A stretch of 64,000 bases of DNA, taken from NCBI RefSeq assembly GCF_036365525.1, contig NC_090390.1:71516153-71580152 (forward strand). The letters run 5' to 3'. Made by a program: the position numbers and the translations under genes. The notes under the pieces were generated by a model that was given only the letters and a program-made list of their open reading frames with translations, did not search any database and was not told the DNA's origin. Shown one piece after another: positions 1-64,000 of this stretch; position 1 is the stretch's first letter, and each line of letters opens with the position of its first letter. The stretch comes from Heterodontus francisci. Taxonomy: Eukaryota.

Positions 1-418
1 ATGACCTACTCCCGATCAAGTAGCAACTTGATTTTAGAATACTCATCCTTGTTTTCAAATCCCTCCATGGCCTCACCCCTCCCTATCTCTGTAACCTCCT
101 CCAGCCCTACAACCCCCTGAGGTATCTGAGCTCCTCCAATTCTGGCCTCTTGAGCATCCCTGATTTTAATTACTTCACTTTTGGGGGCCATGCTGTCTAG
201 GCCCTAAGCTCTGTAATTCCCTCTCTAATCCTCTCTGCCTCTCTTTCTTCCTTCAAGATGCTCCCTAAAACCTACCTCTTTGACCAAGCCTTTGGCCATC
301 TGCCCTCGTATCACCTTAAGTGGCTCAGTGTCTAATTTTGCTTTTTAATGCTCCTGAGAAACATCTTGGATTTTTTTTTTATGTTAAAGGTGCTTTACAA
401 ATAGAAATTGTTGTTGTT
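1..418 (+). mobile_element. L2-type LINE 3' end remnant
   Basis: L2-like 3' sequence (aaaacctacctctttgaccaagcc...gttaaaggtgctttacaaatagaaat) ending in (TTG)n; similar to 12800-13375 and to the reverse complement of 21660-22000. Confidence 0.7.
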
Positions 419-1607
419 TCACCCTGTAACTAGGTTTAAGACAGACATCCTGCTGCAGGTTCTTTCCATTGATCCACAAATGGCTCTACCAGCTGCTTCA
501 AGGAGGAAAGACACACCATGCTCAACCATTACAGTCCATGCTTCTAGCACGAGAGGCTAACAAATGACTGAGTTATTCAATTCCTACCCTCTGTCTCTGA
601 ACAACACACTACAGTACCAACAGTGGCTCTGGTCAAAGATCTGGTACTTCACCATTGGATATAAACACCACTTGAGGCCGTCACCATTGTCATAGGAAGT
701 TAAGATCAACCAAATGAAAGCATTATCAGACGTTCAAAGTAGTTTGTCACTTTGCCCTGCAACTGTGTCACTTTTGGGTAATTGCTGTTTTCCTCATATA
801 TTCCCCTCATAAATTATGCTTGCTGCTCCAGTCACAGATCTATCATTTGACAGGGCAGCAGTATTACTACATTAGAAATTCAGTCTAAAATTGCATCTCA
901 AACTGAATTTGTTTCAAAGGGAATCATAGTGGTGAACTTTTACCTGAAAAATGCTGTTTCTGTGGAGCAAAGCTTGTATCTTGTCAATGTTGGCAGAGCA
1001 CAGGTTTTTGTACTGACAGAACCAGAGATACCTGTCAGTATTCACATTTGTTTGTGTTACATGATAACAAAACATTATGTAAACCCATTACAAAGCAGCA
1101 TATGGCTAAATGGATAACAGGATCTATCTCCTTGTCCTACTCGTTAACACAATAAGAAGCCAAAACATTAAATACCAATTAGCTAATCTTGTGTCTAATT
1201 CTTCCCAATCTGCAAATGGGACTCAACTCGCAGGGCAGCTATATGAAGTAACCTGCATGGTTTTTAAAGCCTTGTTTTTTATAGAATAGCTTGGGACAAG
1301 ATGCATGTTGCATTAATGTTCCATGTTGGCTTCCAAAGTAAATCATTGGGGTCTCAGAATTGCATTTTCTGTACAAAATTCATTGGTTGTGGAGTTTCAG
1401 TGATTGAAGACAAGTGTTAGATCTCCCAGCTCTTAAATGATGTTCTTCAATCTTAAACATAGTTAATGCTCCATGTGCAATGATTTCTTTCATCCATCCA
1501 TCAGTTCTGTCTGACAAGGAAAGTAACAGTGAGGATAACAGCACACACCGTTATTTATGTGCAAATTAGACAGCAACGCCTAGGAAGTGCATATGCACAA
1601 TTAAATA

Positions 1608-3305
1608 GTGTTCACTATGGAGAAGGACAAGCTAGGTGTAGAGACCAGGGAGGAGCATTGTGATATACTTGAACATAGCATTGAAAGGAAGGAAATATTA
1701 GTTGTTTTAGTGGGCTTAAAAGTGGATAAATCCCCAGGCCCAGATGAAATCTATCCCAGGGTGTTATGTGAGGCAAGGGTGGAGATAGCAGGGGCTTTGA
1801 CACAAATTTTCAAATACTCTCTGGCCACAGGAGAGGTACCACAGGATTGGAGGACAGCAAATGTGGTACCATTATTCAAGAAGGGTAGCAGGGATAAACC
1901 AGCTAATAACAGGCTTGTCAGTCTAATATCAGTGGTAGGGAAACTATTGGAAAGTATTCTGAGGGACAGGATTAATCTCCATTTGGAGAGGCAGGGCTTA
2001 ATCAGGGATAGTCAGCATGGCTTTGTCAGGGGGAGATTGTGCTTAACTAACTTGATTGAATTTTTCGAGGAGGTGACTAGATGTGTCGATGAGTGTAAAG
2101 CAGTAGATGTAGTATACATGGATTTCAGTAAGGCTTTTGATAAGGTCCCGCATGGGAGATTGGTTAAGAATGTAAGAGCCCATGGGATCCAGGGCAATTT
2201 GGCAAATTGGATCCAAAATTGGCTTAGTGGCAGGAGGCAGAGGGTGATGGTTGAGGGTTGTTTCTGCGAGTTGAAGCCTGTGCCCAGTGGTGTACCGCAG
2301 GGATCGGTGCTGGGACCCTTGCTGTTTGTAGTGTTCATTAATGATTTAGAAATGAGGACAGCAAATGTGGGGTATGATCAGTAAGTTCGCAGATGACATG
2401 AAAATTGGTGGTGTCATAAATAGAGAGGAGGAAAGCCTTAGATTGCAGGATGATATTGATGGGCTGGTAAGATGGGCAGAGCAGTGGCAAATGGAATTTA
2501 ATCCTGAGAAGTGTGAGGTGATGCATTTTGGGAGGACTTTCAAGGCAAGGGAATATACAATGGATGGTAGGACCCTAGGAAGTACAGAGGGTCCGAGGGA
2601 CCTTGGTTTCTTGTCCATAGATCATTGAAGGCAACAGCACAGGTAGTTAAGGTGGTTAGGAAGGATATTTGCCTTTATTAGCCGAGGCACAGAATATAAG
2701 AGCAGGGAGGTTCTGACGGAGCTGTATAAAATGCTTGTTAAACCACAGCTGGAGTACTGTGTACAGTTCTGGGCACCACACTATAGAAAGGATGTGATTG
2801 CACTGGAGAGGGTGCAGAGGAGATTCACCAGGATGTTGCCTGGGCTGGAGCATTTCAGCTATGAAGCGAGACTGAAAAGGCTAGGGTTGTTTTCCTTGGA
2901 GCAGAGAAGGCTGAGGGCAGACCTGATTGAGGTATACAAAATTATGAGGGGCGTTGATAGGTTAGATAGGAAGAAACTTTTTCTCTTAGCAGAGGGGTCA
3001 ATAACCAGGGGGAATAGATTTAAGGTAAGGGGCAGGAGGTTTAGAGGGGATTTGTGGAAAAATGTTTTCACCCAGAGGGTGGTTGGAATCTGGAACGCAC
3101 TGCCTGAAGGGGTGGTAGAAGCAGGAACCCTCACAACATTTAATAAGTATTTAGATGAGCACTTGAAATGCTATAGCATACAAGGCTACGGGCCAAGTGC
3201 TAGAAAATGGGATTCGAATAGTTAGGTGCTTGATGGCTGGGACAGACAGAATAGGCTGAAGGCCCTGTTTCTGTGTTGTATAACTCTATAACTCTATGAC
3301 TCTAA
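1608..3305 (+). mobile_element. CR1 LINE, 5'-truncated (ORF2 RT and C-terminus, frameshifted)
   Basis: ORFs 1608-2384, 2365-2628 and 2731-3225 carry KSPGPD, DFSKAFDKVPH, GVPQGSVLGP, KFADD and LEYCVQFWAP; 3' tail (ATAACTCT)n at ~3279-3303. Confidence 0.95.
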
Positions 3306-3359
3306 ACATAAAAGTCCGACAGTTGATGTTTGAGATGTGACAAACTTCCCAAAAACGGT

Positions 3360-4617
3360 GGGCTGAATTTTACAGCCCCTGCTGATGTCGGGGGCCGTTT
3401 CAGTGGGGGACGAAAAATGTCTCCAGGAGAGGCCCGTCACGTGCCTCGACAACGTGAACGCCCGGCCTAATATTGCCAGCGGCAGTGAGGCCTCGTGGCA
3501 GCCGCTCGGCAATGGGAGCAAAATTTAAATCTTTAAATGCTTTTAAATAAATTAATTAATCACTTGTCCACTAGAGGCCTGCTACCCGACCCGAACCTGA
3601 CGGGACCTGACGACATGTGTCGGGTTCGGGTCGAGTCGAGCCCATCTTCTGGGGCCGGGTCTCGGGCCCGGGTCACGTCAGGCCGAGTCCAGATCGAGTC
3701 GGGTCGGGTCGGGCCGGACACACATGGTAAGTGCTCTGCTGGTAAGTATTAAAAATAAAAAAAACAAACCTGAGCTGGGAGTCCGGGATGAATCTGAGTC
3801 TGCGCAGTGAGCGAGTGATGTCACTATGACGTCTCGTGCATGCGCTGCAGCTTCTTACAGGTTCGGTGTCAGGAAGGTAAGTAAAGGGATGGTCGGGTCG
3901 GGCTCGGGTCGGGCCGACTAATGGTGGGTTCGGGTCGGGTTGGGCTCGGGGCAAAATTGGTGGGACTCGGGCCTGGTCAGGCTCGGGCCCACTCTGGTTC
4001 AGTCGGGTTCTTTTCCCGACATAAAGCAGGTCTCTATTGTCCACTCCCGCCATTCATTCCAGAGCGATATTGCTGCTGGTGGCCGGCACTCCCGCTCCTT
4101 CAGGTACCCGACCGGGGATCCAATGTGGGACAGAGGTGGGGAGGGTTAGCAGGTAAGTATTTCAGTGTGGGAGGGGGTGGAACAGGGTCAAACTCATCCA
4201 ATTGGTGTAGGGGATGGTGAGAAGGGTAAAGTGCATAGTTTATGAACTTTGGGGGGCAAGTCAGGTGCACAAGGTAAGTATTTCGGGGGGGGAGAGGGAA
4301 AGAAATGAATTATATGGATATTGGGAGGGGTGGGAGAGGGGATAGAAAAATTTATGTTTTTTCAGATCTATTTTAAATCACTACCTTTAAAAATCTAAAT
4401 TGAAATGTAGGGCTTGAAGCCCTTTAAAAATGACGCAATCGCCGGGGACGGTCAGCACACCCCCTCCACGTCATCCGAGTGGGCGGTCCGCCCGGCCATT
4501 TAAATGAGCTGCCGCTCTGAATATCATGGCGGGTCCGCGTCATGTGATCCGCATGAGTGGACCGCCTTTTTTCAAGCTTGCCACCAAGATCAGCAGTGCG
4601 CTTATAAAGTCCAGCCC
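3360..4617. mobile_element. Harbinger/PIF-type non-autonomous element (MITE), host of a nested hAT MITE
   Basis: Terminal inverted repeats GGGCTGAATTTTA (3360) and TAAAGTCCAGCCC (ending 4617); flanks GGT/AGT are a near 3-bp TSD. Confidence 0.7.
3572..4036. mobile_element. hAT non-autonomous element (MITE)
   Basis: TIRs TAGAGGCCTGCT / AGCAGGTCTCTA; perfect 8-bp TSD TTGTCCAC at 3564-3571 and 4037-4044; many subterminal CCCGA/TCGGG motifs. Confidence 0.9.
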
Positions 4618-5171
4618 AGTATCTAGCTACCTGACTCTCCATTCAAATATATTGCACCGTGTGGAGTAGCTGTACTTCAGTCGCAGATACTGACTTAACT
4701 CATCAAAAAACATTGGATTTTGCCCATGTTCGTCTCAGTACTCTCTTAACGGTGTGATATGTCTTAATGACTGCCAACCTCTCTGGCACTGAACATTAAC
4801 TTTTTCAAGTGTGGAGTCTCATTCCTTCAGTCTCTAATTATTGTTGGAGACGTAAAAATTGTTTTAAAAATAATTTTTTTCTATTTTTTCTTTCTGTCTC
4901 TTTTATCTCTCTTAATCCCATCTTCCTTTCCCTCTCTTTATTTTGCTTTCTGTACTGCAGACATTGAATTCACTATTCTGACTGACACTTCCTACTTCAA
5001 ATTTTGCATGGTTCACCAATCTGTTTGGTGAAGGAAATCCACAGTTGTTTGCCTTCACTGGTCCCTGATGCCCTGGAGAGAGTGCTGTGCCGTTTGGAGG
5101 TCCTGCTGACACTAACTGGCCATGCAAAAATCCCATAGACTGTTTCTAGTCAAGTGCAGATCTAACAACGA

Positions 5172-5380
5172 TACAAAAGCAAAACACTGTGGATGCTGGA
5201 AATCTGAAACATAAACAGAAAATGCTGGAAATACTCAGCAGGTCAGGCAGCTTCTGTGGAGAGACAAACAGAGTTAATGCTTCAGGTCTGTGTGACCTTT
5301 TATCAGACAGTCCTGAAACGTTACCTCTGTTTCTCAATCCACAGATGCTGAATATTTCCAGCATTTTTTGCTTTTGTTGC
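5172..5380. mobile_element. Penelope-derived short repeat, two pieces in inverted arrangement
   Basis: Minus-strand piece ~5172-5290 and plus-strand piece ~5310-5380 of the cctgaaacgttaactctg...gatgctg...ccagcattt repeat also seen at 59580-59710. Confidence 0.75.
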
Positions 5381-6470
5381 AGATCTAATGAGCAGCTTGA
5401 GCTGTTTGTTCACTGTTCACAGTGATTTTATGTATTGCTTCATCTTGGTCTGTCTACTGCTGCCTCCTTCAAACTAATAACAGGAGCATAATGCCAAAAT
5501 ACGGGCGTATATATTGGGGGAGGTCCATCACCCATGTTGCTGCTGTTCACTGCAAAACATTCCCCTCCCTCACCACTTGGTGAATGACAGCTTATTTAGT
5601 GGTAGGGGAAGGGGCTGGTTGAACTATAGTGATAGGAAGAAGATTATTCTACAGTGTAACTCTTCTTGATTCCAAGCCACTTAATTCAAATTACAATGTA
5701 CTTCAAAGTTTTTTTGAACAGTATATTCCTATTTTGCTGTGTTTTTTATGTTACTTAACTGGATAGTTTGGATTTTCTTTTAGCTCCAGGCAACAACTTT
5801 GAATTATGAGGTGCAGACTGCAGCAGTAATTTATGACCCACCTCATTCACTATACCATTTGGATTGAATGATAGAAGGACAAGAATCTTACGGCACAGAG
5901 GGAGGGGATTCACCCCTTTGTGCCAGCACTTTGAAACAGCTATCCAATTAGACCCACTCCCCTGCTCTTTCTCCAGTTCCACACCTTTCACTGATCGGAA
6001 TTCTGTGCTTGATTCGAAAAGCATTCATGTAGAAGCAACTCTGGGGATAATTTTCCAAGGTCACATTGGCAGCAGGCAGCATTGCCCGATGACAGCCTAT
6101 ATTCAGAGATTGTGCGAACTGTACCCACATTCTTCCATCTGTTCATTTAATGGATGGAAAAGCATGGGCAACACCCCACTTCCCTACTATGGTATGATTT
6201 TAACCCCCAAAACAGGTGGGCTCAGGTTGGGTGAGATGTTAAAATTTTTTAAATGTCACACACAATACCAATGCCAATCTGCCCACTTCTGGGTTTAAAG
6301 GGGACGGGACAGGGCGTGGGCAGCCAGGAAGTGGGTCAGAATGTAATGATGTTAAATCAGGCTGGCAGCCTGCGTTGCAGGTTTAACACTGGACGGCTGG
6401 GTTTCCTGGGCCACGGGAAACCCAAAGCTCAAAGAGAGCTCTGCAGAGAAGGCAAGTGCCCTGACAGTAA

Positions 6471-7224
6471 GGCTGGAATTTGACCTTCGGCAGACGGGAG
6501 TCATCCACCGACTGGAAAGTCAGTGGCGATCCCGCCTCCGCCTGGCCTGGGGGCCCAGATCGCATTTTGCGGTCCCCAAGCCCTTAAATGGTCTGAGGGA
6601 GGACTTCCACCTGAAGGAGGAAGTCCGGCCTAATGGAGCTGCTGGCCAATCAACGGGCCAAAAGCTCTCTGTCCCAGCAGCGCCACCAGGAGCGGTGGCC
6701 ACTGCTGGGACTGCAACCCAGCCAAAGATGGAAGGTGTTGGGGAGCACCAGAGAACGGGGAAGTTTTGGGGGCATCGTCAGGGGCAATCGGTCAGGCCCC
6801 TGCAAGGCAAGGGTGGTCGACTGGGGGGACGGGGGATGTGTTGGGCATTGGGGGCCATTGGAGCATCTGGGGCAGCCCTATGACGGGCACAGGGTGCTTG
6901 ATCAGGAGGGCTTCCCCCCCCCCAGACCGTCAGAAAGCTGCCTACTTTTAACAGACAGCTTTTCTCGGCCCTGGGCCTCCCGCCAGCCAAGGGTAAAATC
7001 CCCGTGGCAGCAGGTGGAGGCCCTTAACTGGCCTTTAACTGGCCACTTAAGGGACTTGATTGGCCTGGGCTGGGTGGGCCGTTTATCGCAGCCGCCAGCC
7101 CGCATAAAATGGCAGCGGAGGCGGGAGTGGGTCGGGAAGGGCCCCCCGAGCCTCCCGCTCCATTTTACGCTCCCCTCCCCCTGCCACCATCCCGCTCTTT
7201 GGTGGGGGGTGTAAAATATCGGCC
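6471..7224. mobile_element. Harbinger-type MITE, nested in an older related element starting ~6190
   Basis: Imperfect TIRs GGCTGGAATTTGAC / GTAAAATATCGGCC; flanks TAA/TAC; GC-rich interior similar to other MITEs in the window. Confidence 0.6.
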
Positions 7225-7919
7225 TACGACTTGGGGGCCAGGAGGAGCAGGAGTGCTCTCCCTGTCAGACCCCCAAGCAGATCACCTTCCCTTTGATTGC
7301 AGCCCCCCCCACCCCCCTACTAATCAGACCACCCCATAAACAGCCCACCCACTACCACATCCCTGCCTGGTTCAGGGATCGGACCTCAATCCAATTCCTA
7401 CTAAAATTTTGTGCGGCTGGCCTGAGCCGCCATTTTAACTTTTCTCCCAGCTGAAACCTTACTGTAAAAACATTCATAATTTCAAAAATCTATAAAATGT
7501 AAACATTTCTGAATAAAATGTTAATTTTCAGGCATACTGGTGGAATATCCGTGGAATATATTTCCTCAGAAAGCTCTACTCCAGGTTACCTGAACGTTCT
7601 ATTTAGAGTACAGGTCCGAGCTTAAATTATTGGGTTGAGCTACCGAGGCCATTTTTTTTCCTGAACAGTCGCTGTCCATGCCAATTAAAGGAAGCCCCTC
7701 CTCTGTTCATTTTGACTCTAGAATACTGTTTTGGATTGCTTATTTCTCGGGAGGGGAAGAGGCAGCTGAGGCTCAAGGAATATTTTTTCGATTGATAGCA
7801 AGATTTGCTCTTCATAGAGCATGTCTGGACTTAGTGTTTGTAAGTCCCATCTCTTTCCCTCTCTTGTCAGTGATGGAAAGGTCCTGAAACTGTGAGGTAC
7901 CTGAATTTTAGATACAATC

Positions 7920-8048
7920 CGAAGAAGGGTCACTGACCCGAAACGTTAACTCTGCTTTTCTTTCCACAGATGCTGCCAGACCTGCTGAGTGGTTCCAGCA
8001 TTTCTTGTTTTTATTTCAGATTTCCAACATCTGCAGTATTTTGCTTTT
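7920..8048 (+). mobile_element. Penelope-derived short retroposed unit
   Basis: Matches the Penelope 3' terminus at 59585-59710; 15-bp TSD ATTTTAGATACAATC at 7905-7919 and 8049-8063. Confidence 0.85.
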
Positions 8049-8311
8049 ATTTTAGATACAATCATCATAGCAACATAAGCCATGAATTTCTGTATTTTAT
8101 CTGAGGTAATTATGTAAATCTCATGTACAACAATGCTTTCAGTTGTAGGCTTATCCTGCTCCATAAATGCTGCAGCAGAAGCAGAGTGTAACCACATCTA
8201 CAGATTCATTATATAAATCAGGGTTGGCCATAATACGGCTCGCAGGTGTAAACTGTTCCCAGGGCCATTCCACATCCTCACCGTGACTGGTGATGGGAAA
8301 TTCCCCTTTGT

Positions 8312-9260
8312 CTTCTTCTTACAGAGTTCTTTTGGGCCTCCTTATCTCGAGAGACAATGGATACGCGCCTGGAGGTGGTCAGTGGTTTGTGAAGCAGCGC
8401 CTGGAGTGGCTATAAAGGCCAATTCTGGAGTGACAGGCTCTTCCACAGGTGCTGCAGAGAAATTTGTTTGTTGGGGCTGTTGCACACTTGGCTCTCCCCT
8501 TGCGCCTCTGTCTTTTTTCCTGCCAACTACTAAGTCTCTTCGACTCGCCACAATTTAGCCCTGTCTTTATGGCTGCCCGCCAGCTCTGGCGAATGCTGGC
8601 AACTGACTCCCACGACTTGTGATCAATGTCACACGATTTCATGTCGCGTTTGCAGACGTCTTTATAACGGAGACATGGACGGCCGGTGGGTCTGATACCA
8701 GTGGCGAGCTCGCTGTACAATGTGTCTTTGGGGATCCTGCCATCTTCCATGCGGCTCACATGGCCAAGCCATCTCAAGCGCCGCTGACTCAGTAGTGTGT
8801 ATAAGCTGGGGATGTTGGCCGCTTCAAGGACTTCTGCGTTGGAGATATAGTCCTGCCACCTGATGCCAAGTATTCTCCGAAGGCAGCGAAGATGGAATGA
8901 ATTGAGACGTCGCTCTTGGCTGGCATACGTTGTCCAGGCCTCGCTGCCGTAGAGCAAGGTACTGAGGACACAGGCCTGATACACTCGGACTTTTGTGTTC
9001 CGTGTCAGTGCGCCATTTTCCCACACTCTCTTGGCCAGTCTGAACATAGCAGTGGAAGCCTTACCCATGCGCTTGTTGATTTCTGCATCTAGAGACAGGT
9101 TACTGGTGATAGTTGAGCCTAGGTAGGTGAACTCTTGAACCACTTCCAGAGCGTGGTCGCCAATATTGATGGATGGAGCATTTCTGACATCCTGCCCCAT
9201 GATGTTCGTTTTCTTGAGGCTGATGGTTAGGCCAAATTCATTGCAGGCAGACGCAAACCT
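8312..9260 (-). mobile_element. RTE-clade (BovB-like) LINE, 5'-truncated, subfamily A
   Basis: FGLTISLKKT, FTYLGS, LLYGSEAW, RLRWLGHV and C-terminal CxxC..H zinc finger; (GAA)n tail; near-identical to 28829-29762. Confidence 0.95.
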
Positions 9261-9462
9261 TTTGAAAAACATCGCACTGTCAGTTTCACAGGTGTCAGCT
9301 GCTGATATTGGGAACAGCCGTTTCACAACAGACTCGGGGTTTTCCAGCCGGTTCTGACTTTTTTTTAAAAGCACGCCGGAAAACTCCGAGTCTGTTGTGA
9401 AACGATTGTTCCCAATATCAGCAGCTGACACCTGTGAAACTGGCAACGCGATCTTTTTAAAA
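9260..9462. repeat. Long inverted repeat (~88-bp arms, ~26-nt loop)
   Basis: 9260-9348 is the near-perfect reverse complement of 9375-9462 (core cagtttcacaggtgtcagctgctgatattgggaaca). Confidence 0.95.
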
Positions 9463-9495
9463 ACATCCGCTGAGCGTTCCGCTCTCTGCAACTGT

Positions 9496-10312
9496 GAGAG
9501 AGGGGGCAGAAGACAGAGGTGGGGGGGGGGAGAAGGAGAGAAGGAGAAGGAGAGGGGGAGAAGGAGACAGAGAGAGGGGGAGAGGGAGACAGAGAGAGGG
9601 GGAGAAGGAGAGGGGGAGAGGGAGACAGAGAGAGGGGCAGAAGGAGAGGGGGAGAAGGAGAGATGGGGGAGAAGGTGAGAGGGGGGAGAAGGAGACAGAG
9701 TGAGGGGGAGAAGGAGACAGAGAGGGGGGAGGAGAGATGGGGGAGAAGGTGAGGGGGGAGAAGGAGAGAGGGGGAGAAGAACACAAGAGAGGAGGAGAGG
9801 GAGACAGAGAGAGGGGGGAGAAGGAGAAAGAGAGAAGGTGGAGAAGGAGAGATAGGGAGACAGAAGAGAGGGGGAGAAGGAGACAGAGGGGGGGAGAAGG
9901 AGAGAAGGGGGAGAAGGTGAGAGGGGGGAGAAGGAGACAGAGTGAGGGGGAGAAAGAGAGAAGGGGAGAAGAACAGAAGAGAGGAGGAGAGGGAGACAGA
10001 GAGAGGGGGGAGAAGGAGACAGAGAGAGGGGGAAGGAGACAGAGAGGGGGAAGTAGGAGAGAGAGGGAGAGGACAGAAGAGAGGGGGAGAAGGAGACAGA
10101 GAGGGGGGGAGAAGGAGATGGAGAGAAGGGGGAGGAGAGAGGAGGAGAGGGAGACAGAAAGAGGGGGTGAGGGAGACAGAGAGAGGGGGAGAAGGAGAGA
10201 GGGGGAGAAGGAGACAGAGAGAGGGGGAGAGGGAGACAGAGAGGGGGGAGAGGGAGACAGAGACAGAGAGGGGGACAGTGGGAGAGAAAGAGACAGAGAG
10301 GGGAGGGGAAGA
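9496..10312 (+). repeat. Polypurine (GA-rich) degenerate minisatellite, unit ~GGAGAAGGAGACAGAGAGAGGG
   Basis: About 815 bp made almost only of G and A on the + strand. Confidence 0.97.
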
Positions 10313-11114
10313 GCGAGCCAAAGAGACTTATGGCACAGAAGGAGGCCATTCTGTCCTTCAAGCCCATGCCAGCTCTCCACAGAGTATCCAGTGTGTGGGC
10401 AGAGCTGATTGCTTATGCGAGCAAAAACTATGCCAGGTATGTCAATGAGAAAGTAAGTCTTCTCATTTAAAGCTTCTTCACAAAAATGCACATTTGTTGT
10501 TGTTTTTATTAGTAAGATAAATTTTTAATGTCTATAACTTTCGAAATTTGCTCACTGGCCCCCTGGGCCGAGCAAAAATTGTAATGCGGCCCTCCACCTG
10601 AAAAGGTTGGACAGCTCTGATATAGATTAATATAGCTCGAGATATTGTTTCAACCCATAGCAAATTTCAGTGATGTTGATAAACCACCTGAGCTTTGGTC
10701 TCATGGTTTATCCTGTCATCTAACCTCCTTGGTGAATTACAAACTTCAAAAACACTGCAGCCTAAGCATTATCCTCAATGTATCCTATATTAAAGCCATC
10801 AATTCTTATTCATGTATTCAACTTCATGTGCCATTGATAAAATGTGGTGTACTGACTATTTTGTCTCTTATTTTATAGGTGTTATGTTCAATGGAACATG
10901 AGATGTTTACCTGCTTCTGGTTGAATTACATTAATATCTACAGTGGAGTCATTCTGTAATCTATTCTAAATAATCCTGCTTATATTAAGAAATAAAGTTT
11001 CTGATCTTCTGCAAAATAATCATTCGTTTGGGCTAAAATAGGGAGTCAGTATTTTAAAAAATATTTGCAATTTCAACATCCTGAGCTGAGCTTTCAACGT
11101 CCGGGTAGTCTCCA

Positions 11115-12787
11115 GGGGTGATTTTCGGCACCGCGTTCAGCCACCAAAGATCCTCTGAGGTGACCAAGATGGAGTCTTGAGCTGAAACACCAGTTTAATC
11201 TGTGTTTAGCGCAAGACACCGTCTTGTTAAAGGAGTTGAAGCCAGCACTAGGAAGAGCACCCAGAGACTCGTTAAGGGTCTGATTGACACTTAAAATGCC
11301 TCGTGGCACTCGTCAAAGAGGCTGTGTAGCATTTTGGGGCTAGCACCTGTCTTAACAGCCTCTTGTAATGGCGACCAGTGGTTTGGGAGTAAACATAGCG
11401 TTGATGTCGATTTCAATAATAACCTGCCAGAGCTGTGAAGAGAACCTCTGAAACACGTCGGCAAACTTTCTGAGACACTGGACTGAATTTTCACTTTGGA
11501 GGCAGGAAATGAGCTAGGACTGTTTCCGGGTCCCCAATACACCGCATGGGCAAACAGTCACTCATTGGATATTTGATTGGGATGTCCCCTTAATTTGCAT
11601 GGAGATAGGTTTCCTGTCTAATTAGGGTGGTGGGTGAGCTCACAAAGCTTGAGGGCCAATCAGAGGCCTTCCAGCTTCAGAGGAGCACCTGGCTGCAGTA
11701 AATGGTAAGTAACTGAGAGGGTGCTTCGACATGAAGGTGCTATCTCAGCCACCTTTTCAAAAATGTAATTAAAAATAGCCAAAGCTGCCAGGCCACAAAG
11801 CTACAGGATGGTCTTTAGCTGCATCCCCACCCATGCAGGCAGGGAGGGCCTGTAGACCTGTCTGGAGGATTCGCGCCCCAGTCTGTCACTGAATGCCTGC
11901 CTCCAGGCAATTGATCTGCACCCCCCCCCCCCACCATTGCATTCAGAACTGACAGCTGACTGAAAAATCCTTTTGGCCTCCTTAACTTATGTTTAACGAT
12001 GCTCTTAATTAGCCTAATTGGCTGCCACCTTGTGGGGTCAGGCAGCCCTGCCGGCCCCAAACTGGCTTCGGCCAAAATGGTCAATGCCGAACACAGGGTT
12101 GGGAAACTGGCACGCCAGCGGTTCCGGTATTTTTGGGCCCTGCCGCCTCTGTTCCTGGCCTCAACGGGGCCTGAAATTCCTGCCCACTTTGTCAAAACTT
12201 CACCAACACTTGAGCACCATTTATCGTGCAAATTCTCTGAGGGTTTCACCTAAAAAAAGTAAGCGCTGTGCTACTCCTCCTTATTGGACACCTTATAGGA
12301 GTCACCGTGAGAAAGGGATTGCTTGGTCCTGGGCATCTTGTTAGGGCACCCCCTTGGTCTTGACCAGGAATGGGAGGAGGACATGAGGCTAGGCAGAGCA
12401 GCACCAGTTGCTGCAGGAGAGAGGGACAGGAGGGCGAGATGGCGTCCAGAACATCTCTCCTCCTCTGGACCTCCTCCAGCAGGACCTCCAGTGCCACAAC
12501 TGAAAATCTGAGAGACCTCTCCCTGAGCCATCCTACAATGTGCCACTGCATTTCAGCTGGCGCACTTCACACTTTCAGTGGAAGTGGGTGTGAGGAGCCC
12601 ACATATACTGCTCCACAAAAATTGCCTCGAATCAGCACTTGAGTGTTAACCCTGCAAGTGTCTGTTTAGCGCTTTGAGGCAAGTTCAAATTATGGTAATC
12701 AGCAATTAGGACCAAAATTGTGTGTTTCCAAATCCAGACTTGCAAACTGTTAGCACCTGGTTTCACCCATTGGCCAAGATAAACTCC
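11115..12787. mobile_element. Internally deleted Harbinger element with a Myb/SANT gene stub
   Basis: Starts GGGGTGATTTTCGG; minus-strand RFSVVALEVLLEEVQRRRDVL (~12450-12515) resembles the N-terminus of the Harbinger Myb/SANT protein; right boundary uncertain. Confidence 0.6.
11480..12185. mobile_element. Harbinger-type MITE, nested
   Basis: TIRs GGACTGAATTTTCA / TGAAATTCCTGCCC; 3-bp TSD ACT at 11477-11479 and 12186-12188. Confidence 0.7.
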
Positions 12788-12799
12788 TCCATCTCTGTA

Positions 12800-13375
12800 A
12801 TAACACTCATCAACACCCGAGCCTCATGCCATCTGTCACTGAAACCTTCATCCATGCTCTTATCACCTCTACACTCGACTAATCCAATACTCTTCGGGCC
12901 GTGCTCCCACCATCCACCCTCTGCAAACTTCAATTAACCTAAACCTTTGCTGCCCATATACTAACCAACACTATGACCCACAAATCCATCTTTGTGGTTC
13001 TCATGAACCTGCATTACCTCCCAATCAGCCAAACTCTCAAGTTTTAAACTCTTGGCCCTCCCTACCGTTATAACCTCCTCCAGCCCTACAAATTTTCCAT
13101 TCCTCTAGTCTATTATACATTGCTCTTTTCACCTCAGCACTGATGGCTGTGCCACCTACTCCCCACTCTAGAATTCCCTTCTTAAACCCCCTGCCTCTTC
13201 ACCTCCCTCCTTATTTAAGGATCTCGTTAAAACCCATTGCTTTGACCAAGCTTTTTGTCACCAACTCCAGATATATCTTCCTTTTCCTTGGTGCCCATTT
13301 TTGTCTGATTACTTTGCTTTTGCGGAGCATTTTTTGGGATGCATTTCCACGTTAAAGATGTTTTATAAATCTCTC
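12800..13375 (+). mobile_element. L2-type LINE 3' remnant
   Basis: ctgaaaccttcatccatgctcttatcacctctacactcgac (L2 ETLIHAFITSRLD-like) followed by an L2 tail. Confidence 0.7.
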
Positions 13376-13699
13376 TGTACTTGTGAAATTGGGACAAAAT
13401 GAAACTCCTAAACACCCATGTCCATAAACATAGATCCCATCCCAAATTGCAGGTCATTAACATAACTGTGGGTGAGAGCTGATGCCTGTAACAGGACATC
13501 TGAGGCACACCCCCCCCCCCCACACCCCACCCAGCAGAACACCCCACCCCCCCAACAGTCACTAGCAAAATCAATGGAGCACTATGCTGCTCTTGATGGT
13601 ACGGCTGAAGCCTGGAAAGGGCAAATAATAAATAATGCCATTCTTTTCAGATTCCCCTTTGAAAGCCAAAGGAATAAATGCCTTTGCCTAGTCCAGTCC

Positions 13700-14556
13700 T
13701 GAGGCCCTTACAAGATTCTCAAAAGAGCTCACGCTAACTGTCAGCTGACGAGGTCCATCAGGGCTTACAAGGGCGGAATGAGCAGTATTCCTAGGGGAGC
13801 CCATGAATTATATTCAACCACAATCTGTAACTTAATGGCCTGGCATATCCCCCATTCTACCATTACCATCAAGGCAGGGGACCAACCCTAGTTCAATGAG
13901 GAGTGTAGGAGAACATGCCAGGAGCAACACCAGGCATACCTAAAAATGAAGTGCCAACTTGGTGAAGCTACAACACAGGACTACGTGCATGCTAAACAGT
14001 GGATAAGACAGCGATAAGCGATCCCACAACCAACGATCAGATCAAACCTCTGCAGTCCTGTCATATCCAGTCCTGAATGGTTGTGGATTATTAAACAACT
14101 AATCAGAGGAAGAGGCTTCACAAACATCCCCATCCTCAATGCTGGCAGAGCATCATTGATGCTAGTCTTTACACCATTCGATTCACTCCATGTGACATCA
14201 ATTACCAACTGAAAGCACTGGATACAGCAAAAGGCTATGGGCCCTGACAACATCCCAGCTGTAGCACTGAAGACTGCAGAACTAGCCGTACCCTTAGCAA
14301 AGCTGTTCCACTAGAGCTACAATACAGGCATCTACCTGACAATGTGGAAAATTGCCCATGTATGTCCTATCCACAAAAAGCAGGACAAATCCAACCCAGC
14401 CAATTACCAGCCCATCAGTCTACTCTCAGTCATCAACAAAGTGATGGAAGGGGTAGTCGACAGTGCTCTCAAGCAGCATTTACTCAGCAATAACCTGCTC
14501 ACCGATGCTCAGTTTGGGTTCCACCAGGGTCACTTGGCTCCAGACCTCATTACACC
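13700..14556 (+). mobile_element. Decayed internal fragment of the LINE family at 49763-53034
   Basis: MWKIAHVCPIHKKQDKSNPANYQPISLLS...FGFHQGHLAPDLIT matches 51505-51966. Confidence 0.9.
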
Positions 14557-16049
14557 GTTGACCTGCTGCAAATTCTGGATCCTCAGAGGGAGATCCACTC
14601 CCTCTGGCTCCTGAAATGTCTGGACCATAATCCATCACCATTGTGTATTTAGTTTCTGGTGTTTTGGTGCACTGTAGCACTTCTGGGAGAGTGGGGGTTG
14701 TGTACGGGTGGGGTGAAATCCTTCAGTGTATTAGAGCTAACATAACTAAGTATGCATTAATGTGTGTATTTGATTTAATAGAGAATTTGCTAATTATTTC
14801 CTATGCTTCTAAATTCATCCTGTGGATAATCCAGTTTATTGCACATTAAGAGCATCACTTTTGGTTTGATGCTTATGGGCTCATTAAGGACCAATTAATG
14901 ATAAATATGAAAATCTGCTGTTAGCTTGACAGTTAATGTTAATGATGCCTGCAACAAGGGTGTGACTAGGAAATAGAGAGAGCAAGTAGAGGTACCTTGT
15001 GGATCAGAACAGGAGATGGTGTAAAGAGCATCACAGCTGCTGCCATCCATACAGCAGGCAATTGTGTCAGCTAGCGTCAGTTTGATGGGAAATCATATAG
15101 ATATGGGTACTTTAGCATAAACAGAGGCTGGTGCTGACTTCATATTAGAGCTATCTACTCTAATCCCATTTCCCTACTTTTTTCCACATAACTTTTAATA
15201 ATTTTCTTCTCCGAGTATTTATCAATTCCCTCTTAAATGTCACTGTTGACTTGGTTTTAATTGGCATGTGAGGAGCAGTAGAGAAGGGTCAGTGAGATCT
15301 AATGCGAAAAAGGAGAACCTGCTACATCATGTCAAGGGATCAAACTCACCAAGGAGAGATTAGCCTTGCCAAGAAAGAAATAGATGAATTGTGCCATTTC
15401 CTGAAACCAGACCTGTAGCTGAGGAGGAACATCAGCACTCTGTTGCAAGTAATTGTAAAAGTGACATAGTGTTCAGAAACAAAAGAACACTACTCAGAAA
15501 ATGCTGTCAAAAGAGTTCAGCACATCTAGGTGCAATTCCACCGAACGTTCTTATCCCAAAAGAAAGAAAGACTTGCATTTATATAGCTCCTTTCATGACC
15601 TCGGGACATCCCAAAGCACTTTACGACCACTGTTTGAAGTGCTGTCATTGTTGTAATAAGAGAATCTTATGTTTCCAGGCTAACAATTGATTAATACTTG
15701 TGCATATATGGGTTACCTGCTTGAAATGTGGCTCATGATGCCTCTAAACAGTGCTTGCAGCCCTCAACAAACAGACTGCAAACAGGCACTTTGGAGAGGC
15801 AAGAAACCCATTGAGCAGTATCTTGGGTATTGTAACAATGGTTCTGATGTTTGGATTGTACTGTTGCTGCTCCAGTTGTGAGACTTGATAGAATGATAGC
15901 AGTGGGCTGCACACTGATAAACATCAATATTCAAAAGAGCTTATGGTCATTTGTGGATGAGTATCAGCACTAAGACACAGCACAAAAAGAAGAGATAGAA
16001 AATGATGGAGCTGCTAAGTAGCTAGTAGAGACAAATTAGTAGACACTGT

Positions 16050-18360
16050 GGTGAATATAATTAACAGGATTAATTAATGACCTCGTAGTGAAGGCACCCC
16101 GAGGTAGCAGTGATCATAATGTGGTCAAATTTCACATTCAGTTTGAGGGGAAGAAGGGTGAATTTAAGACCAATGTTTTAAACTTAAATAAGGGCAATTA
16201 TGAGGGCATGAAGGCAGAGATGGCTAAAGTAAACTGACAAATTAGGTTAAGGGATAGGTCAGTAGAGATGCAGTGGAATACATATAGGGAGATCTTTCAG
16301 AATACTCAGAAAAGATACATTCCAGTGAGAAAGACTCTAAGGGAAGGACACTCCATCCATGGCTAACTAAGTTCAAGATAGTATCAAATTGGAAGAAAAA
16401 GCATTTAATTTCACAAAGATGAGTGGCAGGTCAGAAGATTGAGCAGAATATAAAGAACAACAAAGAATGACTAAAAGGTTAATAAGGAGGGAGAAAATAG
16501 AGAACGAAAGAAAGCTAGCTAGAAATATAAAGACAGATAGCAAGAGTTTCTACACTTATTTAGAAAGAAAAAGAATAAGTAAAGTAAGTGTTGGCCCTCT
16601 AGAGAGTGAGTCTGGGAATTAATAATGAAAAATAAGGAGATGATGGATGAACTGAACAGATATTTTGCACCTGTCTTCACTCTAGAGGATATAAATAACT
16701 TCCCAGAAATAATCGTGAATCAGGGGGTGAAAGGGAGGGAGGAACTTGAAACAATTACTATCACCAGGGAAAGGGTACTGAAAAAATTATTGGAACTAAA
16801 AGCTGACAAATCCCCAGGTCCTGATGGGCTTCATCCAAGGGTCTTAAAAGAAGTGGCCGCTGAGATAGTAGATGCATTGGTTTTAATTTTCCAAAATGCC
16901 CTAGATTCTGGAAAGGTCCCATCAGATTGGAAAATAGTGAATGTGACTCCTCTGTTCAAGAAAGGAAGGAGACAGAAAGCAGGAAACTACAAGCCAGTTA
17001 GCTTAACATCAGTCATAGGGAAAATGTTGGAATCTATTATCAAGGTGGTTATAACAGGGTACTTAGAAAATCTCAGTGTAATCAGGCAGAGTCAACATGG
17101 TTTTATAAAAGGGAAATCATGTTTGATTAATTTATTGGAGTTCTTTGAGGAAGTAACAAACGTGGATAAAGGGGAACCTGTGGATGCGCTATACTTAGAT
17201 TTCCAGAAGGTGCCACATCAAAACTTACTAAGCAAAATAAGAGTTCATGGTATTGGGAGTAACATATTAGCATGAATAGAGGTTTGGTTAGTTAACACGA
17301 AACAGAGTGTAGGGGTAAATGGATCATTTTAGGTTGGCAAGCGGTAATTAGTGGAGTGCCACAGGGATCAGTGCTGGGGCTTCAACTATTTGCAATTTAT
17401 ATCAATGACTTAGATGAAGGGACTAGATGTATGCTTGCTAAATTTGATGATGACACAAATATAGGTAGGAAAGTAAGTTGTGACAAGGACTTGAGGAGGC
17501 TACAAAGGGATATAGATAGTTTAAGTGAGCGGGCAAAAATTTGGCATATGGAGTTTAATGTGGGAAAATGTGAACTTATCCACTTTGACAGGAAGAATAG
17601 TAAAACAGCTTATTAGATGAATGGAGAGAGACTGCAGAACTCTGAGGTACAGAGGGATCTGAGTGTCCTGGTACATGAATCACAAAAAGTTGGTATGCAG
17701 ATACAGCAAGTGATTAGGAAGTCAAATGGAATGTTGTCATTTAATGCAAGAGGAGTGGAATATAAAAGTAGGGATGTTTTGCTGCAGCTGTATAGGGTAT
17801 TGGTGATATCATATCTGGAGTACTGTGTACAGTTCTGGTCTCCTTATTTAAGAGAGGATATAAATGCATTAGAGGCAGTCCAGAGAAGGTTCAGTCAACT
17901 GATACCTGGGATGGGGAGGATATCTTATGAAGAAAGGTTGGACAGGTTGGGTCTGTATCCATTGGAGTTTAGAAGAACGTGATCTTATTGAAACATATAA
18001 GATCCTGACAGACTTGACAGGATTAATCTCCCTTTGCGGGAGAGACTAGAACTAGGAGACAGAGATTAAATAAAAGGGGTTGCCCATTTAAGATGGAGAT
18101 GAGGAGAAATTTTTTCTCTTAGAGGATGATGAGTCTGTGGAGCTTTCTTCCCCAGAGAGTGGTGGAGGCAGGGTCATTGACTATTTTTAAAGCAGAGGTA
18201 GGCAAATTCTTGACTAACAATGGAGTTAAAGGGTATCAGTGGTAGGTGGGAAAGTGGAGTTGAGGCCACAATCAGATCAGCCATGATCTTATTAAATGGA
18301 GGAGCAGGCACAAAAGGGGCCGAATGGCCTACTCCTGCTCCTAATTCATATGTTCATATG
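16050..18360 (+). mobile_element. CR1 LINE, 5'-truncated ORF2 pseudogene
   Basis: ORFs 16625-17275, 17356-17616 and 17617-17982 carry CR1 RT motifs; 3' end ggccgaatggcctactcctgctcct plus (ATATGTTC) tail. Confidence 0.95.
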
Positions 18361-19005
18361 TAATCTTTAAAGCAGGATTGACTGCAACCAATATGGTGGA
18401 TATGCTGAGTTTAATCTGAGATTAAGATGGGATATAACACACTAGTTATACAGCAAAAACATACGACTGTGACAAGTAGCAACTACTGGTCCAGACTGGC
18501 ATGCGTGAACAGCTCTTTCTTTCTTCTTTCTCTCTTCTTCTCGGTACCTCACGTCTTCATGGCTTCTCAAACTACCTAAGAATGTCAACATGGATCACCC
18601 CTTAGGATTTTCTCTCCACCACCAACTGTACTGAGAACTCCCAAAGTCTCTTACTTTAGACCATTTTTCAGGGTGGACCTAGTTGGATTATTGACAAGGC
18701 TATAAAAATGTACTTTATCATGAAATACTCTATAAAACCTTGAGTTCTTTGTCTAAACCTTGGGTTGAAAAGTCTGCCTTTAATGTCATTCACTTACCAT
18801 TAGCTTCTTGAGCTGTTGTACATACCTTCACCCTTTATCAATCAAGCTCAGGCCTTACTTATCCTTTCCTTATCTCATCTCAAGCTATTCTCCCTGATCG
18901 GCTTCATCTTTCCAGAAACATTCAACCTCTGGCCTTCAAAGCTAACTTGCAGAAGTTTCATCATTTGTATCTGTTCCAGTATCAGTTATTTATGTAAAGT
19001 TTTAT
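18360..19005. repeat. Old ~650-bp interspersed repeat, possible solo LTR
   Basis: Colinear, diverged similarity to 27975-28360 plus 29763-30005 (shared cagcaaaaacatac..ctgtgacaagt, tttgtctaaacc and ctctggccttcaaa). Confidence 0.65.
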
Positions 19006-19370
19006 AGTATGGTTATTTGTTTTAAAGTATCTACCCAATTGCTCTCCCACTAGGCCTCATCTGACCATGGCCTCTTTCTGGGCTAGGTACAGTTGTCATC
19101 ACCTATAGCTCATCATTTCACAGATTTATTTTTGGAGAAGCAAAACCTTCAGCAGTTTCCAGAAAAATGAAACTTACTGTAATAACCTATTATTTTACCT
19201 CTTTCAGGCTGAATTTTATACTCGGCATATTGCTAATTTCTAACACCACAACAGAAAACAATGTTGTTTTGCCAGGCTCTGGAAAATGTACATTTTGAAA
19301 GCAAAGGATGTCTGCAAGGTTCAAGGTAATCTTATGTAATCTTGTGTCTTATAGGTGAAGGTGGACCCCA

Positions 19371-20104
19371 TGGGAGAATTTTACGTTGGCGGCGGGGGTC
19401 TCGGCATCGGGGTAACCGACGCCGAGATCCCCGCATCGCATCTCTTCCAAAAGGCCTGCCACATTTAGTGTCAATCAGGCACTTAAGTGTACAGCGGCAG
19501 GCCTTCCATAGGATTTAGGACACTGTTGCCAGACATCCCGGCCTTGCAAAGCTGCCGGCCAATCAGAGGCTGGCAGCTGCAGCGTCACTGCAGAGGCAGT
19601 GGCTGCTGTTGTAGCTGCACCTGCCAGAGGCTGACAAGCGTCACTGGAGCCAGGATTCAGGTAGGTCAGGGTGGGAGGTGTCTCGTGGGGTGGAGGTTGG
19701 AGGGGAGGGGGGAAGGGAGGGTCGGCAGTAAGGGCAGGGGGGTGGCCCTCAGCGGTTCCCCCCCCCCCCCCACCCCCACTTCCCGATGCCGCATCCCTCG
19801 CTCAGGCACTGTGCCTTTGAAAGATGGTCTCCCACACTCTCCCCCAACCCCCCAACCACCCTGCCCCTGAAGCAGGGAAGGTTTTTCCTACCCTGCTTCC
19901 CGTGCAGCAACAGGGCTGCCCACCGCATGGGTAATTGCGGCTGCAGCAGGAAGAGGCCCTTAATTGGGGTTAATTGCCCAGTTAAGGGTCTCAATTTTTG
20001 GCGAAAACGGGATGGTGCCGGCAACCCTCCCACTACCATTCCACCCAATTTTATGCTCTCCCTGCCTTCAAACCCACCACAGGGCAGAGCATAAAATTCC
20101 ACCC
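19371..20104. mobile_element. Harbinger-type MITE
   Basis: TIR-like ends TGGGAGAATTTTACG / CATAAAATTCCACCC; interior resembles 6471-7224 and 38265-39034. Confidence 0.65.
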
Positions 20105-20619
20105 CGTATGTTTAACACGATGAGCTGCTCCCTGTGCTACACCTGCAATGCATCATGGTCTTTCTACTGTAGTAGACCTACAAAATGTATTACTGGAAGG
20201 GGTAAGCACAGAGTGTTCCAAACGGTCTGTTGGGCACTGCTTGTGACTCATAGAGCCACCTACCTCATATCCAGCCCCATGATATTTGAACCACAAAGCA
20301 GCTCAAAAAGTTTGTCACGATATCTAGGTCTCCCTCAGCAGACACTTCTGCCCTTTACATAACCATGGGGAATGATTTAACCTATGTTTTTGCCTCTATG
20401 TCAATGAGTGTGTCTCTCTGGGATTGTACCCACTTTAATTAATGATAACTATGATGAGACTTCCTGCTGAAAGATGCTACCTCCCCTATGGTTCTGGCAT
20501 ATCTGTTACGAGAGGAGAAGGTGCATGTACATCTTTAGGTATGTCGCTGGCTCCTTCAATTCTATCAGAAATGCAGCATTTCACAGCTCCATTGGCCCAC
20601 AGACCATTATTCATACAGT

Positions 20620-20745
20620 TCTGACAGAAGGTCATCGACTGGAAACATTTACTCTGTTTCCCTCTGTATTAATGATATGAGCATTTCCAGCATTTTCCAT
20701 TTTTATTTCAAAATTCCAGCATTTGCAGTATTTTGCTTTTATCTT
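20620..20745 (+). mobile_element. Penelope-derived short repeat (diverged)
   Basis: gaaggtcatcgactggaaac...ccagcatttgcagtattttgctttt. Confidence 0.7.
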
Positions 20746-21269
20746 ATTTATACAGGGCCATTTTGCTGCCTCAGCAACATTCCTACAGGTACTCTTGAAA
20801 TAGTCACTCTGTAATGTATGACTTTTACAGCATCATGAAATATGCCAGCTTCCAGAAAGCACACAATGTAAAATTGCACAATCCTGCAAGTGAAGTAAAA
20901 AAAAAAGACAATTGGTGATGAATTTCTGCCTGCGTTCTCCCACTTGTCTGCTGTGAGCGGTATTTGCACTGTTTTTTCGGGGCTTTCTGCGGCTCTTCTG
21001 TGAAAGATGTGGCAGACGAGCAGGCAAAGATGTAAGGTTGAGAGTTATTATAATGTGGCTCAATAGCAGAAGACGAAACCTTTATTTCTGACCAGTCATC
21101 CCTATGACTTTAGACAGGCTTGCCTCACGTTCTGCTGTTACACTAACACACAACTGCATGAGACGGTAGTTTTGTGGGTTTATGACTGCAATTATACACA
21201 TTTTGTCAACAACGTGATGGAAAAAGTATAAGTTTCTCTCAGTTGGACTCTTGCTTTGTTAGATAGATG

Positions 21270-21600
21270 TGTGGCTAGGCTCCACTCCAGGAGTTGAGCA
21301 CATAATCTCAGCAGATATTTCATAGTTGTTAAACTGGGGTTGTTAAACTGGGGCCTCCGTCTGTCTGCGCAGGTAGATGTAAAGAATTCTATGACACTCT
21401 TTGAGGAGTGGTTCAGCCCTCAGTCGAAACAAATTAACTGGTCATTTGTTTTATCTGTTTGTGGAACCTCATAGCCACAAATTATCAGCCATATTTGCCT
21501 GCAAAGCAACAGTGAGTTAAATGTAATCCATTGGTTGCAAACTGCTATGGGACATCATGAGGATGTGAAGGGTTCTTTATGAGTGCAACTTCTTTCTTCA
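21270..21600 (+). mobile_element. DeuSINE (SacSINE1-like), decayed
   Basis: Similar to 62690-63076, with a Deu-domain-like body and an L2-like tail. Confidence 0.6.
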
Positions 21601-21659
21601 GCTATAAAACATGACTTCAGGCAACACAAAAGGTGAAACATCTTACCTCATTATCAATT

Positions 21660-22520
21660 AGAAAAACAATTTTATTTATATAGTAACCTTAACATAACAA
21701 AACATCCTAAGGTGCTTTATAGAAGCATTATAATGCAAAATTTGGCACCACGCCACATAAGGAGATGTTAGGGATGCTGAACAAAAGCTTGGTCAAAGAT
21801 ATAGGTTATAAGGAGCGTCTTAAAAGATGAAAGAAAGGTGGTGAGGTTTGGGGAGGGAATTCCAGACCTTAGGCACTTGGCAGCTGAAGGCACCACCACC
21901 AAAGGTGGAACAATTAAAGTCAGGGATGCTCAAGATGCCAGAATTAGAAGAGTGCAGATATCTTGGAGGGTTGTATGACTGGAGAAGAATACAGTGAATG
22001 GTGGGGCCAAGATTTGATTTTTTTTTGACAAGAGGGGTGATGATGGCAGATTTGAAGGGGAGAAGAGAAGAAATACCTGAAGAGAGAGAACCGAGAACAA
22101 TATCAGCTAACACGGGAACCAGGAAGGGGAATTGAGTGATCAGCAGTTTAGTGAGAATATGGTCAAGGGAACAGGAGCTGGGTCTCATGGGCAAGATGAA
22201 CTCGGAGAGGGCATGAGGGGAGATAGGAGAGAAACTAGAAAACAATGCAAGTTCAGGTCTCCTTTAGAGGAGGTTTGGCCTGGTGGACTAGAGGAATAGA
22301 GCAAAGTGGCAGAGGTAGCTGATTAGATGATCTCAATTTTAGTAACAAAGAAGTTTGTGAGCTCCCCACACTTGTTTTTGGAGGTGAGGATGGAGGAGAC
22401 GGGGAGAGGGTTTTAAGAAGATGGTTTACAGTAGAGAAAAGAAGCCAAGGGCTATCTTTGCATTCCAGGATGATCCTGAGATAGTAAGCAGCTTTGGCAG
22501 TTGAGAGCAGGTCTCAATCG
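21660..22520 (-). mobile_element. L2-type LINE remnant with internal deletion
   Basis: ORF 21820-22245 reads PSSCSLDHILTKLL...FKSAIITPLVKK joined to GGGAFSCQVPKVWNSLP. Confidence 0.8.
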
Positions 22521-22754
22521 TGCCAGATGTGGCTACTAAATTCACTAAAATAATCAAATGTGGTTGGTTTCTACACGTTCTCAGATCCCTTTCCCATGAC
22601 AGGCATTTGCAAATCTCTTCCAACAAGGTTTGTCCTACATTCCCACAAGACTTTATCCATAGAAGAATACAAAAAAACAATATTAGAACATTACAATAGT
22701 ACATACAGCATTATCTGTGAGTGGGCGTCTGGCACCAAGAATTTCCTCAGGTAC

Positions 22755-25700
22755 AGAAGAATGTAAGAACATAAGAAATAGGAGCAGGAGTAGGCCATTC
22801 GACCCCTCAAGCCTTCCCCGCCATTCAATAAGATCATGGCTGATCTACCCCAGACCTCAATTCCTCTTTCATGCCAGCTCCTCATAACCCTCAACTCCCC
22901 GATGTTTCAAAAATCTATCTATCTCCTCTTTAAACACTTTCAGTGATCTAGCCTCCACAACTCTCTGGGGTAGAGAATTCCAGACATTCACTACCCTCTG
23001 AGAGAAGAAATTCCTTTGCATCTCAGTTTTAAATGAGTGTCCCCTTATTCTGTAACTATGTCCCCTAGTTCGAGATTCCCCCACTAATGGAAACATCTTC
23101 TTAACATCTACCCTGTCAAACCCCCTCAGAATCTTGTACGTTTCAATAAGATCCCCTGTCATTCTTCGAAATTATAATGAATAAAGGCCTAACCTGTTTA
23201 GCTGTTCTTGATAAGTCAACTCTTTCATCCCAGGAATCAGCCTAGTGAATCTCTTTTGAACTGCCTCCAATGCCTGTATATCCTTTCTTAAATACAGGGA
23301 ACAAAACTGTACACAGTACTCCAGGTGCGGCCTCACCAACACTCTGTACAGTTGTAACAAGACATCCCTATTTTTAAACTCCAACCCCCTAGCAATAAAG
23401 GCCAAAATTCCATTTGCCTTCTTAATTACTTGCTGCACCTGCATGCTAACTTTTTGTGTTTCATGCACAAGAACACCCAGATCCCTCTGTGCTGCACTTT
23501 TTTGGAGTCTCTCTCTATTTAAATAATAGTCTGCCTTTTGATTCTTCCTACCAAAGTGCATGACCTCACACTTTCCTACATTAAACTCCATCTACCAAGT
23601 TTTTGCCCACTCACTCAACCCATCTATATCCCCTTGCAGATTCCTTATGTCCTCATCACAACATGCCCTCCCACCTATTTTTGAATCATCAGCAAATTTG
23701 GATATATTACACTCTGCCCCTTCCTCCAAGTCATTAATATAGATAGTAAATAATTGAGGCCCTAGCACTGATCCTTGTGGCCTTCTGGAAGTCCAAATAA
23801 ACTACATCTACCAGTTCCCCTTTCTCAACTCTGCTTGTTATATCCTCAAATAACTCTAGCAAATTTGTCAAACATGATTTCCCTTTCACAAAACCATGTT
23901 GACTCTGTTTGATTGTGTTAAGCTTTTCTAAATGACCTTCTATTACTTCCTCATAATGGACTCCAGCATGTTCCCAACGACCGATGTTAGGCTGACTGGC
24001 CTATAGTTTTCTGCTTTTTGTCTCTGTCCCTTCTTGAATAGGGGCGTCACATTAGCGGTTTTCCAATCTGCTGGAACCCTCCCGGAATCCAGTGAGTTCT
24101 GGAATATTTCGACCAATGTCTCCACTATCTCTGCAGCCACTTCCTTTAAAACCTTGGATGTAGGCCATCAGGTCCTGGCGACTTTTCTGCCTTTAGTCCC
24201 ATTAGTTTTTCAAATACTTTGTCCCTCATGATAGAGACTGTTACAAGATCTTTCCTCCCATCAGCTCCTTGCTTATCTGATACCTGTGGGATGTTTATAG
24301 TGTCCTCCACCATGAAGACCGATGTAAAATATTGCTTTAAATTATCTGCCATTTCCCTCTTCCCTGTTGTCAATTCTCCAGTTGCATTCTCCAAGGGTCC
24401 CACGCTCACTTTAACTACTCTCTTTTTATATACCCATAGAAGCTCTTGCTATTTGTTTTTATATTTCTTGCCAATTTGCTTTCATAATCAATTTTCTCCC
24501 TCTTTATTAGCTTTTTAGTCATCCGCTGCTGGTTCCTAAAAAATTCCCAATCCTCTGGCCTACCACTAGTTTTTGCCACTTTGTATGCCTTAGTTTTTGA
24601 TTGGATATACTCTCCTTGACCGCCTTTGTTAACCATGGGTGGTTCATCCTTCTCATCGAGTCCTTCTTTTGACCGAGCTGAATTTTTGCTGATCGTTATG
24701 AAATATCTGCTTAAATGTCTGCCACTGCTCATCCACTGACTTCCCCTTAGTCTATTTTCCCAGCCTGCTTTAGATGGCTCTTTCTTCATACCTCTGTAAT
24801 TGCCCTTGTTTAAGTTGAGGACACTGGTTTTAGACCCGGGTTGCTCGCCCTCCAACTGAATTTGAAATTCTACCATGTTGTGATCGCTACCTCCTTAACT
24901 ACAATATCTCTTATTAATCCTACCTCATTACACATTACTAGATCTAAAATAGCCTGTTCCCGGGTAGGTTCTGCAATGTATTGCTGTAAGTAACAATTCC
25001 TGATGCACTCTACAAATTTGTCTTCCATGTTACCTCTGCCAATCTGATTTGTCCAGTCAATATGCAGATTAAAATCACCCATGACAATTGCAGCACCCTT
25101 CTTACACGCCTCCATTACTTCCCTATTTATACTTTGTCCTACAGTGAGGCAACACTTCGGGGGCCTATAGATGACTCCCACCCGTGACTTCTTCCCCTTG
25201 CTATTCCTTATTTCCACCAAATTGATTCCACATCACGATCTATTGCACCTATATCACTACTCACCACCGCACTGATACCTTCCTTTATTAACAAAGCTAC
25301 CCCACCTCCTTTTCCTTTTTGCCTATTTTTCCAGAACATCGAATACCCTTGAATATTGAGTTCCCAGTCTTGGTCACCCTGCAACCAAGTCTCTGTAATA
25401 GCTAGCAAATCATATTCATTTATTTCTATTTGTGTCGTCAACTCATCTATCTTGTTATAAATGCTGTGTGCCTTCAGATAAAGAGCCTTAAGCTTTGTCT
25501 TTTTACCATTATTACTCATTCTGCTTATTTTTTCTGCCCCTTCCAGTCACACTTTGATTAACATTCGCCTTTTCACTATCCTCCCCCCCACTAATTAATT
25601 TAACGTCCTATCTACAACCCTAGTTATACGATTCACCAGGACACTGGTCCCAGTATGGTTCAAATGAAGCCCGTCCCAACGGAACAGCTCTCTCCTTCCC

Positions 25701-26310
25701 CAGTACTGCTGCCAGTGCCCATGAATCGAAACCCATTTCTCCCACACCAATCTTTGAGCCACACATTAACCTCTCTAATCTTATTTAACCTATGCCAATT
25801 TGCACGTGGCACAGGTAGTAATCCAGAAATTATTACCTTTGAGGTTTTGCTTTTTAATTTAGCCCCGAGCTGCTCATAGTCCCTCAGCAGAAATTCTTTC
25901 CTAGTCCTACCTATGTCATTGGTAACTACGTGGACCACGACAACTGGATCCTTCCCCTCCCACTCCAAGTTCCTCTCCAGCCCAGAAGAGGTGTCCTTAA
26001 CCTTGGCAACAAATAGGCAACACAGCCTTCGGGACTCTATCTTTGCTGCAGAAAACAGTATCTATTCCCCTAACTATGCTATCCTCTATTCCTACGACAT
26101 TTCTTTTTTCTCCTCCCACTTGAATGGCGATCTGAACCATGGTGCTGTGGTCAGTTCGCTCATCCTCCCTGCAGTCTGTGCCCTCGTCCACACTGGGAGC
26201 AAGAACCTCATACCTTTTGGATAAGGGCACTAACTGAGGCTCCTCCAAATCTAAATTCTGGATCCCCATACCTGCCTCACTCGCAGTCACACCCTCCTGT
26301 CCCTGACTAG
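22755..26310 (-). mobile_element. CR1 LINE, near full length: ORF1 SGNH-esterase part, APE endonuclease and RT, all disrupted
   Basis: ORF1-like DSIVRG and VVVHVVTNDIGR (25660-26290); EN motifs ITETW, GGGVAL, GVIYRPP and MGDFN (24870-25519); RT/C-terminus 22869-24409; deletion at ~23780 fusing DFQKA to PQGS; (AAGAACAT) tail. Confidence 0.95.
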
Positions 26311-26534
26311 GTAGGGTGCTAACCTAACTTTGGAGGAATCTCAAGTAACATATATAGATGGTGATCTTCCAAAGTTATGGCACCTGAGCAGCAGAATGCC
26401 CACTGGAGATTTCCGGCATGCATGTGCAAAGAATAATGATAAGGACTCATTTAATATTCCTGTATCATTAGAGGATTTTGTACTTCAAGCAGCAATAAAA
26501 AGGAATTTGTTGACAAACAGAAATATAGAATTCT

Positions 26535-26630
26535 GATGAAAGCTCATCGACCTGAAATGTTAGTTCTGTTTCTCTCTCCACAGATACTGCCAGACCTGCT
26601 GAGTATTTCCAGCACTTTCTGTCTTTATTA
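26535..26630 (+). mobile_element. Penelope-derived short repeat
   Basis: gacctgaaatgttag...cagatactgccagacctgctgagtatttccagc. Confidence 0.75.
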
Positions 26631-26647
26631 CAAATATATAGTACTTG

Positions 26648-26962
26648 GGTGGCACAGTGGTGCAGTGGTTAGCACCGCAGCCTCACGGATCCAGGGACCC
26701 GGGTTCGATTCTGGGTACTGCCTGTGCGGAGTTTGCAAGTTCTCCCTGTGACTGCGTGGGTTTTCGTCGGGTGCTCTGGTTTCCTCTCACAGCCAAAGAC
26801 TTACAGGTTGATAGGTAAATTGGCCATTGTAAATTGCCCCTAGTGTAGGTAGGTGGTAGGGAATATGGGATTACTGTAGGGTTAGTATAAATGGGTGGTT
26901 GTTGGTCGGCACAGACTTGGTGGGCCGAAGGGCCTGTTTCAGTGCTGTATCTCTAAATAAAT
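26648..26962 (+). mobile_element. HE1-type V-SINE (tRNA head, CR1-derived tail)
   Basis: A box TGGTGCAGTGG, B box GGTTCGATTCT, V-domain, tail gggccgaagggcctgtttcagtgctgtatctc(TAAA)n. Confidence 0.92.
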
Positions 26963-27516
26963 AATTGATGTTCTTGCACTATAACAAGTCAATAACGCGG
27001 TATAAACCAGAAGTGTCCAAACTTCTTTCTTCATAGGTTGTGTAGTATTGAACCTCAGCGAACACGCAAGTTTAAACCCATGTTCCCATTAATTTGCGTA
27101 TATTTCAAGTTCCTGATGCCAACAGTCTTCATGTTATTAGAAATATGCTTAGAATGAGCATATATTTAGTAGTCAGCCTGAAATAGGAAAAGGAATAGTT
27201 TAGTGCTTTAAGTTTTGTTTTACTGGAAACTGCTTACAGTTCCGCTTTGCTGGAATCAAAAACGAGTGGAATGATTATTTTTGGGTACTGAAAATTAGCC
27301 CCAGAAGGGGCCATAGCTGGGTAAATGCATAAACAGATAACAATATTACAAAACTGTGTTAGGCTTTTCATTTGAGCTTGCTTAATTAGGATAGTTGCTG
27401 GAATGCAAAAGTTAATTAGTTTGCAGGAATAGAATAGGAGCTACTTTAATGACTCACTATGGTTCGGTAATCTGATAAGAAATAAGAACAGTTGGACTGA
27501 ATAGCCATTATGAACA

Positions 27517-27760
27517 CCTTATTGTCCTACAAAGGTTCCCTTAATACAAAATGCCCAATAGTATGTCGAGTGCTTTGTCTAAACCATGAGCTAAAAGCCT
27601 GCCCTTAAGTTATCTTCCACGGCCTGCTATAGCCTTTAAACATACAGCTTTCTCAGGACTACTTTCCTTATTTCTTTCTGTTTTTCATGGCCAGTTCCAT
27701 AACTCCTTCAGCACATCCCATCTCTGGCCTTCAAACCAACTTTAAGGGGCTCTATTGTTC
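27517..27760 (+). repeat. Local direct repeat of 28337-28375 plus 29763-29980 (empty-site copy)
   Basis: ttaatacaaaatgcccaa..tttgtctaaaccatgagctaaaagcctgccc...ctctggccttcaaaccaac is present in both places. Confidence 0.9.
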
Positions 27761-28375
27761 TGTCACTCACACATCATATTCTTATTGAAATATTTACTAG
27801 TTTCTAGTAACAGTTTAAACTGCACCAAGCTCTCCAGGACATCTCCAAGATCGCTGTCAGCAAGCAGCCACTGTTATACCATCCACTTTTCTTAAAACAG
27901 AGGGTTAGTGCTAAAGTTATGGCTACCATCTTCAGCCACTCTATAAGGTAGAGGAGCATTAGACTACAAAGAAATCATTTAAAACAGGGTCAACTACAAT
28001 TAACATGGTGAATATGTTGAGTTTAACTGAAGTATGAGATGGAATATAACATATCAGTTATCCAGCAAAAACATACAGCTGTGACAAGTCGCGGGTACCA
28101 ATCCAGGTAAGACAGGACGGCTGGCATGCATGAACATCCCTTCTCTTCTTCTTTTTCTTGTTCTCTTCTTGGTGCCTCACACCTTCACGACTCCTTGAAT
28201 TACCAAAGTGTGTTAGACTGGGGTCAGCATAGATTCAATCTCGAGAGTTCTCCTCCGATGCCTAACTTCACTAAGACCTTCCAAAGTCTTTTACTTTATG
28301 CCCTTATTCAGGGGTGAACCTAAGTGTTGACAGCGCCTTATTATCCTATAAAGGTTCCCCTTAATACAAAATGCC

Positions 28376-29762
28376 GTGAACAGCAGATGCCCCTCTACAT
28401 TGCTTTCATTGATCTCACCAAAGCCTTTGACCTCGTCAGCAGACGTGGTCTCTTCAGACTACTAGAAAAGATCGGATGTCCACCAAAGCTACTAAGTATC
28501 ATCACCTCATTCCATGACAATATGAAAGGCACAATTCAACATGGTGGCTCCTCATCAGAGCCCTTTCCTATCCTGAGTGGTGTGAAACAGGGCTGTGTTC
28601 TCGCACCCACACTTTTTGGGATTTTCTTCTCCCTGCTGCTTTCACATGCGTTCAAATCCTCTGAAGAAGGAATTTTCCTCCACACAAGATCAGGGGGCAG
28701 GTTGTTCAACCTTGCCCGTCTAAGAGCGAAGTCCAAAGTACGGAAAGTCCTCATCAGAGAACTCCTCTTTGCTGACGATGCTGCTTTAACATCTCACACT
28801 GAAGAATGCCTGCAGAGTCTCATCGACAGGTTTGCGTCTGCCTGCAATGAATTTGGCCTAACCATCAGCCTCAAGAAAACGAACATCATGGGGCAGGATG
28901 TCAGAAATGCTCCATCCATCAATATTGGCGACCACGCTCTGGAAGTGGTTCAAGAGTTCACCTACCTAGGCTCAACTATCACCAGTAACCTGTCTCTAGA
29001 TGCAGAAATCAACAAGCGCATGGGTAAGGCTTCCACTGCTATGTTCAGACTGGCCAAGAGAGTGTGGGAAAATGGCGCACTGACACGGAACACAAAAGTC
29101 CGAGTGTATCAGGCCTGTGTCCTCAGTACCTTGCTCTACGGCAGCGAGGCCTGGACAACGTATGCCAGCCAAGAGCGACGTCTCAATTCATTCCATCTTC
29201 GCTGCCTTCGGAGAATACTTGGCATCAGGTGGCAGGACTATATCTCCAACACAGAAGTCCTTGAAGCGGCCAACATCCCCAGCTTATACACACTACTGAG
29301 TCAGCGGCGCTTGAGATGGCTTGGCCATGTGAGCCGCATGGAAGATGGCAGGATCCCCAAAGACACATTGTACAGCAAGCTCGCCACTGGTATCAGACCC
29401 ATCGGCCGTCCATGTCTCCGTTATAAAGACGTCTGCAAACGCGACATGAAATCGTGTGACATTGATCACAAGTCGTGGGAGTCAGTTGCCAGCATTCGCC
29501 AGAGCTGGCGGGCAGCCATAAAGACAGGGCTAAATTGTGGCGAGTCGAAGAGACTTAGTAGTTGGCAGGAAAAAAGACAGAGGCGCAAGGGGAGAGCCAA
29601 CTGTCCAACAGCCCCAACAAACAAATTTCTCTGCAGCACCTGTGGAAGAGCCTGTTACTCCAGAATTGGCCTTTATAGCCACTCCAGGCGCTGCTTCACA
29701 AACCACTGACCACCTCCAGGCGCGTATCCATTGTCTCTCGAGATAAGGAGGCCCAAAAGAAG
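28376..29762 (+). mobile_element. RTE-clade LINE, 5'-truncated with uninterrupted RT and C-terminus, subfamily A
   Basis: ORF 28324-29709 carries FIDLTKAFD, GVKQGCVLAP, LLFADD and a zinc finger; TSD AATACAAAATGCC at 28363-28375 and 29763-29775. Confidence 0.97.
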
Positions 29763-30419
29763 AATACAAAATGCCCAAGAGTATGTTGAGTTTTTTGTCT
29801 AAACCATGAGCTAAAAGCCTGCCCTTAAGTTATCTTCCACCTTCCATGGCCTGCTTTAGCCTTTGCTTGCTCAGGACTACTTTCCTCATTTCTTTCTGTT
29901 TTTCATGGCCAGTTCCATAACTCCTTCAGCACATCCCATCTCTGGCCTTCAAACCAACATTAAGGGGTTCCATTGTTCATATTTGCCTGTTATCAGTTAT
30001 TTATGCCCCAAACTGTTTGTTAGGCTTGTTAATGATCTGTTCATAATGGTAGAGCAGCGTTAGATTAATTTAATATTTTATGGGCATGATTTGTAAACAG
30101 TACAACAACTGACCCATTACTGGATTAACAGGTGTAAATAATTAAAACAAAGTCAATATTCAGAGTATGATTTGAAAGCAGATACAATGGTCCTTTATGA
30201 CAAGTGCTGAACGATTAAGTTTTTCATTAACAGATGGAGTACAGCTGGTTCATTTGTTTGTAAAGGTGCAGAACTTCCTGCTGTTGCCATATAATAGATC
30301 TTGTCCTCAGGAGCTTAGTGGGAGAGTTTATATTCTCTTATCATTTAATGGAAATCTCTTGTTAGAGATAAGGCAATATTATTACATTATTACTACTCCC
30401 CTTTGAAAATTGCCATTAT

Positions 30420-30858
30420 CTTCTTCTTCTTTGGCCTCCTTGTCTCGAGAGACAATGGGTAAGTGCCTAGAGGTGGTCAGTGGTTTGTGAAGCAGCACCT
30501 GGAGTGGCTATAAAGGCCAATTCTAGAGTGACAGACTCTTCCATAGGTGCTGCAGATAAAATTGGTCGTGGCTGTTACACGGTTGGCTCTCCCCTTGCGC
30601 TTCTGTCTTTTTTCCTGCCAACTGCTAAGTCTCTTCGACTCGCCACTCTTTAGCCCCGCCTTTATGGCTGTCCGCCAGCTCAGGCGATCACTGGCAACTG
30701 ACTCCCACGACTTGTGGTCAATGTCACAGGATTTCATGTCACGTTTGCAGACGTCTTTAAAGCGGAGACATGGACAGCCGGTGGGTCTGATACCAGCGAC
30801 GAGCTCGCTGTACAATGTGTCCTTGGGGATCCTGCCATCTTCCATGCGGCTCACATGG
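30420..30858 (-). mobile_element. RTE LINE 3' fragment, subfamily B
   Basis: HVSRMEDGRIPKD...HSRCCFTNH with (GAA)n tail; shares diagnostic sites with 53876-55256. Confidence 0.93.
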
Positions 30859-31212
30859 CACAGTGGCGCATTGGTTAGCACCGCAGCCTCATAGCTCCAG
30901 CGACCCGGGTTCAATTCTGGGTACTGCCTGTGTGGAGTTTGCAAGTTCTCCCTGTGTCTGCGTGGGTTTCCTCCGGGTGCTCCGGTTTCCTCCCACATGC
31001 CAAAGACTTGCTGGTTGATAGGTTAAATGGCCATTATAAAAATTGCCCCTAGTATAGGTAGGTGGTAGGAGAATATAGGGACAGGTGGGGATGTGGTAGG
31101 AATATGGAATTAGTATAGGATTAGTATAAATGGGTGGTTGATGGTCGGCACAGACTCGGTGGGCCGAAGGGCCTGTTTCAGTGCTGTATCTCTAAACTAA
31201 ACTAAACTAAAC
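30856..31212 (+). mobile_element. HE1-type V-SINE
   Basis: Same structure as 26648-26962; (TAAAC)n tail. Confidence 0.92.
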
Positions 31213-31762
31213 TGCATACAGCACATGAGTGGAGTACTGAGCTAGGCATCATCATCCACTCCCCACTGTGCCCCCACCACCCTGCCACCATATATAAAAG
31301 TTGACTGCTTGCTTGCAGATGATGTAACTAAGGTGCAATTTTTGAAAAAAGGACTTGCCTCATGACATCCCTCAGCACTTAATAGTCAATAAAATACTTT
31401 TGAAGTGAAGTCACCTTTGTAACGCAGGAAAAGAATGAGGGCACCAGGGAGGGAACCATGCAGAGGAAGGAGGAAAAGTCACTGCAGGAAATATGTTGGC
31501 TACATTGGGGCAGTGAGGAGTGGAATCAAGCAAAAGCTGTGCCATGGACTTGGACCATAGAAGGGAGATGCTGGAAAGGGATGGAGTGATTGACCATATC
31601 GAGCACCATGGGAAGATCAAGAAGGACAAGGGAGGATAGTGTGCCACAGTGGCAGTCACAGGGATATTATTGGTGACTCTCACTGTGGGTAGGACTAAAT
31701 GTACCCAAACAGAGAAAGATAGGAAAGGGTGAATGTAGAAGTAGATAGCAGTGACAAATTTA

Positions 31763-32175
31763 GGGATAGGGTAACATAGTGGTTATGTTACTGTACTAGT
31801 AATCCAGAGGCCTGGACTAATGATCCAGGGATATGAGTTCAAATCCCACTATTGCAGCTGGAGAATTTAAATTCAGTTAATTTAAATAAATTATGAATAA
31901 AAAGCTACTATCAGTAATGGTGACCATGAAACTGCTGGATTATTGTAAAAACCCCTCTGGTTCACTAACACTTTATACAGAAGGAAATCTGCCATCTTTA
32001 CTTGGCCTGGCCTATACGTGAGTCCAGATACACAGCAATGTGGTTGACTCTTAACTTCCCTCTGAAATGGCCTAGTATTATATTCAAGAAGGCAGCTCAC
32101 CAAGACCAATTACAGATGCGCAATAAATGCTGGCCTTGCCCGTGATGCCTACTGCCATGAATGAATTAAACAAAA
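31763..32175 (+). mobile_element. tRNA-headed SINE made of the 5' head and 3' tail of the LINE at 49763-53034
   Basis: 31763-32075 matches 49763-50070; 32083-32170 matches 52930-53025; B box GAGTTCAAATCC. Confidence 0.9.
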
Positions 32176-32254
32176 CTTGAGAACCTTGGAGGAGAATAGA
32201 TACTCCGAGATGGCACAGAATTCAAGGCATGGATTTTTGAGATTGGGATAACGG

Positions 32255-32725
32255 CAACTCCTCTTTGCTGACGATGCTGCATTAACATCCCACACTGAAG
32301 AGTGTCTGCAAAGACTCAGCGACAGGATTCCAGCTGTCTGCAATGAATTTGGCCTAACCATCAGCCTCAAGAAAACGAACATCATGGGACAGGACATCAG
32401 AAATGCTCCATCCATCAATATCGGCGACCACGCTCTGGAAGTGGTTCAAGAGTTCACCTACCTAGGCTCAACTATCACCAGTAACCTGTCTCTCGATGCA
32501 GAAATCAACAACCGCATGGGAAAGGCGTCCGCTGTTATGTCCAGACTGGCCAAGAGAGTGTGGGAAAATGGCGCACTGACATGGAACCCAAAAGTCCAAG
32601 TGTATCAAGCCTGTTACCTCAGTATCTTGCTCTACGGCAGCGAGGCCTGGACAACGTATGTAAGCCAAGAGCGCCGTCTCAATTCATTCCATCTTTGCTG
32701 TCTCCGGAGAATCCTTGGCTTCAGG
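32255..32725 (+). mobile_element. RTE LINE internal fragment, subfamily B
   Basis: LLFADDAAL...FTYLGS...LLYGSEAW...LRRILG. Confidence 0.93.
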
Positions 32726-33434
32726 ACCTGAAGGGAATTCTGTACAATTCTGAGATTCTAAATGTGTGTTTTATCCAACTTGACGAAGGCCTCTATAAAA
32801 ATGATTGTTTCTTTCTAAAGGTCCTTTATCAAACCCAATTGCAGTCTTTAAATTTGTGTCACTTAAGGAAACCCTCTCCATAGACAGAACATCCGAATTA
32901 GAAAAACACTGAACAGAAAAGGCAATGTAGGAACTGGATTAACTGAAATGTAACAATGACAAAATAGTTCCTGCATAGGATCATTGCTGCCACATCCCTC
33001 TTCCATTAACCCAGGTGTCAGTTTCAAGAATAAATCCATCAACCTTTATGCTATGACAGCAATTGAGCAGCTGGGCTCTGCCGCTTTATTCATTATCGTG
33101 ATTAAATTCAAATCACTCATACTAAAAAGCTAGCTGAATGAAATAACTGGATATGTAGAATAATGGAATCTATGAATGTGCAGCAAGTCAGAAACATACA
33201 AAGGGCTCAGTTAATGTCACAAATTTCAAGACTGAAGCTCAGAAGGTTTGTGAATGTTGTCTGGAGTGGTTTCTATGTCACTCTCTATAAAACAGACAAT
33301 AATGTACAATGACCAAAGGCGGATGTTGTTTATCAGCAAAGCCAGAGAAAAGAATGGTAACTAACAGATATAAACCATTTCATACTCCAATGCTGTCAAT
33401 TAAATATTGCCTATGCCTGGAGACAGATTTGGTT

Positions 33435-33555
33435 AGGCAGGAACATAGCAACAGGAGGAAGCCATTCAGCCCCTTGAGCCTGTTCTGCCATTCAATTAGA
33501 ACTTGGCTGATTTGTACCTTAACTCCATCTACCTGCCTTGGTTCTGTAACCCTTT
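33435..33555 (-). mobile_element. CR1 3'-tail fragment
   Basis: aggaggaagccattcagccccttgagcctgttctgccattcaatt. Confidence 0.65.
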
Positions 33556-33859
33556 GATGGGTATAGCTGAATAGAAGAATAACAAAAGAGATAGCAAAGG
33601 ATAAAGTCTCAGTCAGCCAATGATGACTGACTGACAATGATGACTGACTGCATATATATTGGACACTGTAACTGATGTAATGTCGGAGGCCAATTTTCTT
33701 CCCTTCCCACCCCTGGATGAGATCAAGTCAGGTGACTGTGTTCTGCCTGTTGTTTTCTGAACTTGCCTGTTCATATTGTCACTCTAGGCCCAATATTCCC
33801 CAGATGGAGGCCTAGTGCATGGCAGGCACCAGCATCCAAAATCAGAGGTAGAAAATACA

Positions 33860-34250
33860 GCGTGCTCACGTTACAATGATTGAGGTACTTTTGAAGTGTA
33901 GTCACTGTTATAAGGTAGGAAACACGGCAGCCAGTTTACACACAGCAAGGTCCCGCAAACTGCAATGTGATAATAACTAGGTCATCTCTTTTTGTGATGT
34001 TGGTTGAAGAATAAATATTTGCAAGGGGATAACTGCCATGCTCTTCTTCAAGTAGTGCCATGGGATCTTTTGCATCCATCTGGGAGGGCAAACAAGTGCC
34101 TCCATTTAATGTCTCATCTGTAAGATGGCACCTCCAACAGTGCAGCACTCCCTCAGTACTGCACTGTGATGCCATACCAATCTGGATCGTGCGCTCAAGT
34201 CTCTGCAGTGAAATTTGAATCCACAACCTTCTAACTCAGATAAAAGTTCA
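33860..34250 (-). mobile_element. DeuSINE (SacSINE1/AmnSINE-like)
   Basis: Reverse complement reads aaagatcccatggcactacttgaagaagagc...gtgactacacttcaaaagtac (Deu domain and tail). Confidence 0.85.
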
Positions 34251-35274
34251 GTAATAACTGCAAAGCATTTTTCCTCATTACTGAACAATGAGTTCTATCA
34301 TTCAGTGCAGAGAAGGCACACACAAAAAAACACTCTAGAGGCGAGACAACTTGTGACTATTATTTTCAATTGTACTGCTAGTGATTTTTGTTTTGTGCTT
34401 ATCAAAATGAAGAAAATATTGCTGGAGATTGGAATATCTTTAATATTTTTAATAGTTTAGCTGGTATCTGTTGTGAGGAATCATTAAAGTGGAAGTAGAC
34501 TACGCTAAGTATTTGTTTACTAATATATAGAATTAAATACATAAGGGACACAATAAATATAAATAATTTGATTTCGCAATCATCACCTTTAAAGAAGATG
34601 AACAGATATATAAATTGGCAGATATCAGTTAGATAAAAGATTGATATCCCATTAAACAGTAAGAGAAGAGAGAAAGCTTTCTCGAGTGATTCACATTCCC
34701 TTGGCTATAATTTCTCTGTCGTGCTTCTGCTTCTCCATATCTAGTCAATGCAATTACATCTTATAATGGGAACTGAAAACGCTTGAAATACAGAGCAGGT
34801 CTGTCAGCATCTGAAAGGAAAAACAGATTAACATTTTGAGTGTGGGTGTTCTCCTGAGAGCTCAGATCATAGAATTGTACAGCACAGAAGGAGGCCATTC
34901 AGCCCATTGTACCTGTGCCTGCTCTTTCCCCACAGCCCTGCAAATTTTAAATTGAGAGACCCACCCAAAAGTTTAACCCATCTGGCTTTTTCTGACACAA
35001 ACTCACCTGCTCAGTATTACCAGCCTTTTCTATTTCTATTTCAGATTCCCAGCAGTTGCAATGTTTCTTTTTTTTCATCTCTGCGTTCCTATCTTCTTTC
35101 CTTTTGCTTGCTTTCTTCAATCACTATCAGCCTCTCCTTTCTGAGGTAGCAGCTTCTACATTATTGATGTGACTGTTTAAATTCTTTTGCGACATGCACT
35201 GGGTAAAAGTTGCAATTCATCCGCATCTGGCACTGGAGGACTTGTACCTTTCTCGACACAACTGTTAAATCCTG

Positions 35275-35520
35275 TATGTGTTTAAGGTGATAGGCCAAAG
35301 AACAAGAGGCGACATGAGGAAGACATCTTATTTAATGCAGTGTACGTGATCTGGAAGGCACTGCCTGAAAGGGCGGTGGAAGCGGATTCAATAGTAACAT
35401 CCGAAAAGGAATTGGATAAACAAGTGAAGTGGAAACATTTGCAGGGCTATGCGGAAAGAGTGAGAGAGTGGGATGAATTGGATCGCTCTTTCAAAGAGCC
35501 AGTGGAGGTGTGATGACCTA
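35275..35520 (+). mobile_element. CR1 3' remnant
   Basis: tttaaggtgataggc...tggaaggcactgcctgaaagggcggtggaagc...aaggaattggat. Confidence 0.7.
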
Positions 35521-38264
35521 AAGCAGTGTTTACGTCTCATTGGAGAAAAATACACCAACTGCATGAATGCAGCACACCATGCCAATGCAAATTGTATAGC
35601 TCTACTTTAAACGGCAACAGTTTGGTTTGCTAGGGAAGGTTCCAGGAATGGTGCAGTGTATCCTCACATGAGTTTTACCTACAATGTCTCTGTGTCCTTG
35701 ACTCATCACTCTGTGGTATCGCACTGTGGAAATGTGCTGAGACAGCTCAGCTGGAATCTTATGGCAGAACTGTGGGGCTACACATTAATGCACAATCCAT
35801 AAAACCAGATTTTAGTTTCTGTTGGCTAAAATCGGTAAGGTGTAAAACAGGCTGTCGATCCAATCCTGTCAGTTTCCCGCCCTTGTGGAGTGGGCAGGGT
35901 TAGGTTAAAATTTGCCCCAATGAGTGTGGTACACACGACATGAAAGTGTCAGCCTGTCTGCAGTGTGTATTGTAAATGAGTGGACAGGGGCAGTGGGGAG
36001 TGGAAGGTAAACTCAGCTGCTACTTTACCACTGTGGTGACCAATGATATGGCACCAAATGGAGCTTGGTGCTTCTCCTTATACTGCACTACTCTACAAAT
36101 GGTCCTTGTTAATTGACATGTAGCAAATACATAGTAGCAAACATCAGCAATAGGAAGGCAACTTCAGAGCTCTCCCGATATAAACAAGACAGATTGATTC
36201 AAAGTCAGTGCTGAGTTCAGAGATCTCAGCAGGGCAGGAGTCAAACTGCTTCCATTAGCCATGGCATAAGGAAGGGGCAATAAATCAGGCAGGAGTTATG
36301 ATTCCTGACCACTATCCAATGGACCTGTGCTGGAAGTTGCATATCTATCAGTAGAAGTAAGGTTGGATGTGATATCCACACCCCCCCCCCCCCCACCTTG
36401 GTGGAATAGCCTACCGACATTTTCTGTTAAGGCTCACACAGGAAGAACGGGCAGGTATTGGAGAACTGTAGCCCTGCCTGGGGAAGGTAGGAACACGGAA
36501 AAGAAACAGAGAGGAATAGAAAGAAAGAATGATACAGCACAGAAGGAGGCCATTCAGCCCATCATGTCTGTGCACCTCAAGATGGAAATATGCATGAGAA
36601 TGAATAACACTCTTGAAACCCACCCAACTTTCCATTGCTACTTCTTTAATGACGATGCAAACCATCCCTTGCAGTCGTCTAGTTGAGTTACTTATGAGAA
36701 CTGAGAGAAAGAAATTTCACACAAGTGGAATCCAATCCCAGAATGATATCTGCTCCGAACATCTGAAGTTATCAGTGCAACTTGTAGAAATGGCCCCCTG
36801 GCATTGAAGCAAAACTTAACCACAACATTAGTGTAAGTCCAAGTAAGTTCTAATTGAAATAGGCACAGGGCAGCACAGTTGATTGTATTACCTAAAATTG
36901 ATCTTATTGGGACATACATTGGTGATGGCACTGTTACAAATATAGAAAAGTTCTTGGTCTTTTTAAAATTTTTCCCACAATTGTCCTGAAATCATCTGAT
37001 TGCGACATAAATTATAGATGAATATTCCAATGTAACTGACAATATGATTGCAATAAACCATCTCAATATTTCAGAAGAAGCAACTATAGGCATCTCTTGT
37101 TCTTAGTAAAAATGGCCACGATACTTCCACCTTGTTATGATGCGTGTTCCAGCCTCCACAAGGATGTGCCTCTAACATTAGCCAATCTTGCAGCCTTAGC
37201 GTCATTAACACATTTTTTGGCAAGTTTGCCAGCCTCTGTTGGAGAGTCTGGCCAGAGAAATAGGCATGGGGCTTGCTGTAGCAGGCTTCTGGGGGGAGGC
37301 CAGCAAAATACTGGCATTTTTAAAAACTTCTCTCTTTCATTTTGATATTCCGGTTTGTGCAAGTTTTTACTCAGTGAACGACTGCGCAGCTTTCTATATT
37401 TAAAAAATGAAAATGCCCCTCATCATTATCATAGCAACTCTAGGCATCAAGGACGAATAAGCTTCACCAGCATCCAATGGTGCTCCAGTGTAATAGAGTA
37501 ACTATGTCGAATGAAGATGACTAGCGGGAGAATCCAGTGAGCAGGGGAAAGGCATTTTTTCCTGAATTGGCCACAGGTATTTGAAATTATTTTACCTGTG
37601 CCCATATCGGACAATTATGGAGGGAGTGAGAGGTTAAAGTGCGGAGTTCCACAGTCTAGCAGGTGGAGCGAGCTTAATGAACCCCTCTTTTTACACATCA
37701 AATCCTTCCACTTAAAGCAAAAACAATAAATTCAGATCAAAGTCAAAGGAACAACATGAAAGCTAAAGCTAACGTATTTCTTCCATGTAACCAAAATGAC
37801 ATTTAGTCAAACAATTACTACAGTTATGTTATGTTGCAAACCAATTCATATATTCAAGCTGTAATAACACTGCTGCTGTACATTTTTCATTTCCCTCCAA
37901 ACAGGTGACCTCAGTGATCCCAGAAGCTTGTTTTAATTTGCAGCTGCTAAGTTGGTCCAACATATAATATTATACATTGTGATTGGAGCACATTTTCCAG
38001 TGTATTAAGATGGTAATCTGAATATAATGGCATTTTTTGAATGTGAGGGCACATTAGATTTTTTCTATTATTAAATTTTCTAAAAGAAAGAGTAATTATT
38101 TCGCTTGCCAATTCAAGACCGATTATTAAATAATATTGTAAGAAAAGAAAAACTTGGCTCGCATTTTCTATTGTAGTTATGCTAGCTCCCTGCCTTAATT
38201 CGAGTGAGCTGGGAAAACATTGGGAGCCATTTTGCCAGACCCTTGGCCTCCCTCACCACTTGTA

Positions 38265-39034
38265 GGCCTGGATTTTATCAGCCCTCCGGGGACGGGTAGG
38301 GAGGTGGGAGGGCCCATAAAATAGTGAGGGAAGACGGGGGCGGTAGATTGCCCATCGCCTTGCTGACGCCATTCAATTTAGTCAGAGGTGGAGAAGGCTG
38401 AGGACAGCCTTCCTGCCCAGAGGGCAATTGAGGCCAATTAAGTGGCCAAACTTAATCCCGCCACTGCTGGTACTTTATCAGCAGCTGGTGGAAGCCCTGC
38501 CACATGGGGGAGGTTGCCCAGTAATAGCAGGTAGCTTCCCTGGGCTGTGGGAGGGGAGCCCGCCTACTTGAGCAATCTGTGGCCCACAGACAGCCCCCAG
38601 CGGCAAAGGCCGCCCCTGTGCCAACACCCCCCACTCCTCCTCCCACACCTGCCCTCAACACCTCTCACAGCATTCCACCCCCCCCAACCCCTTTTCCAGG
38701 CCTGTCTGAGAGGCCCCAGTGAGACCGCCACCACGTACATCCTCTCCGAGGCTCCATGGTTGCTCCTGGTCCTCCTGCAGTCAGTCCCAGTAGTGGCCAC
38801 CGCTCCCAGTGGCGCTGTTGGGACTGCTGAGCTGCCATCTCTTTGATTGGCCATCAATTTCTGGAGGCGGGATCCCTGTCCTTAAAGTGATAGGGACCAC
38901 GGTGGTGGGCACTTAATTGCCTGCATGCCATAAAATGCAGCCAGGGATCCCCAAAACAGCCATGGCAGGGTTATAGAGTCAGAGAGACTCGCCTTACTGG
39001 CCTAGGGCTTGAGCACCTGCATAAAATCCAACCT
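38265..39034. mobile_element. Harbinger-type MITE
   Basis: TIRs GGCCTGGATTTTAT / ATAAAATCCAACCT; flanks GTA/GCA. Confidence 0.7.
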
Positions 39035-39369
39035 GCAGAATTTCCCAACAGAAGTAGGACCTTTGTGCATTTACATGACATTGTAATCTACATAAAACAG
39101 GCCATTCTTTGGGATGGGGTGGTAGCAAGATAATCACAATGAATTCCCTCACTGTTTTCAATGCATTAGCAGCGTACAAACAGCGTAGGAAGCTTTTTAG
39201 CAAGTAAGTTTAGATGGAAGTCATTTCTGCCACTTGTGTGCCTTTAAAACCCTTTCCCCAGTTCCTTCACGCTTTTTTAGCCTCTCTGCAAGCTACCCAC
39301 CAAGTTCCAGCTGGCCTTATTTACATATGTGAGAGTGAGAGAGGGTGATGTAGTATTTTTTAAAATCTT

Positions 39370-39672
39370 ATTTAGAGATACAGCACTGAAACAGGCCCTT
39401 CGGCCCACCAAGTCTGTGCCGACCAACAACCACCCATTTATATTAACCCTACAATAATCCCATATTCCCTACCACCTACCTACACTAGGGGCAATTTACA
39501 ATGGCCAATTTACCTACCACCTGCAAGTCTTTGGCTGTGGGAGGAAACTGGAGCACCCGGCGAAAACCCATGCGGTCACAGGGAGAACTTGCAAACTCCG
39601 CACAGGCAGTACCCAGAATCGAACCCGGGTCCCTGGAGCTGTGAGGCTGTGGTGCTAACCACTGCGCCACTG
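39370..39672 (-). mobile_element. HE1-type V-SINE
   Basis: Reverse complement of the 26648-26962 family. Confidence 0.92.
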
Positions 39673-40369
39673 GAACCTCGAGTTTCCTGATGAAGACACC
39701 AGTACCACTTAAGTGCACCATTAGCAGCACGATTCTAAAAGAATTTTTAAAATATTATTTTTACTACGAACTATATTAATACGTATAGTTCCTTAATCGT
39801 GACTAGTAAATGAAATGGAATTGGAGACTAGAGACAGCTGCACAAGCTCTGGTCTCACAATGGAATTGACTCTCACAGTAAGAAGCAGAGGTGAATCATG
39901 GGTCTCAGAAGGGACTGGTACTGCACAGAGAGAAGGAGGAAAGTATGGGAGCCAGGAATTTCAGAGAGGACTGTGGGCACAAACACAGAATGCAGAGCAG
40001 CAGAAAATGAATCCCAGGTTTCAGACCAGAGTGAAGAAGTGTCATGCAAGTTCTTGGTCACTGTGGAAATTTGGGACCTTGGTAGACAAGAATCACAAGT
40101 TTTTTTTTGGTATAACATAATAGTGAGTGTTATTGATGTGATTTAAGTCACAGTCTTTCTCAGTGGTAGAATCTATAGGCTGGATTTTAACTTACCCGAC
40201 CCACTGGTTGGGGGGCATTGGTAGGGCACAGGGATCCCGGATGTCAGGGTCCCCCATTCGCTGAAGAGTTTTAACTTCACAGCCTGTGTGTGACATCACT
40301 GATCAGTTCTCCCACCCTACCCCCGGAAGCCAGCCTGATTGACAGGCTTGGCTTCCTGTCAGACCAAAG

Positions 40370-40616
40370 TGTAATGAGAAGCTTTTTATGTTGTCTGATG
40401 CAACATAAATGAGATGCGTGGAGTTCAGGTGATCGAAGTTCTCAAACAGGTTTATTGCAGCTAACTACTATATACAGCACAGAGCTAACTATTTGCAGAA
40501 GCTGCCTCTTGGTGTTATAGTTACAGAGTGTAGTCACATGAATGCATCCTGGTACTCAGCTTATTAACATACTAAGATCTTAAAGGGACATCACTCTTAA
40601 AGGCAATCACACAACA
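40370..40616 (-). mobile_element. Probable short solo LTR
   Basis: TG...CA ends (TGTAAT...ACAACA); flanks CAAAG/CAAAA; AATAAA on the minus strand at ~40451. Confidence 0.5.
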
Positions 40617-40980
40617 CAAAAGGAGACTGCAGGACAAGTTCGGTCTACACTCTGGGTGGGGGGATTTGATGGGATGTCAATCTGGGAAGGTTTGGTGATC
40701 TCAGTGGGGGCAGGATGGGTGTCGAATTGAGGGAGGGTGCCGATCCCGAGGGGAGGGAGAGGATGCCGATTCTGGGGTCCTGGGGTGGGACGGGGTCAGA
40801 GGCCTCAGTGCAGGGGAGGTCAGGGGCCTTGGGGGCGTGGGGGGGGGGAGGTCAGAGGTCTCAGGAGGAAGGTCATGGGGAGAGATCAGAAGAATCAGGT
40901 GGGACTCTCCACTGCTGTCCCTGTCTCCAAAACCTGCTCGTCCTGACTTGTGATGTGTAGCTCACCATGTGACAACCTAC

Positions 40981-41866
40981 TGTTACGACCAGGCGAGAAA
41001 GAGGTCTAGGGTTCCCTTTCAGCCTTCACCTGGTCTTACTGTAACAGGGTTTAATTTTAAACACACTGTGTTTTTAGCCCCTCCTTGGTGAATCCTTGTT
41101 CCCTGCTTTCCAATTACAAGGCAAAGAAACCAGCACATACAGGCTTTCTTAGGTTTAAAGAAGAAAAATTGAAATGTATTAAACTTAAACTCTAATTCAG
41201 TTAATGCCTACACGCCGTGCCCCATGCTAGCAATCATACGCGATACACACATGCAAATAGAGACAGAAAAGAGCAAAAGAAAAATAAAGTGGAAAGGTTT
41301 GAGGCAATATTTGAAGAGTTGTTGTTACGGTTCTTTGAGTTCACTGTACAGTCCTTGATTGTCTTGCGTTCGTTGGGGCCCAGTACTCTTCTTAAACCTT
41401 GTTCGCTGTAGGAGACTTTTCTCTCTTGGGGTTTATGCGTCTTCAGTGGATTCAGAGGCTTGTGAGAAAAAGAAGGGAGCAGACAGGAGAGACCTGCTCA
41501 GTCCAGGAGCAAACAGCTTTCTGCCCAAACTGTACAAATTCAAAAAACTCAGGTTGCCCAGCACATTCGTCATGTGACTAGCTGGTTTGACCATGTCCAT
41601 TTGTGTATTCGGCCATCTTAGCAGTCAACCTGGAATGTGAGCTCCCCCACCTTCAACGTCTGGTGATCAAAAGTCCATTGTGGGTTGAATGTTAGGGAAT
41701 GGTGGATTTGTCCTTCCAAACACTGTCTGTTAATATGCAAATATATTTTCCAGCCACAGCTGATCTGTTCAACAAGTCCTCCCCTCACTCTGGTAACAGT
41801 TTAAAATCAATATTCATGACAAAATAAATGTGCCTCATTCTTGGAATGTGAGGGCCTAGCATGACA
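40981..41866 (-). mobile_element. Probable solo LTR (~885 bp)
   Basis: Ends TGTTACG...CATGACA form a short imperfect inverted repeat; abrupt change in composition relative to flanks; no TSD seen. Confidence 0.6.
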
Positions 41867-41869
41867 ATA

Positions 41870-42800
41870 GTTATCTGCAGTGGAGGCACCACCGAGGTGG
41901 GTGTATTTGTGCTGGTGGAGTGTGCACATGAGTCATGTGATAGTGCTTTCTCAGAGCCTGCACCTCCTCTGAGGACTCCTCGGCCTCCTCTCACTCCACT
42001 TCCTGTGTCATATTTGAAGGACCTGCGAGAGATGAAAGATATGAATTACAGATGATATGGGCAAAGCGTTTAAAGCCATCATTGTGCAGATGTTCATATT
42101 TCAGTTACTGGTGACAGCAAGTCAACATGAATGTTGTGTGCCATGTGACTGTGTGATATCTAATACTATCATCAGGTAGGTGGCAGACCGCATTTCTACA
42201 TCTCCAATGGCCATGCACTCCGACACTCTGCTGATCTCCATTGCTTCTTCCTATGCAGTGGTCATGTGGCTATTACTGGAGGGCCACCCTCACCTCTACC
42301 TGGAGTTCTGTGTTCTCTTCTGTAAGGGGGGAAGCAGAGTTATGAGTGTGAGAAATGGAATGTGTCGAAAGGATGGAATGACAACATTTGTGAAGGGTAA
42401 ATGTGAGGAATGTATGTGAGATGACATTAGGATGAGGGCAAGCGTCAATGTTAACTGTCCAGCTGGGAATGTGTGGCGGTGCCTGGAGAGAGAGGAATGA
42501 GTGGAGCTGCAAGGCGTGTTGGTCTGAGGAGTGCTATGCAGGAGAATGCTGGGAAAGTCAGAGTGTGGGGGTTTGCACCTGAATGTGGCATGACATTCAC
42601 CTTTCCTGTCCTGATGAGGTCATTGAACCGCTTTCGGCACTGTATCCAGCTGCGAGGCGCCAAGCTCCTGCTGCTCACTTCTTCAGCTACTTCCAGCCAT
42701 GCCTATTTTGTATGAGAGGCTGTCCCTGTCCTACCATCTATAGCGAGCAATATTTCTTTTCTGGCCCTTGCAGCCTGCAGTATGATCTCCAGGGATGAAT
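41870..42800 (-). pseudogene. Harbinger Myb/SANT-like DNA-binding protein relic with introns
   Basis: SLEIILQAARARKEILL...AWLEVAEEVSSRSLAPRSWIQCRKRFNDLIRTGK followed by a GT donor (~42600); further exon-like pieces with acceptors near 42320 and 42022; in-frame stop present. Confidence 0.8.
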
Positions 42801-45800
42801 CGTGGGGGCAGCCTACCTACATTGCACATCCATACTTATATCTTGCTCTACCTTCAGTGACAGATTTGCAATGGAGTCATTCTGACCCTTGCTGCCGTCC
42901 CTCTAAATAGAGATCCTTTAACTGACAGGAGCTTGTTATATAGCATCCACACTCTGTGATTAGTCGGGAAACCGGGAAGTAGGTGCTTATACTGTTACTG
43001 AGTTAAGAAGCCACAGCAAAGCCTGCTCCATGACCTATCAGGTTCCTGACCCACTGTCGCTTCCTCACTGCTAGTGGGTCTACAAGGATTCTTCCCTTAA
43101 CTCAGTAACCTCTATTAACAAGGTCTGACAAGTCTCAATCTGACTGTATCTCAGGAGCATGGAAAATTGGCAGACAGTAATGTTCTTGCCTCACATAGCA
43201 TGTCTCCTGATACGCATTACACAACAGCATTAAAAGCAGTACAGCAGTCCATCAATATTTTCCTGATGGATGCCCTTTAATTAATTGCTTCTTCACAACT
43301 GATTTCCATCTGTACTATTTCTCCTCTTGACTTGTACTGTACTAATAGTGCATCAGTAAACTAGAAAAGAACTCGTGATCCCAGCCAATGATGTGTCATC
43401 TTTTTCTGAAGCCATCTGCTTCCTTTTTCGCTCGCTGGCTCTACACTTCCCACAATCAGTCCCCAAAGCTGACAGCTTATACACTGTAAGGATCTGTGCT
43501 ATTTATTCCCACTCTTACAACAATTGTGAATTGACTGGTGTCAGTCTGCAGTATTTGGGGGGACATTCCCTGAAAGATAGAAGAATAAAACTTGTTTGAT
43601 CCTTCTTCATCACAAATGTTTTTGGTGCTTCCTATTCTATTATTCCTTCAGATTTTCCTCTTTTACTTAAATATATGCCATCCTGTAAGTGCTTTCTCCT
43701 CACTACACCCTCGGTGTGTTCAAGGCTCATCATCCCTGATTGCCATGGCGATCTACTGTGTGTATAAACAAGCTCTGTTATGGTGAGAATGCCCACTCAA
43801 CATGAATGTACAGCAAAGTAAATTGCATATTATACACAACCAATTAAACTAACATTAAAAATATTCATAGCTTCCTAACAGAAGACCCCCTACTATACTT
43901 AACTCACAAAATCTCTGTGTTTTTAAGAATTTCTTTTATTTTTACGGTGTTAGGCTTGGCGTTATCCAGTGTGCCATACCATTGAAAGGAAACCGGCAAA
44001 TGACACCTGAAAGTTGCAAATGCCTAATGGGGTGTGGAAAGTCACCAAGATTCCACTCGCATGTCCCTTTGGCTCAGGTGATCGAGGTCATCTCCAGGTC
44101 AGAAGGCTGCACTTTGAAACCTCTTTCCCCAAGACTGAAGGACAAAAATCAAGGCTGCTACTTTAGCATAAATCAGTTCATACTTTGATAAGACACGATG
44201 ACATACAAAGTTCAATCTCCCTAAACCTCACTGTTCATTACAATGTATAGTGCTCCTGATTTAGGTAAGGGAGAAGAGCCCAGGATTATCACCGTCAGAA
44301 ATCCAGTTGGAAAGTGGGTGGGGTAGAATTGGACTAACTCCATCCATACCCACCCTCACCTCACCCCGTGTTCCAATAGCCTGTAAATACTCACTATGAC
44401 TCACCTATACTGGAAGGTGATTGACATCCTCGGGACTGTGCCTTTGCAGCATCAAGACCTTCAGGAGGAAAGGGGAGAAAGCTGGCAAGACAAAACAAAA
44501 AAAACCTCATCACCTAATGTCCACCATTACCATTGAACTCTGCTCGCCCCAACACCCCCGTCCCCGCCACCATCCCCCACTTCTTGTCAGCACTTGTAAT
44601 TGTCTGTCTGTTGTACAGTTGCCAACTCTCGATGGTTGTTTTGGAGTCTCCAGGAATTCAAGATTAATTTCCTGGGCACGGCTGTAAGCAACCTGAAGAA
44701 AAGTAGTAGAGGCATAAAAAAAAGTCTTCCCATTTTAAAAAAAACTTTTGTTTATTTAACTAATATTTTTGAAAAAATCTGGAAATGGGGAAAGTACTGT
44801 CTCACCGGGTAGAGCAGCTGGGAGGCTAGAGGTATACATATGACGATATTAGTCAATCCTAGTTTGTTGACACTCTCCCATTCAGACCTATCCATACACT
44901 CTGGGGGTGAAATTTTCCAGTACAGAGTCTAGCTTTGCACAAATAATTTGTTAAAAAAGGCAGAATTGAAAAAGACAATCCCAAAGCTCAAAATAACAAG
45001 GCAAAATTGACCAAAAAGCAACTAACGAAATGCAACAAAATCAGCCAAAACAAAGATAGTCACTCACAAAACAAGTCAACCTACTGTTAAGAAAACCCAT
45101 TTCAGAAGTCCATGGGGTGAAGTTCGAAATGTGCCCGCTTTTAATTGCCTCAATTTATGGCATCACTTCCCTGAGCCAAACCATTACATTATAATGTCAC
45201 TTTTGCTATAGTCCAATATGGCTGCTCCAGGAGTTTACTAATCAAATTGCTCTTTCAACAAATTGAGCTTCGCCTGATCGGGCTTAAAGGGGTAATATTG
45301 ACCTTGAGCAACAGTGAAAGATGGATGATAATCAACTCAGCTGCCCATTGTACGTTTCTCCCTGTTTTCATTTCTATCGATTTCAAATTTGGTAAGATTG
45401 GAACCAATTTGTCCTCTGTAATTGGACACAAAGCCATTTCAGAATAAAACAGCAATTTCTTATTTCTTATGGGCCAGAAATCCATAAAATGTTTTACCGT
45501 TTTCAATATGTCTACTATAAAACATCAGGATTGTTTTATAAAAATGGCCAACAGAGTAGACTGTACATTGCAGCTGGCCAAACAGAATCATTGCCAGAAG
45601 TAATTGAATGGAGAAGCAAAGGCATCCAACGTTAACCAGTCCTCTCTCAGTTGGCTCAGTCCTCGGGTTTATTAAACCTGTGTTTGTCCTCAGGATATGG
45701 AAGAAAATTACATTTTAGAAATAAGTTGTTCATGAAAGAATTCTTCTCTTTAAAAGAAGCAAAAATACTTTTTTTGTGTCAGCAAAAAGGGAAGTTCCAT

Positions 45801-46129
45801 TTCATGCAAGCTGATGCTTTCGCACAAGCCCAATACCAAAAGGAGAAGTGTTAACATCAACCCCCATTAATAACTAATGGACATCCTGTTCAAACTCAAT
45901 GTTTAGTGCCACTAAAGTTTTTCAATGGTAACTTTTATATTTTAGTCACAAGAGATGGCCTGCAGCAGCTATGGGTTACAGAAAATTACTGGCAAGTAGG
46001 TGGACACCATGGGGGTATACATGCATGCACCAGATATCTAAACATGGCCAAGCAATCGAAGACCCTGCCCAGTGGATGTTACACAATAAGGACCTGTGGA
46101 AAATAAGAGAGGTTTGCACTTCGATAAGG

Positions 46130-46530
46130 GCACATATATTCTCAGGATGTTCCAAAGTGCTTCACAGACAATACTTTTGAAGTGTAGTCACTGTTCTGTA
46201 AGCAAAAATGCAGCAGCCAATAAGATCCCAGATTACTACGGACCAGTTAATCAGTTTTGGTGGTTAGCTGAGGGATAAATGTTGGCCAGGACATCGGGAG
46301 CGCTTCCTTGCTCTTCTTCAAATAGTGCCTTAGGATTTGCTACGTCAACCTGAGAAGACAGAAAGAACTTCGGCATAACGTCCCATCCAAAAGATAGCAG
46401 AATGACAGCACAACACTCCCTTCAACATGCACTGACGTATCAGCCTAAGATTATGTGCTCAAGTTCTAGAGTGGGGCTTGAATCCACAGCTTTCTAACTT
46501 AGAGTCAAAAGTATTACAAATGAGCCAAGC
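46130..46530 (-). mobile_element. DeuSINE (SacSINE1-like)
   Basis: tacttttgaagtgtagtcactg...gggataaatgttggccaggaca...gctcttcttcaaatagtgcc...cttgaatccacag. Confidence 0.85.
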
Positions 46531-47477
46531 TAACAATTGATCCTACACAGAGCATCAGCCAGGCCCAGGAATAGACTCAGCAGGAGGTAAATTGGGATTG
46601 TTCTGCATTATTCAGGCTGATGCAGCAACAGCAAGCAGCACCCCCATCGCCCACTCATAAAATCTACAGCACCGCTCAAATTCAAACTGTGTCTGTCAAT
46701 AAAACATTCATTGTCCTCTGGTGTCCATCAGTCATTGAAAGATTCAAACAAACTGACACAATGCCACATGAGGAGAGAAGAGGGAGATGTGGGTGTAAAC
46801 AAAAAGGAGCAGGAAATAAGCAATATTGGGAAGCCCTTCAGAAGAAAAAATGCAGCTCGCGTTTAGAGGCAAAAAGGTCAAAGCACCCCGAGAACCTCAT
46901 CAAGAAAACCCACACTATGCCCTCTGAGAAATCTATATTTACTTTGTTTAAAATGAGGTCTCAGTTTGGAAAGAAACTGTGAAACTGGCCAGACAGATCA
47001 AAAAGACCCGAGGTTTAGTCCCTTGACCATTCTGTTAGCTGATTTCAGATGATATGCTATGCTTGACCTTGGTGAAGGGGAGAGGTTCCCAGCAAGTGAA
47101 GGGGAAGGAAATGTCAGCCAGGGGTCTTGCTGCCAATCACCATCCAGTGATTCCTGCTGGAAAGCGGGCGAGGACACAGTCAAGCTGGGCTCTACAATAG
47201 CCAAAAGCATGCTGACAGAATGTTTGGAATCTTTCGGACTTATCAAATTCACGGGTGTTGCAACCATTTCCGCCCGTGTCAGCGGTCCATCCGGCTGCAC
47301 AACCTTACAGAAGGCAGCCAATTAACAGGCTACCTGCACATTCACTGTCCAAGTAGCTATGGTGAGTGGTGTATGGACACAGGAGGGCTAATGAGAGAGT
47401 GCAAAGGGTTGGCCAGGCAGCAGCCCTACTGAGACAGATGAGCAATGCTCAGGCAGAGGGAGAGAGGTGGAACGCCT

Positions 47478-49140
47478 CCACATATGAACACACGAATTAG
47501 GAGCGGGGGTAGGCCACTAGGCCCCTCAAGCCTGGACCACCATTCAATATGTTCAGGCTGAAATGATTACTCCACATTTCCCACCCCCGATAACCTTTCA
47601 CTCCTTTGCTTATCAAAAATCTATCTACCTCTGCCTTACAAATATTCAAAGACTCTGCTTCCACCGCCTTTTGAGGACAAGAATTACAAAGACTCATGAC
47701 TTTCTGAGAGAAAAACTTTCTCCTCATCTCTGCCTTAAATGGGTGACCCCTTATTTGTAAACAGTGACCCCTAGTTCCAGATTCTCCAAAAAGGAAATGT
47801 CCTTTCCACATCTACCCTGTCAAGACCCCTCAGGATCTTATATGTTTCAATCAAGTCGCTTCTCACTCTTCGAAACTCCAGTGGATACAAGCCTAGCACG
47901 TCCAGCCTTTCCTCAGAAGACAATCCACCCATTCCAGGTATTAGTTGAGTAAACTTCTCTGAACTGCTTCCAATGCATTTACATCCTTTCTTAAATAAAG
48001 AGACCAATACTGTGCACAGTACTCCAGATGCAGTCTCACCAATGCCATGTATAGCTGAAGCATAACTTCCATACTTTTTTATTCAATTCCCCATGCAATA
48101 CATTATAACATTTTATTAGCTTTCCTAATTACTTGCTGTATCTGCATACTAACCTTTTGCAATTCATGCACTAGGACACACTGATCCCTCTGCATCTCAG
48201 AGCTCTGTAATCTCTCACCATTTAGATAATATACTTTTTTATTCTTCATGCCAAAATGGACAATTTCACACTTTCCCACATCATACTCCATTTGCCAGGT
48301 CTTTGCCCACTCACTTAACCTATCTATATCCCTTTGTAGCCCCCTTATGTCCTCTTTGCAAGTTACTTTCCTACCTATCTTTGTGTCATCAGCAAATTTA
48401 GCAACCATACCTTCGGTCCTTCATCTAAGTCATTTATATAAATTGTAAAAAGTTGAGGTCCCAGCACAGATCTCTGTGACACATCACTCGTTACATCTTG
48501 CCAATCAGAAAATGACCCATTTATGCCTACTCTCTGTTTCCTGTTAGCTAGCCAATCTTCTATCCATGCCAATATGTTACCCCCTACACCATGAGATTTT
48601 ATTTTCCACAATAACCTTTAATGTGGCACCTTATCAAATGCCTTCTGGAAATCTAAGTACAATACATCCACCGGTTCCCCTTTATCCACTGCATATGTAT
48701 CTCGCTCAAAGAACTCCAATAAGTTGGTTAAACATGATTTCCCTTTCACAAAACTATGTTGACTCTGCCTGATTACCTTGAATTTTTCTAAATGCCCTGC
48801 TAACAACATCTTTAATAATAGCTTCTAACATTTTCCCTAAGTCAGATGTTCAGCTAACTGGCCTGTAGTTTCCTGCTTTCTATCTCCCTCCCTTTTTGAA
48901 ATAAGGAGTTACATTTTCTATTTTCCAATCTAACGGAACCTTCCCTGAACCTAGAGAATTTTGGAAAATTAAAACTAACACATCAACTATCTCATTGGCC
49001 ACTTCTTTTAAAACCCTAGGATGAAGTCCATCTGGAACCGTGTCTTGTCAGCCCGTGGTTCCAACAATTTGTTCAGTACCACTTCCCTGGTGATTGTAAT
49101 TTCCTTGAGTTCCTCCCTCCCTTCCATTTCCTGACTTACA
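47478..49140 (-). mobile_element. CR1 LINE, 5'-truncated
   Basis: ORF fragments with LDFQKAFDKVPH, KFADD and FFSQKVM; CR1 3' end. Confidence 0.95.
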
Positions 49141-49762
49141 TTCAGCTTTGGATGTACCTCATGGAGCCTTTCTGTTCCTTTATACTGGCATGTGCAGCAG
49201 CCTATTGTGGTTCTTTGACGTCCCACCGTGAAGCTGCCTCAGAAGCATTGCCCGCCTCCAAACACCGCAGGGGCCCACACAACACTGGCAAACTTGCCTC
49301 CCTCTCTGAAAATCACCGTTAATTGAGGCCTTAAGTCTTTTAATTGCCTGTCCACCTCCAGTGAGCAGGTTCCCAATTCCAATGACAACTTGCTCCCAGG
49401 AAACTTGCCAGGAGGCGGGACCATCTAGGGGAGCCATCCCAATAGGGCTTTCACCTATTTTCCTTGGCCCCCCCCCCAACTTCAAACCCACCTCCAAGGG
49501 GCCAATGAGTGAAGTATGCTTGGATGAGGTAGCTGAGGGTAACCATTGCTTGTGAAACCATCACAACTTGAGTATACACCGGTGAGGGTGAAGGAGACAA
49601 TTGAAGTGGTTAATAAATGGCATTGTTGTAAATTATGAACACTGTAGAATAGCTTCAGGGTCTGCAGGCCTGGCACCTGCCAAGCAGTGCTCCACTTCAA
49701 CCCTAATCCTTGCTGAGAGGCCCTGAACATGAATTAACCTCTATATGTTCTTAACTTATATA

Positions 49763-52700
49763 GGGGTAGGCAGTGGCATAGGGGCATTATCGCTGGACTA
49801 GTAACCCAGAGACCCAGCGTATTTCTCTGGGGACATGGGTTCGAATCCCACCACAGCAGAAGGTGGAATTTGAATTTAATTAATAAATCTGGAATTAAAA
49901 GCTAGTCTAATGATGGCCATGAAACCATTGTCAATTGTTGTAAAAATCCATCTGGTTCACTAATGTCCTTTAGGGAAGGAAATCTGCTGTCCTTACCTGG
50001 TCTGGCCTACATGTGACGCCAGACCCACAGCAATGTGGTTAACTCTTACATGCCCTCTGAAATGGCCTAGCAAGCCACTCAGTTGTACCTAACCGCTACA
50101 AAGTTAATAAAAAGGAATGAAACCGGACAGACCACCCGGCATCAACCTAGGCACCGGAAACGACAACGGCAAACCCAGCCCTGTCGACCCTGCAAAGTCC
50201 TCCTTACTAACATCTGGAGGCTTGTACCAAAGTTGGGAGAGCTGTCCCACAGACTAGTCAAGCAACAGCCTGACATAGCCATACTCACGGAATCATACCT
50301 TACAGACAATGTCCCAGACTCTGCAATCACTATCCCTGGGTATGTCCTGTCCCACCGGCAGGACAGACCCAGCAGAGGTGGTGGCACAGTGGTATACAGT
50401 AGGGAGGGAGTTGCCCTGGAAGTCCTCAACATCGACTCCGGACCCCATGAAGTCTCATGGCATCAGGTCAAACATGGGCAAGGTAACCTCCTACTGATTA
50501 CCACCGACCTCAGCTGATGACTTAATACTCCACCATGTTGAACACCACGTGGAGGAAGCACTGAGGGTGGCAAGGGCACAAAATGTACTCTGGGTGGGGG
50601 ACTTCAATGTCCATCACCATGAGTAGCTCGGTAGCACCACTACTGACCGAGCTGGCCGAGTCCTAAAGGACATAGCTGCTAGACTGGGTCTATGGCAGGT
50701 GGTGGGGTAACCAACACGAGGGAAAAACATACTTGACCTCATCCTCACCAATCTGCCTGCTGCAGATGCCTCTGTCCATGACTGTATTGGTAGGAGTGAC
50801 CACCGCATAGTCCTTGTGGAGACGAAGTCCCGCCTTCACATTGAGGATACCGTCCATCGTGTTGTGTGGCACTATCACCGTGCTAAATGGGATAGATTTT
50901 GAACAGATCTAGCAATGCAAAACTGGGCATCCATGAGGTGCTGTGAGTCATCAGCAGCAGCAGAATTGTACTCAACCACAATCTGTAACCTCATGGCCTG
51001 GCATATCCCTCTACCATTACCATCAAGCCAGGAGACCAACCCTGGTTCAATGAAGAGTGCAGGAGGGCATGCCAGGAGCAGCACCAGGCATACCTCAAAA
51101 TGAGGTGTCAACCTGGTGAAGCTACAACACAGGACTATCTGCGTGCCAAACTGCGTAGGCAGCATGCGATAGACAGAGCGAAGCGATCCCATAACCAACG
51201 GATCAGATCTAAGCTCTGCAGTCCTGCCACATCCAGCCGTGAATGGTGGTGGACAATTAAACAACTGACTGGAGGAGGTGGGTCCACAAATATCCCCATC
51301 CTCAATGATGGGGGAGCCCAGCACATCAGTGCTAAAGATAAGGCTGAAGCATTTGCAACAATCTTCAGCCAGAAGTGCCGAGTTGATGATCCATCTCGGC
51401 CTCCTCCTGAAGTCCCCAGCATGACAGATGCCAGACTTCAGCCAATTTGATTCACTCCGCGTGATATCAAGTAACGACTGAAGGCACTGGATACTGCAAA
51501 AGCTATGGGCCCTGACAGCATTCCGGCAATAGTACTGAAGACCTGTGCTCCAGAACTTGCCGCGCCCCTAGCCAAGCTGTTCCACAACAGCTACAACACT
51601 GGCATCTACCCTGCAATGTGGAAAATTGCCCAGGTATGTCCCGTACACAAAAAGCAGGACAAATCCAACCCGGCCAATTACCGCCCCATCAGCCTACTCT
51701 CTATCATCAGTAAAGTAATGGAAGGTGTCATCAACAGTGCCACCAAGCGGCACTTGCTTCGCAATAACCTGCTCAGTGACGCTCAGTTTGGGTTCCGCCA
51801 GGGCCACTCAGCTCCTGACCTCATTACAGCCTTGGTTCAAACATGGACAAAAGGTGAGGTGAGAGTGACTGCCCTTGACATCAAGGCAGCATTTGACCAA
51901 GTATGGCATCAAGGAGCCCTAGCAAAACTGAGGTCAATGGGAATCAGGGGGAAAACCCTCCGCTGACTGGAGTCATACCTAGCGCAAAGGAAGATGATTG
52001 TGGTTGTTGGAGGTCAATCATCTGAGCTCCAGGACATCAGTGCAGGAGTTCCTCAGGGTAGCGTCCTAGGCCCAACCATCTTCAGCTGCTTCATCAATGA
52101 CCTTCCTTCAATCATAAGGTCAGAAGTTGGGATGTTCGCAGATGATTGCACAATGTTCAACACCATTCGTGACTCCTCAGATACTGAAGCAGTCTGTGTA
52201 GAAATGTAGCAAGACCTGGACAATATCCCGGCTTGGGCTGATAAGCGGCGAGTAACATTCACGCCACACAAGTGCCAGGCAATGATCATCTCCAACAAGA
52301 GAGAATCTAACCATCTCCCCTTGACATTCAACAGCATTACCATCGCTGAATCCCCCACTATCAACATCCTAGGGGTTACCATTGATCAGAAACTGAACTG
52401 GAGAAGCCATATAAATACCGTGGCTACAAGAGCAGGTCAGAGGCTAGGAATCCTGAGGTGAGTAACTCACCTCCTGACTCCCCAAAGCCTGTCCACCGCC
52501 TACAAGGCACAAGTCAGGAGTGTGATGGAATACTCTTCACTTGCCTGGTTGGGTGCAGCTCCAACAACACTCAAGATGCTCGACACCATCCAGGACAAAG
52601 CAGCCCGCTTGATTGGCACCCCATCTACAAACATTCACTCCCTCCACCACCGATGCACAGTGGCAGCAGTGTGCACCATCTACAAGATGCACTGCAGCAA

Positions 52701-53034
52701 TGCACCAAGGCTCCTTAGACAGCACCTTCCAAACCCGTGACCTCTACCAACGAGAAGGACAAGGGCAGCAAATGCATGGGAACACCACCACCTTCAAGTT
52801 CCCCTCCCAGTCACACACCATCCTGACTTGGAACTATATCGCCGTTCCTTCACTGTCGCTGGGTCAAAATCCTGAAACTCCCTTCCTGACAGCACTGTGG
52901 GTGTACCTATCCCACATGGACTGCAGCAGTTCAAGAAGGCAGCTCACCACCACCTTCTCAAGAGCAATTAGGGATGGGCAATAAATGCTGGCCTGGCCAG
53001 TGACACCCACATCTCATGAATGAATTTTTTAAAA
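49763..53034 (+). mobile_element. tRNA-headed, ORF1-less LINE (APE endonuclease and RT; CR1/Jockey group, clade uncertain); full length but mutated
   Basis: A box TGGCATAGGGG at 49774 and B box GGTTCGAATCC at 49838; EN motifs ILTESYL, GGGT, WVGDFN and SDH; RT motifs YRPISLLS, DIKAAFD, GVPQGSVLGP and FADD; possible TSD AACTTATATA/AACTTAGAAA. Confidence 0.9.
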
Positions 53035-53875
53035 AACTTAGAAAGTTATGTAGCTCTTGCCGGGTGGCAGAACAGTGAAGATTGGCTCCTCTGACTGCAA
53101 TAGTAATCTGTCATAACTCCCTATCAAACAATTAGAAATTGGAAAACCTCAAATCATTTTCCATGTAAATTAATTCAATTCAGTTTTAATTCCTTGTGCA
53201 TGAGCATTTATTTTGCCAGGTTTTTTCATTTTGTCAGGTTTATAGCCTTAATTACAAGCATTTCCCATCGGCATTTATAAACCTGTTCTTTCAAAGGACC
53301 GTAAATTAAAAATCAATAACACTGCAAAGTTCAAATGCTTTGTTCATCAACCCAACCGTGAGTTTACAGCCTTGAAATAACTCCCATGTAACCAATCTTT
53401 TTTTCTCATATTCACGAGAATAGTTTTGCTCTGTTTGGCTCATGCTTTTGTTGGTGGAAATTGTTCACAAGCTATACTGCAAACGTCAGTGAAAGACAGG
53501 AAGAAAGAATTTGCATTTATATAGTGCTTTTCACCACCTCAGGACATCCCAAAGTGCTTTACAGTTAATGAAGTACTTTTGAAGTGCAGTCACTGTTGTA
53601 AGGTAGGAAAGCGTAACCGAATAATTGTAACATGATCAGTGCAAGCTCACCATCAATCAAAGTTGATAATTAAGAAATTATTCTACCTTTGTATTGATGG
53701 TGAAACACCAATGGCTGGAGCAGATGGTATAAAGACCTTTCTGATTGATCTGTGCCAGCAGTTAACAGATCACTGTTTACACTCCTTCATAATTGTCATT
53801 GCTGTGGTGGTTCAATAAAGATGCTGATGTTGGCAGCCTGTATACCCTCAGCTACAGCCTCCCATTGATCCCATG

Positions 53876-55256
53876 AGGCACAGTGCAGCTTTCGAGCAGA
53901 GAGATCCACCATTGACATGCTGTTCTCCCTTGGCCAGCTACAAGAGGAATGCCATGAACAACAGATGCCCATCTACGTTGCTTTCATTGATCTCACCAAA
54001 GCCTTTGACCTCATCAGCAGATGTGGTCTCTTCAGACTACTAACAAAGATCGGATGTCCACCAAAGCTACTAGGTATCCAGGGCTGTGTTCTCACACCCG
54101 CACTGTTTGGGATCTTCTTCTCACTGCTGCTCTCCCATGCGTTCAAGTCTTCAGAAGAAAGAATTTTCCTCCACACAAGATCAGATGGCAGGTTGTTCAA
54201 CCTTGCCCGTCTTGGAGCAAAGACCAAAGTACGGAATGTCCTCATCAGGGAACTCCTCTCTGCTGATGATGCTGCATTAACATCCCACACAGAAGAGTAT
54301 CTGCAGAGACTCATCGACAGGATTGCGGCTGACTGCAACAAATTTGGCCCAACCATCAGCCTCAAGAAAACGAACATCATGGGACAGGACATCAGAAATG
54401 CTTCATCCATCAATATTGGCGACCACACTCTGGAAGTGGTTCAAGAGTTCACCTACCTAGGCTCAACTATCACCAGTAACCTGTCTCTCGATGCAGAAAT
54501 CAACAAGCGCATGGGAAAGGCGTCCGCTGTTATGTCCAGTCTGGCCAAGAGGGTGTGGGAAAATGGCGCACTGACATGGAACACAAAAGTCCGAGTGTAT
54601 CAAGCCTGTGTCCTCAGTACCTGGCTCTACGGCAGCGAGGCCTGGACAACGTATGTAAGCCAAGAGCGACGTCTCAACTCATTCCATCTTCGCTGCCTCC
54701 GGAGAATCCTTGGCATCAGGTGGCAGGACCATATCTCCAACGCAGAAGTCCTCGAGGCGGCCAACATCCCCAGCATATACACCCTACTGAGCCAACAGCG
54801 CTTGAGATGGCTTGGCCATGTGAGTCGCATGGAAGATGGCAGGATCCCCAAGGACACATTGTACAGCGAGCTCGTCACTGGTATCAGACCCACCGGCCGT
54901 CCATGTCTCCGCTTTAAAGACGTCTGCAAACGCGACATGAAGTGCTGTGACATTGACCACAATTCGTGGGAGTCAGTTGCCAGTGATCGCCAGAGCTGGC
55001 GGACAGCCATAAAGGCGGAGCTAAAGAGTGGCGAGTCGAAGAGACTTAGCAGTTGGCAGGAAAAAAGACAGAAGCGCAAGGGGAGAGCCAACTGTGTAAC
55101 AGCCCCAACAACCAATTTTATCTGCAGCGCCTGTGGAAGAGTCTGTCACTCTAGAATTGGCCTTTATAGCCACTCCAGGCACTGCTTCACAAACCACTGA
55201 CCACCTCCAGGCGCTTACCCATTGTCTTTCGAGACAGGGAGGTCAAAGAAGAAGGA
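53876..55256 (+). mobile_element. RTE LINE, 5'-truncated with an in-frame internal deletion, subfamily B
   Basis: ORF 53917-55200; lacks the segment between PKLL and QGCV that is present at 28490-28590; 70-bp flanking duplication. Confidence 0.96.
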
Positions 55257-55342
55257 GGTAGTTCAATAAAGATACTGATGTTGGCAGCCTATATTCCCTC
55301 AGCTACAGCCTCCCATTGATCCCATGCAGCAACAACATTGAA

Positions 55343-56553
55343 CAAAGAAGAAAGAACAGTACAGCACAGGAACAGGCCATTCGGCCCTCCAAGCCTGCGC
55401 CGATCTTGATGCCTGCCTAAACTAAAACCATCTGCACTTCCGGGGACCATATCCCTCTATTCCCATCCTATTCATGTATTTGTCAAGATGCCTCTTAAAC
55501 GTCGCTATTGTACCTGCTTCCACCACCTCCCCCGGCAGCAAGTTCCAGGCACTCACCACCCTCTGTGTAAAGAACTTGCCTCGCACATCCCCTCTAAACT
55601 TTGCCCCTCTCACCTTAAACCTATGTCCCCTAGTAACTGACTCTACCACCCTGGGAAAAAGCTTCTGACTATCCACTCTGTCCATGCCGCTCATAACTTT
55701 GTAAACCTCTATCATGTCACCCCTCCACCTCCGTCGTTCCAGTGAAAACAATCCGAGTTCTTCCAACCTCTCCTCATAGCTAATGCCCTCCAGACCAGGC
55801 AACATCCTGGTAAACCTCTTCTGTACCCTCTCCAAAGCCTCCACGTCCTTCTGGTAGTGTGGCGACCAGAATTGCACGCAATATTCTAAGTGTGGCCTAA
55901 CTAAAGTTCTGTACAGCTGCAGCATGACTTGCCAATTTTTATACTCTATGCCCCGACCGATGAAGGCAAGCATGCCGTATGCCTTCTTGACTACCTTATC
56001 CACCTGCGTTGCCACTTTCAGTGACCTGCGGACCTGTACGCCCAGATCTCTCTGCCTGTCAATACTCCTAAGGGTTCTGCCATTTACTGTATACTTCCCA
56101 CCTGCATTAGATCTTCCAAAATGCATTACCTCACATTTGTCCGGATTAAACTCCATCTGCCATTTCTCCGCCCAAGTCTCCAACCGATCTATATCCTGCT
56201 GTATCCTCTGACAATCCTCATCACTATCCGCAACTCCACCAACCTTTGTGTCGTCCGCAAACTTACTAATCAGACCAGCTACATTTTCCTCCAAATCATT
56301 TATATATAATACAAAGAGCAAAGGTCCCAGCACTGTTCCCTGCTGAACACCACTAGTCACATCCCTCCATTCAGAAAAGCACCCTTCCACTGCTAACCTC
56401 TGTCTTCTATGACAGAGCCAGTTCTGTATCCATCTTGCCAGCTCACCTCTGATCCCATGTGACTTCACCTTTTGTACCAGTCTGTCATGAGGGGCCTTGA
56501 AGTCCATATGGATAACATCCACTGCCCTTCCTTCATCAATCATCTTTGTCACT
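55343..56553 (-). mobile_element. CR1 LINE, 5'-truncated and relatively young (stop-free RT C-terminal frame)
   Basis: ORF 55422-56702 with KFADD and LEYCVQFWSP; its N-terminal ~50 aa come from flanking DNA. Confidence 0.95.
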
Positions 56554-56867
56554 TGCCACTTACAGGCAAGTACCTCAAAGCTAATGCAGGTAACCATTCT
56601 AGTTACCAATCTCAGTGCAGATAGAAAAGTCTGTGTTCTGGTGACATGCCCAGAGGAGAAAAATAAAACTTGAGTTAAAAACTGGGTTGTCACAGTTTGC
56701 ACTGCAGCCCAGGGTCTGCTGTGATGTAATACATTGCATTGGTCAACAGGATAGCAGAGTTTCTAAGAAAACCTAAACATAACCCTAAAACCTCCAATAA
56801 AGCACAAATGCCTTCTTTCTTTAATATCATTTGATAAATTTCGTGCTAATCTAAACTAGGGATGTTT

Positions 56868-56994
56868 GGGGGTGAAATTCACCTTGTGCAGAAGTGCAGA
56901 ACGACAATAGCGAATCTGCAGCCCACTGGTAAACTCAGGTGGGCAAATCGCTAATGCCCAGTTTGCACAATTGCCCAAGCTGAATTTCACCCCC
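56868..56994. mobile_element. 127-bp MITE (Harbinger-like TIR)
   Basis: Perfect 13-bp TIR GGGGGTGAAATTC / GAATTTCACCCCC. Confidence 0.75.
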
Positions 56995-57559
56995 GCCGTC
57001 CTTAGCAGGGAATAGAATGTTGACTAGATGCAGAGTAGAGCTGCTTTATTTGTTGGCCCAATACTACAACTTAAACTCCAATTTCAAAATGGAATCTGCT
57101 GCCATTTCCCTCATTAACTACCCCCATGCATTCTCTGAATGCCAATTTAGTGTCAATCAGTCATGAGTTATGGGCATTTGAATTCTTTTGGTCTGTGTTC
57201 ACTTGGAGCTGGGTTGAGATTTCTCCAAACTCCTTCAGTGTTGGATTCTTAGAGCCAGTAGAGAGAGAAAACTGTCAGACTGAATGCCAACCCTGGTCCC
57301 AAAGGTGAACAGACAGTGTTTTAACCCAGTGCAGTAGCCAGTGCCTGTGATAATACACCTTTAGCATTTTAACTTTTATACCCAAATATAGGAAGTCAAA
57401 ACTAAAACTAGGAAACTCCGTATGTGTTTTCTTTTATATATCATGCCCTGACAGTTACAGGTGAGTATGAAACTTTATGATATAGAATCTGTACATTTAC
57501 ATAATTCAGCACTGGAATTCTAGCTAAAAGTTGAGGAAGTATATTCTATCTATGCTCAT

Positions 57560-59775
57560 GGGATCTTAGAAAGTTTATGGCACAGAAAGAAGCCACTTGG
57601 CCCATCGTGACAGTGCCGGCCAGGAAAGAAAAGAGCCATCCAGCCTAATCCTACTTTCCGGCATTTGGTCCATAGCCCTGCAGGTTTTGGCACTTCACAT
57701 GCACATCCAGGCACATTTTAAATGAGATAAGGTTTTCTGCCTCTACCACCCTTTCAGGCAGTGAGTTCCCGAACCCCACCACCCATTGGGTGAAAAGGTT
57801 TTTCCTCATCTTCTCTCTAATCATTCAACCAATCACTTTATATCTATGCCCCCTAGTCACTGACCCCTCTGCTAAGGGAAGTAGACACTTCCCATCCACT
57901 CTATCCAGGCTCCTCATAATTTTTCACATCTCGAATAAAAACCAGAAATGCTGGAAATACTCAGCAGGTCTGGCAGCATCTGTGGAGAGAGTAGCCAAGT
58001 TAACGCTTCAGGTCAGTGACCCTTCTTCAGAACTGACAAATATCAGAAATGTAAAATGTTTTATGCAAGTAAAGCGGGGGGTGGGACAAGAGATAACAAA
58101 AGAGAAGGTGTTGATAGGACAAGGTCACAGGGAATAACTGACCAGAAGGTCATGGAACAAAGGTAAATGGTATGTTAATGGTGTGCTGAAAGACAAAGCG
58201 TTAGTACAGAGAGGGTGTTAATTGACTGTAAAATGCACAGCCCTGGCTCCAAGAACAAACATTAAAAAAAACAGTGGGTAGGCACAGTAGAAACAAACTA
58301 AACAAACTAAAATAAAATAAACAAAGAAAAAAGAAAAAAGAAAAAATAACCAGAAATAAAAGGGGGGCCCATCATGCTCTGAAATTATTGAACTCAGTGT
58401 TCAGTCCAGCAGGCTGTAGTGTGCCTAATCGGTAAATGAGATGCTGTTCCTCGGGCTTGCATTGGTGTTGACTGGAACACTGCAGCAATTCCAGGACAGA
58501 GATGTGAGCATGAGAGCGGGGTGGCTGTTGCAATGGCGAGCAACCGGAAGCTCGGGGTCATGCTTACGGACTGAGCACTTCCCCTCCCTCCCAGAACCGC
58601 GACAGGGTTCCCCTTGTCCTCACTTTCCACCCCACCAGCCTCCACATCCAAAGGATCATCCTCTGCCATTTCCGCCACATCCAGCATGATGCTACTACCA
58701 AACACATCTTCCCCTCCCCTCCCCTGTCAGCATTCTAAAGGGATCATTCCCTCCCTGACACCCTGGTCCACTCCTCCATTACCCCCACCACCTTGTCCCC
58801 TTCCCACGGCACCTTCCCCTGCAATCGCAGGAGGTGTAATAACTGCCCATTTACCTCCTCTCTCCTCACTATCCTAGGCCCCAAACACTCCTTTCAGGTG
58901 AAACAGCGATATACCTGTACTTCTTTCAATTTAGTATACTGTATTCACTGCTCACAATGTGGTTCCCTCTACATTGGGAAGACCAAATGCAGATTAGGTG
59001 ACCGCTTTGTGGAACACCTCCGCTCAGTCCATAAGCATGACCCCCGAGCTTCCGGTTGCTCGCCATTTCAACACCGCCCCATCACCACCCCACCCCTGCT
59101 CTCATGCTCACATCTCTGTCCTGGGCTTGCTGCAGTGTTCCAGGGAACATCAACGCAAACTCGAGGAACAGCACCTCATATACCGATTAGGCACACTACA
59201 GCCTGCCGGACTGAACATTGAGTTAAGTAATTTCAGAGCATGACAGGTCGCCTCCCTTTTATTTTTAGTTATTTTTTCTTTTTTCTTATTTGTTTATTTT
59301 ATTTTAGTTTGTTTAGTTTGTTTCTACTGTGCCTACCCACTGTTTTTTTAATGTTTGTGCTTGGAGCCAGGGCTGTTCATTTCACAGTCAATTGACACTC
59401 TCTCTGTACTAACGCTTTGTCTTTCAGCACACTATTAACCTATCGTTTGCCTTTGTTCCATGTCCTTCTGGTCAGTTATTCTCTGTGACCTTGTCCTATC
59501 AACACCTTCTCTTTTGTCATCTCTTGCCCCACCCCCGCTTTACTTGCTTAAAACGTTTTACATTTCTAATATTTGTCAGTTCTGATGAAGGGTCACTGAC
59601 CTGAAACGTTAACTCTGCTTCTCTCTCCACAGATGCTGCCAGACCTGCTGAGTATTTCTAGCATTTCTTGTTTTTATTTCAGATTTCCAGCATCTGCAGT
59701 ATTTTGCTTTCATTTTTGTACATCTCAATCAAATCTCCCCTAAGCCTTCTCTGTTCCAAGGAGAAAAACCCCAGG
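57560..59775 (-). mobile_element. CR1 3' fragment split by the Penelope insertion
   Basis: CR1 sequence at 57560-57932 resumes at 59711-59775 (acatctcaatcaaatctcccc...tccaaggagaaaaacccc). Confidence 0.8.
57933..59710 (+). mobile_element. Penelope-like element: GIY-YIG endonuclease end with an inverted 5' copy
   Basis: NLVYCIHCSQCGSLYIGKT..RF.EH...EQHLIYRLGTLQPAGLN at 58793-59243; 57934-58577 is an inverted copy of 59021-59680. Confidence 0.93.
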
Positions 59776-60019
59776 TTTTCAATTTCATTCTATTTTCTAT
59801 CTACAAAACAATTTTTAAGAAGTTGTTACTGTTTGGTGCAGTAAGTACAACAGTAATTGGATCAACCGTAAAATAAAATTCTAAAACTCCCAAGTTAAGG
59901 CTTCAATGTGAAGTAAATGAAAGGGGCAGCTTCACTGCATTAGGAAGTTAGAATGTATAAGATTAACAGATTTGTAGCTTAAAATACAATTTGGACATTA
60001 CATGGATAAACACATCATT

Positions 60020-60142
60020 CCGAAGAAGGGTCACTGACCCGAAACGTTAACTCTGCTTCTCTTTCTGCCAGACCTGCTGAGTGGTTCCAGCATTTCTTGT
60101 TTTTATTTCAGATTTCCAGCATCCGCAGTATTTTGCTTTTAT
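60020..60142 (+). mobile_element. Penelope-derived short retroposed unit
   Basis: Nearly identical to 7920-8048; 13-bp TSD TAAACACATCATT at 60007-60019 and 60143-60155. Confidence 0.85.
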
Positions 60143-60749
60143 TAAACACATCATTACTCTGGTAAAGCATCTTACTAAGTACTACACCTTGATGGCATGG
60201 CCCGTTTAAGATTCCCAGCTCCATAGTTGCTGTGTCTACAGATAGAAGATGCTGGCCGTGAAGTGAAATAATAGCTTCCCAGATTATTCAAGACTGGGGT
60301 TTCAAACCCTGAGGAAAAATAAGTATATTATTAAAACGGATTGTCTAGGTCTATGGGGAAGTGAAGCAATTCCAGTTTACAAGAGCCAGGCAGATTAACA
60401 AGGTGTCCTGGGATTGGTGCCTTAGCCGTGGGAACTAGACTTCCACAAGTCATAGACCAAATTTTACATGTTCAAAGTCATATCTATAAACAGTGACTAT
60501 TTTTAATCTTTGCAATCTGACTAAGAAAGGTCATGCTTTACTAAATGGCCTTCTGTATGTTTGTAGTAAAAAGAAATGTTCCTGTCAATGCCAGCCTATT
60601 TACTCTTTGAGTATTATATGACTTAGTCAATAATTAATCAGAGCTTTTTGAACACTGCACTGAATTGGAGCATACGGCAAAACAGAAACCTAATACTGTA
60701 AAAACAATTCAAATGAAGATTTTCAGAATTCTCAGAAAGTTGATACATT

Positions 60750-61234
60750 GGGCCAGAAATTAGTCTGGGCTTTGGGTGGCCAGCATGCTGCTGAAACAAG
60801 AGGATTGATGGATGAAGAGATCAGTGTCGGACCATCTGTCTCTCCAGTAATGGCCCCCAGGTAAGACTTGGGTGGTGGGGTCAATTGCGGCTCCTGTGGA
60901 GTTAGAGGAGCTCTTCTGCTCCTCTTGGTACTGCAGCATGGATTCCTTTGAATAAACATTTTTCAGTGGTGCTGAGGCTGCTGAAGATTTCTGAGTGGTT
61001 TCGGCCCCGACACAGTCAACAGACAAAGCCCCAAAAGGGACCCTCATCAAGTGTTAGACCCCTCAATTACATTTCAAGGGGCTGGGTGGGGACCTAAAAA
61101 ACAGGCCCCCAAAATTTAGCAGTGGGACCAACACTTGTGCAGATTGGGCAGAAGTCACCCCACTGCTAAACTGGCATGTTGTACACCAAATCTATGCTCA
61201 AAAAATGAGCGCAAAGCATACCAATTTGTACCCC
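60750..61234. mobile_element. Harbinger-type MITE, old
   Basis: Ends GGGCCAGAAATTAG / CCAATTTGTACCCC; flanks ATT/AGT. Confidence 0.5.
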
Positions 61235-61429
61235 AGTATGTTAATATAATAAAATTAAATCCAAGGTGAGATTTTACAGTAGCCAGCAATATTACTGTTT
61301 TGTTTTTGAGTGGTTTTATCTGGAGACTACAGTATTTTTCACTGCACCACTTTTCCCTCGGAATAATTGTGCTCTATTCACTTGCACAGCTGGAGAGTGA
61401 GCTCTTGTGGGCAGACAGCGTGTGTTTTT

Positions 61430-61764
61430 GTTTAGAGATACAGCACTGAAACAGGCCCTTCAGCCCACCGAGTCTGTGCCGACCATCAACCACCCATTTA
61501 TACTAATCCTACACTAATTCCATATTCCTACCACATCCCCACCTGTCCCTATATTTCCCTGTCACCTACCTATACTAGGGGCAATTTATAATGGCCAATT
61601 TACCTACCAACCTGCAAGTCCTTTGGCTGTGGGAGGAAACCGGAGCACCCGGAGGAAACCCACGCAGACACAGGGAGAACTTGCAAACTCCACACAGGCA
61701 GCACCCAGAATTGAACCCGGGTCGCTGGAGCTGTGAGGCTGCGGTGCTAACCACTGCGCCACTG
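61430..61764 (-). mobile_element. HE1-type V-SINE
   Basis: Reverse complement of 30856-31212. Confidence 0.92.
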
Positions 61765-62129
61765 TTATTATATATTAGGTTACTAATATAATTACAAAAA
61801 CATAAGACTTGAAATTTCTCCTGGTGAAAGTCCTTACACCTGTGGCCATTGTGTAGATAATCTTGAGCACCTCAGCTTGTCTGTTTTTCATCTACCTCGT
61901 GTTGTGTTTTAAATGCTGACCTGGATGCCTGATGACAGTGTGTTCTCTCATGCAGGAGATGCATGAGCTTGAAGAGCAGCTCAGCTCTGACTCAGTGTAC
62001 AATGCCCCCAGTTAACAGAGGACCCTGTGATCTTCCTGGTTTCATACACTTCACTTGCAGTCCAATAGCTTGTCCAGTTCAAATGGCTGGTAAATTCTAA
62101 TTGGTTCTCACATGTCACGGACAGGTCAC

Positions 62130-62250
62130 TTAGGAAAGGGCATTGACCTGAAGAATTAACTCTGTTTCTCTCACCACAGATGGCTGACCTGCTATTTCCA
62201 GCAGTTTCTATTTTTATTTCAGATTTTCAGCATCCGCTGTATTTTGTGCT
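62130..62250 (+). mobile_element. Penelope-derived short repeat (diverged)
   Basis: gacctgaagaattaactctg...tcagattttcagcatccgctgtattttg. Confidence 0.7.
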
Positions 62251-62689
62251 TCTTCTCGAGCTTAGAGATGCATTGTTTATTTCATTTTGCTGTCGAACAC
62301 CTGGAATTTATAAGGGTTACTCACAATTCCTTTCTCCTGTGGGATTCAATGGAAGAGGGCAAAGAAGAACAAGGAACGGAAGCCACTGATGTCACCAGAG
62401 ACACACTGGTCATGGGCACCAATACGCCAGCAACCATAGCTACAGGCCCAAAGACAGCATGCTGACAAGGTCAAAGGAGATCCTGCTGCTGCAGGCTCTT
62501 GTTCAGCAAGGAGGTTAGTTACAGAACTGTACTGCCTTCTTCAAGGAGACTTGCAGCCAAGCTCCATAAGGACTGCATTGCCAGTGGCAATCACAGTGGC
62601 CACATCCTTCAACTTTTAATTCTTCAATTTGTTCCAGACTAGTTCACGAGATATTGCCACTAGGAAGCAATATGCTGTTCACAGATACA

Positions 62690-63076
62690 GCGTTTTCACC
62701 TCTGAATCAGAAAACTTTGAGTTCAAGTCCCACTCTCAGAGAATTGAGCACATAATCCAGGTTGGCAATTCAGTGTGGTACTGAGAGAGTGCTGCATTGC
62801 CCTAGGTGCCATTAAATCAAGGCCCTGTCTTCCCTCTCTGAGGTGAAAGAAGAGCAGAGGTGGCTTTCTGGTCTCCTGCACAACATTTATTCTTCAACCA
62901 ACACCTAAAAAATGATTACCTGGTTATTATTTCATTGCCGCTTGTGAGACCTTGCTGTGTATATATTGGCTTCTGCATTTCTTACATTACAATGGCGACT
63001 GCACTTCAAAAAGTACTCCATTGGCTGTAAAACCCTTTGGGATGCCTTGAGGCCATGAAAAGTGTAAGTTCCTTCT
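62690..63076 (+). mobile_element. DeuSINE (SacSINE1-like)
   Basis: B box GAGTTCAAGTCC, Deu domain, tail gcacttcaaaaagtactccattggctgtaaa. Confidence 0.85.
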
Positions 63077-63631
63077 TAAATAGGCAATGCATTGTTCAGC
63101 AGACCAATAGTACTATCGCCTTCCCCACTGAACAGCAACAGCAGCACAATGGTGGTGTCCAATGCTGGATTTTCTGAAATACAAGCGGTCACTGAAAGCA
63201 CCAGTATGGTCACCAATTCCCCAGGTACAGTTCCGTTGCCCATATGAGCACAAAGGGTGGGCATTATCCACCAAATTCATGTCATTCATGTCAATGTCCA
63301 CTTCCCAGGCAACAATCACATGTTTTCAATTTAAGCCAATCTGTGCTAAGCTTATTTGATGATGAAGGCAGACTGGAAGGATGGGTCCTTCAAGAACGGA
63401 GCTACCCTCTTCTACCCTGATCCATGCAGCAGCATAATGCAGATACAGAGCCTACCACTGGCATCTTGATCCAGCAGTTCAGATGTCTCAACAGATGTAA
63501 CATACCTTACGCTACAGCCTTCCAATAGTCTCCAAGATCATCATCTTCTGCCACAGACTTCATTGCAACGTTGCAGCATTATGAGGTTTAAGTGTGGAGG
63601 GATAGAAGGAGGAGGGGCCAGTGTAGAAGCA

Positions 63632-64000
63632 TGGGCCGAAACTTTACACCACCCCCACCCCCCCCGCCCCTGCATGAGCGGGCTGGTGGCAGGGGGTGGG
63701 GAGGTTGTAAAATTGAGTGGGAGGTGGGCGATGGGCCATTCTGGATGCCTTCCCGCCCCTGCTGCAATTTTACAAGGCCAATCAAGGCCTTGAAATGGCC
63801 AATTAATTGCCGCTTAAGGACCTCCTCCCACTGCTGCTGGTATTTTAACAGGGTGCCCCATCAGGAGTGCCCCCCTCCCAGCCTGCAAGGAGTCCATCAG
63901 GTTTTACTTGGCGGCCTCCTGGAAGGCCTGAGCCGCCCGTCCGCTGCTGAGGCCACCCCCCCCCCCCCCCATGGCCCAACTGCCCTATTACACAACACTC
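63632..64000. mobile_element. Harbinger-type MITE, runs off the window end
   Basis: Starts GGGCCGAAACTTTAC; interior resembles 38265-39034 and the reverse complement of the 6471-7224 end. Confidence 0.6.

Follow-up and report, generated by a model that had tools for sequence, protein, structure and literature searches.

The locus and its neighbors

The stretch of DNA analyzed here, 'the window', is 64,000 nt long and comes from the 6.0-Gb genome of the shark Heterodontus francisci. On its plus strand, at 49765–53036, lies a whole, decayed copy of a Zenon LINE with an A-rich tail and with ends that it has in common with 29 other near-full-length copies. The copy opens with a tRNA-like head (49765–49864) in which candidate Pol III promoter boxes stand at tRNA-like spacing: an A-box-like 11-mer at 49774–49784, mutated here and of consensus form in the family majority, and a B box at 49838–49848, GGTTCGAATCC, which is a perfect motif match. 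Next comes a conserved body (49865–50087), common to the LINE and to a SINE relative, and then a single frame (50071–52968) for endonuclease (EN) and reverse transcriptase (RT), with an Arg-rich stretch before the EN. This frame runs to 975 codons from stop to stop in the majority and is broken here; the EN and RT pieces of the window copy match Pfam and join as one frame in the majority. An out-of-frame ATG at 50117–50119 opens 46 codons that overlap the start of the EN. The last 95 nt before the tail (52930–53024), again common to LINE and SINE, include AATAAA at 52980–52985, and are followed by six Ts and six As (53025–53036), apparently secondary T-run growth in an ageing A tail. The copy is dead: it diverges by 3.0% from the family majority, premature stops number 10, and three deletions have removed 8, 4 and 15 nt.

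Runs of four or more Ts occur exactly twice on its sense strand, at 50897–50900 and 53025–53030. The former, the sole internal TTTT, overlaps an in-frame TGA (50897–50902). At this site 20 of 30 aligned copies read TTTCG, five TTTCA, four TTTTG and one something else, and because 20 read TTTCG both the TTTT and the stop are attributable to CpG decay. A preliminary description of the locus, made from the letters alone, had said as much, and the alignment agrees with it. It had also placed an A box at 49774 and a perfect B box at 49838, where both are indeed found, the A box imperfect in this copy, and had noted the lack of an ORF1, which holds for the majority, with its one EN+RT frame. Its 'single EN+RT frame' describes the family, then, rather than the window copy, with its ten stops and three deletions.

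The window also contains the SINE relative (31767–32170, plus strand) and an internal piece from an older member of this LINE lineage (13805–14560, plus strand), about 82–83% identical to the majority. Five CR1 fragments, at 1200–3300 and 16300–18000 and, on the minus strand, at 22800–25600, 47900–49100 and 55400–56700, belong to several families, 65–80% identical to each other; they are rich in sense-strand T4 runs, as had been claimed, with 6–11 each in 1.2–2.8 kb. A very young RTE family is represented at 28369–29764, 53700–55300 and 8327–9260 (loci L113–L136). All 39 of its 39 non-self matches are 100% identical over 932 nt, several loci have a 946-codon frame open to the locus edge, and the family may still be active.

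A head that belongs to the LINE

A query consisting of the head and the start of the EN returned 5804 candidates, of which the best 40 were scored; within these, 39 of 39 non-self matches span the junction between head and EN. The family majority was built from the window copy and the 29 of 39 fetched copies that align as one near-full-length piece, 10 interrupted or deleted copies being left out. It is 3287 nt long, with a mean divergence of 3.0% and one 975-codon frame from nt 307 to nt 3231. No consistent target-site duplications were found in the 30 copies.

Copies picked by their heads are blind to whether the head belongs, and so a separate query was made with EN sequence only. Thirteen of its 29 non-self loci reach nt 9 or less, i.e. 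are complete; two begin at nt 39 and 59, five begin at nt 188–271, and nine end inside the ORF, at nine different places between nt 407 and 746. The 600 nt upstream of 14 truncated copies contain no shared alternative 5' end; two pairs have unrelated repeats in common, away from the junction. The preliminary description had raised the prospect that most full-length copies might lack the head; here, copies that lack it are 5'-truncated. An 18-nt ORF motif of an older subfamily has 384 exact matches in the genome (the reversed motif, as control, has none). Twenty-seven of 30 such loci extend before nt 300 and 16 continue to nt 86 or less, a weaker test of the head because the motif sits close to the body. 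The head, with its A and B boxes, is an integral and old part of the LINE.

The majorities of the older and young subfamilies are 94% identical. Their codons differ by 98 synonymous and 49 non-synonymous changes, for a pN/pS of 0.16 (also given as dN/dS); the ORF evolved under purifying selection. The older majority was iterated from the young one, retains one unrestored CpG stop and may lean to the young sequence, and for this reason, and because of their 94% identity, the subfamilies are not independent. Their first 100 nt are 80% identical, with both A and B boxes still within consensus, and nt 190–320 are 96% identical, when synonymous sites in the ORF differ by 15%. The head thus drifts faster than the ORF, both boxes surviving, and boxes and body look constrained in the master elements.

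In its look the head may resemble a tRNA-Leu. It has no ARAGORN or Rfam tRNA match, and no parent was found among the tRNAs called in the genome sample (Thr, Lys and one doubtful Leu). Many identical tRNA-Thr and tRNA-Lys genes stand in arrays on several contigs of this assembly (G000: C35, C28, C1806 and others; L372–L401), some of them multi-megabase and unplaced. No region of the element folds better than shuffled sequence (z from +0.4 to –1.7), and no B-box motif was found upstream of 64 metagenome LINE frames, on contigs many of which lack the 5' end. Shark SINEs with tRNA heads are known, SacSINE1 and the DeuSINEs (PMC5499810, PMC4824008), and identity of head and body with these was considered. 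It was rejected on a by-eye comparison with the domain alignments for Deu, UCON3 and Meta that are printed with PMC7245038: the Deu sequence is in neither head nor body, and the body does not match UCON3 or Meta either.

Identity as Zenon

To judge by sequence, the window LINE is the elasmobranch Zenon family, of the CR1 group, and is already catalogued as such, which the preliminary description had thought possible. Consensuses CarCar_, RhiTyp_, ScyCan_ and HypSab_Zenon-1, and SquAca_Zenon-1/2/3, are given in PMC13343379 (preprint 10.64898/2026.01.13.699120), and exact 17–18 nt motifs from its head, its body and its junction are present in the consensuses published there. By eye, over the first 400 nt, all seven of these shark and ray sequences, from five species, open with the same head, body and junction; two hagfish Zenons and one from coelacanth have no head, and have T4 runs in that interval. 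The five Zenon-1 consensuses are 3244–3314 nt long (PMC13343379). Elasmobranch Zenons are described as having a poly(A) tail and no ORF1 (10.64898/2026.01.13.699120), and likewise the window family has a poly(A) tail and a single ORF, for an APE endonuclease and an RT, with no ORF1. We see no structural difference; these are the same family. Since it is an ordinary trait of the Zenon clade, the absence of ORF1 adds nothing to the case for Pol III. In the main text of PMC13343379 the words tRNA, Pol III, polymerase III and promoter never occur. The promoter-like head, the avoidance of T-runs and the missing AUG seem to be undescribed, with an earlier account possible in subscription journals, Repbase or Dfam.

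Its relatives among proteins are from single-frame LINEs of ~950 aa in amphioxus, a butterfly and many unnamed contigs. A quick tree of 41 rows, drawn without a named Zenon reference, places the family with the amphioxus, butterfly and unnamed invertebrate-type proteins, with support of 93, and apart from the CR1 and RTE of this genome. One headless relative, L163, has an in-frame ATG before its EN and a long 5' region (1–950) with a duplicated ~35-nt motif; this region is a candidate, and could be a self-cleaving or promoter element. Zenon is abundant in sharks and rays. Pieces of this LINE turn up in shark and ray gene models (P0001, P0011, P0030, P0038 and P0045, among them anoctamin-7-like and cystathionine beta-synthase-like), which are probably annotation artefacts.

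Avoidance of T-runs

The sense strand of the 30-copy majority is 20% T. It has eight runs of three or more Ts and none of four or more; the corresponding numbers for A are 44 and 14, for C 49 and 13, and for G 40 and 8. Individually, 19 of the 30 copies are free of internal T4s; each of the other 11 contains a single one, in four cases through the same CpG decay as in the window copy. The preliminary description had allowed that low T content alone might account for this. By itself, zero T4 is weak evidence, only marginally beyond chance. The ORF would be expected to have 2.1 T4s if codon usage is preserved (P 0.08–0.09), 3.5 if its bases are shuffled (P 0.03), 4.4 if synonymous codons are chosen according to composition (P 0.001) and 1.2 if a dinucleotide model is used (P 0.29).

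The strong signal is avoidance of TTT, instead, and this does go beyond composition. TTT spanning two codons is absent from the majority ORF, against 10.0 +/- 2.8 in synonymous shuffles (none of 2000 was as low), whereas AAA, CCC and GGG are at expectation. The only four TTTs in the ORF are Phe codons, which divide into 4 TTT and 14 TTC. At degenerate third positions where a T would create TTT, T is used in four of 56 cases, compared with 156 of 472 (33%) at neutral ones (Fisher P 2e-5); synonymous T is avoided, then, exactly where TTT would result. Patterns that resemble weak terminators (four Ts in 5 nt) occur once, where 6.5 are expected; neither pyrimidine tracts nor splice-like motifs show a deficit. 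The older subfamily is much the same, with no T4, five TTTs, and T at three of 59 TTT-making sites.

Other LINEs of this genome behave differently. An intact, young RTE with 21% T has four T4s, 12 spanning TTTs where 16 are expected, and T at 25 of 84 TTT-making versus 131 of 428 neutral third positions. For a CR1 the figures are 10 T4s, 25 spanning TTTs against 26, and 47 of 92 versus 124 of 282. Of the headless relatives that retain a 5' region, the closest are L163 (37% identity) and L164 (32%), which have 20 and eight T4s, respectively; L163 places T at 81 of 128 TTT-making versus 229 of 417 neutral positions. Among 64 LINE frames of at least 350 aa, from 80 metagenome loci, the median TTT ratio is 1.0 and T4 is present in 63. 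The exception is L178 (positions 114–2825 of its contig), with 15% T, no T4, one TTT codon and T at one of 60 TTT-making sites; its codon-spanning test, zero against 2.0, is not significant. An upstream frame overlaps its start, and its 5' end is missing from the contig. L178 indicates that TTT can be avoided where no head is seen, so that the pattern does not belong exclusively to tRNA-headed LINEs, and a few other metagenome frames have milder deficits (z down to –3.2). Two further observations count against reading the avoidance as the mark of Pol III: the RTE is also short of weak-terminator patterns (11 against 18.6), and in the Zenon majority CpG-containing triplets are more depleted than TTT. 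The proposal that selection kept the coding region readable by Pol III is partly supported, all told, by a depletion of T-runs that RTE and CR1 do not share; the polymerase itself we can only suggest from the sequence.

The SINE relative and the 3' end

The majority of the SINE consists of element nt 1–323 joined to nt 3193–3287, as does the copy in the window, and its tail takes in the ORF's final codons. In other copies the joint falls near nt 3220, and in contigs of other organisms there are several joints at similar places. Since the body ends where the LINE continues, and since there is more than one 3' break, repeated internal deletion from the headed LINE is the simplest account. The SINE looks like an internal deletion of the window LINE family, although the order may have been the reverse, with a LINE capturing the 5' part of a SINE. 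Lepidopteran Zenon and its derivative Persaeus offer a close parallel (PMC6740152): a single-ORF element of ~3.3 kb that yields short 5'-plus-3' derivatives by internal deletion, as here. Persaeus is described as having no tRNA homology and no Pol III promoter, whereas the deleted derivative here is a tRNA-headed SINE. A tRNA likeness is reported also for RTE-1_DAn and elements related to it (PMC5786205), LINEs of the RTE clade that hold a tRNA-like sequence; its position is not stated there, nor is a promoter test or a T-run analysis.

The distance from AATAAA to the A tail is ~45 nt. Like the window family, tRNA-derived SINEs, T+ SINEs such as B2 among them, have A and B boxes inside the element and an AATAAA close to its end (PMC8466645, PMC10572872). 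SINEs are by definition non-coding and shorter than 700 nt (PMC3531059); the window family is 3287 nt long and has a 975-codon EN–RT frame. T+ SINEs, moreover, have a Pol III terminator after AATAAA, whereas the Zenon majority has AATAAA followed by a single T and no built-in terminator, which counts against the Pol III reading. Of 113 3' ends found, 92 were scored, by an automatic procedure that missed a few more T-runs; one T precedes the A tail in 47 of the 92, and four or more do so in 12. The T6 of the window copy is not a family feature, as the preliminary description had guessed, but neither is it peculiar to this copy. In B2 SINEs, the first residues of the A tail turn to T with age, and T-runs grow passively (PMC8466645), as they seem to do in the window family. 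The 3' T-run was accordingly rejected as a built-in terminator, the longer runs fitting passive ageing of the A tail, and because such runs grow passively the T6 neither supports nor harms the Pol III reading. One copy, L073, has a (TGAA)n repeat in place of poly(A).

Where does translation start?

The majority ORF has its first in-frame ATG only at codon 285, and none before the EN. Nine ATGs lie upstream of the main frame. At nt 353, after an A-rich spacer, there is an ATG in the +1 frame that starts the 46 codons mentioned above; six of the seven published elasmobranch consensuses share this out-of-frame ATG, the seventh having ATA instead, as does the older subfamily. Before the EN there are three Arg codons whose first positions change between lineages, by eye, with Arg kept, and a relative, P0016, has a similar Arg-rich leader. 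These changes and this leader suggest that the main frame is already being read by about nt 385, if not before. Read-through of an amber codon (ATG-GCC-TAG before the frame) was considered as the start, and rejected. The frame of the spacer is kept in both subfamilies, but not beyond: by eye, three of the published consensuses have a spacer of 51 nt, in three more it measures 50, 47 and 43 nt, and in Squalus there is an in-frame stop. Because of this variation and this stop, amber read-through is not conserved. An uncapped 3.3-kb RNA with nine upstream ATGs and no in-frame AUG would pose a real problem of translation, and we count it against the Pol III reading. In R2, also a LINE, the RNA differs from a normal capped Pol II mRNA and a conserved AUG is often missing from the ORF; there, however, a ribozyme cuts the RNA out of a Pol I co-transcript, and the element itself lacks a promoter.

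Which polymerase?

LINEs, by the usual division, are coding, autonomous and transcribed by Pol II; SINEs are non-coding, dependent and transcribed by Pol III (PMC3531059, PMC5786205). Zenon may straddle that divide. We put at about 0.55 the probability that its active ancestors were transcribed by Pol III, with translation from that RNA, or its start, left unspecified. That Pol III made the RNA that retrotransposes seems to us probable, or, at the cautious end of our range, slightly favored. The fullest form of the idea is a protein-coding Pol III LINE lineage, maintained in sharks and rays for hundreds of millions of years, with an uncapped 3.3-kb RNA whose translation, for want of an in-frame AUG, proceeds by way of the conserved 5' body, and with SINEs produced by deletion; this we advance tentatively, and with somewhat more doubt than belief.

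The cycle, as we imagine it, would go as follows. TFIIIC would bind the A and B boxes in the first 85 bases of the element, and Pol III would start about 10 nt upstream of the A box; with the boxes internal and the start upstream of them, each full-length insertion should therefore carry its own promoter. Selection would keep the 3.3-kb coding strand free of T-runs, and Pol III would continue along the A tail until it met a first T-run, whether in the tail or in the flank, as it does with Alu. The RNA would be uncapped. With no in-frame AUG to begin from, translation of the EN–RT protein would probably start on, or close to, the conserved out-of-frame AUG/AUA that comes after the A-rich spacer, by frameshift, re-initiation or a near-cognate start. 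The protein would attach to the 3' 95 nt that LINE and SINE share, and from there carry out target-primed reverse transcription. Ready-made SINEs would result from internal deletions in which the first ~320 nt and the last 65–95 nt survive. The element is present in 23 of 24 runs, as assembled contigs that are mostly only presumed RNA and are silent on start, strand and polymerase; four contig runs cover 29–30 of its 30 bins, and are equally silent on start, strand and cap.

The most serious competitor is the conventional one: Pol II makes the RNA, and the head, captured long ago, is kept for some other job—as a TFIIIC-bound opener of chromatin, a Pol II initiator or an RNA element—with TTT avoided through codon bias or through selection against U-rich RNA signals. 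This has in its favor the very definition of LINEs as Pol II transcripts, the AATAAA close to the tail, the greater ease of translating a capped RNA, and L178, which avoids TTT with no head seen. We consider it unlikely, nonetheless, although by no means far-fetched. Both boxes have been kept through 20% divergence of the head, and the same head stands on SINE copies that have no other candidate promoter; the depletion, for its part, is specific to T-runs, is absent from an RTE of similar T content, and does not extend to pyrimidine tracts or splice-like motifs.

Labor might also be split, Pol III making the full-length template and the protein coming from another RNA made at that locus, whether a capped Pol II transcript or a read-through one. 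Boxes and T-run avoidance would then be explained with no need to translate uncapped RNA, and many copies of the family do lie in introns in the whale shark (10.1101/443036). This arrangement leaves the missing in-frame AUG unexplained, however, and for the ORF to stay under purifying selection, template and protein must have had one and the same locus as their source over long times; we think this arrangement distinctly improbable. Least credible is pure chance, a SINE having inserted beside a truncated LINE and low T content accounting for the rest. The 20% T and the marginal absence of T4 leave room for the second half of this explanation, but the first founders on a junction that is the same in every non-self match among the 40 best candidates, and that recurs in EN-picked copies, the older subfamily and published consensuses from five species, by which we regard it as refuted.

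Implications

If Pol II does the work after all, what remains is a tRNA-like 5' end, deeply conserved and unreported, in a family that is already known. If Pol III does it, the rule that LINEs belong to Pol II and that Pol III elements are non-coding would be broken. A LINE whose Pol III promoter works would be a natural case of a Pol III gene that codes for protein, and would show by what means ribosomes are reached by an uncapped RNA of 3.3 kb. It would also provide a route from LINE to SINE in a single step.
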